Notes: generated from the letters alone by a model not told the origin. Numbered from the stretch's first letter, positions 1-64,000 are shown. The stretch: DNA of 64,000 nt from Minisyncoccota bacterium (GCA_046350795.1 JAXLZT010000001.1:484705-548704); one strand, 5' to 3'. A program made the numbers and translations.

Positions 1-1
1 G

Positions 2-361
2 TATATATCAGAACCAGAAGCATTTAATCCAGTAAACATTACGGGACTTATTGGTAGCTTTAGACAGTATAGCTCACCACATCTTAATGGTTTTAAGCTT
101 GGCAAATGTACAAGTTTTGATTATCCTTGGCAGGATTTTCGTGGTACTCGTACAACTCATTTTCAGAAGAAGTTTCTTAGTGCATATAAACAGCGCTCAT
201 ATTTTCAAGCGCCATATAAACACTTGGGTTGTGATCCTTATATTCTAAATACAGAAGAGCTCGCAACGATATATCATTTCCCTGGAAGCGTCGCAACCAC
301 ACCTACTATTCAAAAGACAATGTCAAAGAAGGGCGAAGCGCCACCAAATCTTCCTATTTAA
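2..361 (+). CDS. hypothetical protein, C-terminal 119 codons (5-prime end outside window)
   Basis: The reading frame is open from position 2 to a TAA at 359-361. It is not in the ORF track because no start codon lies inside the window. I recognise no family. Confidence 0.3.
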   Translation, partial: YISEPEAFNPVNITGLIGSFRQYSSPHLNGFKLGKCTSFDYPWQDFRGTRTTHFQKKFLSAYKQRSYFQAPYKHLGCDPYILNTEELATIYHFPGSVATTPTIQKTMSKKGEAPPNLPI

Positions 362-379
362 TTTTTACAGTCTTAGATT

Positions 380-1354
380 ATGAATCAAAATCGCTTTTTT
401 ACTTTTTTGGAAAATAATAGGATTTTTAGTAGCATTTTGCTTTCTGTTGTTGTAATAGGAACATTGTGTACGCATCTTTTTTTCTGGACCGCCCCATTTT
501 CTTTTTCATCTCAGTCTGTCTTCATTATAGAAAAGGGAACTTCTATCTCTGTTGTAGCAAAAGACCTTGCGGAAAAAAATATTATTCGTTCACCACTGTT
601 TTTTAAGATCATGGTGGTACTCATTGGGCGTGGAAATGGTGTAAAAGCGGGTGATTATTTTTTTACAAAACCTCAGAATATATATGAAGTCGCTAGCCGT
701 CTCATAAAAGCTGAGTATGGTTTTGAGCCAGTAAAGGTTACTATCCCCGAAGGTTCAAACATTTTTCAAATATCGTCTATCTTAGAAAAAAAATTAATAA
801 ATTTTGATTCCAGTATTTTTTTAAGTAAAGCAAAAGAAGGATATGTTTTTCCAGATACTTATTCGCTTTTGCCAAATATGAATGCAGAAGAGGTGCTCGC
901 TGTTATGGAGAAAAATTTTTTTGATAAGACCAAAGATTTAAAAGAAGAAATAAAAAATTCTGGTAAGACTCTTGATGAAATAATAACGATGGCATCTATT
1001 TTAGAAGAAGAAGCGCGTGTGACTGAGACCCGTGAGATACTTTCCGGAATTTTGTGGAAAAGAATAGAAATGGGTATGCCTTTACAGGTAGATGTAACAT
1101 TTCAATACGTCAATGGAAAAAACACTTATCAACTATCAAAAGATGATTTAGATATTGATTCACCATACAATACCTATAAATACGCAGGACTTCCGCCTAC
1201 ACCTATATCAAATCCTGGTTTGGATTCTATAAAATCAGCTTTAAATCCAAAAGAAACACCGTATCTATATTTTCTTTCTGATCGCAACGGTGTGATGTAT
1301 TATGGAAAGAACTTTGAAGAGCATAAGAGAAACAGAGCTTTGTATTTAAATTAA
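380..1354 (+). CDS. mltG: endolytic murein transglycosylase MltG (YceG-like)
   Basis: N-terminal transmembrane anchor, YceG-like domain layout and the C-terminal conserved region (GLPPTPISNPG). Confidence 0.8.
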   Translation: MNQNRFFTFLENNRIFSSILLSVVVIGTLCTHLFFWTAPFSFSSQSVFIIEKGTSISVVAKDLAEKNIIRSPLFFKIMVVLIGRGNGVKAGDYFFTKPQNIYEVASRLIKAEYGFEPVKVTIPEGSNIFQISSILEKKLINFDSSIFLSKAKEGYVFPDTYSLLPNMNAEEVLAVMEKNFFDKTKDLKEEIKNSGKTLDEIITMASILEEEARVTETREILSGILWKRIEMGMPLQVDVTFQYVNGKNTYQLSKDDLDIDSPYNTYKYAGLPPTPISNPGLDSIKSALNPKETPYLYFLSDRNGVMYYGKNFEEHKRNRALYLN

Positions 1355-1372
1355 TCAGATAATCAGAACAAA

Positions 1373-2200
1373 ATGAAATCAGTCACAATCAAAAAATCAA
1401 ATGGTAGCATGGAAGTTTTTGAAAGAGCAAAACTAGAGAATTCTTTATTAAAATCTGGCGCTACAACACACAACACTGATTTGATTGTGCGCCATATAGA
1501 GGAGGAGTTGCATGATGGTATGAGTACTACTCAGATATATACACACGCTTTTAATTTACTTAAAAAATTTGAGAAACCTACCGCTATCAGATATTCGCTT
1601 AAAAGAGCGATAATGGATTTGGGTCCAAGCGGTTTTCCTTTCGAAGATTTTATAGCAGAAATTTTTAAAAGTAAGGGATATACAGCACTCACTGGTCAGC
1701 ACGTGCAAGGTAATTGTGTAGAGCATGAAGTAGACGTGGTCGCTTACAATGAAAACAAGCTCATCATGTGTGAAGCTAAATTTCACAATGAGCTTGGTAT
1801 GCGTTCTGATTTAAAAGTGGCTCTCTATGTAAAGGCTCGTTTTGATGATCTGTCTGGGAAAGAGTATACAGAATACGGCATGCCAAGAAAGCTAGATGAA
1901 GGTTGGCTCATTACAAATACAAAATTTACGGCTACAGCTCTAGATTATGGTATGTGTAATGGTCTACGTATGGTGAGTTGGAATTTTCCTGCAAAAGGCA
2001 ATTTGCAAGATATGATAGAGGATGGTGATTTACACCCGATCACATGTTTGCGTAGTTTAAAACAAAATCAGATAAAAGAGCTTATTTCTCAAAATGTGGT
2101 TTTGTGCAAAACTCTTTTGGAAAAAAAGGATTTGTTGAAAAATATGGGATTGAATGACGAGCAAATATTAGAAGTGGAAGAAGAAATTAACCTTTTATAA
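1373..2200 (+). CDS. ATP-cone domain fused to a Mrr-like PD-(D/E)xK restriction-endonuclease-fold domain
   Basis: The N-terminus resembles an ATP-cone (NrdR-like). The central region carries D-x12-E-A-K (VDVVAYNENKLIMCEAKFH), the classic nuclease core. Confidence 0.55.
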   Translation: MKSVTIKKSNGSMEVFERAKLENSLLKSGATTHNTDLIVRHIEEELHDGMSTTQIYTHAFNLLKKFEKPTAIRYSLKRAIMDLGPSGFPFEDFIAEIFKSKGYTALTGQHVQGNCVEHEVDVVAYNENKLIMCEAKFHNELGMRSDLKVALYVKARFDDLSGKEYTEYGMPRKLDEGWLITNTKFTATALDYGMCNGLRMVSWNFPAKGNLQDMIEDGDLHPITCLRSLKQNQIKELISQNVVLCKTLLEKKDLLKNMGLNDEQILEVEEEINLL

Positions 2201-2202
2201 AA

Positions 2203-2991
2203 ATGTCAGATTATTATCCAGTAAAGAAAAAAAGAAATTCTGCTTGGAATTATGGCGGAGAAAAATGGAAACTAAGTCGTTCCAAGATAGATTTGTTTTC
2301 TGAATGCCCACGTTGTTTTTATTTGGACAACAAGCTCGGTATTATTCGTCCAAAATTTCCAGCTTTTACCCTAAACGTTGCGGTGGATGGATTGTTAAAA
2401 AAAGAGTTTGATATCCATCGAGCAAAAAAGACATCTCATCCTCTCATGGATACATATGGTATAGACGCTGTGCCTTTTTCTCATAAAGACGTAGACACTT
2501 GGCGAGAAAACTTTGAGGGTGTGCAATTTTTGCATAAACCCACAGGACTTTTGGTATCTGGCGCAATAGACGACGTGTGGGTAAATAAAGAAGGCGAACT
2601 TTTAGTAGTTGATTATAAAGCTACAGCCAAAGACGGGGCCATAGATGATCTCGATGATACAAAATGGCATGATCAATATCGTAGGCAGATGGAAGTGTAT
2701 CAATGGTTGCTTCGACAAAACGGATTTAAAGTATCAAATACTGGATATTTTGTTTATGTAAATGGAAAAAAAGACAAAGAATCTTTTGATGGCAAGCTAG
2801 AATTTGATGTAACAATCATACCTTATACCGGTTCAGACAATTGGATTGAAAAGAAGCTTGAAGATATTAAAAAATGCCTAGAATCAAAAAATATTCCAAA
2901 GTCAGGTGAGGGTTGTGAGTATTGCGCTTATATAGATTTGATAGAAAAAGAGACAAAGGATACAAAAGATACAAAAGGAACATTGTTTTAG
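2203..2991 (+). CDS. PD-(D/E)xK family nuclease with two Cys pairs (Cas4/RecB-like)
   Basis: D..DYK...EVYQ core motifs. An N-terminal CPRC and a C-terminal CEYC give four Cys, typical of an Fe-S cluster nuclease. Confidence 0.55.
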   Translation: MSDYYPVKKKRNSAWNYGGEKWKLSRSKIDLFSECPRCFYLDNKLGIIRPKFPAFTLNVAVDGLLKKEFDIHRAKKTSHPLMDTYGIDAVPFSHKDVDTWRENFEGVQFLHKPTGLLVSGAIDDVWVNKEGELLVVDYKATAKDGAIDDLDDTKWHDQYRRQMEVYQWLLRQNGFKVSNTGYFVYVNGKKDKESFDGKLEFDVTIIPYTGSDNWIEKKLEDIKKCLESKNIPKSGEGCEYCAYIDLIEKETKDTKDTKGTLF

Positions 2992-3012
2992 TTGTCATGC
3001 TAGAATTGGCTA

Positions 3013-3264
3013 ATGAAATTTAAAGACAGGGTTCTTTTGGTTGTAGCAAAAATACCAAAGGGGAAAGTGCTCACGTATAAAGAAGTAGCACAAAAAGCTG
3101 GCAATACAAAAGCTAGTCGTGCTGTGGGCAATATTTTAAATAAAAATTATAATCCCAAGATACCATGTCATAGGGTCGTGCGCTCCGATGGAAAAATAGG
3201 TGGCTACAATAGGGGTCGCGCAGAAAAAATCAGAAAATTAAAGTCAGAAGGAGTAAAAATTTAA
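3013..3264 (+). CDS. methylated-DNA-protein-cysteine methyltransferase, DNA-binding/C-terminal domain protein
   Basis: The PCHRVV active-site cysteine motif in a stand-alone 83-aa domain. Confidence 0.75.
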   Translation: MKFKDRVLLVVAKIPKGKVLTYKEVAQKAGNTKASRAVGNILNKNYNPKIPCHRVVRSDGKIGGYNRGRAEKIRKLKSEGVKI

Positions 3265-3271
3265 TCTTGTC

Positions 3272-3895
3272 ATGTCTAAAAAGATATCAGAAAAAGAAAT
3301 AAATGATAGAAAAGAAAAGCTGAAAGAAATTCGTGATGAAGTGATCAATTTTACAGTGTCTGATCTCTGTAAAGAAAGAATAAAAAATAAAACTTTCCCA
3401 GTACTTGGAGAGGGTAGTCATTTTGCTGATATTGTGTTTATCGGAGAAGCTCCAGGGAAAAATGAATCAATGACAGGTAGGCCTTTTGTAGGTGCTTCGG
3501 GAAAAGTCTTGGATGAACTTTTACTTTCTGCTGGTATTCCTCGCGAAGACGTATATATTACAAATATAGTAAAAGACAGACCGCCACAAAATCGCGATCC
3601 TCTGCCAGAAGAAATAGAAATGTATGCACCCTTTTTAGATAGGCAGATAGAAATAATTCAGCCAAAAGTTATAGCCACTCTCGGACGTTTTGCAATGATG
3701 TATATTATGAAAAGATATGGGTTGGAATCTAAATTAGATCTAATTTCTAATATTCATGGCAAGATATTTGAAGCAAAAACCCCTTATGGTAAAGTGAAAA
3801 TGGTTCCTTTGTATCATCCGGCCGTGGCGGTATACAACAACAAGACAAAGGATTCCTTAAAAGAAGATTTTCAGACACTAAAACAATTTATATGA
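3272..3895 (+). CDS. uracil-DNA glycosylase, family 4
   Basis: GEAPG...RPFVGASGKVL motif block typical of family 4 UDG. Confidence 0.8.
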   Translation: MSKKISEKEINDRKEKLKEIRDEVINFTVSDLCKERIKNKTFPVLGEGSHFADIVFIGEAPGKNESMTGRPFVGASGKVLDELLLSAGIPREDVYITNIVKDRPPQNRDPLPEEIEMYAPFLDRQIEIIQPKVIATLGRFAMMYIMKRYGLESKLDLISNIHGKIFEAKTPYGKVKMVPLYHPAVAVYNNKTKDSLKEDFQTLKQFI

Positions 3896-5664
3896 CAAAC
3901 CAATACAAGACAGAGTGGAATTTGAAGCAATTTTATTCATCTATAGATGATCCTAAAATAGAGAAAGATATAAAAAAGCTAGAGAAAAAATACAGTGATT
4001 TTGAAAAGAAATATAAAGACAAAACTGACTATTTAAAGAATCCAAAGAAACTTTTAGTTGCTCTGAAGGAGTTTGAGGGGTTAAATTCTGAGCCTTTTTA
4101 TCCTTCTCTTTATACTTTTTTGTCTTCTGATTTAAATAGCGCTGACGAAAAAGTGCAGGCTTTTTCAAACGCTCTGTCTATGCGTTTGGCTAAAGTTGAT
4201 AACAAGGTTTTATTTTTCCCTCTGGCTGTAAGTAAAATACCAAAGCCTTTTCAAAAAAAGATTTTGGCAGATAAAAGATTTTCTTATTTTAAATATAATT
4301 TGAAGCTGTCTTTTGATAGTGCAAAATACGACCTTACTTTGCCGGAAGAAAAAATATTAAATCTAAAATCACTACCAGCTCACAGTCTGTGGGTTCAAGG
4401 TGTTGAAAAAAGTCTAAATGACAAGACTGTTGAATTTAATGGAAAGACGATTCCTCTTTCAGAAGCGTCCGTAAAAGTGCATACATTAAAGACTCAAGAA
4501 AGATATGAGTTGCATAAAAAAATACTAGAAAAGATAAAAGAAGTCGCTGATTTTAGTACTTCTGAGATCAATTCTGTTTATATAAATAAAAAAATAAATG
4601 ATGAGCTCAGGGGGTATAGTAAGCCATATTCAGCGACCCTACTTTCTCATCAAATATCAGAAAAGACACTCTCCCAGCTAAGAGAATCTGTAAAAAAATG
4701 GCAAAAAGTAAGTCATGATTTTTTTGGTATCAAAGCAAAGCTTTTAAAGCTTGATTTTCTTCAATATCCAGATAGGGCTATAAGCATAGAAGAAAATAAA
4801 AAGAAAATTTCTTTTGATGAGGCTTTAAATATACTTCTTACTTCCTTTGAAAAATTTGGTCCTTGGTATAAAGAAAAATTAGTTTCTTTTCTTGAAAATG
4901 GACAGGTAGATGTTTTTCCTAAATTTGGCAAAACAAGTGGTGCTTATTGTTTGGGTGGCAACAATCAACCGACTTTTATCTTGCTAAATCATATAGATAA
5001 TTTTGAATCAGTAATGACTTTTGGTCATGAAATGGGACACGCTTTTCATACTGAGTTAAGCAAGAAACAAGGCCCATCTTATCAAGGTTATTCTACAGCT
5101 GTGGCAGAAGTGGCGAGTACTTTTTTTGAAAATATAGTTTTTGAGGAAAGTCTTAAAAACTTAACAAAAAAAGAACAGATTTTCGCTTTGCATGACAAGA
5201 TAAGTGACGATATCCAAACAATCTTTAGGCAAATGGCTTGCTTTGAGTTTGAGCTGGAGCTTCACGATACTATTCGTGCAAAAGGTGCCGTAAGCAAAGA
5301 AGAAATATCTGCAATGATGAACAAGCATATGCGATCATATCTTGGACCGGTATTTAAGCTTACTCCAGATGATGGATATTTCTTTATTATTTGGTCTCAT
5401 ATCAGAAGATTTTTCTATGTTTATTCTTATGCATATGGACAAATAGTGAGTAAGGCTCTATACAAAAAATATTGCGAAGACAAAAATTTTTCAAAAAAGA
5501 TAGAGCAGTTTTTGAGCGCTGGATCAAGCAAAAGTCCAGAGCAAATATTTAAAGATATAGGTATAGATACCACAAAAAGTGATTTCTTTGAGGTTGGTTT
5601 GAAAAGTATAGGAGAAGATATAAAGAGACTTGAAACATTAGCGAAGGAAGAAAAATTGATATAA
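3892..5664 (+). CDS. pepF: oligoendopeptidase F (M3 family metallopeptidase)
   Basis: HEMGH zinc motif, about 590 aa with M3B layout, and a 4-nt overlap with the upstream gene. Confidence 0.8.
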   Translation: MTNQYKTEWNLKQFYSSIDDPKIEKDIKKLEKKYSDFEKKYKDKTDYLKNPKKLLVALKEFEGLNSEPFYPSLYTFLSSDLNSADEKVQAFSNALSMRLAKVDNKVLFFPLAVSKIPKPFQKKILADKRFSYFKYNLKLSFDSAKYDLTLPEEKILNLKSLPAHSLWVQGVEKSLNDKTVEFNGKTIPLSEASVKVHTLKTQERYELHKKILEKIKEVADFSTSEINSVYINKKINDELRGYSKPYSATLLSHQISEKTLSQLRESVKKWQKVSHDFFGIKAKLLKLDFLQYPDRAISIEENKKKISFDEALNILLTSFEKFGPWYKEKLVSFLENGQVDVFPKFGKTSGAYCLGGNNQPTFILLNHIDNFESVMTFGHEMGHAFHTELSKKQGPSYQGYSTAVAEVASTFFENIVFEESLKNLTKKEQIFALHDKISDDIQTIFRQMACFEFELELHDTIRAKGAVSKEEISAMMNKHMRSYLGPVFKLTPDDGYFFIIWSHIRRFFYVYSYAYGQIVSKALYKKYCEDKNFSKKIEQFLSAGSSKSPEQIFKDIGIDTTKSDFFEVGLKSIGEDIKRLETLAKEEKLI

Positions 5665-5665
5665 T
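5657..5665 (+). promoter_or_regulatory. extended -10 promoter element (TGaTATAAT) for alaS, giving a leaderless or near-leaderless transcript
   Basis: TG-n-TATAAT ends 9 nt before the alaS ATG, and no Shine-Dalgarno is present. It lies within the 3-prime end of pepF. Confidence 0.4.
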
Positions 5666-5674
5666 ATTGCTTAT

Positions 5675-7489
5675 ATGAATTCACAGGAAATAAGGCAGAA
5701 ATTTCTAGAGTTTTTTAAAAGTTTGCCCGGAAAAGAGCATGTTGTTTTGCCGTCTGCTTCTCTCGTGACGTCTGATGAAAAGGGCACCACAGACAACACC
5801 CTTTTCAATACTGCTGGCATGCAGCCACTTATCCCTTATCTTCTCGGCGAAAAGCATCCGGACGGCACTCGCTTGGCAAGTGTGCAAAAATGCCTACGTA
5901 CTACAGACATGGATGATATTGGTGACAACACCCACGCTACTTTTTTTGAAATGCTCGGCAACTGGTCACTCGGAGATTATTGGAAAAAAGAGGCGATAGA
6001 GTGGAGCTATAAATTTTTGACTTCTAAAGAAAATGGGCTCGGCCTTGATCCTGAGCGTCTATACGTAACGGTCTTTGCTGGTAACGAGAATTCTCCTCAA
6101 GATACAGAATCAGCAGAAATATGGAAAAAAGTAGGTGTGCCTGAGCATAGGATATTTTACAAAGATGCTGCTTCAAATTGGTGGCCTGCTGTAAAACCTG
6201 AAAAAAAGGATGGTTGGACTGGTCCGACTGGTCCATGCTCTGAGATGTTTTATGACATTACAAAAGATGGTGTCGGTGAAATAAAAAATGTTGAAGAGTT
6301 TCAGAAAGCAGAAGATCAGCAAAAACTTGTAGAGATCTGGAATGACGTTTTCATGGAGTTTGAGAAAAAAGACGGGGAGATAGTCGGAAATCTTGTACAA
6401 AAAAATGTGGATACTGGCGCGGGTCTAGAGAGACTTTGTATGGTTATACAAGGTATAAACAATATTTTTGAAACAGATCTATTTAAAGATTTGATAAGTT
6501 TGACCTCAGAGCTGACTACTGACGTAAAAGCGCAGAGAATAATAGCAGATCATATACGTACGTCTGTCTTTTTGATTGCTGATGGTGTAGTACCATCAAA
6601 CACAGACAGAGGATATATACTACGCCGACTTCTTCGTCGCGCCATTTTTTATGCAAACAAAAAGGATTTATCTCCAGAAGAAGTGCGTGTCTTGGTGCAA
6701 AGTGTCGCTCACAAATACAGAGAAAATTATCCCGATGTGCATCACAAAGTTGGCATTATAGAGCAAGTGATAAATGATGAGGTGGTGAAATTTAAAAAAA
6801 CCCTTGCGGATGGAGTGAAGCAATTTGGAAAGATAGCTGCCGGTACACACATTATTTCTGGCAAAGATGCTTTCATACTATTTTCTACATACGGTTTCCC
6901 TATAGACATGACTGTAGAGCTTGCTAAAGAAAGTGGTGTAGGAGTAGATAGGACTGCATTTGAAGAAGAATTTAAAAACCACCAAGCCCTATCTCGTGCA
7001 GGTGCAGAGCAAAAGTTTAAAGGAGGACTAGCTGATACGAGTGAGGTGTCTTTGCGATATCATACAGCCACACATTTACTACATCAGGCACTTCATGATG
7101 TGCTAGGAGATCATGTAGAGCAAAAGGGCTCAAATATTACTTCTGAGCGACTGCGTTTTGATTTTGCGCATCCACAAAAAATGACAGACGAAGAAAAAAA
7201 GCGTGTCGAAGATATAGTAAATGAAAAAATCAGCGCGGGACTACCAATGCAGTCAGTCATACTTCCAAAAGAAAAAGCACTTGCCACTGGTGCACGACAT
7301 TTTTTCAATGAAAAATACGGCGATGAGGTGAGTATTTATTTTATCGGCGAATCACTCGACACAGCATATTCAAAAGAATTTTGTGGTGGACCCCATGTAA
7401 AAAATACTAGCGAGCTGGGTCACTTTAAAATCGCAAAAGAAGAAGCAGTGTCTGCAGGTGTGCGTAGAATAAAAGCTATTTTAGAATAA
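5675..7489 (+). CDS. alaS: alanine--tRNA ligase, catalytic plus editing domains, lacking the C-terminal C-Ala domain
   Basis: N-terminal class II AlaRS motifs (FFEMLGNWS) and the HxxxH editing region are present. At 604 aa it is far shorter than the usual ~870 aa. Confidence 0.85.
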   Translation: MNSQEIRQKFLEFFKSLPGKEHVVLPSASLVTSDEKGTTDNTLFNTAGMQPLIPYLLGEKHPDGTRLASVQKCLRTTDMDDIGDNTHATFFEMLGNWSLGDYWKKEAIEWSYKFLTSKENGLGLDPERLYVTVFAGNENSPQDTESAEIWKKVGVPEHRIFYKDAASNWWPAVKPEKKDGWTGPTGPCSEMFYDITKDGVGEIKNVEEFQKAEDQQKLVEIWNDVFMEFEKKDGEIVGNLVQKNVDTGAGLERLCMVIQGINNIFETDLFKDLISLTSELTTDVKAQRIIADHIRTSVFLIADGVVPSNTDRGYILRRLLRRAIFYANKKDLSPEEVRVLVQSVAHKYRENYPDVHHKVGIIEQVINDEVVKFKKTLADGVKQFGKIAAGTHIISGKDAFILFSTYGFPIDMTVELAKESGVGVDRTAFEEEFKNHQALSRAGAEQKFKGGLADTSEVSLRYHTATHLLHQALHDVLGDHVEQKGSNITSERLRFDFAHPQKMTDEEKKRVEDIVNEKISAGLPMQSVILPKEKALATGARHFFNEKYGDEVSIYFIGESLDTAYSKEFCGGPHVKNTSELGHFKIAKEEAVSAGVRRIKAILE

Positions 7490-7516
7490 AACAAAGTAGA
7501 GTATAATAAATGCACG

Positions 7517-8710
7517 ATGGAAGAGATCAATTTGATTCTTGATGTGGGTAACGGTAGTGTTGCCGGCGCTCTGGTACTATTTAAAGAAGGCCTTGCCCCA
7601 AAAATAATTTACTCAAAGCGTCTACCGCTTTCACTTGAAAAAAAGAAAGAAACAGAAAATCTTTTCGGCTCAGTTACACGTATCTTAGAAGAAGTGGTGT
7701 CTCTGATAGCTAAAGATGGTGTGACAGAGATGCATAAGGCGGGTATATCACAAAAAAAAGTTAAGCACACCTTTTGTGTACTTTCTTCTCCTTGGTATAT
7801 TTCAAAAACTAAGATTCTTAAAATAGAAAATCGCGAGCCTATTTCTATAAATAAAAATTTTGTAGATGAACTATTACAAAAAGAACAAGAAATATTTGAA
7901 AATGAAGTTTCAGAAAAAAAATACGGTAATCTCTCAAAAAACGATATAGAAGTAATAGAGAAAAAAATAATCCAGACAAAGCTCAATGGATATCAGACTA
8001 TAGATCCATTTAAAAAGCGTGCACGGCAGATAGAGCTAGCTATATTTATGAGCGTTGCTTCAAAAAAGATTGTAAACTCTATAGAAAATATAGTCGGAAA
8101 ATATTTCTACTCAAAACATATGGGCCTTTTCTCCTACTCTTTTGTGGAGTACAACGTAGTTAGTGATATATTTTCTAATGAATCAGATTTTGTGTTTATG
8201 GACATATCTGCTGAGGTGACCGACATTTCTTCTGTGGAAAAACACGTGCTTATGGAAACAATTTCTTTTCCCGCGGGTAGGAATAATCTAATAGCAAAAG
8301 TGGCCGAAGACTTTGGTGTGCTACCAGAAATAGCTCTGTCTTTTATAAAAATGAATGCTAGTGGTCACGCAGAGCAAGAATCTTCAGAAAAAATCCATAT
8401 GGCTTGTGAAAAAGCAAAAAAAGAATGGAATGACTATTTCTTTAAATGTTTATCTGATATCGCAAAAGGGTGTACACCATCAAAAATATTCCTAACAGTA
8501 GATTCTGATGTTGCGCCACTCTTCACTTCTTTTATAAAAGAAAATCTTTCTCTTGCGCAAAAAAATACAACCGATTTTCAGCCGATACCTGTAGTGCTTT
8601 TAGATGAAGAAAAACTTTCTCAGTTTGTAGAGTTTGGTGTGGCGACAACAAGAGATCCGTTTCTAGCAATAGAGAGTGTGTTTTTCAACAAATTATTTAC
8701 AACATTGTAA
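7517..8710 (+). CDS. hypothetical protein, possible actin-like (ASKHA) ATPase fold, PilM/FtsA-like N-terminus
   Basis: The N-terminal LILDVGNGSV resembles the phosphate-1 motif of actin-like ATPases; the similarity is weak. Confidence 0.3.
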   Translation: MEEINLILDVGNGSVAGALVLFKEGLAPKIIYSKRLPLSLEKKKETENLFGSVTRILEEVVSLIAKDGVTEMHKAGISQKKVKHTFCVLSSPWYISKTKILKIENREPISINKNFVDELLQKEQEIFENEVSEKKYGNLSKNDIEVIEKKIIQTKLNGYQTIDPFKKRARQIELAIFMSVASKKIVNSIENIVGKYFYSKHMGLFSYSFVEYNVVSDIFSNESDFVFMDISAEVTDISSVEKHVLMETISFPAGRNNLIAKVAEDFGVLPEIALSFIKMNASGHAEQESSEKIHMACEKAKKEWNDYFFKCLSDIAKGCTPSKIFLTVDSDVAPLFTSFIKENLSLAQKNTTDFQPIPVVLLDEEKLSQFVEFGVATTRDPFLAIESVFFNKLFTTL

Positions 8711-8732
8711 AAATTATTTATAATTTAGAATT

Positions 8733-10121
8733 ATGGCAAAGAAAATAGTACAAGACGTATTACCTCCAGAAAATAAAACAATCAGAAATATTCCAATATC
8801 AAGAAGACAGTCTACAATCACTCGATCAGTGCCACCCTCATCTTCTGCACGTCGAGACACTGTATCTCAAGATATTTTTGAGTCTAAACAGCTTGATAGT
8901 AGGCGACCAGAAAGAAAAAGAGAGCAACCTCAGACATATTCTAATGATTTTATTTCTCCACCAAAATTTACACAAAAAAGGAGTTTCTTTTCAAGAAAGG
9001 GTATTTGGGCCTCTTCATTTATATTTCTGATTTTATTAGCGTTTGCTACTTCATTTTTGTTTGTTAGTGCGAGCATCGAGGTGAGACCAAAAATAGAAAA
9101 AGCAAATCTAAGCATAGCTCTTTTGGCAAAAAAATCTCCACAAGCAGGTGAGCTTGGTTTTGATATTGTTACTATATCTAGGGAACTAGGTAAAAATGTA
9201 GAAGCTTCGGGTGAAGAAAAAATAGAAAAAAAAGCCTCCGGCAGAATAGTTATTTTTAATAAGTACAGCAAGTCATCTCAAAAGCTAGTAGCAAACACTC
9301 GTTTTGAAAACACAAAAGGTCAAATATATAGAATAGCTGAAGCTGTCACTATTCCTGGATATACTGTAAGTGGCGGTGAGACAGTACCTGGTAGTGTTAC
9401 TGTTACTGTGTATGCAGATCAACCAGGAGATTCATATAATTCTGGTTTGACAGATTTTACTATCCCAGGATTTAAGGGTGATCCTAGATTTAATACTATT
9501 TTCGCTAGATCTGATACTCCTATGCAGGGTGGTTTTTCCGGAATGATGAAAAAAGTCACTCCAGAACTACTTAAAAGTGCGGAAGCAGATCTAGAAACAA
9601 AACTAAAGGACCAACTTACGATAGAAGTAAAATCCCAGATCCCGGATGACTATATATTGTTTCCTGGAGCGGTTTCCTTTTCTTTTGAATCGTCTCCTCA
9701 AACAGAAGTATCAGATAATTCAGTAAAGGTGAATAGAAAGGGTACTATCGTCGGTATGATTTTTAATAAAGACCTACTCAACTCTCAGCTTGCAAAAAAC
9801 ACCCTTACACCAGCAGGATCGGGGGAAGTATATGTAGAAAATCTTGAAGAGCTTACCCTGGTTTTGCCAGAAGATGTAAAAATAGGTGGCAATATGGATA
9901 AAGACGTTTCCTTTACCCTAAAGGGTCCTGTAAAGTTTATTTGGACTTTTGACCAAAATAAGCTTAAGCAGGATTTAGCTGGAAAACCCAAGAAAAACCT
10001 AGGTTCTGTGCTTGCTTTATACCCAGCTATAGAAAAAGCAAAGGTAACCCTGAGACCTTTTTGGAAGTTTTCATTTCCAAAAAATATTGATAAAATAACG
10101 GTAAATATAAATACAAAATAA
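8733..10121 (+). CDS. hypothetical membrane-anchored protein
   Basis: A roughly 100-aa low-complexity basic N-terminus, one transmembrane helix (IWASSFIFLILLAFATSFLFV), then a large extracytoplasmic domain. Confidence 0.4.
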   Translation: MAKKIVQDVLPPENKTIRNIPISRRQSTITRSVPPSSSARRDTVSQDIFESKQLDSRRPERKREQPQTYSNDFISPPKFTQKRSFFSRKGIWASSFIFLILLAFATSFLFVSASIEVRPKIEKANLSIALLAKKSPQAGELGFDIVTISRELGKNVEASGEEKIEKKASGRIVIFNKYSKSSQKLVANTRFENTKGQIYRIAEAVTIPGYTVSGGETVPGSVTVTVYADQPGDSYNSGLTDFTIPGFKGDPRFNTIFARSDTPMQGGFSGMMKKVTPELLKSAEADLETKLKDQLTIEVKSQIPDDYILFPGAVSFSFESSPQTEVSDNSVKVNRKGTIVGMIFNKDLLNSQLAKNTLTPAGSGEVYVENLEELTLVLPEDVKIGGNMDKDVSFTLKGPVKFIWTFDQNKLKQDLAGKPKKNLGSVLALYPAIEKAKVTLRPFWKFSFPKNIDKITVNINTK

Positions 10122-10130
10122 TGAAGGTGG

Positions 10131-10158
10131 TTGACTAAATTCTATATTTTGTTAGTAT
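10131..10158 (+). promoter_or_regulatory. sigma70-type promoter (TTGACT-16-TAGTAT) for the infA-rpmJ-rpsM-rpsK-rpsD-rpoA-rplQ cluster
   Basis: Near-consensus -35 and -10 boxes with a 16-nt spacer, about 25 nt upstream of infA. Confidence 0.5.
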
Positions 10159-10180
10159 ATTTCGCATTGCCTATATTGTA

Positions 10181-10399
10181 ATGGATAAAATCAAAGAAAA
10201 GAGCCAGATTGTAGGAATTGTCACAGAAGCCTTGCCAAATACTTTTTTTAAAGTTAAATTGGAGGGCCAGGAAGAAGAGATACTTACATACCTCGCCGGT
10301 AAGATGCGACTTCATAGAATTCGCGTACTTATCGGAGATAAAGTGGCTGTGGAGCTTGACCAATACGGTGGTAAAGGTAGGATAGTAAAACGTTTATAA
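10181..10399 (+). CDS. infA: translation initiation factor IF-1
   Basis: S1-like fold sequence across all 72 aa. Confidence 0.95.
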
Positions 10400-10430
10400 A
10401 AAGGGTTAAAGGTAGGTAAATATTTACATA

Positions 10431-10547
10431 ATGCGAGTTAGAGCTTCAGTTAAAAAAATTTGTGCAAAATGTCAAACCGTTCGAAGGAAGGGTTATGTAT
10501 ACGTTGTGTGCAAAAGCAATCCTCGCCATAAGCAGAGACAAGGATAA
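10431..10547 (+). CDS. rpmJ: 50S ribosomal protein L36
   Basis: Hand translation gives [38 protein letters not shown] (38 aa, C-x2-C...C...H zinc ribbon). It is below the 60-aa cutoff of the ORF track. Confidence 0.95.
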
Positions 10548-10559
10548 TTTAAATAAAAT

Positions 10560-10940
10560 ATGAGAATTTTAGGTATTACAATTCCAGAAGGAAAGAGATT
10601 GGAGATAGGACTTACAACACTATATGGTATTGGACGTCCTTTGGCTCACAAGATTTTAGAAGAGGCAAAAATCGATTTTGGAAAAAAACCAAAGGATCTA
10701 TCAGTAGATGATGAAAATACTATCAGAAGTATTATTGAAAAATTTAAAATCGAAGGAGATCTAAAACGCGAAGTTGCTGGTAATATAAAGCGCCTAAAAG
10801 ATATCAAGGCATATAGAGGTACTCGTCACGCTCGAGGTCTACCTTCTCGGGGTCAGCGTACAAAGACCAATTCTCGTACTCGTCGAGGAAACGTACGAAA
10901 GACGATGGGAAGTGGTAAGCGTGCGGTAGAAAAGAAGTAA
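10560..10940 (+). CDS. rpsM: 30S ribosomal protein S13
   Basis: Full-length match to the S13 family. Confidence 0.95.
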   Translation: MRILGITIPEGKRLEIGLTTLYGIGRPLAHKILEEAKIDFGKKPKDLSVDDENTIRSIIEKFKIEGDLKREVAGNIKRLKDIKAYRGTRHARGLPSRGQRTKTNSRTRRGNVRKTMGSGKRAVEKK

Positions 10941-10951
10941 TAAAAATAAAA

Positions 10952-11383
10952 ATGGGAAAGAAAAGAATCGTAAAAAAGGGTGAGACTGAGACAGTAGATT
11001 CTGGAGAAAAAGCTCCAGTGGTTTCTTCTAAAAAGAAGATTGATACAGGAATTTTATTTGTTCAGTCTACATACAACAACACAAAAGTTGTTCTTACAGA
11101 TGTTAAAGGTAACACTCTTTGTTGGTCTTCTAGCGGTTCTCTAGGATTTAGAGGTGCAAAGAAAGGCACACCTTTTGCTGCTGCAAAAATAGGCGAGCTT
11201 ATTGGTACAAAAGCTGCGACTATGGGAGTAAAAGAAGTGGCTGTTGTGGTAAAAGGAGTGGGTTCTGGTCGAGAATCATCTATCAGAGGTTTTATTGCAA
11301 AAGGAATTAACATTTTATCAATAAAAGATGTGACTCCGGTGCCTCACAACGGCCCGAAGCCACCTAAGCCACGTCGAGTTTAA
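10952..11383 (+). CDS. rpsK: 30S ribosomal protein S11
   Basis: Full-length match to the S11 family. Confidence 0.95.
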   Translation: MGKKRIVKKGETETVDSGEKAPVVSSKKKIDTGILFVQSTYNNTKVVLTDVKGNTLCWSSSGSLGFRGAKKGTPFAAAKIGELIGTKAATMGVKEVAVVVKGVGSGRESSIRGFIAKGINILSIKDVTPVPHNGPKPPKPRRV

Positions 11384-11404
11384 ATAAATATTGATTTAAT
11401 TTTT

Positions 11405-12016
11405 ATGATCATAGGACCAAGATACAAAATAGCGCGCAGACTAGGAGCTCCTGTATTTGAGAAAACTCAAACACAGAAGTATGTCTTGTCTCAAACACGA
11501 AAATCAAAAAATGGTGCTCGTGGACCAAAACAGAAAACAGATTTTGGTATGCAGATGAATGAAAAGCAAAAAGCGAGATTTACATATTTGCTTAGTGAAA
11601 AACAATTTTCGAATTATGTTAAAAAAGCTATGTCTGCACAAGGTACAGACAATGTCGGCGCGCTTTTTGAACTACTTGAGCGACGCTTAGACAACGTAGT
11701 GCTTCGTGGTGGTTTTGGACACACACGTTTACTTGCTCGACAAATGGTTTCTCATAATCATATAAAAGTAAACGGACATATTGTAAATATTCCATCATTT
11801 AAAGTTTCAGTAGGGGATGTAATCACTATACGAGATGGAAGTGCAAAAAAACCTCTCTTCGCAGGTCTAGAAGAAAAACTTCAAGCAAAAACAGCTCCTT
11901 CTTGGCTCAAAGTAGATTCAGTAAAGAAACAGATAGAAGTACAGGGTATACCAAAGATGGATCAGGGAGAGCTTCTGTTTGATTTAAATTCCGTTATCGA
12001 ATTTTACAGCCGATAG
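11405..12016 (+). CDS. rpsD: 30S ribosomal protein S4
   Basis: S4 N-terminal and S4 domains. Confidence 0.95.
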   Translation: MIIGPRYKIARRLGAPVFEKTQTQKYVLSQTRKSKNGARGPKQKTDFGMQMNEKQKARFTYLLSEKQFSNYVKKAMSAQGTDNVGALFELLERRLDNVVLRGGFGHTRLLARQMVSHNHIKVNGHIVNIPSFKVSVGDVITIRDGSAKKPLFAGLEEKLQAKTAPSWLKVDSVKKQIEVQGIPKMDQGELLFDLNSVIEFYSR

Positions 12017-12079
12017 TAGATAGGGTTGCCAGATTCTAAAATTAATGTATAATTTACGAGTTAAATAATTTAAATCATT

Positions 12080-13036
12080 ATGGTCCATCACAGCATTGTA
12101 TTGCCTTCAAAGCCAAAGATCGTATCAGAAGATAAGTTTTCTGCTGTCTATGAAATAGACGGACTTTATCCAGGGTATGGTCACACTTTAGGCAACTCTC
12201 TACGTCGCATCATTCTTTCTTCTCTACCAGGTGCGGCTATCACTTCTGTAAAAATAAATGGCGTAAGTCATGAGTTTTCTGTATTAGAAGGAGTGAAGGA
12301 AGATGTTATAAACATCCTTTTAAATCTAAAAAAGGTGCGTATTGCTATGCACTCTGAAGAGCCTCAAACTCTTACTCTAAAAGTAAAGGGTGTACAGGAA
12401 GTAACAGCAAAAGATATAGAAGCTAGTGGTCAGGTGTCTATACTAAATCCTGATTTGGTTATCGCTCACATTACAGACAAAAATACTGAGCTTTCAATGG
12501 AGATAACTGTAGAAAAAGGACTTGGATATGTTTCAAAAGAAGTGATTCAAAAAAATCGTGTTGATATAGGCACTATCACTCTTGATGCAGTATTTTCTCC
12601 GATCAAAAAAGTAAGTTATGAAGTAGAAAATATGCGTGTTGGTGATCGTACAGATTTCAACAGACTTCGCATTTCTATAGAAACAGACGGAACAATGACT
12701 CCTCATGAAGCTCTAGAAAAGTCTATTGAAATAAGTATCAACCAATTGAAAGCTATCATTGGCTTCAAAGAAGAAGAGATGCCAGAATCTCCAAAGTCTG
12801 CTTCTGAAGAGTCAGAAGAAAAGAAAGAGATTGATCCAGAATTTTTGAAAACTCGTATTGAGTCTCTAAACCTTTCAGCGCGCACAATGAATGCTTTGAC
12901 TTCTGCAAATATTCGCACTGCAGGTGGTCTCGTGAGAAAGAAAGAAAAAGATATTGCAGAAATAGAAGGTCTTGGTACAAAGGGTGTACTTGAGATCAAG
13001 AAAGTATTGAAAGAATACGGCGTAACATTAAAGTAA
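12080..13036 (+). CDS. rpoA: DNA-directed RNA polymerase subunit alpha
   Basis: Alpha N-terminal domain and C-terminal domain sequence. Confidence 0.95.
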   Translation: MVHHSIVLPSKPKIVSEDKFSAVYEIDGLYPGYGHTLGNSLRRIILSSLPGAAITSVKINGVSHEFSVLEGVKEDVINILLNLKKVRIAMHSEEPQTLTLKVKGVQEVTAKDIEASGQVSILNPDLVIAHITDKNTELSMEITVEKGLGYVSKEVIQKNRVDIGTITLDAVFSPIKKVSYEVENMRVGDRTDFNRLRISIETDGTMTPHEALEKSIEISINQLKAIIGFKEEEMPESPKSASEESEEKKEIDPEFLKTRIESLNLSARTMNALTSANIRTAGGLVRKKEKDIAEIEGLGTKGVLEIKKVLKEYGVTLK

Positions 13037-13051
13037 GATTTAAATAATCCC

Positions 13052-13399
13052 ATGCGACATCACAGCTCAAAAAAGAAATTCGGTCTAAAAAGAAATCAGA
13101 GAAACGCTCTTGTTGCATCTCTCGCACTTTCTCTTATCCTTAATGAAAAAATAAAAACAACAGAAGTAAAAGCAAAGGCTTTGCGACCAGTTGTAGAAAA
13201 GTTAGTTTCAAAAGGAAAGACAAACTCTGTAGCTTCAAGAAGACTTCTTTCAGCTAGAGTTGGTGATGAGGGCGCAAAAAAGCTTGTAGATGTATTGGGT
13301 CCAAAGTATAAAGATAGAAAAGGTGGATACACAAGAATAGTAAAGCTAGGTACTCGTCCAAGTGACCGAGCATCTATGGCCGTTATCGAATTTGTATAA
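13052..13399 (+). CDS. rplQ: 50S ribosomal protein L17
   Basis: Match to the L17 family. Confidence 0.95.
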   Translation: MRHHSSKKKFGLKRNQRNALVASLALSLILNEKIKTTEVKAKALRPVVEKLVSKGKTNSVASRRLLSARVGDEGAKKLVDVLGPKYKDRKGGYTRIVKLGTRPSDRASMAVIEFV

Positions 13400-13404
13400 T
13401 ATTT

Positions 13405-13749
13405 ATGAAACACACAATAGACGCAACTGACAAAAGATTGGGAAGAGTAGCTAGTGAAGCTGCAAAGATTTTATCTGGAAAACAAACTACTCACTACGTA
13501 CGTAACGCTGTAGAGGGGGTGACTGTAAACATCATAAATGCTTCAAAGGTAAAAATTGATGTTAAGAAACTAAAAGAAAAAGAATATATTACTTATACTG
13601 GTTTTCCAGGAGGATTGAAAAATAAGACAGCCCTACAGCTTATGGCTAAAAAAGGTTACTCAGGTCTTTTTGTAGAAGCTGTATATGGTATGCTTCCGAT
13701 CAACAAGCTTCGAGCAAAAATAATAAAGAATCTAATCGTTACTGAATAA
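13405..13749 (+). CDS. rplM: 50S ribosomal protein L13
   Basis: Match to the L13 family. Confidence 0.95.
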   Translation: MKHTIDATDKRLGRVASEAAKILSGKQTTHYVRNAVEGVTVNIINASKVKIDVKKLKEKEYITYTGFPGGLKNKTALQLMAKKGYSGLFVEAVYGMLPINKLRAKIIKNLIVTE

Positions 13750-13750
13750 T

Positions 13751-14149
13751 ATGAATACAGAAAAATACATAGAAACAATTGGTAGACGAAAAACTTCTGT
13801 AGCTCGAGTCAGAATGACAGAAGCTTCAAAAAATACTATTGTCATAAACGACAAAGAGTACGATGTTTATTTCCCAACTACAGCATTGAGAATCGTAGGG
13901 AAAGAAGCTCTAGCGACATCAAAAACTCCAATAAAATTTAAAATTACTGCTGTTATAAAAGGCGGAGGTATTAGTTCTCAAGCTCAAGCTCTAAGACATG
14001 GTATTTCTCGTGGTCTTGTAGAGTTTGATGCTGAGCTACGAAAGAGTCTAAAATCTTCTGGTTTGCTAAAGCGAGATGCTCGTGCAAAAGAACGACGCAA
14101 ATTCGGTCTCAAGAAAGCTCGAAAGGCTCCTCAGTGGTCAAAGCGCTAG
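13751..14149 (+). CDS. rpsI: 30S ribosomal protein S9
   Basis: S9 family with the C-terminal KKxRKAPQ(W/F)SKR. Confidence 0.95.
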   Translation: MNTEKYIETIGRRKTSVARVRMTEASKNTIVINDKEYDVYFPTTALRIVGKEALATSKTPIKFKITAVIKGGGISSQAQALRHGISRGLVEFDAELRKSLKSSGLLKRDARAKERRKFGLKKARKAPQWSKR

Positions 14150-14152
14150 TTT

Positions 14153-14183
14153 TATAAAAAAATAGGACGGTCCGTGTGGACCG
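14153..14183 (-). terminator. intrinsic terminator for the minus-strand GC-rich small gene (CGGTCC-gtgt-GGACCG followed by a T8 tract on the minus strand)
   Basis: A perfect 6-bp GC stem with a 4-nt loop. The U-tract lies on the minus strand only, with an A-tract on the plus side. Confidence 0.6.
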
Positions 14184-14215
14184 CCCTTGGTTGTGGCTTC
14201 TTCCGACTTGTCAGC

Positions 14216-14377
14216 TCACAGCCAGATCGGCTGCGGGAGCTTGGGGCTGGAGATGATGCGACCCAAGTAGACCTTGACGTGAAGCGTCTTGGACGACTTG
14301 CGTCCCTTGTCATCGAAGTGGTGGACGACCACTTCCGCCTTCGTTCTCGTCTTGTTCTTGCTGATGATCTTGACCAT
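14216..14377 (-). CDS. hypothetical small basic protein (53 aa) in GC-rich cassette A
   Basis: Hand translation gives MVKIISKNKTRTKAEVVVHHFDDKGRKSSKTLHVKVYLGRIISSPKLPQPIWL. GGGG Shine-Dalgarno 6 nt upstream. Codons end in G/C (aag, gtc, atc, ctc), unlike the neighbours. The unit has its own promoter and terminator. The ORF track only showed the longer overlapping frames at 14152..14481 (-) and 14174..14407 (+), which look non-coding. Confidence 0.5.
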   Translation of the reverse strand: MVKIISKNKTRTKAEVVVHHFDDKGRKSSKTLHVKVYLGRIISSPKLPQPIWL

Positions 14378-14410
14378 TTCGGACCCCTTTCAGAAGTGTA
14401 CGAATGACAT

Positions 14411-14429
14411 GTGACTGAACACCAGTCAC
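14411..14429. promoter_or_regulatory. perfect inverted repeat GTGACTG-N5-CAGTCAC at the 5-prime end of the cassette-A transcript, upstream of grpE
   Basis: A 7-bp perfect palindromic arm pair lying between the cassette-A -10 box and its Shine-Dalgarno, and roughly 100 nt upstream of grpE. Confidence 0.45.
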
Positions 14430-14435
14430 AATACA

Positions 14436-14463
14436 AGTATAACATGTATATATATTTTGTCAA
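14436..14463 (-). promoter_or_regulatory. sigma70-type promoter TTGACA-16-TATACT (minus strand) for cassette A
   Basis: Consensus -35 box with 5/6 match in the -10 box and a 16-nt spacer. Confidence 0.55.
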
Positions 14464-14533
14464 GTAGAACGAATAACTCAATTTTGCCTATAATATTGAA
14501 ACCATGGTCGTGTTTTGATAACATACTGTTGTT

Positions 14534-15115
14534 ATGAAGGATAAAAATCTATCTAAAAACGAAAACGAAGAGCAAATGGACGAAGAAATCGTTTTTGAAA
14601 ATGATGCTGAATTTGCAGAAAAAGATCCAAAGCAATCTCTCGACAAACTCCGTAAAAAATTAAAAGAAACAGAAGCAGAAAAACAAGAATACCTAGACGG
14701 ATGGCAGAGAGCCAAAGCTGATTTCATAAATTCACGCAAAAGAGACGCAGATCTCCAAGCTGATATAATAAAATTCGCAAACGAAAATTTAATTTCAGAT
14801 ATCATTCCAGTCCTCGACAGCTTTGATATGGCGATGCAAAACAAAGAAGCTTGGGAAAAGGCACCAAAAGATTGGAGAGTCGGAGTCGAGTATATTTACA
14901 ATCAACTTTTAGGAGTACTCACTCAAAATGGATTAAAACAATTCAACCCAATAGGGCAAAATTTTGATCCAAAACTCCATGAAGCCGTCGACACAATAGA
15001 AACGAATGATTCAGGTGAAGATGGGAAAATTTTGGAGGTTTTGCAAAAAGGTTATAGTCTTAATGAAAAGCAAATACGTTCGGCAAAAGTAAAAACCGGT
15101 AAATTTGTAGGATAA
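14534..15115 (+). CDS. grpE: nucleotide exchange factor GrpE
   Basis: GrpE coiled-coil and beta domain; operon context with dnaK-dnaJ. Confidence 0.9.
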
Positions 15116-15140
15116 ATTAATAACTAATACAAATAAAATT

Positions 15141-17045
15141 ATGGCAAAAGTAATAGGAATTGATTTGGGAACAACAAACTCTGCTGTGGCTGTAATGGAA
15201 GTCGGTGGACCAAAAATACTTGAGAACGCTGAGGGTGCACGTACTACACCTTCTATTGTTGCTATATCAAAAAGCGGTGAGCGCACAGTCGGTCTACTTG
15301 CAAAGCGCCAAGCTGTAACAAATCCAAAGAATACAATTTTCGGAATCAAGCGCTTTATCGGTCACACATTTGAAGATCCAGCAGTACAAAAAGACAAAGC
15401 GACAGTGCCGTATGACATTAGCGCTTCGGGAGACGGCGGTGTGCTCGTAAAAATGGGCGACAAAGACTACAGACCAGAAGAAATATCTGCAATGATTTTG
15501 TCTAAACTAAAAGCAGATGCAGAAGCTCGTCTCGGCGAAAAAGTTACAGAAGCTATCATCACTGTGCCTGCGTATTTCAATGATGCACAAAGAAAAGCAA
15601 CAAAAGATGCGGGAAAAATCGCTGGCTTGGATGTAAAAAGAATCATCAATGAGCCTACAGCTGCGGCTCTCGCATACGGATTTAATAAAAAGAAAGACGA
15701 AAAGATTGTTGTCTTTGATTTTGGAGGAGGAACATTTGATATTTCTGTACTCGAAGTGGGTGGTGACGTGGTAGAAGTAAAATCAACAGACGGCGACAGT
15801 CATCTCGGAGGAAAAGATATTGATCAAAAGATTATTCATTTCCTTGCTGATGAATTTAAAAAAGAAAACGGCATTGATCTCACAAAAGATGCTTTTGCTC
15901 TACAGCGTCTAGATGAAGCTGCAGAAAAAGCAAAAATCGAGCTATCTACTGCCGTAGAAACAGAAATAAATATTCCTTTCATTACATCTGATGCTTCCGG
16001 CCCAAAACATTTTGTCATGAAAATGACTCGCACAAAGCTAGAGGAGCTCTGCGCTGAGTTTATCGACCGCGCTATCATGATCACAAAGCGCGCAATGGAA
16101 GCTTCTCCTTTCAAGATGGCTGAAATAAACGAAGTTGTGCTCGTAGGAGGACAGACTCGTATGCCAAAAATTCAACAAGCTGTAAAAGAGCTTTTTGGAA
16201 AAGAGCCAAATCTATCTATCAATCCTGACGAAGTGGTAGCGCTCGGTGCTGCACTACAAGGAGGTATCATTACAGGAGATGTAAAAGATGTTTTGCTTCT
16301 CGACGTTATTCCTCTTTCTCTTGGTATTGAAACAATGGGTGGCGTAGCTACGCATCTCATTTCAAAAAACACTACTATCCCTGCTTCAAAGTCACAAACT
16401 TTTTCTACTGCCGCTGACAGTCAAACATCTGTGGAGATTCACATCGTGCAAGGTGAGCGACCAATGGCGAGCGACAACAAAAGCCTCGGTAAATTTATTC
16501 TCGACGGCATTCCACCAGCGCCTCGCGGTGTGCCTCAGGTAGAAGTGACTTTTGATATTGATGCCAACGGTATTTTGAGCGTAAAAGCAAAAGACAAAAC
16601 TACTGGCAAGGAGCAGTCTATCCGCATCGAAGCAAGCTCTGGTCTTTCAAAAGAAGAGATTGATAGAATGCAAAAAGAAGCAGAAATGCATGCCACAGAA
16701 GATGCAAAGAAAAAAGAAATCATTGAAGCAAAAAATATTGCTGAGCAAATGATTTATACTGCAGAAAAATCTCTAAAAGATAATGAGGGAAAAATCAGTG
16801 ATGAAATAAAAGCAGGTGTAAACGAAAAGGTTACCGCTCTAAAAGCTGTAAAAGATGGTACTGACAAGGAAGCTATCATGAAAGCAACGACTGAACTTTC
16901 TACAGAAATGCAGAAAATAGGCGAATATATGGCCAAAAATGCCCCTCAGAGTGCTCCAAATGCTGGCAACGACTCAACTACCGAAGGCCCTGTTAGAGAC
17001 GCTAATTTTGAGGAAAAGAAGGATGGCGAAGCACCTAAGGCTTAA
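15141..17045 (+). CDS. dnaK: molecular chaperone DnaK (Hsp70)
   Basis: IDLGTTNS and the other Hsp70 signatures; 634 aa. Confidence 0.97.
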
Positions 17046-17052
17046 ATAAAAT

Positions 17053-18135
17053 ATGGCAAAAGATTTTTACGAAACACTTGGCGTAAAAAAAGACGCTTCA
17101 AAAGACGAGATAAAAAAAGCGTTTCGTAAGCTCGCGCATCAATATCATCCAGACAAACAAGGTGGTGATGAAAAAAAGTTTAAAGAAGTAAACGAAGCAT
17201 ATAGCGTGCTTTCTGATGACAAAAAAAGATCAGAGTACGATACATACGGACAAACTTTTGGCGGAGGTGGCCCGGGCGCTGGTGGTTTCGGTGGAGGTTT
17301 CAGTGGCCAAGGTTTTGGTGACTTCGATTTCTCTCAATTTACAGGCGGACAAGGTTTTGATTTTGGAGATATTTTTGGTGACATCTTTGGTGGCGGACAG
17401 CGAGCACGTACAAAACGCGGACGCGATATTTCTATCGACATAGAGCTCACATTTTCTGAGTCTGTTTTCGGCGTAAACAGAAAAATTCTTTTAAACAAAA
17501 CATCTAGCTGTGAAAGATGTAAAGGTGAAGGCGGTGAGCCAGGTACAGAGATGCACACTTGCAAGACTTGCAATGGCAAAGGAAAAATTCGCGATGTAAA
17601 ACGCACTATCCTTGGATCTATTGCGACCGAGCGTATTTGTGAAGATTGTCGCGGAAAAGGCAAGACTCCAAAAGAAAAATGTAAAGAGTGTAAAGGTCTT
17701 GGCGTAGTGAAAAAAGAGCAAGAGATCGACCTAAAAATCCCTGCGGGAATAGATGATGGAGAAATGATGCGCATGACTGGCGCAGGTGAAGCTGTCGCTG
17801 GTGGCGTGCCTGGAGATTTGTATATAAAAATTCATGTAAAAAAGCATCCAATTTTCCGCAAAGAAGGCAACAATCTAGTGATGGACATGAATATCAAGCT
17901 CTCTGACGCGCTTTTGGGAGGTGTGCGTACCGTGAGTACTTTAGATGGAGATATAAAAGTGACTATTCCAGAAAATATTACTTTCGGTGAGATACTTCGT
18001 GTAAAAGGAAAAGGTGTACCTACAGACAAAAGTCATCGCGGAGATATTTTGATAAAAATAAATATAGAGCTACCACGCCGACTTTCAAAAGAAGCCAAAA
18101 AGCTCGTCGAGCAACTCAAAAAAGAGGGGGTGTAG
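17053..18135 (+). CDS. dnaJ: molecular chaperone DnaJ
   Basis: J-domain HPD, Gly/Phe-rich linker and four CxxCxGxG zinc-finger repeats. Confidence 0.95.
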
Positions 18136-18148
18136 GAAATCTTTATCA

Positions 18149-18176
18149 TTTGACCCCTGCACCTCGACCATATATT
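18149..18176 (+). promoter_or_regulatory. candidate promoter (TTTGAC-16-TATATT) for GC-rich cassette B
   Basis: Hexamer matches about 55 nt upstream of the cassette-B ATG. Confidence 0.35.
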
Positions 18177-18229
18177 ATTCCGTCAGGTTAAGGTCTTTTA
18201 CCCCCAAACTCCGAAAGGAAAGAAGCATC

Positions 18230-18628
18230 ATGCCGAAAAAAGAAAAACGCAAAGTTTCCGGTGTGCTTGGAAGGCGAGCGCTTCGCCTCCCACTTCAGCT
18301 CGAAAGGCTCAAACACCCGGATTCCTGGCTTGAGCGAATGGTGGCACGTATGTGGCATAAAGAGAATGCTGTTCTTCCTGCACCGTTCCCGTTTGTGCTC
18401 GGTGCTCAACCACCAGCTTTCTCGGGCAGGGTCAGAGCCATTCTGAATGAGGGCAACCCCAGCCGTCGTGACGTTGAAATCGTCAACTCGACTATCCAGT
18501 GGCTTGGTACCGGGGTCGGTATCTGTTTCTGTAGGGAGGTCGTAGAGACCTACAATCGAGAACTGGTGAAGCGCAGGCAAGCACGACGACGCAAGATGCA
18601 GAAAGCATCTGGCACGAAGACCTCCTAA
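18230..18628 (+). CDS. hypothetical basic protein (132 aa) in GC-rich cassette B
   Basis: A GC-rich ORF with G/C-ending codons and Lys/Arg-rich termini. Upstream promoter-like hexamers and its own terminator are present. The equally long antisense ORF 18188..18580 lacks these signals. Confidence 0.45.
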   Translation: MPKKEKRKVSGVLGRRALRLPLQLERLKHPDSWLERMVARMWHKENAVLPAPFPFVLGAQPPAFSGRVRAILNEGNPSRRDVEIVNSTIQWLGTGVGICFCREVVETYNRELVKRRQARRRKMQKASGTKTS

Positions 18629-18646
18629 CGGGGGTTTTCTTTTTTA
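18619..18646 (+). terminator. intrinsic terminator of cassette B (GACCTCC-taac-GGGGGTT followed by a T-rich tract)
   Basis: Stem with a G-U wobble followed by TTTTCTTTTTT; the stop codon sits in the loop. Confidence 0.5.
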
Positions 18647-18654
18647 TAAAAAAC

Positions 18655-18683
18655 TTTCAAAACCCGCGCCATTCTGCTATTAT
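18655..18683 (+). promoter_or_regulatory. candidate promoter (TTTCAA-17-TATTAT) for trpS, giving a leaderless transcript
   Basis: The -10 box ends 7 nt before the trpS ATG and there is no Shine-Dalgarno. Confidence 0.35.
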
Positions 18684-18690
18684 TTCCAAT

Positions 18691-19677
18691 ATGAAATCAG
18701 GAAAAAAGATACTCGTGTCTGGTGTAAAACCAACCGGTCGACCGCATATTGGCAACTATTTCGGCGCGATGAAACAAATGGTTGATTTGCAAGATGAGCA
18801 CGACTGTCATCTTTTTATTGCCGACCTACATGCACTCACATCAGTAAATGACGCGATAGAGCTTTCACAAAGCACTCTTGATCTAGCCATCGACTACCTC
18901 GCTATCGGCCTCGACCCTAAAAAAGTCACAATATACAAACAATCAGACATACCTCAGACGGCTGAGCTGGCTTGGATTTTCAACTGCATCACCACAATGC
19001 CATACCTCATGCGCGCGCATGCTTTCAAAGACGCCGAAGCAAAAAATCATGAAATAAATGTTGGAGTTTTTGATTATCCTCTACTAATGTCAGCAGATAT
19101 TTTACTTCCAGAAGCAGACGTAGTACCTGTAGGCGCCGACCAAAAACAGCATATAGAAATAGCTCGCGACACAGCAGAAAAATTCAACCGACTTTTTGGC
19201 GAGACTTTCAAAATGCCCGAAGCTTTGATTGTAAAAGACGTCATGACTGTCCCAGGCACAGACGGACAAAAGATGAGTAAAAGCTATGGCAACACTATTT
19301 GCCTTTTTGCTAGCGACGACGAGATCATGAAGGCTGTAATGAAAATACCGACAGATTCAAAGGGTGTAGATGAGCCAAAAAATCCTGATGAATGCAAAGT
19401 TTTTGCACTGCACAAACTTTTTGCCAGCGCAGATGAGCTAGCTGACATTCGTGCAAGATATGAAAAGGGTGGACTCGGATACAAAGAATCAAAAGAAATT
19501 CTCGCGCGTAACATTTCAGCATTTATCACGCCACTTCGCACAAAACGCGAGAAGATAGCGCAAGACACAGAATTTATCATGGACATTTTGAAAGATGGAG
19601 GAAAAAAGATGCACATGCACGCAGAAAAGAAAATGAATGAAATCCGCACAAAGGTGGGATTGGCTTTTAAGCAGTAA
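18691..19677 (+). CDS. trpS: tryptophan--tRNA ligase
   Basis: HIGN motif (GRPHIGNYFG) and KMSKS (KMSKSYGN). Confidence 0.95.
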   Translation: MKSGKKILVSGVKPTGRPHIGNYFGAMKQMVDLQDEHDCHLFIADLHALTSVNDAIELSQSTLDLAIDYLAIGLDPKKVTIYKQSDIPQTAELAWIFNCITTMPYLMRAHAFKDAEAKNHEINVGVFDYPLLMSADILLPEADVVPVGADQKQHIEIARDTAEKFNRLFGETFKMPEALIVKDVMTVPGTDGQKMSKSYGNTICLFASDDEIMKAVMKIPTDSKGVDEPKNPDECKVFALHKLFASADELADIRARYEKGGLGYKESKEILARNISAFITPLRTKREKIAQDTEFIMDILKDGGKKMHMHAEKKMNEIRTKVGLAFKQ

Positions 19678-19707
19678 TCAAGATATTTAAAAATTAGGCA
19701 AACAAAA

Positions 19708-19740
19708 ACCCCGCAACAACGCAGACTCGGGGTCTTTGTT
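19708..19740. terminator. bidirectional terminator between trpS (+) and the cassette-C gene (-): ACCCCG...CGGGGT with T-rich flanks
   Basis: A GC stem flanked by A-tracts and T-tracts on both strands, sitting between the convergent stops. Confidence 0.45.
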
Positions 19741-19758
19741 GATGCGGAGTGTCTCTCA

Positions 19759-20256
19759 TCACCACGTGTAGTAGAACCTGGGATCCGTGGCAGGCGAGTA
19801 TCGATCCCCTGGGTACTTGTCTTCATTCCGGATAATTGCACCGCTTTTGCTGAGTTCAAACTGCATGTGACTCGCATTGGCGGTATATCCGTGATCGGTC
19901 GGAGTGATCTCGTTGAATGCGTACGAGATGTGCCGACCCGCTTCGTCCAAGACATACATAGCCACGTCGCGCTTGCCGAGAAGAGCCCCGTCAGAAAGAA
20001 GCCCAATCTGGTCGTAGCCCTCAAGCGAAGCAGGCATGTCCTTTTCGTTGAGGACAAACCAGAACTGACCCATTCGGCCGATCTTGGTGCCGTCTCCCAG
20101 TGTCTGGTACTCCTGCAAGATCGGCTTAATGCCAATCTGCTGGTTCACCTGGATAGCGTTGGCTTCCAGGTAGTTGATTCGCATCCTCAAATTGTGCGAA
20201 TTGCAGATCGAATCAACCGCAAACAGAAAGAGGACGAAAATCAGAGCATTCTTCAT
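19759..20256 (-). CDS. hypothetical secreted protein (165 aa, signal peptide) in GC-rich cassette C
   Basis: N-terminal signal-like sequence MKNALIFVLFLFAVDSIC. AAGGAG Shine-Dalgarno 8 nt upstream of the ATG. GC-rich codon usage. Confidence 0.55.
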   Translation of the reverse strand: MKNALIFVLFLFAVDSICNSHNLRMRINYLEANAIQVNQQIGIKPILQEYQTLGDGTKIGRMGQFWFVLNEKDMPASLEGYDQIGLLSDGALLGKRDVAMYVLDEAGRHISYAFNEITPTDHGYTANASHMQFELSKSGAIIRNEDKYPGDRYSPATDPRFYYTW

Positions 20257-20329
20257 TGGTACTTCTCCTTGTTGGTGAGGTATTTCAAACTACGTGTCAG
20301 AATTGAAACGTAGGAACAGTCTTGCCACT

Positions 20330-20358
20330 ACTTTAGCACCTTTTTGGCTATATGTCAA
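20330..20358 (-). promoter_or_regulatory. sigma70-type promoter TTGACA-17-TAAAGT (minus strand) for cassette C
   Basis: Consensus -35 box. The leader carries CTACGT...ACGTAG and TTCAA...TTGAA stems. Confidence 0.45.
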
Positions 20359-20456
20359 GCTAGTAAGAAGTTCTATTTTGCCCATATTTCTGTTATTATT
20401 CCTCATATATTTAATAAAACAGCCCGGCGAAACCGGTGCGACGAAAAAACAAAACC

Positions 20457-21851
20457 ATGGAAAGAACTTTAGTGAGAGAACTCAAAAATCATATCGGCAA
20501 AGAAGTGCTACTCAAGGGCTGGGTGGATATTCGTCGTGATCACGGCAAGCTCATTTTCATAGACATGCGCGACGCGTCTGGAAAAGTGCAAATGGTTGCG
20601 CTTCCAAATCACACAGAAGCACACGCTCTCGCAAACACAGTGCGCACAGAATGGGTCATTGAAGTCAAAGGAAAAGTAAATCCTCGCCCAGAAAAAATGG
20701 TAAAAGCGGGTGAGCTCAACGGAGAGCTTGAAATAGAAATCCTCGACATGAAAGTGCTCAACGAAGCACAGACACCTCCTTTTGACGTGGGCTCTGACGG
20801 TCGCGACATCAACGAAGAGACTCGTCTCAAGTATCGCTACCTTGATTTGCGCCGACCGAGAATGCAAGCAAACATTCGCAACCGCCACAAAGCGATACAG
20901 TTTGTGCGCGAGTTTTACACGCGCGAAGGTTTTACAGAAGTCGAGACACCATATCTGACCAAGTCTACACCTGAGGGCTCTCGCGACTACATTGTGCCTT
21001 CTCGCCTAGATCAAGGTAAATTTTACGCCCTCCCACAATCTCCTCAGCAATACAAACAGCTCCTCATGTCCGCTGGCTTTGAAAGATATTTTCAGATTGC
21101 TCGATGTTTCCGCGACGAAGACACACGAGGCGACAGACAGCCTGAGTTTACACAAATAGATATTGAAATGAGTTTTGCTGTACAAGAAGACGTGATGGCA
21201 ATGAATGAAAAAATGATCACAGAGCTTGTGCAAAAGCTTTATCCAGAGAAAAAAATCACAGCGCTTCCTTTTCCACGACTTTCATACAAAGAAGCTATGG
21301 AAAAGTACGGCAATGACAAGCCTGATTTGCGCGTAGACAAGAATGATCCAAATGAGCTCGCATTTTGCTGGGTTATAGACTTCCCATTTTTTGAAAAGAC
21401 AGATGAGGGCGGTTGGACATTTACTCACAATCCTTTTTCTGCGCCAAAGCCTGAGTACGTGCCAGATTTACTCGCAAAGAAAAATATAGAAGGCATCGTC
21501 GCTGCACAGTATGACATGGTGCTCAATGGCTTTGAAATAGGTGGCGGAGGAATACGCAACCACACTCCTGCAATGCTTCGCGCTGTGTTTGAAATAATGG
21601 GATATGAGGCGGAGAGGATAGAGAAAAACTTTGGTCATATGTTAGAAGCTTTCGCTTCTGGTACACCTCCACATGGAGGTCTAGCTTTTGGCTTTGATAG
21701 ATTGATTATGCTCCTACAAAACGAGCCGAATATTCGCGAGGTCATAGCTTTTGCCAAAACAGGCGAAGGCCGTGATCCAATGATGCAGTCACCAGCCGAG
21801 GTTGCGGGTGCGCAGTTGAAAGAGTTGGGGATTAAGGTGGTCATGGACTAA
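20457..21851 (+). CDS. aspS: aspartate--tRNA ligase, bacterial type but lacking the GAD insertion domain
   Basis: QSPQ (LPQSPQQYKQ), motif 2 FRDED and motif 3 GGGG.R are present. The segment between DKPDLR and WVIDFPFFE is only about 15 aa, against about 130 aa in E. coli. The ORF track starts at a GTG at 20436; the ATG at 20457 gives MERTLV. Confidence 0.9.
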   Translation: MERTLVRELKNHIGKEVLLKGWVDIRRDHGKLIFIDMRDASGKVQMVALPNHTEAHALANTVRTEWVIEVKGKVNPRPEKMVKAGELNGELEIEILDMKVLNEAQTPPFDVGSDGRDINEETRLKYRYLDLRRPRMQANIRNRHKAIQFVREFYTREGFTEVETPYLTKSTPEGSRDYIVPSRLDQGKFYALPQSPQQYKQLLMSAGFERYFQIARCFRDEDTRGDRQPEFTQIDIEMSFAVQEDVMAMNEKMITELVQKLYPEKKITALPFPRLSYKEAMEKYGNDKPDLRVDKNDPNELAFCWVIDFPFFEKTDEGGWTFTHNPFSAPKPEYVPDLLAKKNIEGIVAAQYDMVLNGFEIGGGGIRNHTPAMLRAVFEIMGYEAERIEKNFGHMLEAFASGTPPHGGLAFGFDRLIMLLQNEPNIREVIAFAKTGEGRDPMMQSPAEVAGAQLKELGIKVVMD

Positions 21852-21916
21852 AAATTACAGGAATCAAAGTTTAATTGGTTAATTTCAAATTAAAGGTTTT
21901 GGTCTTAACTTTTAAT

Positions 21917-21944
21917 TTGCATTATTTGTATTATATGCTATACT
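21917..21944 (+). promoter_or_regulatory. sigma70-type promoter TTGCAT-16-TATACT for fic and the downstream hsd genes, giving a leaderless mRNA
   Basis: The -10 box ends 6 nt before the fic ATG and there is no Shine-Dalgarno. Confidence 0.5.
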
Positions 21945-21950
21945 CGACCT

Positions 21951-23087
21951 ATGGCAGACAAATACAAGTCAGGAACGCATAAGCAACATGAGGGCTACAA
22001 GAGCTTTCAGCCATCTTTGGTTAATAAGAGTTTTGAGTGGACAGACAAGCGTATTGATGTCCTTCTTGCTGATGCCATGAGATATCTCGGCGAGCTCAAC
22101 GCTTTTTCAAAGTTGGTCCCTGACGTGGATTTTTTCATAAAAATGCACATCGCAAAAGAAGCTACTACCTCAAGCAAAATTGAGGGTACACAGACAAAAC
22201 TCGATGAGGCACTTCTCCCTGAACTTGAAATTGATCCAGAAAAAAGAAACGACTGGGAAGAAGTTCAGAACTATGTAAAAGCCATCAACTACTCAATTGC
22301 AGAACTTGAAAGGCTACCCCTATCAATACGGCTTGCAAGAGATACGCATAAAGTTTTACTTTCTAGTGTTCGTGGATATACAAAACTTCCAGGAGAAGTT
22401 CGCCGAAGCCAGAACTGGATCGGTGGTGCAACCCTCAAAGATGCGGTATTTATTCCACCTCACCATGAAGAAGTTGGTGAACTCTTGAGTGATCTTGAAA
22501 GGTTTTGGCACAACAAAGAGGTTGATATTCCAGATCTTATAAAGATCGCCATCTCGCACTATCAATTCGAAACCATCCACCCATTCCTCGATGGTAATGG
22601 TCGTATTGGTCGACTGCTCATTACTCTTCACTTGGTGAGCCTTGGTATTCTTCAGAAGCCAACACTCTACATCTCAGATTTCTTCGAAAAGCATCGTCCG
22701 CAATATTACGATGGTCTTTCGCGTGTTCGCGAAACGAACGACATTGAGCACTGGTTGAGATTCTTTCTTACTGGTGTGCTTGAGACCGCAAAGAATTCAA
22801 GACAGACACTCGAGAAGATTATTGACCTTAGAAAGAAGTACGAAACAACAATCGAAAAAGGCATGGGCATCAAACGCCAAAAGCTTGGTAAGGAACTTTT
22901 GCGTTGCTTGTTCTCACAGCCAGTTGTAACGATTCGAGACATCGAGTCAATGCTCTCGGTGACATTCCCGACAGCGTCTGCAATAACAAAAGATTTTGTT
23001 AAGCTGGGTTTGTTCTCAGAGAAGACTGGGCTTAAGAAGGATCGAATCTTCTACCTTACCGAATACATTAATCTCTTTAATAAATAA
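21951..23087 (+). CDS. fic: Fic family protein (AMPylase/adenylyltransferase), class II with an N-terminal inhibitory motif
   Basis: Canonical [12 protein letters not shown] Fic motif. An upstream SSKIEG matches the [ST]xxxE[GN] inhibitory-helix motif. Confidence 0.85.
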
Positions 23088-23095
23088 TAAACATC

Positions 23096-25012
23096 ATGGA
23101 AAATTTCAACCAAAAAACATCAATGATCTGGAGTATAGCCGACATCTTACGTGGTGGCTGGAAACAGCATGAATACCAGGATGTGATATTGCCTTTGGTG
23201 GTTTTGAAGCGCCTCGATTCTATCCTTGCCGACACTAAAGCTTCGGTCCTCGAGAAATACAATGAGTATAAAGGCAAAGTGAATGACCTTGATCCTATCC
23301 TCAAGAAAACTTCAGGGACAGCCTTCTACAATATCTCTGATTACGATTTCAAAACTATTCTTGGAGAGCCAAAGCATCTCGCAAAGAACTTCAAGCAGTA
23401 CATTAACGGGTACAGCAAGAATATCCAGGACATCTTTGAGAAGTTTGATTTCAGCAAACAGCTCGAGCGTCTCGAAGGTGGTGATCTCTTGTTTTACGTG
23501 ATTCAGGAATTGAATAAAGTTGATTTGCACCCTTCAAAGGTAGACAACTATCAAATGGGACACATCTTTGAAGAACTTCTCCGAAAGTTTTCTGAAATGT
23601 CCAACGAAACCGCTGGAGAGCACTACACCCCACGAGACGTGATCGGACTTATGACCGAGATGCTCTTCTCGCCTGATAAGAAGGACCTCAAGAAACCTCA
23701 CGTTATAAAAAAGATTTATGACCCTGCCTGTGGTACAGGTGGCATGCTTTCTGTTGCTAAGGATTACATTCTCGAAAACATAAATAAAGAAGCTGACATT
23801 TTCCTTTACGGCCAAGAACTTAACTCGGTGACGTATGCAATGGCTAAGTCAGACATGCTTATCAAGGGTGATAATCCTGATCTAATTCGAGGTGGTGAAA
23901 AGGACCATTCAAAAGCAAGTACACTCGCCAACGATCAATTCTTTGCAGAAGTATTTGACTACGGACTAAGTAATCCACCCTACGGAGTTGATTGGAAGAA
24001 GGATAAGGATGCTGTAGAGCGTGAAGCATCTCGTGGATACGCTGGTAGGTTTGGTGCAGGAACTCCTCGCATTTCTGATGGACAACTTTTGTTCCTACAG
24101 CATCTCATTTCAAAGATGAAACCTGAAAAAGATGGCGGCTCACGTATTGCGATCGTTCACAACGGGTCCCCACTATTTACCGGTGATGCTGGTAGCGGAG
24201 AAAGTGAAATCCGCCGATGGATTCTTGAAAAGGATCTGCTCGAAGCAATCGTCGCATTGCCTGATCAGCTTTTCTATAACACAGGAATTAATACATACCT
24301 TTGGTTTATCACCAACAGAAAATCAAAAGAAAGAAAAAGTAAGGTTCAGCTTATTGATGCTCGCACCCTCTTCAAGAAAACTCGCAAGAGTCTTGGTAGT
24401 AAGCGACATGAGATTGACACTGAACACAAAAAACAAATTTTGGATCTGTACGAGAAATTTGAAGAAAATGAATACTCAAAGATTTTCAAGACAACAGACT
24501 TTGCATACAGACAGATCACCATTGAGCGCCCTCTCCGCCTCAAGCTTGATTTCACTCCAGAGAAAATAAAGGAGATTACCGAAACTCTTGATCCAAGCGC
24601 TATTAAAGCTGGCGTAAAGACACTCATAGAATCTTTTGAGAATCAGATATATATGAGCAAGAAGGTATTCGAAGAAGCTTTTGATAAAAGGGTTGAACAG
24701 TATGTATCAGGCAAGCTTACCGCCGCACTCTACAAAAAAATTATTTCTACCTTTAGCGAAAGTGATCCAGAGGCGGACATTGTACTTGATAAGAATGGCG
24801 ACCCAGAGGCCGACACGTCTTTGCGTGATTTTGAGAATGTTCCGTATGAGATGGATATCAAAGAATATTTTGATAAAGAGGTAAAGCCATACGTGCCTGA
24901 TGCTTGGATCAATGAATCAGTCCGAGATCACAAAGACGGTAAGGTTGGTATCGTGGGCTACGAGATTCCATTCACTCGCCACTTCTACAAGTACGAAGCC
25001 CACGAAGCTTAG
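23096..25012 (+). CDS. hsdM: type I restriction-modification system methyltransferase subunit HsdM
   Basis: N6-adenine methyltransferase motif IV NPPYG (LSNPPYGVDW); HsdM N-terminal and C-terminal regions. Confidence 0.9.
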   Translation: MENFNQKTSMIWSIADILRGGWKQHEYQDVILPLVVLKRLDSILADTKASVLEKYNEYKGKVNDLDPILKKTSGTAFYNISDYDFKTILGEPKHLAKNFKQYINGYSKNIQDIFEKFDFSKQLERLEGGDLLFYVIQELNKVDLHPSKVDNYQMGHIFEELLRKFSEMSNETAGEHYTPRDVIGLMTEMLFSPDKKDLKKPHVIKKIYDPACGTGGMLSVAKDYILENINKEADIFLYGQELNSVTYAMAKSDMLIKGDNPDLIRGGEKDHSKASTLANDQFFAEVFDYGLSNPPYGVDWKKDKDAVEREASRGYAGRFGAGTPRISDGQLLFLQHLISKMKPEKDGGSRIAIVHNGSPLFTGDAGSGESEIRRWILEKDLLEAIVALPDQLFYNTGINTYLWFITNRKSKERKSKVQLIDARTLFKKTRKSLGSKRHEIDTEHKKQILDLYEKFEENEYSKIFKTTDFAYRQITIERPLRLKLDFTPEKIKEITETLDPSAIKAGVKTLIESFENQIYMSKKVFEEAFDKRVEQYVSGKLTAALYKKIISTFSESDPEADIVLDKNGDPEADTSLRDFENVPYEMDIKEYFDKEVKPYVPDAWINESVRDHKDGKVGIVGYEIPFTRHFYKYEAHEA

Positions 25013-25082
25013 AGGAAATAGAGATTGATATAGAAAAGAGTCGAGAATGAATTGCTCACTCTCCTAAAGCAACTATAAACAT

Positions 25083-25409
25083 ATGGCTGACATTAAACTG
25101 CCACAATTAAATAACAAAGAAGAAGTTCTTACTTTCCTAAAGGAAGCGCCTGTCCAACTTGCAGAAGTTGTTACTGGAATTCTCGGATCTGAATCTACCG
25201 AATGGAAGATGTCTGCTGGCCGCATTATCCAAAGTGCGTTAAAAGGTAATCTTCTAACATGCCTTGGCAATGAACTAAAAAAGTATAAAGACAAAGGTGA
25301 AATTAAAGATGATTTCCTTGCAACAGATGCGACCAGAATGGCTTTAAATGAGATCTTAAAGATGATCGATGGTAATGATATTCGGATGAGATTAAATTTC
25401 GTGCAATAA
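25083..25409 (+). CDS. hypothetical protein (108 aa) between hsdM and hsdS
   Basis: ORF only; AT-rich. It may be the 5-prime half of a gene disrupted before the next ORF. Confidence 0.3.
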   Translation: MADIKLPQLNNKEEVLTFLKEAPVQLAEVVTGILGSESTEWKMSAGRIIQSALKGNLLTCLGNELKKYKDKGEIKDDFLATDATRMALNEILKMIDGNDIRMRLNFVQ

Positions 25410-25461
25410 AATCAATTTTTATAAGTGGTATCAATACTAATTCAACAAACGAAGATGAGTT

Positions 25462-25818
25462 TTGGCATACGAATTTTTACGCACTGCTGTAGGTGTTTCT
25501 GGTACTGAAGTTTTGATACTTAAAGCAAATTTCGCAATAGCAAACAAGCAATATGTAAATGATGTTGGAATATTGATTGAAAAAAATGCTTCTCCACACT
25601 CTAGACAAGGATGGGCAAATATAGTTTCAAAACAAATGGGCCTACAAGGGTTTAATACTCTTGTGAGTAAGTATGAAGAAAATCTTGAAAAGCTTGGACT
25701 CATTTCTCCAAGAAATTATGACAACCGATTTTCAAGTGAATTTATTCCAACAAATAAGTTTCGTCTAAGTGAGATGGGTTATAAATTCTGCCAGTTCATG
25801 ACTAAATATGAGAAATAA
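25462..25818 (+). CDS. hypothetical protein (118 aa), TTG start, overlapping the hsdS start by 11 nt
   Basis: The ORF lies in a different frame from the previous one, 53 nt downstream. It has a weak TTG start and no clear Shine-Dalgarno. Confidence 0.3.
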   Translation: MAYEFLRTAVGVSGTEVLILKANFAIANKQYVNDVGILIEKNASPHSRQGWANIVSKQMGLQGFNTLVSKYEENLEKLGLISPRNYDNRFSSEFIPTNKFRLSEMGYKFCQFMTKYEK

Positions 25819-27133
25819 TATGCAAACACTCAAACTTACAAAGAAATATGAAAAGTACCCTGAATATAAAGATTCAGGGGTTGAGTGGTTTGGAAAAGTT
25901 CCGAAAGACTGGCAAGTTGGACCGCTTAGATCTGTATTAGTTGAGAGAGTAGAGAAAAACAAAAAACTCGTAACTGACAATATTCTTTCAGTAATGAAAG
26001 ATGTTGGTGTAATTAGGTACGCGGATAAGGGTGATGTTGGCAATAAGAGTTCTGATCGGCCTGAGAATTATAAGATAGTTCACGCTGGAGACATTGTCTT
26101 AAACAGTATGAATCTTGTAATTGGTTCTGTGGGACAATCAAAAGAGCTTGGTGTTACAAGTTCTGTATATATTATTTACTATCCAAGAAACAAAGAAATA
26201 TTTGCTGATTATTACCATTACTTATTTAGAAATAAATCGTGGCAAAAAACCTTAGGGAGACTTGGTAAAGGAATAATGGAATTGAGAGAATCCATAAATT
26301 CAGATCTCCTAAAGATAGAGCCGGTTCCTATACCTCCCTTTAATCAACAGAAAGCAATAGTAGCCTTTCTTGATAAAAAAACTTCTTATATTGATCGAAT
26401 CATCGAGAACAAACAAAAATTAATTGAGCTTTTGCGTGAGAAACGCACATCGGTTATTAATAATGCCGTTACAATAGGTCTTACTCAGAAAGTTGAGCTT
26501 GTTGAAAGTGGTATTGCTTGGATTGGGAAGATGCCAAAGGGATGGAGATTAGACAAGATCAAGAGAGTTGCTCTTATAAATAAAAAGACTCTATCAGAAA
26601 ATACTAACCCTAATTTTTCCTTCAAATATTTTGATATTGGATCGGTTGATGAAGAAGAAGTGTCTAATGTTGAAAGTGAAATAACTTTTGAAAAAGCACC
26701 GAGCCGAGCAAGAAGAATTGTTAGTGTTGGAGACTCAATAATTGCCACCGTCAGAACATATCTCAAAGCAATCGCTTACTTCGATAAGTTAGATACTGAT
26801 ACAGTAGCTTCTACTGGTTTTGCTGTCTTAACCCCCAAAAAAGAATTGATTCCAAAATATCTTTTTTATTATCTACAATCAGATAGATTCATTAACCAAG
26901 TAATCATTAAGTCAAAAGGTATAGGCTATCCGGCAATTACACCTTTTGATCTTGGTTCTTTAGAAATAATCTACCCTGATAAAAACATCCAACAATCAAT
27001 TGTTACCTATCTTGATGAAAGTGTAAATAAATATAATTCAATTATTGAAAAAGCCGAAAAATCAATAAATCTTTTAAGCGAGTTTAAGTCTTCACTGATA
27101 TCAAGTGTGGTAACAGGAAAAATTAAAGTATAA
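25808..27133 (+). CDS. hsdS: type I restriction-modification system specificity subunit HsdS
   Basis: Two target-recognition domains separated by conserved central and C-terminal helical repeats (LxxKRxxLI...) typical of HsdS. Confidence 0.85.
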   Translation: MRNNMQTLKLTKKYEKYPEYKDSGVEWFGKVPKDWQVGPLRSVLVERVEKNKKLVTDNILSVMKDVGVIRYADKGDVGNKSSDRPENYKIVHAGDIVLNSMNLVIGSVGQSKELGVTSSVYIIYYPRNKEIFADYYHYLFRNKSWQKTLGRLGKGIMELRESINSDLLKIEPVPIPPFNQQKAIVAFLDKKTSYIDRIIENKQKLIELLREKRTSVINNAVTIGLTQKVELVESGIAWIGKMPKGWRLDKIKRVALINKKTLSENTNPNFSFKYFDIGSVDEEEVSNVESEITFEKAPSRARRIVSVGDSIIATVRTYLKAIAYFDKLDTDTVASTGFAVLTPKKELIPKYLFYYLQSDRFINQVIIKSKGIGYPAITPFDLGSLEIIYPDKNIQQSIVTYLDESVNKYNSIIEKAEKSINLLSEFKSSLISSVVTGKIKV

Positions 27134-27137
27134 ATAT

Positions 27138-28379
27138 ATGTTCGGACCAACTTTTGACGATTATTATAGAAAAGCTATCGAGATGTTCAATCAAGACATC
27201 TTGAGGGAGTCTGATGAGCAAATTTTAGGATCAGAAATAGATGATCTTGCAAATTTCTATTGTCAGAAATATGCCCTGGTCCCATTAGTATTCGATCCAG
27301 CAGATTTATCGTATGAAATGAAAAAAGAGGTTCGTCGAGTACCCGCTCATCAGCGTGATGAATTTTATCGATACCAGGGTGATACAGAATTTGAATATGA
27401 ATCCGCAGTGCTTTCTTTTCCTATTCAAGCTAATCCAAATTTAGACTGGTTGAAAAAGTTATCGGGGCCAGTGCATCATATGGATGGATTTGACCAAAGA
27501 GTAGTATACGGTCCCAGTGAGATTTCTTATTCCTTTGATGTTAAGTGGTATGGTGGCCATTCAAGCGAAGATAGTATTGCGAACGAAATTAATACAAAAT
27601 CACAAAGAATCATTGAGAGTCTAAACCAAAAGAACTCTAGTATTGAATCTGGCAATGCAGCACTTCTGAGAACAATCAAAGATGGAATCACTAAACGCAA
27701 AGAAAAATTATTAAGTGATAAGGAGAAATTGAGCACGCTTACTCAGAAAATAAAAATACCTCTAAAACAAAAAACTAATCCCTCTGCTACGAAGATTCAA
27801 GTAGATGTTAAAAAGTTTGTCCATGTTGTAAAGCCAACACCTAAATTACCAGCAGAATATACGCTTGAGGAATCGATCCTGAAAGATATTTTGGGATTTG
27901 TTGATAATCAATGCAGAACATTTGAGAGAACTCCTGGTGCTTATAAGCAATTAGGAGAAGAGCAACTTCGTGATGTAATCCTTTCTGCGCTAAATGGTAT
28001 TTTTGAAGGCAATGCTACTGGAGAAACTTTCGTCAAAAAAGGAAAAACTGATATACATCTTAAAATTGAGAAAGGAGAAATTTTGATTTTTGAATGTAAA
28101 AACTGGGATGGAGAAAAGATATATCTAGAGACCATAGACCAATTGATGGGATACGTTACCTGGAGACAAAACTATGGCGTTGTGATCATGTTTTCGAAAA
28201 ATAAAGATTTTTCAAAAATACTAGCTCAAATACCAGACATTATTCAAAAGCATACGCAATATAAATCAGGATTCAAACAGTTAAACAGCAACCATTTTGT
28301 ATCCGACCACACTCTTCCCGAGGATTCTGGTAAGACAATAAAGGTACATCACTTGATATATAACATTTACAGCGAATAA
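27138..28379 (+). CDS. hypothetical protein with a C-terminal PD-(D/E)xK nuclease-like core, in the hsdS-hsdR slot (candidate abortive-infection or defence effector)
   Basis: C-terminal ...KTDIHLKIEKGEILIFECKNWDGE...QLMGY gives D-x14-E-C-K in a beta-strand context. No P-loop is present. It is tightly packed between hsdS and hsdR with a 1-nt gap. Confidence 0.45.
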   Translation: MFGPTFDDYYRKAIEMFNQDILRESDEQILGSEIDDLANFYCQKYALVPLVFDPADLSYEMKKEVRRVPAHQRDEFYRYQGDTEFEYESAVLSFPIQANPNLDWLKKLSGPVHHMDGFDQRVVYGPSEISYSFDVKWYGGHSSEDSIANEINTKSQRIIESLNQKNSSIESGNAALLRTIKDGITKRKEKLLSDKEKLSTLTQKIKIPLKQKTNPSATKIQVDVKKFVHVVKPTPKLPAEYTLEESILKDILGFVDNQCRTFERTPGAYKQLGEEQLRDVILSALNGIFEGNATGETFVKKGKTDIHLKIEKGEILIFECKNWDGEKIYLETIDQLMGYVTWRQNYGVVIMFSKNKDFSKILAQIPDIIQKHTQYKSGFKQLNSNHFVSDHTLPEDSGKTIKVHHLIYNIYSE

Positions 28380-28380
28380 T

Positions 28381-31350
28381 ATGACAACAAAAACAAACAC
28401 AAAAGAATCAGGATTTGAAGAATTTATTGAGCAAGAGCTCAAGTGTCTTCATTCATACCGAACCCGATCAACCTCTTCATATAACAAAGAGCTTTGTATG
28501 GATACCGAGTTGGTCCTCGAGTTTATTCATACAACACAGAAAGATAGTTGGGATAAATTAGTTGAACAATATGGTGGCGATGTTGCCAATCGATTCTTGG
28601 CTAGACTAGATGAAGAGCTTCTTTCTCGTGGTCTTTTGAGCGTACTTCGTGAGGGTGTGAGAGATCGTGGTGTTACGATTAAGCTCGCATATTTCAAACC
28701 TGAAAACGATAGAAACCCCGAGACACTTGCCGACTACGCAGGGAATATCTTGAGCGTAATGCGCCAGGTCAAATATAGTGCCAAGAACGAGAACTCTATC
28801 GACATGGTTATCTTTGTAAATGGTCTTCCTCTCTTTACCGCTGAACTCAAGAATCAATTCACTGGACAGAATGTTATCAATGCAATTTCACAATACAGAA
28901 CTGATCGTGATCAGAAAGAAAAGTTGCTTGGATTTAAGAGATGCCTCACACACTTTGCGGTGGATACCGAACAGGCATACATGACCACTCGCCTCACAGG
29001 GCTTACTACCTACTTCCTACCATTCAACAAAGGTAACAATGGATCATCAGGTAATCCCGATGCACCAAAAGGAAAATATAAAACTCATTATCTCTGGGAA
29101 GAAATCTGGGCAAAGTATAGTATCTTTGATTTGATCGGAAATTTTATACAGGATGTGACCGAAGAGAAAGAGGATAAGAACGGTAAAAAGCAAAAGGTGG
29201 AGAAAGTTATCTTCCCTCGATACCACCAGCTTGAGACAGTAAAGAGAATCGTAGAAGATGCCAAAGCCAATGGTGCAGGTAAAAACTATTTGATTCAGCA
29301 CAGTGCAGGGTCCGGAAAGAGTAATACTATCGCATGGACAGCGCACAGACTTGCCGAACTTCATGCTGTTGAAGGAAAGAATGTATTTGACGGAGTAATT
29401 GTTGTAACTGATCGACGAGTGCTTGATAGACAGCTTTCAGATACCGTTAAAAGCTTTAGCCAGGTAACTGGTCTAGTTAAGCATGTAGAAAATGGTGGTA
29501 AAGAGCTTAAAGAATCACTCGAATCAGGAGTGAAAATCATTACAACAACCTTGCAGAAGTTTCCAGTTATCGTTGATGCCATAGAAAAAGTTGAGGGTAG
29601 AAAGTTTGCCGTAATCATTGATGAGGCGCACTCATCACAATCAGGAGAATCGGCGGCCGATTTGCGACAGGTCCTCACACTTGATGAAGCTGAAAAAGAA
29701 AGTCAGGAAGAAGAGAAAGCATTTAAGACAATTGAAGATCAGATCGTTGAGCGTATGAAGGCGCGAAAAGTTGCGTCTCCAAATTTGTCATTCTTTGCCT
29801 TTACAGCTACTCCAAAGCAAAAGACTCTTGAATTATTCGGTACGGAAGACGTGGTGACTGGTAAATTCGGTCCTTTTTCACTGTACTCGATGAAGCAAGC
29901 CATTGAAGAAAAATTCATTCTTGATGTGCTTAAGAATTACACAACCTACGAAACCTACTTCGGACTTTTGAAGAAAGTAGAAGATGACCCTGAGTTCGAC
30001 AAGAAAAAGGCTCAGCGACTTATGGTTGGATATGTTGAGCGACATGAGCATGCTATTGATAAAAAGGTGGCTATTATGGTTGAACACTTCGAGGAAAAGA
30101 TCGCCTCGCTTATTAATGGCAAGGCAAAAGCTATGGTGGTGACCAAGTCTCGACTCCATGCGGTCCGTTATAAGATTGCATTTGATAAGTATCTTAAAGA
30201 AAAAGGATACACACACAAAGCGTTGGTAGCTTTCTCTGGAACAGTTAAGGATGTTGATACCAAACTTGAATACACCGAAGGTCAGATGAATAAGGTTCCT
30301 GAAAGTCAGACTGCCGAGGAATTCAAAAATGATGATTACAAGTTTCTGATCGTAGCCGAGAAGTTCCAGACTGGATTCGACCAGCCACTATTGTCGGTAA
30401 TGTATGTAGATAAGAAACTTGGTGGTGTTGGTGCGGTCCAGACTTTGTCTCGACTTAATCGAACCACATACAACAAAGAAGAAACCTTTGTTCTTGATTT
30501 CGTAAACCAGACTGATGATATCAAGGATGCCTTCCAACCTTACTACACAACTACTGTTCTCTCAGAAGCGACAGATCCAAACATCCTGCATGATCTTGAG
30601 CGAGATGTGCGTGGGTTTAAGTTCTTCACTGATTTTGAGGTTAATGGCTTTATCGATGAACTCTATTCAAGAGCAACTCCTGACAAGCTCAATTATATTA
30701 TCGACGGCGTAGTCTCTCGCATCAACGAAGAAAACCTTACTGAAGAAGAAATGGAGAGTTTCAAGTCTACGGTATTTGATTATCTCAAGAAGTACGCATT
30801 CATCTCACAGATTGTAACCTTCGAAGATCCTCAGCTGGAAAAGTTGTTCATATTCTTGAAGTATTTGATTAGAAAGCTTCCTAAGCGTGAAAACCCACTA
30901 CCATATGAGGTCCTTCAGGCAATAGATATGGAAACATACCGAGTGGAAAAGAAAGGTGAAATGCATCTTCAACTCGAAAATGCTGAAGGCCTTATTGAGC
31001 CTATGGGCGGTGGCGATTCAAAGAGTCAAACCGAAGAAGAGAAAGATGCACTGTCTCGAATTATTAAGGAAGTAAATGAAAGATATGGAACCAACTTCAA
31101 TGATGGTGACCGAGTGATCCTTAATGATTTGAGTAAGCGACTACTTGAAAGCGAGATCCTTCAGGGTTCAGTGATGAACAACAGCAAAGATGCCGCTAAG
31201 TTGAAATTTGATCAACTCTTCCAGGACGAGCTCGTGAGCGTGCTTGATAAGCACTTTAGCTTGTATCAAAAGTTGGACCAGAGTCCAGAGCTCAAGAAGT
31301 TCGTGCAAGAACGAGTGTTCGAATTTGTGGTTAAGAAAATGAAAAAATAA
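28381..31350 (+). CDS. hsdR: type I restriction enzyme R subunit HsdR
   Basis: Walker A (SAGSGKSNT) and DEAH-like (VIIDEAHSS) helicase motifs; 989 aa with an HsdR N-terminal nuclease region. Confidence 0.9.
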   Translation: MTTKTNTKESGFEEFIEQELKCLHSYRTRSTSSYNKELCMDTELVLEFIHTTQKDSWDKLVEQYGGDVANRFLARLDEELLSRGLLSVLREGVRDRGVTIKLAYFKPENDRNPETLADYAGNILSVMRQVKYSAKNENSIDMVIFVNGLPLFTAELKNQFTGQNVINAISQYRTDRDQKEKLLGFKRCLTHFAVDTEQAYMTTRLTGLTTYFLPFNKGNNGSSGNPDAPKGKYKTHYLWEEIWAKYSIFDLIGNFIQDVTEEKEDKNGKKQKVEKVIFPRYHQLETVKRIVEDAKANGAGKNYLIQHSAGSGKSNTIAWTAHRLAELHAVEGKNVFDGVIVVTDRRVLDRQLSDTVKSFSQVTGLVKHVENGGKELKESLESGVKIITTTLQKFPVIVDAIEKVEGRKFAVIIDEAHSSQSGESAADLRQVLTLDEAEKESQEEEKAFKTIEDQIVERMKARKVASPNLSFFAFTATPKQKTLELFGTEDVVTGKFGPFSLYSMKQAIEEKFILDVLKNYTTYETYFGLLKKVEDDPEFDKKKAQRLMVGYVERHEHAIDKKVAIMVEHFEEKIASLINGKAKAMVVTKSRLHAVRYKIAFDKYLKEKGYTHKALVAFSGTVKDVDTKLEYTEGQMNKVPESQTAEEFKNDDYKFLIVAEKFQTGFDQPLLSVMYVDKKLGGVGAVQTLSRLNRTTYNKEETFVLDFVNQTDDIKDAFQPYYTTTVLSEATDPNILHDLERDVRGFKFFTDFEVNGFIDELYSRATPDKLNYIIDGVVSRINEENLTEEEMESFKSTVFDYLKKYAFISQIVTFEDPQLEKLFIFLKYLIRKLPKRENPLPYEVLQAIDMETYRVEKKGEMHLQLENAEGLIEPMGGGDSKSQTEEEKDALSRIIKEVNERYGTNFNDGDRVILNDLSKRLLESEILQGSVMNNSKDAAKLKFDQLFQDELVSVLDKHFSLYQKLDQSPELKKFVQERVFEFVVKKMKK

Positions 31351-31358
31351 TCTTATTT

Positions 31359-31835
31359 ATGAAAAAACTGACAGAAGAATTTGTTCAGAAACAAGTAGAA
31401 AAATATCTGCATGATAAGGGTTGGAATCACAACCTTAAATCAAAGGGCTTGCGTGAACATGGCTGCGATATTGTGGTATCAGATGGTAATAATAAATACA
31501 AAGCGCGCCGATTTTTCATAGAATGTAAGGGTCGATCTTACTCAAAACACGCTCGTTCAATTGCAGATACAAATATGCTGTATGGTTTAGGTCAATTGGT
31601 AACTAGAATGAAGGTGATAGCTAAACATGCTTACAAATATGGTTTGGCTCTTCCGAAGGAAAGTGCAGACATTGCACTCCGTAGGATACCGTGGCAAGTT
31701 GCACGTCAACTCTGTTTAAGTATTTTTTCAATAGACGATTCTGGTATAGTTACAGAATATTCACCAAAAGATTTTAAAAAATTTAATAAAAAACAACCCT
31801 CAAGCACGCGTAATCACAAATACCGGTGTAGGTAA
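31359..31835 (+). CDS. small PD-(D/E)xK-fold protein, YraN/UPF0102-like
   Basis: HGCDIVVSDGNN...FFIECKGR matches the D...ExK core and resembles the GEIDLI...VEVKxR block of YraN-type endonucleases. It has a C-terminal extension. Confidence 0.35.
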   Translation: MKKLTEEFVQKQVEKYLHDKGWNHNLKSKGLREHGCDIVVSDGNNKYKARRFFIECKGRSYSKHARSIADTNMLYGLGQLVTRMKVIAKHAYKYGLALPKESADIALRRIPWQVARQLCLSIFSIDDSGIVTEYSPKDFKKFNKKQPSSTRNHKYRCR

Positions 31836-32253
31836 AAAGCTAGATGAGATAGGTCTGCCGTACGAGATTGTAGAGGGTCGAGCAAATACTGATATAAATG
31901 GTGTGACTATAGAAGCGTTTGATGGAAAACATGAAGAGATTTTCCTCGAGATTGGTCAGGTGCAAAATACTGGATATTTTATAGACAACACACTCTTCTA
32001 TCCCGGTGACTCTTTTCACAATCCAGAAAAGCCAGTGGATATACTCGCTCTTCCTGTAGCTGGCCCGTGGTGTAAAATCTCTGATGCAATCAGATATGCT
32101 CTCGCAGTAAAGCCAAAGAAAGCTTTTCCTGTGCATGATGGAATATTGCAAAAAGATCGCATAGGTAGCTCTCACAAAGTACCTGAAAAAGTACTTGCCG
32201 AAAACGGCATTGAGTTTGTGATTATGAATGAGGGGGATGAGATGATACTGTAG
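31750..32253 (+). pseudogene. 5-prime-truncated remnant of an MBL-fold metallo-hydrolase gene
   Basis: The open frame (from 31750; GTG at 31903) encodes only a C-terminal MBL-fold half (...DILALPVAGPW...KKAFPVHDG...). The N-terminal HxHxDH region is missing, and the upstream part overlaps the preceding ORF out of frame. Confidence 0.45.
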
Positions 32254-32279
32254 ACTTATTCTTATTTTAGTGGTACAAT
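32251..32279 (+). promoter_or_regulatory. candidate promoter TAGACT-17-TACAAT for GC-rich cassette D
   Basis: Hexamers with a 17-nt spacer about 55 nt upstream of the cassette-D ORF. Confidence 0.35.
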
Positions 32280-32320
32280 CTTCCAAGTTACATTTGTACC
32301 TTATCAACAAACTTCAGTTC

Positions 32321-32367
32321 GCCATAGCCTACAGTGGCTTTAAATAGGCCTTTGTCGGCTATGGCGA
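32321..32367 (+). promoter_or_regulatory. leader stem-loop: 10-bp perfect inverted repeat CGCCATAGCC...GGCTATGGCG enclosing an ATG of the cassette-D ORF
   Basis: Perfect 10-bp arms separated by about 27 nt; an in-frame ATG lies inside the 3-prime arm. Coordinates are approximate (+/-2). Confidence 0.45.
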
Positions 32368-33125
32368 CACAGTGTTGCCCGCTAGCACTTCACAATGCCA
32401 TCCGTTTTACACGGACTGGCTCTACAGGAGACTGCCTAATGGGCACCTCAAATCCATCCTTTCAGACCAGCCAGATGCGTAAGGTTGAGGATACGCTACA
32501 TGAACAAGGGGTTACCCCAGAGATTCTGCAGAGAAACCTACTCGAGGGGGGTTATCTGTCGGACATTGCAGAAGCTGCGGCGTTTGGAGTACTTCCTTCT
32601 CGTAAGGAACTGCGCAATCTCTATGGTTTGAATGCGAAGACAAATCCACATCACAGCATCGTGATCAACTACGGCACGAAGAAGAATCCGAGAACACTCG
32701 GGGAGATGATCAGTTCGATAGAAGAGCTCCTTTGTGATCGTGATTCGAGTGGCTCCACGAAGACCTTTCGGGAACAGGGTCGCGTTGAGTATTTCACTCT
32801 TGTTGCAAACTTCCCCAATAAACTTCCTGATCCGAAAGCACTTCATCGCTTTCTGTCAGCGGAACCCGGCGGGAAACTCTGGATGTACGGAGGAATCGAA
32901 CACCTCGTGCATATCGACTGGAGTCAAACTTCGATTTTGGGGCCAAAGGCCCAGCTCTATGCACCAGGAGGAGCAATCCACTTCGGAAGAAATGATGAGG
33001 ACGTGCTCGTACCATACCTCACAATTAATCAGCATGGTAAGAAGTGGCTACGGTGGGAACTCAACCCATTTAGGAATGGTGTTGTTGAACTCAAGATCCT
33101 GCTTGTACGCAAGGTCAGCAACTGA
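32334..33125 (+). CDS. hypothetical protein (up to 263 aa) in GC-rich cassette D
   Basis: A GC-rich ORF whose start could be the GTG or one of the downstream ATGs. It has its own promoter-like hexamers and a strong terminator. No recognisable domain. Confidence 0.5.
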   Translation: MALNRPLSAMATQCCPLALHNAIRFTRTGSTGDCLMGTSNPSFQTSQMRKVEDTLHEQGVTPEILQRNLLEGGYLSDIAEAAAFGVLPSRKELRNLYGLNAKTNPHHSIVINYGTKKNPRTLGEMISSIEELLCDRDSSGSTKTFREQGRVEYFTLVANFPNKLPDPKALHRFLSAEPGGKLWMYGGIEHLVHIDWSQTSILGPKAQLYAPGGAIHFGRNDEDVLVPYLTINQHGKKWLRWELNPFRNGVVELKILLVRKVSN

Positions 33126-33139
33126 AGAAAGAACACGAG

Positions 33140-33169
33140 CCCGATCGCAATTGTGCGGTCGGGCTTTTC
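33140..33169 (+). terminator. intrinsic terminator of cassette D (CCCGATCGCA-attg-TGCGGTCGGG followed by CTTTTC)
   Basis: A 10-bp stem with one G-U pair, followed by a U-rich tract. Confidence 0.55.
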
Positions 33170-33191
33170 AATATATGTTAGTATTATTTTT

Positions 33192-33959
33192 ATGCTCACC
33201 GTAAAAACCCCAGTATTTGAAGGCCCGCTAGACCTGCTACTATCGCTCATCGAAAAGCGCAAGCTTTTTATAAACGACATCTCGCTTTCAAAAGTAACAG
33301 ATGATTATATTTCATACATAAACTCACCGGAAGGCAATCAAAATATTTCTCTCGGCGCCCGCGCTCACTTTATACTCGTCGCTTCGACACTTCTCCTCAT
33401 CAAATCAAAATCTCTTTTGCCGACACTTAGTCTGACAGAAGAAGAGCAAGTAAGTATCGAGGATCTCGAGGCGCGACTAAAAGAATACAAAAGAATAAAA
33501 GAGCTCAGTGTGCACGTGCGCGAAAGATTTGGCCGACACATTCTTTTTACAAAAATTCCACGCAAAAATGTGGCACCTGTTTTTTCTCCTGAAAAAAGTA
33601 TCACTGTCAGTGGACTTTTGATGGCTATAAAAGACGTCATAAAAAATATTCCGAAAATAGAGGCAATACCGAAAGCTGTTGTAAAAAAAGTTATTAGCCT
33701 AGAAGAAATGATAGAGCGACTGACAGACAGAGTAAAAGCTGGTCTCAAAATGAGTTTTAGAGAATTTGCCGGAGCTCATGGAAAAGGTGCGGGCAAAGTA
33801 ATCCCGCGTGAAGAGCGTGTCAATATCATCGTGAGCTTTCTCGCTATGCTAGAACTCGTAAAACAGGGTATTATAAACGTACATCAGGAAGACAGACACA
33901 ATGACATACACATGGAAACACAAGACGTGTCATTGCCTTCATATGGTTCACAAAATTAA
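33192..33959 (+). CDS. scpA: segregation and condensation protein A
   Basis: N-terminal FEGPLDLLLSLI motif. The ATG at 33192 (MLTVKTPV...) is preferred over the track start at 33153, which overlaps the cassette-D terminator. Confidence 0.85.
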   Translation: MLTVKTPVFEGPLDLLLSLIEKRKLFINDISLSKVTDDYISYINSPEGNQNISLGARAHFILVASTLLLIKSKSLLPTLSLTEEEQVSIEDLEARLKEYKRIKELSVHVRERFGRHILFTKIPRKNVAPVFSPEKSITVSGLLMAIKDVIKNIPKIEAIPKAVVKKVISLEEMIERLTDRVKAGLKMSFREFAGAHGKGAGKVIPREERVNIIVSFLAMLELVKQGIINVHQEDRHNDIHMETQDVSLPSYGSQN

Positions 33960-33971
33960 CATCGCAAAATA

Positions 33972-34523
33972 ATGACCACAGATTTACTCATAGAAGCATT
34001 ACTTTTTTTCAAAAATGAGCCGATAACGGTGAAAAAAATCGCGCAAGCGATAGAAAAAACGGAAAAAGAAGTAGAGACAGCGCTCGCGCAAATAGAAACA
34101 TCTTTTTCTGGTCGTGGCATACGACTCATGCGAAATGGTGATGAAGTCATGCTCGCTACAGCGCCAGAAGCAAGCGATCTCATCGCAAAAATAACAAAAG
34201 AAGAGCTGACTCGCGATCTCGGTAAAGCCGGCCTCGAAGTCCTCTCAATCATTTTATACAAAGGGCCAATATCTCGCCGAGAAATAGACTACATTCGCGG
34301 AGTAAATTCTAATTTTATTTTACGCAACCTGCTCGTGCGCGGTCTCGTAGAAAAAACTGAAAGCAAAGAAGGCGAGCGAAGCTTTACATACAAGCCGACC
34401 TTCGAACTTCTTTCATATATGGGGATAAATAAAATCGAAGATATGCCAGAATATACAGATATGAAAAAAGAGCTAGAAGTTTTTGACGAAAATCTAAACA
34501 AGGAAAGTGATGTGGAACAATAA
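33972..34523 (+). CDS. scpB: segregation and condensation protein B
   Basis: Tandem winged-helix ScpB domains (IEALLF...EPITV...). Confidence 0.85.
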   Translation: MTTDLLIEALLFFKNEPITVKKIAQAIEKTEKEVETALAQIETSFSGRGIRLMRNGDEVMLATAPEASDLIAKITKEELTRDLGKAGLEVLSIILYKGPISRREIDYIRGVNSNFILRNLLVRGLVEKTESKEGERSFTYKPTFELLSYMGINKIEDMPEYTDMKKELEVFDENLNKESDVEQ

Positions 34524-35460
34524 AGAGATCTCAGACAAAATAGTGGTGCCAATGGTCTCACTAGCGATTATACTCGTGCTCTTTTTGCTGTACTGGGGAT
34601 CAATGAAAAGTGTAAAAACTGATTCTATAATCCAATCAATAGCACAAAAAGAAAAATATAATGAGGAGGCTTTTGATGATATAAAAATTTCTGCAAAATC
34701 AGCGATGGTCTGGGATATAAAAAACCATAAAGCTATTTATTCATATAACCCAGATTTGGTTTTGCCTTTAGCTTCTCTTACAAAAGTGATGATGGCGATC
34801 ACAGCAAGTGACCTAGTGCCAGCATACACAGTGGTACCTATTAAAAAAGAATTTTTGGCAGAGGAGGGCGACTCTGGTTTTAAGGTAGATGAAAATTGGC
34901 GACTAAAAGATTTGCTTGATTTTAGCTTGATTACTTCATCAAACGACGGCGCACGAGCGATAGCTTCTGTAGCTGGCGCTATTAGTGGTGGCGCTTCTAC
35001 ATATGACATAGGACGAAAAGAGTTTGTAGACAGAATGAATGAGAAAGCAAAAAAAATAGGCCTCGACTCAATGTATTTTTCAAATGAAAATGGTCTAGAT
35101 GCAAATGCTTCTTTAGGTGGTGCTTATGGAAATGTAAAAGATGTGGTCAAACTTTTTGAATATGCTTTAAAGACAACTCCACATATTATTGAACCAACAA
35201 AAAAGAGTAGTGCCGTAATAAAATCAATAGACAATGTAGATCACGTCGCCAACAACACCAATTATGAAGTAAATTTAATACCTGGAATCATCGCCTCAAA
35301 GACTGGATACACAGCGCTCGCTGGTGGCAATTTGGCAATAGTTTTTGATGCTGAGCTTGGCCGACCAATGATCATTTCTGTGCTCGGATCGACCCTAGAA
35401 GGCCGATTTACTGATGTAGATAAGCTTATAAAAGCTAGCAGGACATATTTAGCGCAGTAG
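34507..35460 (+). CDS. D-alanyl-D-alanine carboxypeptidase (serine-type, PBP5/DacA-like)
   Basis: SxxK (ASLTK), SxN (SSN) and KTG motifs; N-terminal membrane anchor. Confidence 0.8.
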   Translation: MMWNNKEISDKIVVPMVSLAIILVLFLLYWGSMKSVKTDSIIQSIAQKEKYNEEAFDDIKISAKSAMVWDIKNHKAIYSYNPDLVLPLASLTKVMMAITASDLVPAYTVVPIKKEFLAEEGDSGFKVDENWRLKDLLDFSLITSSNDGARAIASVAGAISGGASTYDIGRKEFVDRMNEKAKKIGLDSMYFSNENGLDANASLGGAYGNVKDVVKLFEYALKTTPHIIEPTKKSSAVIKSIDNVDHVANNTNYEVNLIPGIIASKTGYTALAGGNLAIVFDAELGRPMIISVLGSTLEGRFTDVDKLIKASRTYLAQ

Positions 35461-35491
35461 GATATAATGGTCTAAATCAAGCCCAAATCAT

Positions 35492-36577
35492 ATGATAATA
35501 CTAGACGTAGTAAAAGTTTTCTTACCTTCTGTTGTGGCCTTTATCGTAGGTATAGGCATCACTCCTTTTGTGACAAATATTTTGTACAAAAAGGAAATGT
35601 GGAAAAAGCAGAGCGTACAAAAAACTATTGATGGCAGAGAAGCGGTCATATCTGCTTCACTTCACAAGGACGAAGTAAAAAAGACTCCGCGCATGGGTGG
35701 TATCGTCGTCTGGGCTTCTGTTTTTTTTACAGCATCAATTTTTTGGATATTAGGAAATGGGCTCGGTGTGGGCGCTTTTGAAAAACTTGATTTTTTGAGT
35801 CGAAATCAGACTTGGATTCCACTTTTTACACTTATTTTTGGAGGACTTGTGGGTTTTATAGATGATTTTCTTGGAACACAGGGCGGGGCAGGCAAGGGAG
35901 GATACATCGGTGGAGGACTTTCTTTGAAAAAAAGACTGCTTGTGGTGGGCGGTATCAGTCTCGTATTTGCTTTATGGTTTTATTTCAAGCTAGACATACA
36001 TTCTATCGGTATTCCTTTTATCGGTGATGTATTTATCGGTCTATTTTTTATTCCGCTTTTTGTATGTGTGGTCATAGGTATTTATTCTGGCGGAGTGATA
36101 GACGGTCTAGATGGACTATCTGGTGGAATACTCGCTTCATGTTTTGCTGCATATGCCGGTATCGCTTTTTATCAAAATCAAATCAATCTCGCTGCTCTCT
36201 GTGCTGTGATAGTGGGTGCGATACTCGCTTTTCTGTGGTTCAACATACCTCCGGCAAGATTTTATATGTCAGAGACTGGTATGATGGGTCTCACGATGAC
36301 TCTCGGTGTCGTCGCTTTTATGACGGACTCGCTTGGTCTAGGACACGGTGTCATCGTGCTTCCTATCATTGCTTTGCCACTAGTGGTGACTTCGCTTTCA
36401 AATATCATCCAGCTGACGTCTAAGAAGCTACGCAATGGCAAGAAAGTATTTTTGGTCGCGCCTATCCATCATCATTTCCAAGCTATTGGCTGGCCTGCAA
36501 CAAAAGTAACGATGCGATTTTGGATTATTGGAATAATTTCTGCGATTTTAGGAATGATCATTGGACTTATTGGTTAG
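35492..36577 (+). CDS. mraY: phospho-N-acetylmuramoyl-pentapeptide-transferase
   Basis: Polytopic membrane protein with KKTPRMGG and DD/HHH motifs; mraY-ftsW-murG context. Confidence 0.9.
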   Translation: MIILDVVKVFLPSVVAFIVGIGITPFVTNILYKKEMWKKQSVQKTIDGREAVISASLHKDEVKKTPRMGGIVVWASVFFTASIFWILGNGLGVGAFEKLDFLSRNQTWIPLFTLIFGGLVGFIDDFLGTQGGAGKGGYIGGGLSLKKRLLVVGGISLVFALWFYFKLDIHSIGIPFIGDVFIGLFFIPLFVCVVIGIYSGGVIDGLDGLSGGILASCFAAYAGIAFYQNQINLAALCAVIVGAILAFLWFNIPPARFYMSETGMMGLTMTLGVVAFMTDSLGLGHGVIVLPIIALPLVVTSLSNIIQLTSKKLRNGKKVFLVAPIHHHFQAIGWPATKVTMRFWIIGIISAILGMIIGLIG

Positions 36578-36618
36578 GGGTCACAAAAGTGCGGTGAGTT
36601 TTTTGAAAATATATTGAC

Positions 36619-37707
36619 ATGAAAAAAACAGTAGACAAACCACTCCTCATATCCATCATTATACTCGTTGTCGCCGGTTTTTTTATTTTTAGTTCTGCTT
36701 CGCTCGGCTTACTTGCGCGTGAAGGCGCAAAATTTTCAAACGTCGCTTTTTCTCAGGCTTTTTATGGGCTCTTTCTCGGCACTATTTTACTCATTGTCAC
36801 TTTGCGCATACCAGTTACTTTTTGGCGCAAAAATGCACTCTGGCTTTTTATAGCTTCTCTAGCATTGACGTCTCTTGTTTTTATCCCTGGTATTGGTTTT
36901 GAACATGGAGGAGCAAAAAGATGGATTGCGCTCGGATCTTTTTCTTTTCAACCGTCTGAATTTTTGAAAATAGGATTTATTATTTATATTGCAGCTTGGC
37001 TTTCTAGCATCAAACAAAATGTAAAAACATTTCAGTATGGTTTTATCCCTTTTGTAGTTGTCACAGGCATACTCGGCGCTGTTTTGCTCAATCAGCCAGA
37101 TACTGACACTTTTTTTGTAACATTTTTAGCGGGACTTTCTATGTTTTTTGTTGGTGGTGCACGCATTAAACACATTGTATTCATTTTTCTCATTGCCATG
37201 ATCGGTTTTGTAATAATAGCTACGATGCGACCGTATCTTATGAATAGACTTGTCACTTTTTTCAACCCTAGTCATGATTCACTTGGCTCCAGCTACCAGA
37301 TACAACAATCTCTCATCGCTATCGGCTCAGGTGGTCTCACTGGTAAAGGATTTGGGCAAAGTGTGCAAAAATTTAGCTTTTTACCTGAGCCTATTGGAGA
37401 TTCTATATTTGCGGTAGCGGGAGAAGAATTTGGATTTATAGGTAGCACGCTTATTGTCATTATGTTTGCTTTTTTTGCTTTTCGAGGGCTAAAAATAGCA
37501 GGGCATACGACCGATACTTTTGGTGGACTTATGGCTGTAGGAATTGTTATACTGATCGTGTCGCAAGCATTTATCAATATCGCTTCGATGCTCAACGTTT
37601 TCCCTCTGTCGGGCATACCTTTGCCTTTTGTTAGTCACGGTGGTACGGCTCTGATGATGACGCTCGCTGAGGTGGGGATATTGCTCAACATTTCAAAGAA
37701 AAAATGA
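36619..37707 (+). CDS. ftsW: SEDS family peptidoglycan glycosyltransferase FtsW/RodA
   Basis: Ten-transmembrane SEDS topology with conserved C-terminal motifs; mraY-murG context. Confidence 0.85.
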   Translation: MKKTVDKPLLISIIILVVAGFFIFSSASLGLLAREGAKFSNVAFSQAFYGLFLGTILLIVTLRIPVTFWRKNALWLFIASLALTSLVFIPGIGFEHGGAKRWIALGSFSFQPSEFLKIGFIIYIAAWLSSIKQNVKTFQYGFIPFVVVTGILGAVLLNQPDTDTFFVTFLAGLSMFFVGGARIKHIVFIFLIAMIGFVIIATMRPYLMNRLVTFFNPSHDSLGSSYQIQQSLIAIGSGGLTGKGFGQSVQKFSFLPEPIGDSIFAVAGEEFGFIGSTLIVIMFAFFAFRGLKIAGHTTDTFGGLMAVGIVILIVSQAFINIASMLNVFPLSGIPLPFVSHGGTALMMTLAEVGILLNISKKK

Positions 37708-38831
37708 AAATACTTTTTACCGGTGGTGGATCGGGAGGCCACTTTTATCCAATCATTTCTATAGCTCAGGAGATAAACAGGCTAAGTAAAGAAAATCGTC
37801 TTCTTGCCCCTGAACTTTATTTTATGTCGCCACAGCCATATGATGCTGGCGTGCTTTTTGATAACAATATAATTTACAAAAAAAATTCTGCGGGAAAGGT
37901 GAGACGATATTTTTCTATACTCAACTTTTTTGATGTTTTCAAAACTATTTGGGGCGTGTTGCAATCTATTTTAGATATTTACTTTATTTATCCTGACGTC
38001 GTGTTTGGAAAAGGTGGATACGCTAGCTTTCCTGCGCTTTTTGCAGCACGATTTTTACGTATACCGGTAGTGATACATGAGTCTGATACTGTACCGGGTA
38101 AGGTAAATAAATGGGCGGGCAAGTTTGCACAGCGCATAGCGGTGTCGTATCCAGAGGCAGCAGAGTTTTTCCCAAAAGATAAAGTGGCATATACTGGCAA
38201 TCCAATACGCCAAGAGCTTGCTATGCCACTCAAAGAGGGTGCTTTTGATTTTCTAAAACTCGAGTCAGGTGTACCTGTCATTTTGGTTCTCGGTGGATCT
38301 CTAGGGTCTCAAATCATCAACGATACTATTATTGATGCCATACCAACACTTGTAAAAAATTACCAGATCATACATCAGACTGGAAAAAGAAATCTGCGAG
38401 ATGTGATCGGTCGCACAAGCGCAATGCTTTTAAATAATCCTCACAAAAGTCGATACAAAGCATATGATTATCTCGATGTGCTAGCTATGCGCATGGCCGC
38501 TGGTGCTGCAAATGTGATAGTATCTCGAGCTGGATCTGCAATATTTGAAATAGCGTCTTGGGGTGTGCCATCCGTGCTTATACCGATCACGGATTCCAAT
38601 GGAGATCATCAGCGCAAAAACGCTTTTGCATATGCTCGAAGCGGTGCATGTTTGGTAATAGAAGAGCTCAATCTCACACCAAATATTTTAGTATCAGAAG
38701 TACAAAGAATACTCGACAATCCTGAAGTAAGTGAAAAAATGCGTAATAGTGCAAATGCTTTTATAAAAAGAGACGCTTCTGAGCTTATTGCAAAAGAAAT
38801 ACTCGGCATAGCACTCAAGCATGAAAAATAA
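37704..38831 (+). CDS. murG: undecaprenyldiphospho-muramoylpentapeptide beta-N-acetylglucosaminyltransferase
   Basis: N-terminal GGGSGGHFYP motif; GT28 fold. Confidence 0.9.
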   Translation: MKILFTGGGSGGHFYPIISIAQEINRLSKENRLLAPELYFMSPQPYDAGVLFDNNIIYKKNSAGKVRRYFSILNFFDVFKTIWGVLQSILDIYFIYPDVVFGKGGYASFPALFAARFLRIPVVIHESDTVPGKVNKWAGKFAQRIAVSYPEAAEFFPKDKVAYTGNPIRQELAMPLKEGAFDFLKLESGVPVILVLGGSLGSQIINDTIIDAIPTLVKNYQIIHQTGKRNLRDVIGRTSAMLLNNPHKSRYKAYDYLDVLAMRMAAGAANVIVSRAGSAIFEIASWGVPSVLIPITDSNGDHQRKNAFAYARSGACLVIEELNLTPNILVSEVQRILDNPEVSEKMRNSANAFIKRDASELIAKEILGIALKHEK

Positions 38832-38832
38832 A

Positions 38833-40308
38833 ATGGCCGAAAAAATGTCAGAAAATAATTCACAAAAAACAGTCACTCGCTTTGCGCCGTCACCGACAGG
38901 CTTTTTGCATATTGGTGGAGTGCGCACAGCTCTTTTTGCATACCTTTGGGCACGCAAAAACAACGGCACTTTTATCCTGCGCATTGAAGATACTGATAAA
39001 GAGCGGGAAGTAGCTGGATCTATCAAACACATCACTGAGTCTTTAGAGTGGCTTGGCCTAGAGTGGGACTACGGCCCAGACAAACCAGGCCCTTTTGGAT
39101 CTTGTATACAGTCAGAGCGCACCAATACTCACAAAGAGTTTGCACAAAAGCTCATAGACAAAGGTCTGGCATATCCAGATCCGTATACACAAGAAGAGGT
39201 GGCTGCTTTTCGTACAAAAGCACAAGAAGAAAAGCGACCATTTCTTTTTCGCGATCATAGACCAGAAACTTTTGAAAAATGGGACGGCACAAAACCCCTT
39301 CGCTTTAAAGTACCTGAAATAAAAAGATACAAATGGCATGACGAAGTGCGTGGTGATCTAGAAGCGGGCGAAGAAGCGCTTGATGATTTTGTGCTTATAA
39401 AAGCAGATGGATATCCTACATACAATTTTGCACACATTGTAGATGATTTTTTGATGGGTGTGACCCATATCATGCGTGCAGACGAATACATTTCTAGTAT
39501 GCCTAGATTTTTGAGCCTGTATGATGCGCTAGAAATACCATATCCAAAGTTTGTGACACTACCACCGATCCTGCGTGATGATCGTACAAAAAAGCTAGGC
39601 AAACGCGATGGTGCAAAAGATATTTTTGATTACAAATCAGAGGGATATTTGCCTGAAGCGATGGTCAACTTTCTTGCGCTCACTGGCTGGAATCCAGGCA
39701 CAGAAAAAGAAATGTTTGATCGCACAGAGCTCATGGATGCTTTTGAGCTAAATAAAATACAAAAAGCTGGTGCGGTCTTTAATGAAACAAAACTCCTCTG
39801 GCTCAATCATGAATGGATAAAAAAGACGCCGGTAGAAAAACTCCACACGACTATCAACAACACGATTGTGGCCTTTAATCCAAAATTTGTCATATCTCAA
39901 AATGTTTTAGAAAAAATCACACCGATCATAGTGGAGCGTGTGCAAAAATGGAGTGATCTGACGGAAATGCTTAAATTAGGCGAATTAGACTATGTCTTTA
40001 CACGACCGGCCATAGATAAAGAAAAACTAAAATGGAAAGACGAGGCGGATTTTGAAAACACAAAAGCTCATTTAGAAAAAGCCATCGAACAATTTAGCGC
40101 TCTCTCTGATGCCGACTGGGAAAATGTCGACGCTCTAAAAAATTCTGTTTGGGATTATGCCACAGAAAAGGGTCGCGGTGCCGTCCTTTGGCCTATTCGT
40201 TTTGCTCTCACAGGAAAAGAAAAGTCTCCGGATTCTTTTATCGTTGCTAGCATCATAGGTAAAACAGAAACCCTCGCTCGCCTCAAAAGCGCTATAGATT
40301 TGATATAA
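38833..40308 (+). CDS. gltX: glutamate--tRNA ligase
   Basis: HIGG (PTGFLHIGGVRTA) and KLGKR (KMSKS-like). The start is set at the ATG just after the murG stop; the track start at 38821 overlaps murG. Confidence 0.9.
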   Translation: MAEKMSENNSQKTVTRFAPSPTGFLHIGGVRTALFAYLWARKNNGTFILRIEDTDKEREVAGSIKHITESLEWLGLEWDYGPDKPGPFGSCIQSERTNTHKEFAQKLIDKGLAYPDPYTQEEVAAFRTKAQEEKRPFLFRDHRPETFEKWDGTKPLRFKVPEIKRYKWHDEVRGDLEAGEEALDDFVLIKADGYPTYNFAHIVDDFLMGVTHIMRADEYISSMPRFLSLYDALEIPYPKFVTLPPILRDDRTKKLGKRDGAKDIFDYKSEGYLPEAMVNFLALTGWNPGTEKEMFDRTELMDAFELNKIQKAGAVFNETKLLWLNHEWIKKTPVEKLHTTINNTIVAFNPKFVISQNVLEKITPIIVERVQKWSDLTEMLKLGELDYVFTRPAIDKEKLKWKDEADFENTKAHLEKAIEQFSALSDADWENVDALKNSVWDYATEKGRGAVLWPIRFALTGKEKSPDSFIVASIIGKTETLARLKSAIDLI

Positions 40309-40317
40309 TAAACACAT

Positions 40318-41580
40318 ATGAAAAAAGTGTTTATTAGCCTTTTGCTTTTTGCTATGCTTTTTTTGCATCCATTTGGTGCAAAAAGCGCAACTGTAGAAGA
40401 ATTACAGCAAAGCATAGAAGAAAAAAGTAAACAAATAGAAACACTAAATAAAGAGATCGAGCTAATTGATAAAAAAATACAAACAACAGCGAGTACAGGT
40501 CAAACTTTACAAAGTGCAATTAAAATACTCGATACTTCTGCCAGCAAATTAAATACAGAAGTAAAAGTAACAGAAAGTAAGATAACAAAAACCGATCTAA
40601 ATATAGAACAAATCGGACTAGAGATTGGTGCCAAAGAACAAAAAATAGAGCGAAATAAGCAAACCATTGCGAAAACATTACGAGAAATAAATAGCTCCGA
40701 AGACAACTCTATTTTAGAGATTGTACTTTCTGGTACAGATCTGGCTGATATGTGGGACAACGTAGCAAAGGTGGAGAGATTTCAAAATAGTATGAAGGAG
40801 CAGATATATGAGCTCACTGGATACAAGACCGAGCTAGAAAAAAAGAAAGCTGAAACAGAGGATTTAAAAAAAGATTTACAGAGTCTAAAAAATCAGCTAG
40901 TTGATAAAAAAACTGTCATTGATATAAACAAAAAAGAAAAATCTACCCTTCTTTCGCAAACAAAAAACGAAGAAGCCAACTATCGTAAAATTTTAACAGA
41001 AAAAAAAGCTCTTGCTGATTCATTTCAAAATGAAATTTTCAATATTGAGTCAAAGATAAAGACAATCATTGATCCAAACAGTATTCCTGCTGTTGGTAAA
41101 GGTGTATTATCCTGGCCAACTGACAATGTGTTTATTACTCAATACTTTGGAGATACAGCTTTTTCTCGCACAGGTGTTTACAATGGAAAAGGTCACAATG
41201 GTATAGATTTTCGAGCACCGGTAGGTACACCTATAAAAGCTGTACTTTCGGGTGTAGTAGAAGAAGTCGGAAATACTGATGTTTTGCCAAAATGCCTATC
41301 ATACGGTAAATGGGTATTTATCCGTCATAACAACGGCCTATCGAGCGTATACGGCCATTTAAGCCTTATAAAAGCCAAAGCTGGAGATGTGGTAAAGACG
41401 GGGGATATTATAGGCTATGCTGGTCAAACCGGCTATGCTTTTGGGCCTCATTTACATCTAAGCCTATTTGCTAGTCAGGGTGTAAGCGTACAGCCCCTGG
41501 TCAACAGTGTAAATTGTAAAAATGCTCGCATTCCTATTGCTAGTCAAAATGCTTACTTAAATCCTTTACCGTATTTCTAG
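40318..41580 (+). CDS. M23 family metallopeptidase with N-terminal coiled-coil (EnvC/LytM-like)
   Basis: Signal or anchor sequence, a long coiled-coil, and C-terminal HxxxD (GHNGID) and HLH (GPHLHLS) motifs. Confidence 0.85.
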   Translation: MKKVFISLLLFAMLFLHPFGAKSATVEELQQSIEEKSKQIETLNKEIELIDKKIQTTASTGQTLQSAIKILDTSASKLNTEVKVTESKITKTDLNIEQIGLEIGAKEQKIERNKQTIAKTLREINSSEDNSILEIVLSGTDLADMWDNVAKVERFQNSMKEQIYELTGYKTELEKKKAETEDLKKDLQSLKNQLVDKKTVIDINKKEKSTLLSQTKNEEANYRKILTEKKALADSFQNEIFNIESKIKTIIDPNSIPAVGKGVLSWPTDNVFITQYFGDTAFSRTGVYNGKGHNGIDFRAPVGTPIKAVLSGVVEEVGNTDVLPKCLSYGKWVFIRHNNGLSSVYGHLSLIKAKAGDVVKTGDIIGYAGQTGYAFGPHLHLSLFASQGVSVQPLVNSVNCKNARIPIASQNAYLNPLPYF

Positions 41581-42653
41581 TGAAATCTCTTGTATAAACA
41601 ATAAACGAAATACCAAAAAGGGCTTATCACAACATCATAAAGTTTATCGTGTTGTACTACATTTCCACCAAATCTTTTTTTAAACTTTGTCAGTCCACCC
41701 CAGCTGTCGCTCCCATCATCAACATGGCTCACACCACCAAAATTGTACCAATGATACCCCTTTTCTTTTAAATATTTTATCGTCGCCATCTGTGCTCCAT
41801 ATGCTGGCATGACTTTTCTGTTTTCATTACTAGTACCACCAAAAATATACATAGCCGTGTCGCCATACAAAATTACCAGATTTGCAGAAAGTATTTTTCC
41901 AGAATGAGACGAGAGTACGAGTATTGCATTTTTATCTTTATCACAATGATTAAAAATATTTTTGTAATATTCCTGTGAATGTAAATGAAAACCGTCACGA
42001 TCCGCCGTCTCTTTTAAAATAGAATAGAAAGTGCTGAAATGAGAGGAAAAATTTTCCTCTATTATCTGATTGCTCACTTCATTTTTTTCTGAAAGACGCA
42101 CACAGTAACGTGTGTTTTTGTGCATATCGCGCAAGATGTCTTGCTCAGATTGATGTAAATCTAAATACCATTCTAAACGAGGTTGAAATTGCGCCGAATG
42201 ATATGTGTAGCTTGGCGCAAGATGAAATACCTTATCAAATTGTTCTTTTTGGTATTTTTTTGAAACAGTAAAATCTGCTCTAACAAAAATAGCATCTTCT
42301 TTTTTTGCCAAATCAATCAAAAATTTTCTTATCTCATTAAGCAGGGAAGTAGTAACATCACAAAAAAGCACCGGGCCATATGGTATATAAAGAAAACTTT
42401 TTTTAAAAGCTGTGGGAAATTTTATCACCTGAAAACTACCGATAGTGGATTGTGTAACATCATCTGTAATTAAAAACCTCCACACCTTTCTACCGGTACT
42501 TTTCTGCCATTCTCCATAGAAAAAAGCCTGCGTAAAAGGGGTTGATGGGTAAAATCGTGACGGATCAAACTCACTTTCTTTTGTGGATTCTTTTATTGTC
42601 ATTGATGAAAAATTGTATGATACTATAATATAGACATTATTATTACAATACAA
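41577..42653 (-). CDS. FemAB family peptidoglycan aminoacyltransferase
   Basis: FemX-like N-terminus (PFTQAFFYGEWQK) and GNAT-like duplication. The start is more likely the second ATG (about 42602, MTIKEST). Confidence 0.75.
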   Translation of the reverse strand: MYCNNNVYIIVSYNFSSMTIKESTKESEFDPSRFYPSTPFTQAFFYGEWQKSTGRKVWRFLITDDVTQSTIGSFQVIKFPTAFKKSFLYIPYGPVLFCDVTTSLLNEIRKFLIDLAKKEDAIFVRADFTVSKKYQKEQFDKVFHLAPSYTYHSAQFQPRLEWYLDLHQSEQDILRDMHKNTRYCVRLSEKNEVSNQIIEENFSSHFSTFYSILKETADRDGFHLHSQEYYKNIFNHCDKDKNAILVLSSHSGKILSANLVILYGDTAMYIFGGTSNENRKVMPAYGAQMATIKYLKEKGYHWYNFGGVSHVDDGSDSWGGLTKFKKRFGGNVVQHDKLYDVVISPFWYFVYCLYKRFH

Positions 42654-42978
42654 TGCAAAAAGACAATCAAAATAAAGGCTTTATAATGACGATTATTTTA
42701 ATAATCGTTGCGATAGTTATATTAAAATTCGTTTTCCATATTGATATTACTGACATCTTCAACTACGTCAGCCATGTCGTTACTTTTCTTTGGGGCAAAA
42801 TATCTGGCATTTTTAATTAAATTCGTTTAGTATTCTGGTTTCATGAAGGCTTTAAAAATTGCGCTATTCATATTGCTGGTGCCTATTTATGGTCCACTAT
42901 ACGTTTTTTTACATTACACCTTTTCTTGGTGGGAAGGTCTTTTAGATTAAAAAACAAGACCTGTGTTAAAATATATCT

Positions 42979-43848
42979 GTGAAAAAACAAACAATCATAA
43001 TACTGTTTGTGGTGTTGATACTGTCGATTTTTACATTTTTGTATATAAAATCAGACCTCATTTCAACACCAATAGAAAATCGTCTTAAAAACGCCGAATC
43101 TTTTGTGCGAGAAAAGATCTTTCAAATATCAAAAGAAATTTCAAATCCCGGACCGCTTTTTGGTAATAGAAAATCTTCAAACGTAATACTCACAAAAGCG
43201 GGCGTGCTCATGTGGACCAACATTGAGCGTAAGCAAAACTCTGAATACGGGGCTCTAAAAGAAAACGTTGATTTAAATAAAATCGCACAACTACGCCTAG
43301 AAGATATGTTTGCAAAACAATATTTTGAACACGTCTCACCCACAGGCGAAAGCGCTTCTGACGTTGCTGATGAAGTAGGATATGAATATATCGCTGTGGG
43401 AGAAAATATTGCTTTAGGAAATTTTGATAACGATGAAGCTCTTGTTCAGGCATGGATGAATAGTCCCGGACATCGCGCCAATATTTTAAATAAAAAATAT
43501 CGAGAAATAGGTATCGCTACTAAAAAAGGCATGTATGATGGTGATGAGGTGTGGATTGCTGTACAGATTTTTGGTCGCCCACTTTCTGACTGTACTGAGC
43601 CTTCAGCTATATTAAAAAACAATATAGAAAAAAACCAAAATGAAATAGAAGAATTAAAAAAAGAAGCTTCAGATATGTATGCTGTGCTTCAGTCATTAAA
43701 AAATCACAGTTCTCAAGAATACAATTCAAAAGTAGATGAATATAATGCTATTGTTAATAAGGTAAATGATAAAGTGGCAAAGACAAAAGATCTCATCGCA
43801 CAATACAACGAACAAGCAAAAATATTTAATACCTGTTTAGAAAATTAA
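42979..43848 (+). CDS. CAP/SCP domain protein (YkwD-like), membrane-anchored, with a C-terminal coiled-coil
   Basis: N-terminal transmembrane helix and a CAP domain block (GENIALG...W..SPGHRANIL). Confidence 0.75.
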   Translation: MKKQTIIILFVVLILSIFTFLYIKSDLISTPIENRLKNAESFVREKIFQISKEISNPGPLFGNRKSSNVILTKAGVLMWTNIERKQNSEYGALKENVDLNKIAQLRLEDMFAKQYFEHVSPTGESASDVADEVGYEYIAVGENIALGNFDNDEALVQAWMNSPGHRANILNKKYREIGIATKKGMYDGDEVWIAVQIFGRPLSDCTEPSAILKNNIEKNQNEIEELKKEASDMYAVLQSLKNHSSQEYNSKVDEYNAIVNKVNDKVAKTKDLIAQYNEQAKIFNTCLEN

Positions 43849-43849
43849 A

Positions 43850-44992
43850 ATGAAAAAATTTCCAGAAAAATTTTTGTGGGGAAGCTCAACCGCGTCTTAT
43901 CAAGTAGAAGGCGGTATAGAAAACAATGATTGGGCGCAAGCTGCCCGAGAGGGGAAAGTGCCTGTGTGTGGTCGCGCTTGTGATCATTACAATCTATATG
44001 AACAAGATTTCGACATTATTCAAAAACTTGGTCACAATACTCACAAAATATCGATAGAATGGTCTAGGATCGAGCCAGAAGAGGGGATTTTTAATGAAGA
44101 AGAAATCGACCACTACCGTCGTGTTATAGACTCTCTACATCGTAGAAATATAAAGCCGATAATAAATCTTTGGCATTTCACTATTCCTATTTGGTTTTCA
44201 AAAATGGGAAGTTTCCAAAATAATAAATCGACTTTTTATTTTGCACGATACTGCAAATATGTTACAGAAAAACTTGGTGACAAATCCGACACTTGGGTCA
44301 CCATAAACGAGCCAATGGTCTGGTCTTCTGGATCATACTTACGTGGTCAATGGCCTCCATTTAAAAAAAGTATTTTTTCTTACCTAAAGGTAATAAAAAA
44401 TCTAGCGAAAGCACACAATACGGCTTATATAGAAATGAAAAAGGTTAAACCAAAAATACAAATTGGTATTTCTAAAAACAATATGTATTTTCATTCAAAT
44501 CTAAACCCAATCAATATATTTAAAGCACATTTCATGAGATGGTTTTGGAATCGTCGTTTTCTCAATAAAATAAATGATTATCAAGATTTTATCGGAGTAA
44601 ATCATTATTTTCATAAAAAATTTGGTGATAAAGAAAGTTATCCAAAATCAGATATGGGTTGGGATATATATCCTCCGGCTTTGTATCATGTACTCATAGA
44701 ATTAAGACGCTACAAAAAACCAATAATAGTCACCGAAAATGGTATCGCAGATGAATCAGATACAAAAAGGGGAGCTTTTATAAGAGATTATGTTGGGTCA
44801 GTACATAAGGCCATAGAACACGGTGTAGATGTGCGCGGATATTTACATTGGTCACTTTTAGACAATTATGAATGGGCTTTTGGATTTGAAAAAAGATTTG
44901 GTCTAGTAGAGGTAAATTACAACACATTAAAAAGAACGGTTCGTCAATCTGCATTTGAATATAAGAAAATCTGTGATGCAAATGCGCTGTAA
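43850..44992 (+). CDS. glycoside hydrolase family 1 (beta-glucosidase-like)
   Basis: Acid/base TINEP and nucleophile VTENG motifs. At 380 aa it is short for GH1. Confidence 0.75.
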   Translation: MKKFPEKFLWGSSTASYQVEGGIENNDWAQAAREGKVPVCGRACDHYNLYEQDFDIIQKLGHNTHKISIEWSRIEPEEGIFNEEEIDHYRRVIDSLHRRNIKPIINLWHFTIPIWFSKMGSFQNNKSTFYFARYCKYVTEKLGDKSDTWVTINEPMVWSSGSYLRGQWPPFKKSIFSYLKVIKNLAKAHNTAYIEMKKVKPKIQIGISKNNMYFHSNLNPINIFKAHFMRWFWNRRFLNKINDYQDFIGVNHYFHKKFGDKESYPKSDMGWDIYPPALYHVLIELRRYKKPIIVTENGIADESDTKRGAFIRDYVGSVHKAIEHGVDVRGYLHWSLLDNYEWAFGFEKRFGLVEVNYNTLKRTVRQSAFEYKKICDANAL

Positions 44993-45013
44993 ATATGTTT
45001 TAATAAAGTATAT

Positions 45014-45904
45014 ATGATGGGTTTTTCATTATTGTTCGTTGTCATAGCTCAATTCTTAAATGCAATAGTCGCTGTATTAGACAAACACATAATTAAAAAT
45101 TCCAAGCCGGTCGTTTACGCATTTTATGTCAGCATACTCTCTGGTATTGCTATTATTATGGTGCCTTTCGGCATAGTCTCGATACCTGATCCTATTATTA
45201 TCTATCTTTCTTTAGCTGCCGGTATATGCTACCTTGCATCTATTTTATTTTTATATGATTCACTTAGAATTTCTCTGCCGTCTGAAGTCATACCTGTAGT
45301 CGGTGCAGTATCTGCGGTATCTACATTTGGTTTTAGTTATTGGATACTTGGTGTACTACTTCCAGATGACTTTTTGCTTGCATTTACACTCCTTATATTA
45401 GGAATGCTTTTTATTTCTCACTTTGAATTTACAAAAAAATCTTTCGTCTATGTGGTGCTTTCTGGAGTCTTTTTTGGAGCGTCTACTGTTATTATAAAAA
45501 AGATATTTACTCTGGATGATTCTTTTGCCAACGGATTTTTCTGGTCACGTATGGCAAACGTTGTCGTAGCAATGCTTTTATTGCTCTGGCCAAACAATCT
45601 AAAAGCTATAAAAAAGGATTTGCACCGCTCACCAGCAAAAGGGAAGTTTGTGATCCTAAACAACAAGCTTTTGGCCGGACTAGCTTTTATTTGCATCCTT
45701 TTCGCTATAAAACTAGGTGATGTATCTCTAGTAAACGCACTTTCAAGCCTTCAATATGTATTTTTGCTTATCTTGTCGCTAATATTTTATAAAAAAATAC
45801 CCGGCCATTTCTCAAAGATGAAATATAAGGATGAAATGATTCATAAAATATTTTCTACAGCCCTTATCATTCTTGGCTTTATTGTTTTGTTTACAAAATT
45901 CTAA
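45014..45904 (+). CDS. polytopic membrane protein (about 10 transmembrane helices, DMT/EamA-like)
   Basis: Hydrophobicity pattern only. Confidence 0.4.
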   Translation: MMGFSLLFVVIAQFLNAIVAVLDKHIIKNSKPVVYAFYVSILSGIAIIMVPFGIVSIPDPIIIYLSLAAGICYLASILFLYDSLRISLPSEVIPVVGAVSAVSTFGFSYWILGVLLPDDFLLAFTLLILGMLFISHFEFTKKSFVYVVLSGVFFGASTVIIKKIFTLDDSFANGFFWSRMANVVVAMLLLLWPNNLKAIKKDLHRSPAKGKFVILNNKLLAGLAFICILFAIKLGDVSLVNALSSLQYVFLLILSLIFYKKIPGHFSKMKYKDEMIHKIFSTALIILGFIVLFTKF

Positions 45905-45906
45905 CC

Positions 45907-46911
45907 ATGCAAAAGTTTAGAAAATTTATTTTTTGGAGCGGGGTAGTGCTGACGATTATTTTTGCAATTCTTTTTTCTCTTTCTTTTACAAAAATTCCTT
46001 CAAAAATCACCTATGGTGTAACATTTAGCAAACTGCATTCAGAAGAGTTGAAACTCGATTGGAAAAAGGTCTTTCTCGCTTCTTTGGACGATTTAAAGAT
46101 CAGACAGTACAGACTTTCTGCGCATTGGGATAAGACCGAAATCCAAAAAGACAGCTACAACTTCGCCGATTTAGATTTTCAAATGAATGAAGCAAAAAAA
46201 AGAGATGCGAAGGTTATTTTGGCTGTCGGTAGACGCCTTCCAGGATGGCCAGAATGCCATGATCCAGAATGGACTAAAAATATTTCAAAAGAAGAAAAAC
46301 AGAAAGAACTGCTTACTTATATCGAAGACGTTGTAAATCGATACAAAGATTATCCAAATCTCATGTATTGGCAGGTAGAAAACGAACCTTTTTTAGTGTT
46401 GTACGCTCGACATAGTTGCGGAGATTTTTTTGACGCAGATTTTTATGATAAAGAAACTGCATTGGTGCGACAACTTGATCCTAATACCCCAATTTTTATT
46501 ACTGACAGCGGGGAACTGAGTTTGTGGTATCAGGCTTACACTCGGGCCGATGCTTTTGGCACAAGTATATATTTATATGTCTGGAATCATACTTTAGGCC
46601 AAATCAGATACCCTATCGTCCCAGCTTTTTTTAGAATCAAGCACAATATCATTAAAATGCTTTTTAAAGACAAACCTGCCATCATAAGCGAGCTTTCTAC
46701 CGAGCCATGGCTCTTAAAACCGATTATAGAGACTCCTATAAATGAACAACTAGAGCAAATGAACTTAGACAGGTTTAGTAGTATGATTTCGTTTGCATCA
46801 AAAACAGGATTTGATACGCAATATTTGTGGGGCGTAGAGTGGTGGTATTACATGAGAGAAAATGGTCATCCAGAGTTTTGGAACCTGGCCAGAGAGCTCT
46901 ATAAAAAATAA
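45907..46911 (+). CDS. membrane-anchored glycoside hydrolase, GH5/GH26-like (beta-mannanase or endoglucanase-like)
   Basis: N-terminal transmembrane helix, a WQVENEP catalytic-acid motif and a TIM-barrel-like layout. Confidence 0.5.
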   Translation: MQKFRKFIFWSGVVLTIIFAILFSLSFTKIPSKITYGVTFSKLHSEELKLDWKKVFLASLDDLKIRQYRLSAHWDKTEIQKDSYNFADLDFQMNEAKKRDAKVILAVGRRLPGWPECHDPEWTKNISKEEKQKELLTYIEDVVNRYKDYPNLMYWQVENEPFLVLYARHSCGDFFDADFYDKETALVRQLDPNTPIFITDSGELSLWYQAYTRADAFGTSIYLYVWNHTLGQIRYPIVPAFFRIKHNIIKMLFKDKPAIISELSTEPWLLKPIIETPINEQLEQMNLDRFSSMISFASKTGFDTQYLWGVEWWYYMRENGHPEFWNLARELYKK

Positions 46912-47076
46912 ATAAACCCAAGGGAAGTGGTCCTTAATTTAAAGGGCTTTTTTCCTAGGCCTACGTGTCGTAAAAGATATATTGTGCGACGTATATATAA
47001 AAGTTATCCACAGGTCCCCCCTAAAGAAAAAGCCGGGCAAACCCGGACCTCATCTTTTAAAAATATTCTGATTATT

Positions 47077-47412
47077 TTATTCTCCGTACATTTCTGTGCG
47101 AATATTTTTTAGCTTCGCAATAATTTCTGGATCTTTAATCAGACTGAATCTAGGGAAAGTATGACCTTCTTTTGTTACATCCCCCATCCACATATCTAAA
47201 GGTCTTAAATCAAAAAGTTTACCTGCTTTAAAAACAGATGCTTCGTAAAGCGGTCGGTACACGACCATGTTGGCATCTTCTGGTCGACAATCATCCTCAG
47301 TATGTACACCCACACCCACAACCTCATATGCGTAATCATTAAAAGCCTTGGCAGAGTCGTGTTTGTAATGATAGTAAAAACCTTTTTCGGGAACTTTATC
47401 TGGTATTTTCAT
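47077..47412 (-). CDS. DUF1653 family protein
   Basis: GFYYHYKH...YEVVGV...VVYRPLY...RPL..F matches the DUF1653 consensus pattern. Confidence 0.6.
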   Translation of the reverse strand: MKIPDKVPEKGFYYHYKHDSAKAFNDYAYEVVGVGVHTEDDCRPEDANMVVYRPLYEASVFKAGKLFDLRPLDMWMGDVTKEGHTFPRFSLIKDPEIIAKLKNIRTEMYGE

Positions 47413-47470
47413 ATCTTTTATTATAACACAACAAAAAAGACCCCCGTTAGGAGATCTTTTTTGTAGAATA

Positions 47471-47950
47471 TTATTCTATTGTAATACCGTCATCAGCTCT
47501 CATGGCAAGATTTTGTGTTTTTGCCCAACAAGGAGATGAAGGCAACCAATCACGAGTACCGTTTTTACTATACAAGTGACGAGCGTAGGCTAGATTGTCT
47601 TCCATCTTATGTAGATCTAGACCCATCTTTTTTGCCTTATCAGCGTGATAAAATTCATTAATCTGCATCACGCCCACGTCTTTGTTGTTTTTCTTTCCAC
47701 GAAGAACCTGTCCATTCGTATCTGTTTGTCTAAACTGAGACTCGCATCGAGCGACTTCAGCCAAAATAGGAATGTCTGAGAAATAGTTTCTTACGTAAGC
47801 TTCAGTTGATACTGGTTTCTCAGTCTCCTCTTTTGTTCGCTCAATTACTTGAGGCTCTGTTTTAGGTGTTAAAGGAACTTGTGAGTCTACTGGCGTACCA
47901 GTCATACCCGCTAAAACCAAATACAAACTAACCGCTGTCATATTTAACAT
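47471..47950 (-). CDS. lytic transglycosylase, SLT domain, secreted
   Basis: Signal-like N-terminus; the catalytic E-S (CESQF) and GVMQIN motif. Confidence 0.7.
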   Translation of the reverse strand: MLNMTAVSLYLVLAGMTGTPVDSQVPLTPKTEPQVIERTKEETEKPVSTEAYVRNYFSDIPILAEVARCESQFRQTDTNGQVLRGKKNNKDVGVMQINEFYHADKAKKMGLDLHKMEDNLAYARHLYSKNGTRDWLPSSPCWAKTQNLAMRADDGITIE

Positions 47951-48066
47951 ATATTTGCTTACTTAGATTATTCCCTTTCGGGCTTATCTAAATAAAAAAC
48001 TCAGCGCTAACTGAGATGTATATATAATAGCATATTGCAAGCCTCCTGTCAATGACAAAATGGTTT

Positions 48067-48987
48067 TTATGTGGTATAAATATGGCTTATTTTATGGGTT
48101 TTTTGGCATTCTGGCGAACAAAAAGTAGCTCCATTTTGATCAGCTTTACAATCCTCACAGCAAATAAAGTGCTCGTGGCAGGTATCTAGGGTGCAATTTG
48201 TGTAATTTTCAGATGGTTTTTGGCATATTCCACATCTTCCAATGACGGTATGGTTGTCTGGAGAGTCAAAAGTCATTACTTTTCTCTTATCAAACACGTA
48301 TAAAGAGCCTTTAAATGCTTTTCCTGGATACTTTTCCATATAACTAACAATTCCTCCATCTAACTGATATACATCCTTAAAACCCTCTTTTACGAGAAAT
48401 CCAGAGGCCTTTTCACACCTTACTCCCCCAGTACAGACAGGCACAACTGTTTTATCTTTTAGATGTGATATTTTTTCTATTATTTGCGGTAAATCTCGAA
48501 AATTTTTCATGCCTGGTAGCACAGAACCCTCAAAATGACCGACTTTGTATTCATAATCATTGCGCATGTCTATAATATGAATGTCTTTGTTTGAAATTAT
48601 CCATTCATGAAGTTGGTCTGGAGAAAGTCTTTTTCCTGTAGTGATATTTGGATTTACGTCTATTTTTAACGAGTCACTGACCAAATCTTTTCGCACTTTT
48701 ATTGAAAGTCTAGGAAAAGCATCACCTGTACCAGCACTTCTCTTTATATGAGTATCTTTAAAACGTGGGTCGGCAAGAAAAACCTCTAGATATTTTTCTA
48801 CATTTTCCTTTGTGCCTTCGAGGGTGGCATTGATACCTTCTTTTGCAACTATTATGCGTCCCTTCAAAGAAAGGTCCTCACACAAACGTTTTTGCTCAAG
48901 CCTTAAAACATCAGGATCTTTTATATCCGTATATTTGTAAAAAAGTAGAATTTCAAATTTTACTTCGCCTTTCATATTAAAGACCAA
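48067..48987 (-). CDS. trhO: tRNA uridine(34) hydroxylase TrhO (rhodanese-like, UPF0176/YceA)
   Basis: Rhodanese active-site CTGGVRCEK and the UPF0176 N-terminal domain. Confidence 0.8.
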   Translation of the reverse strand: MVFNMKGEVKFEILLFYKYTDIKDPDVLRLEQKRLCEDLSLKGRIIVAKEGINATLEGTKENVEKYLEVFLADPRFKDTHIKRSAGTGDAFPRLSIKVRKDLVSDSLKIDVNPNITTGKRLSPDQLHEWIISNKDIHIIDMRNDYEYKVGHFEGSVLPGMKNFRDLPQIIEKISHLKDKTVVPVCTGGVRCEKASGFLVKEGFKDVYQLDGGIVSYMEKYPGKAFKGSLYVFDKRKVMTFDSPDNHTVIGRCGICQKPSENYTNCTLDTCHEHFICCEDCKADQNGATFCSPECQKTHKISHIYTT

Positions 48988-49002
48988 ATACTAACATTTA
49001 TT

Positions 49003-50490
49003 TTATTGTGAGCCAACTTCTATCGTGTCACCATCAGAAAGACCGGAAATTACTTCCACTTCACCATCTTGTGACACAATTCCCAAAACAACTTCTACTT
49101 CTTGAGCCTTTTCACCATCAACCATTTTTTTCACAAAATTTTTGTCACCTTTCTTTGTAACTACAAAAAGTGGCACAGACAGTATGCTAGTTTTTTTAGC
49201 TGTTTCAATATCCAGATTTGCAGTCAATCCACTTTTTACCAGAGAAGATCCGGTATTGAAAGCTATCTTCACTTTATAATTTACAACTCCATCTACGATT
49301 GTTTCTCCCGGATCAATATAAGACACTGTACCACTAAAGGTTTGTCCCGGATAAGCATCTAAAGTAATGGAAACCGGATTACCAACTGATATTTTACCAA
49401 TATTTACCTCAGAAACGTTTGATTCTATTTCGAGTTTATTATCAGAAATCACGGAAACAATCGCAGATCCAGCACTTACTATTTCTCCCTTTTCTACATC
49501 TTGTTTTGTTACAACTCCGTCAAAAGGAGCGGTGATGCGAGTCTTTGCGATTTGTGATTGTATATTTTGGATGTTTGCTTCTATTTGCAATTTGCGAGCA
49601 TTTTGCGCAGACACAGAATCAGATCCGGTTTGTGTTTCACTAGCTCTAGCAGAATTTATTTTTTCTTGAGCAGAAATCATATTTGAAAGAACGGTGTTAA
49701 TCGTTGTTCTCGCGGTAGACATATCACTCTTGTAATCAGAAATCACTGCAACACTATCACTGTCAGAAGGGGTAATCTCAAATATTGCCAAAGAGACTTC
49801 ATCCACAAATGTTTTAACTTCTTGTAAATGCTCTTTTGATTTGGCAATCAATGCATCTGTATTGTCTTGCGATAATGAATCAATCTCGGTTTTCCATTCT
49901 GATAGTACCTTTGATATTTTACTTCTGTTTTTATTTATAGAAACTTTTGTACTAAAATTTATAGTAAAATAAAAAACACTATTACCGTTGTGCATAGATG
50001 GTCTAAAATTTGCATCTATTGAGTTTGGATTTTCAAAAAACTGATCTACACTCTCTCTAATTACGTTGTCAGCCTTTGTAAATGAATCCAACATTACAGC
50101 TCGAGCATTTGCTATAGCATCAGATATTGCGACACTGTCCGCTGCACCGTTTGCATTTTCTTCAGCCAAATCTGCTTTTGCCTTCAAAAGATCAGCTTGC
50201 AACTCACTACTATCTAATTCTACAAGGGTTTGTCCTGCTACTACCCTACTACCCACATCCACCAAAGCGACTGCCACCTTGCCACTTTTTTCAAAACCAA
50301 GATCTACAGAATCCACTGCTTTCGTCTTTCCAGAAGCAAGCACAGACTGCGTAATGTCTTTTCTCTCAGCTTTTATGTAAGTAACACCACTATCTTTTTT
50401 ATTAAATAAAAAGAAACCAGCAATGATTATCACCAAGATCACCGCAACTATTATTGAATATTTATTTTTTAGTATTTTTTTAATTTTCAT
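49003..50490 (-). CDS. efflux transporter periplasmic adaptor subunit (HlyD/MacA family)
   Basis: Transmembrane anchor, lipoyl/beta-barrel/coiled-coil layout; the downstream ABC pair. Confidence 0.8.
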   Translation of the reverse strand: MKIKKILKNKYSIIVAVILVIIIAGFFLFNKKDSGVTYIKAERKDITQSVLASGKTKAVDSVDLGFEKSGKVAVALVDVGSRVVAGQTLVELDSSELQADLLKAKADLAEENANGAADSVAISDAIANARAVMLDSFTKADNVIRESVDQFFENPNSIDANFRPSMHNGNSVFYFTINFSTKVSINKNRSKISKVLSEWKTEIDSLSQDNTDALIAKSKEHLQEVKTFVDEVSLAIFEITPSDSDSVAVISDYKSDMSTARTTINTVLSNMISAQEKINSARASETQTGSDSVSAQNARKLQIEANIQNIQSQIAKTRITAPFDGVVTKQDVEKGEIVSAGSAIVSVISDNKLEIESNVSEVNIGKISVGNPVSITLDAYPGQTFSGTVSYIDPGETIVDGVVNYKVKIAFNTGSSLVKSGLTANLDIETAKKTSILSVPLFVVTKKGDKNFVKKMVDGEKAQEVEVVLGIVSQDGEVEVISGLSDGDTIEVGSQ

Positions 50491-50494
50491 AATT

Positions 50495-51169
50495 TTATTG
50501 TTTTATATCTGAAACTATTTCTCCGTCTGAAAGCCTGATTATTCTATCTGTTTGTTTTGCGTATTCATCTTCGTGTGTAACCATTATTATTGTTTGACCC
50601 TCTTTATGTAATTCTTTAAAAGTTTTGATTACTGTTTCAGCGGTCTCACTGTCTAGATTGGCTGTCGGCTCGTCGGCAAATATAATCTGCGGACTGTGTC
50701 CTATGGCTCGAGCAATACTGACACGCTGTTGCTCTCCCCCAGAAAGCTGACTCGGTAGATTGCCAAACTTGTCTCCAAGCCCCACTTTTATCAATGCTTT
50801 ACCGGCTTTTTCTCTGGCCTTTATTTTTGTATCCCCCATCATAAGGAGCGGAAGCATTACATTTTCTATTGCAGAAAGCTCTGGTAAAAGTGCATAGTCT
50901 TGGAAGATATAACCCAAGCGCTCTAGTCTAAACTGTGTTCGCTCTCTGTTGTCCAAATCTATCACTGAAACCCCATCCATTATTATACTGCCAGAATTTG
51001 GTTTATCGAGTAGACCCATTTGATATAGTAGGGTGCTTTTTCCAGATCCAGATCTACCTGTGATAGATAAAAATTGCCCCTCTGGCACTTCAAAACTCAT
51101 GCCCTTTAGTACGACAAGCTCTTTGCCACCGCTATGAAAAGATTTTACTAATTTTTCTACTTTTATCAT
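50495..51169 (-). CDS. ABC transporter ATP-binding protein (MacB/LolD-like)
   Basis: Walker [10 protein letters not shown], signature LSGGEQQR and Walker B. Confidence 0.9.
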
Positions 51170-51177
51170 GTTTGTTT

Positions 51178-52482
51178 TTACCTTCCTAAAATCGCATCAA
51201 GTGTGTTTTGTTTTACAACTATCTTTGCAGGAATATATCCAGCGACTAAAGTAGCTATAAAAAGAATACCGGCTCTGATGAGTGTGCCGCTTAGTGTAGC
51301 TACAAGTATACCGTCACTAAATGGAAAATTGATAGGATGTGCTGCTATGTATGGTTTTAAAATAAAGAAAAGTATAGCAGCGCCGACCAACGTACCCATA
51401 ATAGCGTAAAAAAGTGACTGTAAAATATATGCGAATTCTATTGCAGTAGAATGTATACCTATGCCTTTCAAAATACCGATAAATTTTCTTCGAGTGATAG
51501 CGTTGATAAAAATAACGATAAAAATAGTGATCGAAGCTACCACGAGACCTATTGAACTCACCGCGTTTCCAAGAATAGCAAAAGTGTCTTTAATATCTTT
51601 CAAAAATTTTGGAATTCCCTCTTCAAATGTTTGCACTTTGGCGTATTGCCCAACACCAGCCGCAAGCATAGCATCTCTTACTACGACCGGATCAGAGCCC
51701 GGTTTCAGCTTTATAGATATTTCACCAACATTATAATCAGTACGACCCATGAGCCCACGGAGCTGAGTATCTGTCATAAACACGCGCCGACTCACCTCGT
51801 CTACTTTTGTTTTTAAAATTCCTTTTACAAAAACCTCACGAGTCACACCATTTATAACTAAACGTACTTTATCCCCCACCTCTACATCTGAAAGCGTTGT
51901 AAATCCAGGTGATTCAATCGGTAAATATTTTTTAAGCAAATAATGTCCTAAAAGTACTTGATCATAATCATCAGCGTTTAGATATGATCCCTCGACGATT
52001 AAATCTTTTATTCCCGTTACGGCGTTTTCATCATCAGGATTTATTCCAGCTATGATAGTACTCGCGCTATCTATTAAATCTGTCTCCTTAACGCGTGTTT
52101 TATAGTTGGCTTCTACCTTACCGCCTTGTATATATCTAGCAGATACAGCCTCAGTCCATGGCAGACTCTTTGCCACATTTATTACATATGGACTATTTTC
52201 TATATATGTTTTTTCTTTAAGTGTAGAAACTATTACATCACTGAGATACTTACCCTTTACAGCTTGCACAGATCCCTCTATCAAACCAACCAAAATACCA
52301 CTCACAACCACCAGATTTAAAAAAGTAAGTGTCATAACAAACACAATCAGAACAGTCGTCCATTTATTACTATGACGTACCTGTCTATTTGCCAAGAAAA
52401 AACCGAGTCGAGCCGATATGATTGTGTTCTTTAATCTTTTTTTGAAGCTAACCTTACTTCCAATATTTTTTGTAGAATTCAT
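51178..52482 (-). CDS. ABC transporter permease (FtsX/MacB-like)
   Basis: N-terminal transmembrane helix, large periplasmic domain and a C-terminal FtsX three-helix bundle. Confidence 0.8.
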   Translation of the reverse strand: MNSTKNIGSKVSFKKRLKNTIISARLGFFLANRQVRHSNKWTTVLIVFVMTLTFLNLVVVSGILVGLIEGSVQAVKGKYLSDVIVSTLKEKTYIENSPYVINVAKSLPWTEAVSARYIQGGKVEANYKTRVKETDLIDSASTIIAGINPDDENAVTGIKDLIVEGSYLNADDYDQVLLGHYLLKKYLPIESPGFTTLSDVEVGDKVRLVINGVTREVFVKGILKTKVDEVSRRVFMTDTQLRGLMGRTDYNVGEISIKLKPGSDPVVVRDAMLAAGVGQYAKVQTFEEGIPKFLKDIKDTFAILGNAVSSIGLVVASITIFIVIFINAITRRKFIGILKGIGIHSTAIEFAYILQSLFYAIMGTLVGAAILFFILKPYIAAHPINFPFSDGILVATLSGTLIRAGILFIATLVAGYIPAKIVVKQNTLDAILGR

Positions 52483-52540
52483 TCTGAGCTATTATTGCAT
52501 AAAACAACTCATTTTTCAAATAATAAAATTAACCTTTTTC

Positions 52541-52798
52541 TTAAAAGAAATTCATTTTTTGAGAAAACTTTTTTGCACGAGTCACGACATCTATTTTTAC
52601 TTTTTCTATAAAAGGAAATCTCTGTAAAAATTTTTCTAGTAATCTACGAGCTCTTTCTGAACGCAAAGAGAGTACATACAAACCAAGGGCCAAAAAAAGA
52701 ATACCCTGAATAATAGGCAAAAACAGACCCGCAACACCCACAATAAGTAGGATTGTTCCTAGGGTATATATTAAGCTGGTTTTTATTTTTATAATCAT
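52541..52798 (-). CDS. YbaN family inner membrane protein (DUF454)
   Basis: 85 aa with two transmembrane helices and the GLFLP...G.LFL pattern. Confidence 0.55.
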   Translation of the reverse strand: MIIKIKTSLIYTLGTILLIVGVAGLFLPIIQGILFLALGLYVLSLRSERARRLLEKFLQRFPFIEKVKIDVVTRAKKFSQKMNFF

Positions 52799-52821
52799 TT
52801 TATTTTATGTTTCTGCGGACT

Positions 52822-53226
52822 TTATTGAATGAGATTTTTGCAGTTTGCACCCAATTTGTATCCGGCTTTTTCTGCTTCAGCGATTGAAGAAAAAGTTATT
52901 TTATTTTCTTCCACTATCCTTTTGGCACCGGCGCAAGATGGAAAATAATAATTTTTACCCTTTTTTGAGGCAATTACCACGCCTCCTGCAGTCTCTGATA
53001 CTTTTTTAGACGTTGATATAGCAGGAATATTACTGATTTCTCCTTTAATTTCTGGATTTTTAGGTGTTTCAAATGCGCCGAGTATTATAGGTGTCCTCTC
53101 TTGCCTATTTGCTGAAATTTTACCCAAACCAAACGATGAAATAGCTACTAAAATGAGGATTATTAAAGGAAAACCGAATTTATAGAGATGGGGCTTGATT
53201 TTTAAGAGATTATCTTTTATACTCAT
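52822..53226 (-). CDS. membrane-anchored protein with a C-terminal Ada-ZnBD-like domain
   Basis: YYFPSCAGAKRI..EN.ITFSS..EAEKAGYK...C resembles the Ada metal-binding-domain motif, but only 2 of the 4 Cys are present. Confidence 0.35.
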   Translation of the reverse strand: MSIKDNLLKIKPHLYKFGFPLIILILVAISSFGLGKISANRQERTPIILGAFETPKNPEIKGEISNIPAISTSKKVSETAGGVVIASKKGKNYYFPSCAGAKRIVEENKITFSSIAEAEKAGYKLGANCKNLIQ

Positions 53227-53267
53227 TTAACAACATTTTAACAGATAAAAGCATTTAAAAATAGAGT

Positions 53268-53540
53268 ATGGCAACCAAAAAAGCCGGTGGTTCAACCAAA
53301 AACGGCAGAGATTCAAATCCTAAATACCTCGGTGTGAAAATCACCCCAGGATCAGTCGCAAAAGCTGGTTCTATTTTGGTACGACAAAGAGGTACTGACG
53401 TAATAGCCGGCAAAAACGTAAGCATGGGAAAGGATCATACACTCTTTGCTCTCAAAGAAGGTGTTGTCCGATTTGCAAACACTAGAAAGACTCACTTTGA
53501 TAACTCAATTAAAGTAAAGAAAATAGTGCACGTAGGGTAA
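53268..53540 (+). CDS. rpmA: 50S ribosomal protein L27
   Basis: L27 family ([10 protein letters not shown]...). Confidence 0.95.
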
Positions 53541-53542
53541 AT

Positions 53543-53668
53543 AAAAAGTAAGGTCTGACAAAACAGAAAGCCTCTCCAGCGAGAGGCTTTCTTCGTCCTC
53601 GACCGAAAATTTGCCCTTGGCAAAACCAAGCTTTTCGGTCTGCGAATGTTTGTCAGACCTTACTTTTT
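53543..53668. terminator. nested multi-hairpin element between the convergent rpmA and rplI genes (probable bidirectional terminator; an sRNA is not excluded)
   Basis: Outer 20-bp perfect inverted repeat AAAAAGTAAGGTCTGACAAA / TTTGTCAGACCTTACTTTTT. It encloses GAAAGCCTCTC-cagc-GAGAGGCTTTC (11-bp perfect), CGACCGAAAA...TTTTCGGTC and TTTGCC-ctt-GGCAAA. Confidence 0.5.
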
Positions 53669-54106
53669 ATTATTAACCACCACCACAAACTGAGCACTTT
53701 TATCCCCTACTTTTACAGTCACTTTGTGTTCACCAGTTTCTTTTATCGGCTTTGGTAGATCAATAAAATCAGCAATTATATCTAAATGAGCTTGCTCCTT
53801 GAGAGCAGTCACAAGAGCTTCTTTATGGATACTTGAGAAAAGATGACCCTTATCATTAGCCTTTTCTGTAAACTCTATTTTTGTGCCACCTATAGCTTGC
53901 ATGTTTTTAGCCAAAAGTTCTGCTTGAACCTTTTTCTCTTGTTCATCTTGAGCCTTTAGCATGTCTACTTTTTTTAACGCACTAGGACTAGCTATTTCTG
54001 CAAGCTTTTGTGGAATGAGGAAGTTGAGAGCGTATCCATCTGATACATTCTTTACATCGTATTTCTGACCTATTTTCGGAACATTTTTTAGGAATATTAC
54101 TTTCAT
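53660..54106 (-). CDS. rplI: 50S ribosomal protein L9
   Basis: L9 N-terminal (MKVIFLKNVPKIGQKYDVKNVSDGYA.NFL.P) and C-terminal domains. Confidence 0.9.
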   Translation of the reverse strand: MKVIFLKNVPKIGQKYDVKNVSDGYALNFLIPQKLAEIASPSALKKVDMLKAQDEQEKKVQAELLAKNMQAIGGTKIEFTEKANDKGHLFSSIHKEALVTALKEQAHLDIIADFIDLPKPIKETGEHKVTVKVGDKSAQFVVVVNNKK

Positions 54107-54143
54107 GGTGTTTTTTAAAATAATTGATGACTACAGAGTTTTA

Positions 54144-55415
54144 TCATTTTTTGAGCAATAATTCAACCGCCGCTTTCATTTGTGGATCTATCCCCTTTGC
54201 AACATCATCAGCGGTCCTTTTTACTTCAATATCCGGCTTCAAACCACCATCTGATATTGATTTACCGTTTGGTGTAAGCCATCTAGCAATAGTGACCTTT
54301 AATGATGTGTCTGGAGTGATCTTTACTAGTTCTTGCACAGAACCTTTTCCATATGAATTACTTCCTACAAGCTTTGCCACACCGTGCTCTTGTAGAGCGC
54401 CTGCCAATATTTCACTTGCTGAAGCAGATCCTCCATCTATGAGTACAGCCATTTTTAAATTTTTATTAAAGATACTAAAACCCTTACTCCTGTGAACAAC
54501 CTCTTCGTTTTTAGCACCAAAGTTTTCTCGAACAACAACATCACCAAGAGGTAAAAACCAACTTGCCATATCTATAGACGCTTCCAAAAAACCACCCGGA
54601 TTACCTCGTAAGTCGAGTACTAGTTTATTGGTCTTTGAAGCCACAAACTCTCTGAGAGCTTTTCTAAAAAGATCAGCAGAGACTGCAGAAAAATTGTAGA
54701 GTTCAATTACAAACACACCATCATTCCTTAAATAAGACTTTATTGTTGGAATATCTATGGTCGCACGGACTACAGATATTTCGATAGGAGTGTCTTTACC
54801 ATTTCTTAATATAGTAAATTTTACTTTTGTGCCACCCTTTCCACGAATCAATTTTACTGCTTCATCAGAATTGATTGTGTTTGTATAGACATCATCTATC
54901 TTCAAGATTTTATCACCAGCAAGAATACCAGCTTTTTGTGCAGGAGTCCCCTTTAAAGGAGATATAACTGTAAGCACATCATCACGCATTCCTATTTCCA
55001 TTCCCACACCTTGAAAATTACCACTTATATCATTTTCAAATATTTCAGCATCAGCTGGTGGAAAAAACATTGTGTAAGGGTCCTTAAAAGAACTAGCCAG
55101 TCCTTCTATTGCTCCCCACACCTTTTCTTGATCAGAAATATTGGGAGTACTTGAACTAAAACCAACGTGTTTCTCATTGAGTACACTCCAAGCTTTCCAA
55201 AATGGAGAAAAATCTGCTTTTACAAAAATATCTGGGTTTTTATTTTCAATATTTGCCAAAGACACAGATCCGGCACCCCTGTGTGAACCCACGTAAACTC
55301 CGCAAAAAAAAGAAGCTCCTATTATAAGGAGAGATGCGATAATAGAAATTTTATATTTGGAAAACCAAGGCTTCATTTGTTGTACTATTATCTCAAAGTA
55401 GCTTCTTGTGGTCAA
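54144..55415 (-). CDS. carboxy-terminal processing protease (S41 family)
   Basis: N-terminal transmembrane helix, a PDZ domain and the S41 catalytic domain. Confidence 0.8.
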   Translation of the reverse strand: MTTRSYFEIIVQQMKPWFSKYKISIIASLLIIGASFFCGVYVGSHRGAGSVSLANIENKNPDIFVKADFSPFWKAWSVLNEKHVGFSSSTPNISDQEKVWGAIEGLASSFKDPYTMFFPPADAEIFENDISGNFQGVGMEIGMRDDVLTVISPLKGTPAQKAGILAGDKILKIDDVYTNTINSDEAVKLIRGKGGTKVKFTILRNGKDTPIEISVVRATIDIPTIKSYLRNDGVFVIELYNFSAVSADLFRKALREFVASKTNKLVLDLRGNPGGFLEASIDMASWFLPLGDVVVRENFGAKNEEVVHRSKGFSIFNKNLKMAVLIDGGSASASEILAGALQEHGVAKLVGSNSYGKGSVQELVKITPDTSLKVTIARWLTPNGKSISDGGLKPDIEVKRTADDVAKGIDPQMKAAVELLLKK

Positions 55416-55453
55416 TCATCTATTGCATTATAATTATTGTTGAATAAATCCAC

Positions 55454-56368
55454 ATGATATATAGATATTCTCACAAAGGTGTAACTTGGATAGATATAGA
55501 CCATCCAACTGATGAGGATATTGAAACGATAGTCAAAGAGTTTGGTATCGATCCACAGATAGCAAAAGAAATATCTGCACCAACCAACAAGCCTCGTGTA
55601 GAGCTAAGCGCTGATTATATTTATTTAGTTTTACATTTCCCTGTCTTTAAGCATAGCCATAAAGAAAAGACAGACCAAGAAGTCGATTTTATTATCGGTA
55701 AAGATTTTTTGATTACAGCGAGGTATGACACGGTAGATGCCATTCACAAGTTTGGTAAAAAACTAGAAGTCAGCGCCATTTTAGATAAAAAAAATATAGA
55801 GTACCCTATCGGATACATTTTTTACATTATTCTAAAAGAAATTTATCACTCTATTTTTGACGAGCTCGCTTTTATAGAAAGTTGGATAAAAGAAGTCGAG
55901 ACAAAAATATTTAAGGGTAACGAACGTGAAATGGTTTTTGCCTTATCAAATGTAAGTCGCACACTTTTAGATTTCAAAAAAATCACTGATATGCACAAAG
56001 AGGTTTTGATTACACTAGAAATAGCGGGCAAAAGACTTTTTGGTGATCATTTTCCATATTATACTCGCACCGCGCTCGAGGAATATCATAAAATACAAAA
56101 TGCCATTAAAAGCAATATGGAGGTAGTGGTCGAGCTCCGCGAGACAAACAACTCCCTACTAGACACAAAGCAAAACGAAATTACAAAAATTCTTACTATT
56201 TTAGCTTTTATTGCTGTCCCACTCTCACTTATAGTCTCAGTTTTTCAAATAGACACTGTATCTCGCCCCATCATAGGTACACCTTATGATTTTTGGATAT
56301 TGATTAGCTTTATATTCCTCGCTGGTGCTACAATGTTCTCATTCTTTAAATTTAAAGGCTGGCTATAA
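55454..56368 (+). CDS. CorA-like divalent cation transporter family protein (divergent, lacks GMN)
   Basis: Cytoplasmic alpha/beta domain and two C-terminal transmembrane helices. The first helix, LTILAFIAVPLSLIVSVFQID, aligns to CorA LT.....FLPLT.I.GIYGMNF, but the GMN is replaced. Confidence 0.45.
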   Translation: MIYRYSHKGVTWIDIDHPTDEDIETIVKEFGIDPQIAKEISAPTNKPRVELSADYIYLVLHFPVFKHSHKEKTDQEVDFIIGKDFLITARYDTVDAIHKFGKKLEVSAILDKKNIEYPIGYIFYIILKEIYHSIFDELAFIESWIKEVETKIFKGNEREMVFALSNVSRTLLDFKKITDMHKEVLITLEIAGKRLFGDHFPYYTRTALEEYHKIQNAIKSNMEVVVELRETNNSLLDTKQNEITKILTILAFIAVPLSLIVSVFQIDTVSRPIIGTPYDFWILISFIFLAGATMFSFFKFKGWL

Positions 56369-56378
56369 TTACACTGTC

Positions 56379-57770
56379 ATGATTACATTCTGGAATACAC
56401 TGACAAAACAAAAAGAGGAATTTTTCCCTATCAAAGACAAGGTGGTGGGTATGTACAACTGTGGCCCGACTGTATATGACTACGCTCATTTGGGCAATCT
56501 TCGCTCATATGTACTAGCAGATATTTTAAAAAGAACCCTTACATTTAATAAATACAGAGTAAATCAGATTATCAATATCACTGATGTAGGACATCTGGTC
56601 GGCGATGGTGATGAAGGTAAAGACAAAATAGAAGAGGGGGCAAAAAAACAACAAAAAACCGCTTCAGAAATAGCTAGCTTTTATACAGAAGCTTTTTTGG
56701 CTGATTTGAAAAAATTAAATATAAATACTGATGAGATCTCGTTTCCTAGAGCATCAGAACATATAAAAGAGCAAATAAATTTGATAAAGACATTAGAAGA
56801 ACGTGGATTTGCTTACAAAACCTCAGATGGTATGTATTTTGATACGGCAAAATTTAGAGCATATGGAAAGCTGGGCAATATAGACTTGGCACATCTACGC
56901 GAGGGAGCACGTGTCACTATAAACTCTCAGAAAAAAAATATTACAGATTTTGCTTTGTGGAAATTTTCTCAGCCACATGAAAAGCGACAGCAGGAATGGC
57001 CTTCTCCGTGGGGTTTGGGTTTTCCCGGCTGGCATATAGAGTGTTCTGCTATGTCTATGAAATATCTCGGCGAGACTTTTGATATACACACAGGAGGTAT
57101 CGATCACATCCCTACTCACCACAACAATGAAATAGCTCAATCAGAAAGTGCTACCGGTAAACAATATGTTAGATATTGGTTGCATAATGCTTTTGTAAAT
57201 GTTGAAGGTGGAAAGATGGCAAAATCAGAAGGCAACTTTTTACGTCTGCAAAGTATAATTGATAAAAATATAAATCCTCTGAGTTATCGCTACTGGCTTC
57301 TTACTGCTCATTATCGACAGCCTGTCACTTTTTCTTGGGAAGCACTTGAGAGTGCCAATGTTGCTTTCATGAAGCTAGCGCGAGCGTATTCTACTTTACC
57401 TGGATTAGGAAAAGTACACGTCGGCTACTTGAAAAAATTTAAAGATTTTATAAACGACGATCTAGACACTCCTCAAGCCGTAGCGCTCATATGGGAAATG
57501 ATGAAAGATAAAAGCGTGACTGATAGACAAAAACGAGCCACTTTAAACGAGTTTGATAAAGTTTTGGGTCTAAATCTCAAAGGACTTGCGAAAGAACTAA
57601 AAAATGCTGATAAAGATGTGCCAGATGTGGTCAAATCCATTGTCTCAGAGCGTGAAAAAGCTAGAAAAAATAAAGATTGGAAAAAGTCAGACGAGCTACG
57701 TGATGCGATACTAAAGGAAGGCTTTGAAGTCAAAGATACTGATAAGGGAGCTGAGGTGAGGAGGATTTAA
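56379..57770 (+). CDS. cysS: cysteine--tRNA ligase
   Basis: HLGN ([10 protein letters not shown]) and KMSKS (KMAKSEGN). The start is chosen at [15 protein letters not shown], the typical CysRS N-terminus; the track start at 56325 overlaps the upstream gene. Confidence 0.9.
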
Positions 57771-57774
57771 AAAC

Positions 57775-57835
57775 AATACCTAAAAAAGCCTGAAACGCTC
57801 GGCTCGACAGCCTCGCGACCCCCTTTTTAGGTATT
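57775..57835 (+). terminator. long hairpin terminator after cysS (AATACCTAAAAAA ... TTTTTAGGTATT enclosing a 36-nt GC-rich core)
   Basis: A 12-bp inverted repeat including A-tracts and T-tracts. The GC-rich interior carries a GGCT-cgac-AGCC substem. Confidence 0.45.
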
Positions 57836-57892
57836 ATTTTTACCCCTCCACAGCTTAACCACACTTTATCAAGTTTTTAAACTTTAAAGACT

Positions 57893-59302
57893 TTGAGCTT
57901 GCATGTTACTATTGTGGCAATGGCAAACGAACCTTTTAAACGCGCAATGCGTGTACCACCACAAAGTATAGAAGCTGAGATGGCACTTCTCGGCTCTATT
58001 ATGCTTCGCCCAGAAGCTATACATGAAATAGTAGACACCATCAACAGTGGCTCTTTTTATTCTGAACGCAACAGAATAATATATGACACAATGGTTGAGT
58101 TGTTTAAAAAAGGCGAACCAATTGATTTGCTTTCACTCTCTTCTAGACTAAAAGAAAAAAATCTTCTCGATCAAGTGGGCGGTAACAGCTATCTAACCGA
58201 ACTCGTACATGTCGTTCCCTCTTCTGCAAATATAAAACACTATGGCGACATAGTGCATAAAAAAAGAATGATGCGTGACCTAATCGAAGCCTCAGAATTT
58301 ATTTGCCAACTAGGTTTTGAAGAGGCAGAAGAACTCGAACACATTTTAGATAAAGCAGAAAAAAAGATTTACGATGTGACAAATGTGTCTGGTGCACACA
58401 AATTTGTCGAACTAAAAGATACTTTAAATGAAGCCTGGGAGCGTCTCGACAAGCTTCACAATTCAAAAGGTGAAATGCGCGGTGTACCATCTGGTTTTCC
58501 AGATCTGGACAACCTGCTAGCTGGTTTCCAAAAATCCGACCTTATCATTTTGGCAGCTCGACCATCTGTGGGAAAAACCTCCCTTGCTCTCGATATAGCT
58601 CGCCAAGCTGCGATAAACCACAATGTGCCAGTTGGTATTTTTTCTTTGGAGATGAGTTCACAACAGCTCGTAGACAGAATGCTTTCCTCTCAAGCAAGCG
58701 TGGATGCTTGGAAACTACGCACAGGACGACTCACAGATGAAGCTGACTTTGCGTCTATCCGACAATCTCTAGACAAGCTTGCTACAGCACCTATTTTCAT
58801 AGACGATCAGCCAGGCAACAATATTCTCAAAATGCGTTCTGTGGCAAGACGACTAAAACGCGAAAAAGGTCTGGGTCTTATTGTTGTAGACTATTTACAG
58901 CTTATGATCCCTACTGGCGCTCGAGCAACCGACTCTATGGTGCAACAAGTTACAGAGATTTCTCGTTCGTTAAAAAATCTAGCTCGCGAACTAGATGTAC
59001 CTGTCATTGCCCTATCTCAGCTCTCTCGTGCTGTAGAACAACGCGGTGGCAAGCCTCGCCTTTCTGATTTACGTGATTCTGGATCCATAGAACAAGATGC
59101 TGACGTGGTGATGTTTATTCATCGTGAAGACAAATTTAAAGATCAAGCAGAACGTACAAATATCGCAGAAATTCTAATAGAAAAGCATCGAAATGGCCCG
59201 ACTGGAAAAGTAGACTTATATTTCAATGAAAAGAAATCCACTTTTCAAAGCATCGCAAAAGATAATTTTGGTGGAGCAGACAAAGAGTTTTCTAATTTTT
59301 AA
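57893..59302 (+). CDS. dnaB: replicative DNA helicase DnaB
   Basis: N-terminal domain (PPQSIEAEMALLGSIM) and RecA-like domain with Walker A SVGKTS. The true start may be the ATG at 57920 (MANEPF). Confidence 0.9.
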   Translation: MSLHVTIVAMANEPFKRAMRVPPQSIEAEMALLGSIMLRPEAIHEIVDTINSGSFYSERNRIIYDTMVELFKKGEPIDLLSLSSRLKEKNLLDQVGGNSYLTELVHVVPSSANIKHYGDIVHKKRMMRDLIEASEFICQLGFEEAEELEHILDKAEKKIYDVTNVSGAHKFVELKDTLNEAWERLDKLHNSKGEMRGVPSGFPDLDNLLAGFQKSDLIILAARPSVGKTSLALDIARQAAINHNVPVGIFSLEMSSQQLVDRMLSSQASVDAWKLRTGRLTDEADFASIRQSLDKLATAPIFIDDQPGNNILKMRSVARRLKREKGLGLIVVDYLQLMIPTGARATDSMVQQVTEISRSLKNLARELDVPVIALSQLSRAVEQRGGKPRLSDLRDSGSIEQDADVVMFIHREDKFKDQAERTNIAEILIEKHRNGPTGKVDLYFNEKKSTFQSIAKDNFGGADKEFSNF

Positions 59303-59330
59303 ATTTTTCTAATTTTTAAATTCTAAAAAC

Positions 59331-59948
59331 ATGAATTCGCTTCAAAAACTCACTTCACTTTTTGCAGAATTCCCTGGTATCGGTCCACGCCAAGCAAGAC
59401 GTTTTGCTTATTTTTTATTGACCAGAAATCAAACATATTTAAATGAAATCTCTGATCTAATAATAAAAATAAAGAAAGAAATAAATATCTGCACGTCTTG
59501 TTTTAGATTTTTTTTCCAAAATCATTCTGGATCAGACGTCTGCGATATTTGTTTAAGCAAAAATAGAGACACTTCCATACTTACTATCGTCAGTCGAGAT
59601 GTAGACTTTGAAAATATTGAAAAAACCGGTGTCTATAATGGAAAATATTTTATACTTGGCGGATCTGTACCGATATTAGATCAAATGCCGGAAAATAAAA
59701 TAAGAATAAAAGAACTAATGAAAAGTGTAGAGAAGCGCGCAGATGAGGGTCTACGTGAAATAGTACTTGCTTTAAACGCAAACCCAGAAGGAGAAAATAC
59801 TGGAGAATATATAAAAAAAATGCTGGCTTTACTGACCGAAAAACATGAATTAAAAATCTCAACACTTGGTCGCGGATTGTCTACTGGTACCGAGCTTGAA
59901 TACTCTGATGCAGAGACTTTAAAAAACGCTTTAAAAAATCGGCAATAG
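59331..59948 (+). CDS. recR: recombination protein RecR
   Basis: HhH motif, C4 zinc finger and Toprim domain. Confidence 0.9.
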   Translation: MNSLQKLTSLFAEFPGIGPRQARRFAYFLLTRNQTYLNEISDLIIKIKKEINICTSCFRFFFQNHSGSDVCDICLSKNRDTSILTIVSRDVDFENIEKTGVYNGKYFILGGSVPILDQMPENKIRIKELMKSVEKRADEGLREIVLALNANPEGENTGEYIKKMLALLTEKHELKISTLGRGLSTGTELEYSDAETLKNALKNRQ

Positions 59949-59978
59949 ATTGGGTTAAATTAAAAATACAAGTTAAGA

Positions 59979-60016
59979 GGGGCCCGCGCATACCGCGCGG
60001 GCCCCTTTCTATTTCG
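59979..60016. terminator. bidirectional terminator (GGGGCCCGCGC-atacc-GCGCGGGCCCC) between recR (+) and the cassette-E gene (-)
   Basis: An 11-bp perfect GC stem with T-rich tracts on both strands. Confidence 0.6.
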
Positions 60017-60039
60017 TCTGCTCCCGAAACCAGAGCTCC

Positions 60040-60492
60040 TCAGGTCTCCCAGTGCGGGATTCCAGTGAAGTCGATCTCCTTCTTCTCCTCGGGAGTCTCC
60101 TTGATCACCCCGAGCGCGGCAGCCCTCTCTTCTGCTGCCTTTTTCGCGTCTTCGACGGCATCCTCCACCCCCTTGATCAGGTCAGAGACCTTCAGTCGCC
60201 CAACTTCGAGGCGCTTGATCTGCTGATCGATCACGGTGCTGGAAATCTCAACGCCCACCAGATCCGACACATCGAGGTAGAACTCCTCGATGGCTGAAGG
60301 ATCGACCGACATGCTGACCTTGGAGGCACCCGCACCTCGCAACATGTCGGTGTCGACATGTGCTTCGAAGGCGAGCGCATCATTCCTCACAAAGGCGTCA
60401 GCCAGGTCATCTTCGATACCAAAGACTTCGATCAGAGACGCCGCGATCTTCTCCCTGACCGTCTCCGCTTTCTTTCTTGCTTCCGTGGCCAT
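60040..60492 (-). CDS. hypothetical acidic protein (150 aa) in GC-rich cassette E
   Basis: An ATG (MATEARKK...) preceded by a GGAGA Shine-Dalgarno with an 8-nt spacer. The track start at 60507 is an upstream TTG. GC-rich codons; own promoter and terminator. Confidence 0.5.
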   Translation of the reverse strand: MATEARKKAETVREKIAASLIEVFGIEDDLADAFVRNDALAFEAHVDTDMLRGAGASKVSMSVDPSAIEEFYLDVSDLVGVEISSTVIDQQIKRLEVGRLKVSDLIKGVEDAVEDAKKAAEERAAALGVIKETPEEKKEIDFTGIPHWET

Positions 60493-60558
60493 AGTGGCGT
60501 TCTCCAAGTATACGGAGGTTTACTGATCTGTGGGTTGCCAACGTGACAATCCGATATA

Positions 60559-60587
60559 ATTTATATCAGAAAATACAATTTTGTCAA
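60559..60587 (-). promoter_or_regulatory. sigma70-type promoter TTGACA-17-ATAAAT (minus strand) for cassette E
   Basis: Consensus -35 box, AT-rich -10 box, 17-nt spacer. Confidence 0.45.
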
Positions 60588-60606
60588 ATAAAATCGTGAT
60601 CCATAG

Positions 60607-60633
60607 AAATCAAAAACCGCCCTTTCAGGCGGT
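60607..60633. terminator. bidirectional terminator downstream of rplU (ACCGCC-ctttca-GGCGGT with A-tract and T-tract)
   Basis: A stem flanked by AAAAA and TTTTT. Confidence 0.5.
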
Positions 60634-60639
60634 TTTTGA

Positions 60640-60957
60640 TTATTTTATTGCTTCTATTTTTACCTTAAAAAATGGCTGTCTATGACCGTTTTTCTTTAAA
60701 TATCTACTCTTTTGTTTATATTTTATGACCTCTACCTTTTTTGCTCGGCCAGCTTCAGTAAAAGAAGCCACCACAGAAGCACCGTCTATAAAAGGAGTAC
60801 CAATAGTTGTATCTTTGCCGTTGTCCACTAGTAAAACCTTATCGAAGGTGATCTTATCACCTGCTTTAAAATCACCAGGAAGCTTCTCAATAGTGAGAAT
60901 GTCCCCTGCTTTTACCTGATATTGCTTACCGCCTGTTTGTATAACTGCAAATTCCAT
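60640..60957 (-). CDS. rplU: 50S ribosomal protein L21
   Basis: L21 family (MEFAVIQTGGKQYQV...). Confidence 0.95.
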   Translation of the reverse strand: MEFAVIQTGGKQYQVKAGDILTIEKLPGDFKAGDKITFDKVLLVDNGKDTTIGTPFIDGASVVASFTEAGRAKKVEVIKYKQKSRYLKKNGHRQPFFKVKIEAIK

Positions 60958-60966
60958 AGTCGTTAT

Positions 60967-60994
60967 ATTCTACATAAATAGCCCAAAAATGCAA
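60967..60994 (-). promoter_or_regulatory. promoter TTGCAT-16-TAGAAT (minus strand) for rplU
   Basis: Hexamers just upstream of the rplU ATG. Confidence 0.45.
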
Positions 60995-61003
60995 GAAAGT
61001 TTG

Positions 61004-61283
61004 GAAAAAAGGGAAGCCCCGGAGACGCGATGCATCAATCCGGGGCAGAGCGTTACACCCAGCTTGGCGACAGGGCGATCACGCTCTAGATACTGACTGG
61101 ATCACCTCCCGTTCTTGGATCCAAGGGCTTCAAGGCCAGATCTGCCTGATCCTGAAGCTTTGTGGCGAGATGGAAAACCCACGATAGTCTTCATGGTGAT
61201 AACTCCTCTGGCGCATTGCGCCGGTTGTTCACACATTGGTGCTAACCCGTTTATAAGTATAAACAGACAAACAAAAAATACAA
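61004..61283 (-). other. GC-rich cassette F, a compact minus-strand transcription unit (promoter TTGTAT-16-TATACT, leader hairpin, roughly 250-nt transcript, intrinsic terminator): sRNA or small-peptide mRNA
   Basis: -35 at 61278-83 and -10 at 61256-61. GGCGC-aat-GCGCC hairpin at 61210-22. Terminator CCCCGGAGA...TCCGGGG plus T-tract at 61004-45. Internal palindromes CAGATCTG and CTTGGATCCAAG. Confidence 0.45.
61102..61194 (-). CDS. candidate 30-aa peptide inside cassette F (MKTIVGFPSRHKASGSGRSGLEALGSKNGR)
   Basis: GAGGAG Shine-Dalgarno 8 nt upstream of the ATG. The longer track ORF 61102..61290 begins upstream of the predicted transcription start. Confidence 0.25.
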   Translation of the reverse strand: MKTIVGFPSRHKASGSGRSGLEALGSKNGR

Positions 61284-61296
61284 CCCCCAATTCCCC

Positions 61297-62370
61297 CTAT
61301 TCGTCAGCTTCTGGTTTTTCTAAAACCATAGTTTCTATTCCCACAGCCTGACCAGTAATCCTTAGCACATCTTTATCCAATTTTTTAAATTCTTTTGAGC
61401 TTGCATTGAAATGATTGATGGTGGTCGCAAGAGAGTTGCCCATTTTTTGATGATAGTCATCATAGCTTTTGAGGTGCTTACCAAGCTCGTCGACGCGCTT
61501 GATAATATCCTTTGCAGTATCTTCTATTTGCATTGCTTTTAGTCCCTGCAAGACAGTCTGTAGATATGCCAAAAAGGAAGTTGGCGACACAATAATCACC
61601 TTATATTTCCCCGCAGCGCGTTGTATCAGATTTTCTGTATCTTCTTTTAGCGCCCCAATTTTATTTATCAAAAGATCATAATAAATGGCTTCGTGTGGAA
61701 TAAACATAAAAGCAAAATCCATCGTATTTTCATTTGGACGAATATACTTTGCTGTCTCGACGATACGATTTTTTAAATCATTTACAAAGACTTTTTCTAA
61801 ACGCTCTTTTTCCACCGTATTTTTTTCCTCAATAATTCTATTGTAATTTTCTAGAGAAAACTTTGAGTCAATAGGTATAACTTTATCTTTTACAAACACT
61901 GCAGCATCTACTATTTCTCCATCAGTAAAAGCGTACTGCATTTGATATGATCCTGGTGGCAATACATTTTTTAGCAAAGTTTCTAGATAATATTCCCCCA
62001 CTATTCCGCGTTGTTTTGGATTTTTTAAAATATCTTGAAGTGACTGTAGCTGATCTGCAAAAGACACTACCTGCTTATTGGTCTCATCAAGTTTTGTGAG
62101 GCTTTGTGTTACTTCTTTTATAAGTCGAGAAGACTCGGAAAATTGATTGCGCATGGATTCATTTACCTGTTTGCTTGTCTCCCCTATCTTTGCATCCACG
62201 GTGCGAGTAAGCTCATTCATTTGCTGTAAAAGCAGGTTGAAACCGGTATCATTTTTACCAGCATCAGAGCTTGCTACAGATGATTTTTGTTTAGAAATTA
62301 AAAACCATACAAAAAACACATTACCCAAAAAGGCCACTAGCAAGATAATTAATAGCATTTCAACTGACAT
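61297..62370 (-). CDS. rmuC: DNA recombination protein RmuC
   Basis: N-terminal transmembrane helix, coiled-coil and the RmuC C-terminal domain. Confidence 0.8.
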   Translation of the reverse strand: MSVEMLLIILLVAFLGNVFFVWFLISKQKSSVASSDAGKNDTGFNLLLQQMNELTRTVDAKIGETSKQVNESMRNQFSESSRLIKEVTQSLTKLDETNKQVVSFADQLQSLQDILKNPKQRGIVGEYYLETLLKNVLPPGSYQMQYAFTDGEIVDAAVFVKDKVIPIDSKFSLENYNRIIEEKNTVEKERLEKVFVNDLKNRIVETAKYIRPNENTMDFAFMFIPHEAIYYDLLINKIGALKEDTENLIQRAAGKYKVIIVSPTSFLAYLQTVLQGLKAMQIEDTAKDIIKRVDELGKHLKSYDDYHQKMGNSLATTINHFNASSKEFKKLDKDVLRITGQAVGIETMVLEKPEADE

Positions 62371-62406
62371 ACCAAAAATTATAGCAAATTGTTATACTAT
62401 TAGCAT

Positions 62407-62862
62407 ATGACATTACAACAACAAATTAGAGATGGTATAAAACAAGCAATGCTTTCAAAAGACAGTGTACGGCTCAATGTTCTCCGAGGACTTGTGTCTG
62501 CTTTTACAAATGAACTCGTAGCTCAAAAAAGAAAGCCTCAAGAGGAGCTAAATGACGAAGAAGCACTCAATGTTATTAAAAGAAGCGTAAAACAAAGAAA
62601 AGACTCTATAGATCAGTTTAAAGCTGGTGGACGTGATGATCTAGTGGCCTCAGAAGAATCAGAACTGGCTATTTTACAGACCTTTTTGCCAGCAACGATG
62701 AGTAAAGACGCTATACGAGCAATAGCAGAAAAAAAGAAAGCCGAGCTCGGTGTGACAGACAAATCTAAAATGGGAGTGTTTATGGGTGCAGTAATGAAAG
62801 AGCTAAAGGGCCAAGCTGATGGCGCTGATGTAAAGGAAGTCATAGAAAGCCTTTTCAACTAA
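62407..62862 (+). CDS. GatB/YqeY domain-containing protein
   Basis: The YqeY family pattern across the whole length. Confidence 0.8.
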   Translation: MTLQQQIRDGIKQAMLSKDSVRLNVLRGLVSAFTNELVAQKRKPQEELNDEEALNVIKRSVKQRKDSIDQFKAGGRDDLVASEESELAILQTFLPATMSKDAIRAIAEKKKAELGVTDKSKMGVFMGAVMKELKGQADGADVKEVIESLFN

Positions 62863-62891
62863 AATTCAAAATCCGATTATCCACAGCCTAT

Positions 62892-62920
62892 TTGACTTTT
62901 GCGTGTTTTTGTGATAGATT
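62892..62920 (+). promoter_or_regulatory. sigma70-type promoter TTGACT-17-TAGATT for cassette G
   Basis: Near-consensus hexamers. The leader carries a GGGGA-cgt-TCCCC hairpin at 62941-53. Confidence 0.5.
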
Positions 62921-62982
62921 GATACAGGATGTTATGGCGTGGGGACGTTCCCCTAGCCAATTTCACACACGGAGGTGTAAAG

Positions 62983-63300
62983 ATGGTTCTCAGACCACAG
63001 ACAGAGGTCGAGCGTCTTGCCACCTACTCGGTGGCAAAATTTCGGGCAAATCCGAGAATGGGTTTACCGATCGCTATCATAGAGGTGCTCCGCTATGCGG
63101 GAAGAGAGTACCTCTATGAGAACGTGCTCAACGAATGTCGTCGCAGAAGTCAGATCAAGAGACGAGCAAAGAGTGATGCGCTCAAGAACACGACGACACA
63201 AGAATCCAAGCCGTGCCAAAAAGTGACAAAATCACATACTGGCACGGACACTCCTTTCCTCCCAGGAATGGAACCAACAAAGAAGTACAGGCTCACCTAA
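62983..63300 (+). CDS. hypothetical basic protein (105 aa) in GC-rich cassette G
   Basis: An ATG (MVLRPQ...) 7 nt after a GGAGG Shine-Dalgarno. The track ORF begins upstream at 62929. GC-rich codons; a terminator follows. Confidence 0.5.
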   Translation: MVLRPQTEVERLATYSVAKFRANPRMGLPIAIIEVLRYAGREYLYENVLNECRRRSQIKRRAKSDALKNTTTQESKPCQKVTKSHTGTDTPFLPGMEPTKKYRLT

Positions 63301-63320
63301 CGGTGCGCCTTTTGTTTTAT
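63290..63320 (+). terminator. intrinsic terminator of cassette G (GGCTCACC-taac-GGTGCGCC followed by TTTTGTTTT)
   Basis: A stem with one mismatch followed by a U-tract. Confidence 0.45.
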
Positions 63321-63337
63321 ATTTAAAACCTAACAGA

Positions 63338-64000
63338 TTATTGCAAAAACAGAGAGTCTATCGACTTCAAAATAGCATCTTTATTTTTAATCCAAACATC
63401 AGTATAAGCATCTACACCAATCCTATAATGAGCATCAGGAGTCAGAGCAAAATAAGCACTCTGAGTAACTTCTTTTTTACTTGTCTGACCTACATATGTT
63501 CCACTTAAATAAAAGAAGTCTCTGTTATTGATTGATATTTTTTTAATAGATGTATTAGTAAGTCCCAAACTCACACTCAAATCATCAGCCAAAAGAAGCA
63601 AAACCATATCTGCACCCATCTCTTGTATTTTTTTATCCATTTCTTTATCTCTTTCTATTCTTTCAACCATTATTTTTGCATTTAGAGCATTTTTTATCGA
63701 AACATCAGAGAAAGAAACCTTGGAAGTTTTTTCTGAATTTTCTTTACCAAGAACACTCCAACCAGTTGGTAAATTTATCGAAAATTTTGAAACTGTGTCT
63801 ACGTATGGTACGGACTGAATAAGCGGAGTGACGTTTGATGTTTTTGTTTGGCTTTCATTTTCAACAGCTTTTGGTTTTTTTGTCTCATCGACAAAAGAAA
63901 TCTGTTTTGTGTTTTCTGGTAACTTTATTCCACTTGATTCCCCACCGGTCTTTTTATGTAAATTTTTATAAGCAAAAAAACCAATTAATATAAGGGCTAT
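63338..64000 (-). CDS. hypothetical membrane-anchored protein, partial (N-terminus beyond the window end)
   Basis: Hand translation shows the minus-strand frame stays open from the track ORF (63338..63670) to the window edge. It encodes ...IALILIGFFAYKN (a transmembrane segment) followed by a Ser/Thr/Lys-rich region. Confidence 0.45.
   Translation of the reverse strand: MALILIGFFAYKNLHKKTGGESSGIKLPENTKQISFVDETKKPKAVENESQTKTSNVTPLIQSVPYVDTVSKFSINLPTGWSVLGKENSEKTSKVSFSDVSIKNALNAKIMVERIERDKEMDKKIQEMGADMVLLLLADDLSVSLGLTNTSIKKISINNRDFFYLSGTYVGQTSKKEVTQSAYFALTPDAHYRIGVDAYTDVWIKNKDAILKSIDSLFLQ

Follow-up and report, generated by a model that had tools for sequence, protein, structure and literature searches.

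What is specified by a GC-rich segment set between two housekeeping genes, an RNA or a peptide? The segment in question is a minus-strand element at 61005-61283, read from the sequence between rmuC (61297-62370) and rplU (60640-60957) in the 64,000-nucleotide stretch of DNA analyzed here, which we call the window. The host is an uncultivated Paceibacteria (CPR) bacterium; exact protein matches assign the window to a Paceibacteria/Patescibacteria metagenome-assembled genome (GCA_964417815.1). The original prediction described the element as a transcription unit that could be either a structured small RNA or the mRNA for a 30-aa peptide. Its predicted transcript would run on the minus strand from about 61250 to 61005, a length of some 240 nt (about 246), with a G+C content of 55% vs 38% across the window. 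The features discussed below are collected in Table 1. The reading best supported by the comparison of homologs is that the element is a new small RNA of narrow distribution, which may also carry a short ORF (sORF) that is translated but unconstrained in sequence, and that its selected features probably act at the RNA level.

Table 1. Positions of features of the element and of the adjacent rplU promoter, in window coordinates
Feature	Sequence	Position	Strand	Basis or remark
Promoter	TTGTAT (61283-61278), 16-nt spacer, TATACT (61261-61256)	61256-61283	minus	sequence
Inferred transcription start		near A61250	minus	predicted
5' hairpin H1	GGCGC-AAU-GCGCC	61210-61222	minus	present in 6/6 lineages
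Purine-rich SD-like tract SD1	CCAGAGGAG, contains GAGGAG (61208-61203)	61203-61211	minus	8 nt upstream of the sORF ATG
sORF, 30 codons + UGA	product MKTIVGFPSRHKASGSGRSGLEALGSKNGR	61102-61194	minus	exactly spans the central hairpin domain
Closing helix, 5' strand	UGGGU-UUUC-CAUCUC (also written UGGAU-UUUC-CAUCUC)	61167-61181	minus	RNAalifold
Inner hairpin of central domain	GCUUCAGG...CCUUGAAGC	61127-61158	minus	MFE fold
Palindrome	CAGATCTG	61137-61144	minus	inside sORF; apex of inner hairpin
Palindrome	CTTGGATCCAAG	61114-61125	minus	inside sORF
Near-invariant motif	GGGAGGUGAUCCAG (GGGAGGTGATCCAG), holds sORF stop UGA (61104-61102)	61097-61110	minus	conservation
Variable 3' hairpin	AGAGCGU...ACGCUCU	61047-61087	minus	MFE fold
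Terminator hairpin	GCCCCGGA-UU-GAUGC-AUC-GCGUC-U-CCGGGGC	61016-61046	minus	long, interrupted, GC
Terminator U-tract	UUCCCUUUUUU	61005-61015	minus	minus strand only
rplU promoter	TTGCAT (60994-60989), 16-nt spacer, TAGAAT (60972-60967); ATG at 60957	60955-60994	minus	outside the element

Boundaries and distribution of the element

Relatives of the window were gathered through L21 in GTDB genomes, through RmuC homologs, through L21 homologs and by a pattern scan of metagenomes. A homologous element was found at exactly the same site in six distinct lineages: the window itself, which serves as the 100% reference for both flanking proteins, L091 (RmuC 94% and L21 93% identical to the window), L092 (93% and 96%), L093 (91% and 94%), L011 together with the nearly identical L096 (87% and 95%), and L108 (88%, for the C-terminal 76 residues of RmuC only, and 95%). 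It is missing at the rmuC-rplU site of L012, L013/L100, L014/L097, L015, L099/L105 and L020, as it is throughout L097-L107, and in these element-free loci only 46-80 nt lie between the rmuC stop codon and the rplU ATG. In a neighbor-joining tree built from RmuC and L21, all carriers fall in one clade with the element-free L012 nested within it, so that one gain followed by one loss is the simplest history of the element.

Searches beyond these lineages added little. A profile made from five sequences and run with nhmmer found no further copies among 93 loci and the window, and BLAST and nhmmer together recovered orthologs only; neither the window nor any of 111 loci holds an additional copy. 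A weak nhmmer match in L121 was rejected, as it sits within a 532-aa ORF. When metagenomes were scanned for the terminator pattern, L096 was the one true homolog among the matches, the two others being chance matches of high G+C. Phage and plasmid collections yielded no meaningful match to the element, and the matches in two pattern scans of viral contigs were ordinary Shine-Dalgarno (SD) sequences or coding sequence. A repeat, mobile, phage or plasmid element was rejected as an identity for the element, since copies elsewhere were not found in the window, the 111 loci or the phage and plasmid collections. Strain-level copies were recovered at 99-100% identity; the three positions that vary among eight near-identical copies, one preceding the promoter, one at the 5' end and one where the variable hairpin begins its stem, carry no useful information.

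The promoter had been described as strong. Both hexamers are present with the predicted spacing, but the -35 sequence agrees with TTGACA at three of six positions, which is why a scan for consensus promoters does not list it. The argument for its reality is conservation in homologs: the block GTTGTGTTTTTTAT..GTTTATACTTATAA is kept in L091, L092 and L093, and functional equivalents are seen in L011 (TATAAT) and L108 (TAAAAT). Derivation of the element promoter by duplication of that of rplU was considered and rejected, as alignment scores were no better than those of shuffled sequences. At the other end of the element, the predicted GC stem and U-tract terminator were recovered. In the five-sequence alignment the 14 terminator pairs are paired in 98.6% of cells, with double changes at three pairs, and L108 has a terminator of other sequence and the same architecture. 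Judged from sequence, a promoter and a rho-independent terminator would thus bound a transcript in the 50-500 nt range of small RNA genes. With both signals kept in six lineages and the rplU promoter lying downstream of them, a separate minus-strand transcription unit is supported as the predicted organization.

Conserved blocks, folding and a 16S-complementary motif

The blocks that survive in all six lineages are the promoter, the 5' hairpin H1, a CCAGARRGG sequence within the SD1 tract, the motif GGAGGTGATC (exact in five of the six) and the terminator. The leader hairpin, the GAGGAG sequence 8 nt before the ATG and the 30-aa ORF had all been predicted correctly, as had a 3' untranslated region of about 100 nt; the tail beyond the stop codon is 97 nt long and carries one further hairpin before the terminator hairpin. 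This variable 3' hairpin is replaced by other sequences that still form a hairpin in L092, L011 and L108, and it is wholly deleted in L093. Two palindromes, CAGATCTG and CTTGGATCCAAG, had been placed in the 3' untranslated region by the original prediction; both in fact lie inside the ORF, and neither is conserved in any homolog, so they were rejected as functional sites.

The consensus structure predicted by RNAalifold from five sequences comprises H1, a pairing of the SD1 purine tract with CUUCCCU in the 3' tail, a central domain whose closing helix joins GGAUUUUCC/CAUCUC to GGGAGGUGAUCC, an inner hairpin, and the terminator, with 91% of cells paired. Double changes occur at 13 pairs vs 4.9 +/- 1.8 in column shuffles (none of 500 reached 13) and 0-6 in slid controls. 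Because these figures come from six homologs at most, all of one narrow clade, the covariation statistics are weak, and with the structure taken from the same alignment that was tested, the structural evidence is real but limited. When the sixth, very divergent sequence is included, H1 and the terminator are still supported by covariation and the inner hairpins no longer align. The two covarying positions of H1 are compensatory, with C-G changed to U-A in L011 and L108 and G-C changed to A-U in L093.

Within the central domain, the two strands of the closing helix are both conserved and show zero compensatory change in the six-sequence alignment, so this pairing is a predicted one. The window, L092 and L093 share the sequence of its 5' strand; L011 has UUCACC/GGUGGG instead in the five-sequence alignment. 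The inner hairpin shows compensatory changes in L093, which has GUCUC/GAGAC at the same columns, and L091 folds a different long hairpin, CCAAACUUC/GAAGUUUGG. Compared with dinucleotide shuffles, the sense strands of the six homologs gave minimum free energy z-scores of -2.9, -5.5, -4.1, -1.7, -3.3 and -4.6; the window copy folds modestly better than its shuffles (z from -2.7 to -2.9).

The most conserved feature of the element, GGGAGGTGATCCAG at 61110-61097, had been overlooked. Its core GGAGGTGATC is identical in five of six lineages while the elements are otherwise 50-76% identical, and the motif is unique in the window, where even the 8-mer GGAGGTGA occurs just once in 64 kb. The canonical 3' end of bacterial 16S rRNA is CUGGAUCACCUCC (UGGAUCACCUCC), and GGAGGUGAUCCAG, which corresponds to the GGAGGUGAUCC(AG) motif, is a perfect 13-nt complement of this canonical sequence, which may not be that of the host. 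No 16S gene was found in the window or in the collected loci. Conservation of the motif runs 5-6 nt past the stop codon of the sORF, so coding cannot explain it. Nor is it a ribosome binding site for a downstream gene, since no start codon lies 3' to the GGAGG motif in any of the six homologs; in L093 the motif runs directly into the terminator. Folding predictions for each of the six lineages place it in a paired state, the probability of being unpaired ranging over 0.12-0.30. The predicted partner strand, UGGAU-UUUC-CAUCUC, itself resembles the 16S tail; the motif of L091 pairs best with another anti-SD-like segment, located at the 5' end.

The duplex of the SD1 tract with the anti-SD tail, at -8.8 kcal/mol, is stronger than the one that any of the 50 long window ORFs tested forms at its first ATG. 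Genes of this host appear to make little use of SD sequences, the median duplex energy at first ATGs, about -1.4 kcal/mol, being no improvement on random positions.

Alternative readings of the element

With a good SD sequence in front of a short ORF, the element might be an ordinary small-protein gene, in which a peptide of 28-31 aa is functional, the hairpin and the terminator stabilize the mRNA, and the structure is a by-product of high G+C. A strong SD and an ATG are present in four of the six lineages (window, L091, L092 and L093), with the ATG of L093 shifted by two codons and still in frame. The ORF lengths in these four are 93, 93, 96 and 87 nt, all multiples of three despite several indels, which are themselves multiples of 3 nt or mutually compensating, so that the frame is maintained in these lineages. 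However, the three reading frames of the GC-rich stretch are all nearly stop-free, and for this reason persistence of the ORF is weak evidence either way. The amino acid sequence shows no sign of purifying selection. Differences between the window and L092 are distributed over the three codon positions as 3:8:7 (a hand count), so that second positions change as often as third positions; about 10 of the changes are non-synonymous vs 1 synonymous, and they sit in predicted loops. L091 has a compensated frameshift over about eight codons, L108 has AUU where other lineages have ATG, and L011 has no usable canonical start and has lost its stop codon to an inserted C. The conservation of the motif beyond the stop codon is also at odds with a coding role, and no homolog of the peptide was found in Pfam, PHROGs or 1.84 billion representative proteins.

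Two specific identities for the peptide were considered and set aside. Its TKNGR stretch resembles one in ribosomal protein L34, but when the peptides were compared with Pfam at E<=10 no match emerged that would point to a degraded rpmH. The peptide is polar and basic and lacks a hydrophobic stretch, which does not fit a type I toxin. A functional 30-aa peptide sequence is thus not supported, although translation of the frame as such may matter in the subclade of the window. The original prediction is thus supported in part: a separate transcription unit and, from covariation and z-scores, RNA structure have support, and a functional peptide, with its start kept in four of six lineages and its amino acids unconserved, does not.

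The small-protein reading draws further on the surroundings of the element. The window holds other GC-rich, SD-bearing orphan cassettes, at 14150-14480 (minus), 60040-60590 (minus) and 62877-63320 (plus). Like the element, they have their own promoter, a 5' hairpin, an SD, a GC-rich body and a terminator, and they lie between AT-rich housekeeping genes; they too are lineage-restricted and fast-evolving, and have no family assignment. An ordinary small mRNA would have the same layout, with its 5' hairpin, SD, ORF and terminator, and the other GC-rich cassettes with that layout do encode proteins. One of these, a 150-aa orphan in a neighboring cassette, likewise evolves very fast, with 48% protein identity beside a RmuC that is 94% identical. 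In these cassettes, however, ORFs of 53, 105 and 150 aa fill the transcript, whereas the sORF takes up 93 nt of the roughly 246 of the element, and it is at the RNA level that the conserved features act. We regard a small-protein gene as unlikely. The cassette beyond rplU, which evolves extremely fast, with the 48% protein identity given above, is distributed much like the element, though not identically: it is present in the window, L091, L092, L011 and L108, and absent in L093, which carries the element.

Another reading is that the element has no function, being a pseudogene, an insertion scar or other foreign or duplicated DNA in decay that retains promoter-like and terminator-like sequences. 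Four-fold degenerate sites of rmuC provide a neutral benchmark: their identity to the window is 0.66 in L091, 0.52 in L092, 0.40 in L093 and 0.57 in L011, and the corresponding values for the element are 0.65, 0.76, 0.68 and 0.50. By this comparison the element as a whole is only moderately constrained. In L091 and L011 its identity is not above the benchmark, as decay would predict, and the same explanation would accommodate its restriction to one small clade with renewed loss in L012, the deletion of a whole hairpin in L093 and the lack of a family match of any kind. In L092 and L093, on the other hand, the identity of the element is clearly above that of the neutral sites. Where synonymous sites are near saturation, the promoter, H1, SD1, a motif of 10-13 nt and the terminator nevertheless persist, with compensatory changes, and all six copies fold better than shuffled sequences. 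Decay is in our judgment quite improbable.

The position of the element, which in every carrier directly precedes rplU and shares its strand, raises the further possibility of a cis-acting leader, attenuator or transcriptional insulator for rplU, in which translation of the sORF would decide terminator formation and read-through. Like an attenuator, the element has a short ORF with an SD ahead of a terminator, and in L093 just 10 nt or so lie between the stop codon and the terminator stem, which a terminating ribosome would therefore overlap. In the other five lineages, a hairpin of 40-70 nt separates the stop codon from the terminator. The rplU gene has a promoter of its own, retained between the terminator and its ATG and almost unchanged in element-free relatives, from which it follows that rplU does not depend on the promoter of the element. 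With its -10 sequence 9 nt from the ATG, rplU also appears to be leaderless, and a read-through transcript would add a long leader without an SD. The element is thus not the 5' untranslated region of rplU, as the terminator (61046-61005) and the rplU promoter (60994-60967) intervene, and the presence of a separate rplU promoter likewise sets it apart from an attenuator. It shares with the L21 leader (Rfam L21_leader, RF00559) a structured RNA directly upstream of rplU on the same strand; unlike that leader, it is separated from the gene by a terminator and a promoter, is absent in close relatives, which manage without it, and gives no covariance-model match at E<=10 to RF00559 or to any other ribosomal-protein leader. 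A role in cis for rplU is accordingly very doubtful.

Known structured RNAs were searched for in several ways. The original prediction had reported no sign of RNase P, SRP or tmRNA, and in this it is upheld; the assignment to an Rfam family that would have told against it did not materialize. Rfam 15 at the gathering score gave no match anywhere in the 64-kb window, and with permissive filters and E<=10 no family was assigned within 61004-61296, the weak matches obtained all falling on the rplU terminator. ARAGORN found no tRNA or tmRNA, and the models for 6S RNA (RF00013), SRP RNA (RF00169 and RF01854), RNase P (RF00010 and RF00011) and tmRNA (RF00023) were unmatched. The sequence CAGGAUCAGG resembles SRP domain IV, but it is not conserved in the homologs and has no Rfam support, and it was rejected. 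A universal housekeeping RNA (6S, SRP, RNase P or tmRNA) so divergent in CPR bacteria that the Rfam models miss it, which might be suggested by the size of the element, by a G+C contrast like that of RNA genes in AT-rich genomes and by a 64-kb window free of Rfam matches, is hardly credible, since no match appears even at E<=10, ARAGORN is negative, the multi-hairpin fold resembles none of these RNAs, and the element, instead of evolving slowly and being universally present, is 50-76% identical with large indels where RmuC is 87-94% identical and is absent at the locus in L012 and the outgroups.

A possible mechanism and its implications

The explanation that we tentatively prefer, at somewhat less than an even chance, is that the element is a self-contained small RNA gene, gained once by a small CPR clade and kept under selection at the RNA level, whose product is a translation-gated regulatory or ribosome-interacting RNA. 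The functional product would be the RNA, and neither a peptide nor a known housekeeping RNA. Its parts would be the 5' hairpin, the purine-rich SD-like tract, the long central hairpin, an optional variable hairpin and the long terminator. In the closing helix of the central hairpin, the anti-SD-like strand (UGGAU..CAUCUC) would pair with GGAGGUGAUCC(AG) and so cage the SD-like motif. In the subclade of the window, an ORF of 28-31 codons, preceded by a good SD, begins shortly ahead of this hairpin and ends at the UGA within the motif, an arrangement in which translation of the sORF, or some other unfolding event, could open the hairpin and expose the motif. The RNA might then act as a translation-gated regulator or interact with ribosomes.

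One specific form of this interaction can be imagined, though we think it a poor bet. The element would be a gated decoy for the small ribosomal subunit, with a complement of 13-17 nt to the 16S tail that, once uncaged, captures the anti-SD of the 30S subunit; or it would mimic the SD:anti-SD helix for a factor that recognizes it. In a genome where most housekeeping genes have no SD, either activity would specifically tune translation of the SD-dependent GC-rich accessory cassettes.

The translation-gated RNA that we prefer has partial counterparts among known RNAs. The dual-function small RNAs SgrS/SgrT, RNAIII/hld and SR1/SR1P are structured RNAs of 200-500 nt with an embedded SD-led short ORF. 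The element resembles them in its predicted independent promoter, intrinsic terminator, strong structure and SD-led short ORF. It differs in that its sORF lacks a canonical start in two of the six lineages and its peptide is unconstrained, in that what is conserved at its core is not a typical single-stranded seed but an SD-like sequence that an anti-SD mimic would cage, and in that the family is limited to one small CPR clade.

Translational attenuators and other riboregulators, the ermC and cat leaders and RNA thermometers among them, use SD-sequestering hairpins. As in such systems, there is a leader ORF with its own SD, and a second SD-like sequence is predicted to pair with a segment inside that ORF, so that a ribosome there would free it. 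Unlike those systems, the element has no start codon or gene after the second SD in any homolog, its ORF continues into the second SD and terminates within it instead of stopping short of it, and the 16S complementarity of 13-17 nt far exceeds that of a working SD.

CPR/Patescibacteria are uncultivated, with tiny genomes and few known regulators, and to our knowledge almost nothing has been established about their regulatory RNAs. The element offers a clean candidate in this group for a small RNA that was acquired, has been retained and is under structural constraint. Just one sequence in it is strongly conserved, a complement of the anti-SD tail that is unusually long, in a host that appears to make little use of SD sequences. 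If the motif does not engage ribosomes, the element would be a lineage-specific small RNA or sORF of local interest. If it truly does, it would represent a new way of controlling translation. The element is also part of a wider pattern in this genome, of GC-rich, fast-evolving orphan cassettes situated between housekeeping genes, which may deserve study.

GC-rich cassettes and other GC-rich stretches

Besides the candidate small RNA gene between rmuC and rplU (hereafter the element), the window contains several GC-rich stretches with orphan ORFs, whose locations are listed in the table below. The mini-cassette near grpE has a TTGACA-17-TATACT promoter, a 5' hairpin (GUGACUGG..CAGUCAC), a Shine-Dalgarno (SD) sequence, GAAAGGGG, and a terminator in which GGGCGGUCC..GGACCGUCC is followed by a U-run. 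Pfam and PHROG searches assigned neither its 53-aa ORF nor the 263-aa ORF to a family. G+C is also elevated in a block of about 7 kb (~17200-24400), at 0.41-0.49 vs 0.32-0.38 in the flanks; inside it, 18201-18637 and 19692-20194 form islands that reach 0.53-0.54. No tRNA or tmRNA was found in the 64-kb window, and no Rfam family matched at gathering score anywhere across the whole 64 kb (1-64000).

GC-rich cassettes and ORFs of the window
Feature	Coordinates	Strand	Description
GC-rich mini-cassette	14150-14480	minus	between rpsI and grpE
Orphan ORF, 53 aa	14216-14377	minus	inside the mini-cassette
ORF, 263 aa	32334-33125	plus	G+C ~50%, otherwise AT-rich surroundings
GC-rich unit, 58%	60040-60590	minus	between rplU and recR
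GC-rich cassette	62877-63320	plus	leader hairpin, SD, orphan ORF

Variation of the cassettes among related genomes

The unit between rplU and recR has its own promoter, TTGACA-18-TAAATT, and encodes an acidic orphan ORF of 150 aa. Among 5.8 billion proteins, the sole relative of this ORF is the version in L091, a related locus that carries the element; the two are 48% identical, vs 94% for the adjoining RmuC. The unit is missing from L093, another carrier of the element, and from every outgroup compared, and in a third carrier, L011, the same site is occupied by a different sequence.

In the cassette at 62877-63320, the leader hairpin is GGGGACGUUCCCC, the SD is GGAGGUG and the orphan ORF begins at the ATG at 62983 and encodes 105 aa; an alternative call, from 62929, is longer at 123 aa. 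Near-identical strains differ in the length of the ORF in this slot, which is 80 aa in L001, 105 aa in L009 and 123 aa in L010.

The rmuC spacer of L012

L012 is the single lineage nested within the carriers of the element that is itself without it. Its spacer 3' of the rmuC stop (L012:2950-2975, GGGCGGTTTTCTTGCAT) is similar to the last terminator arm and U-tract of the element-carrying locus L108 (GAGGCCGCTTTTTTCTTGCAT), and may be what a deletion left behind.

Translation starts and SD use

The 150-aa ORF has the SD UGGAG directly 5' of its ATG (AACCUCCGUAUACUUGGAGAAC), and an anti-SD-like CCUCC in its leader (60489-60520, minus strand) is, by eye, able to pair with it. Judged in this way, the leader holds another predicted SD-sequestering hairpin besides that of the element. 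In the promoter and start region of rplU (60955-60994, minus strand), an SD is absent and TAGAAT ends 9 nt 5' of the ATG; from its sequence, rplU appears to be leaderless. Across the window, SDs at the first ATGs of long ORFs are not enriched relative to random positions. The GC-rich cassettes, unlike the first ATGs of long ORFs generally, do carry SDs.
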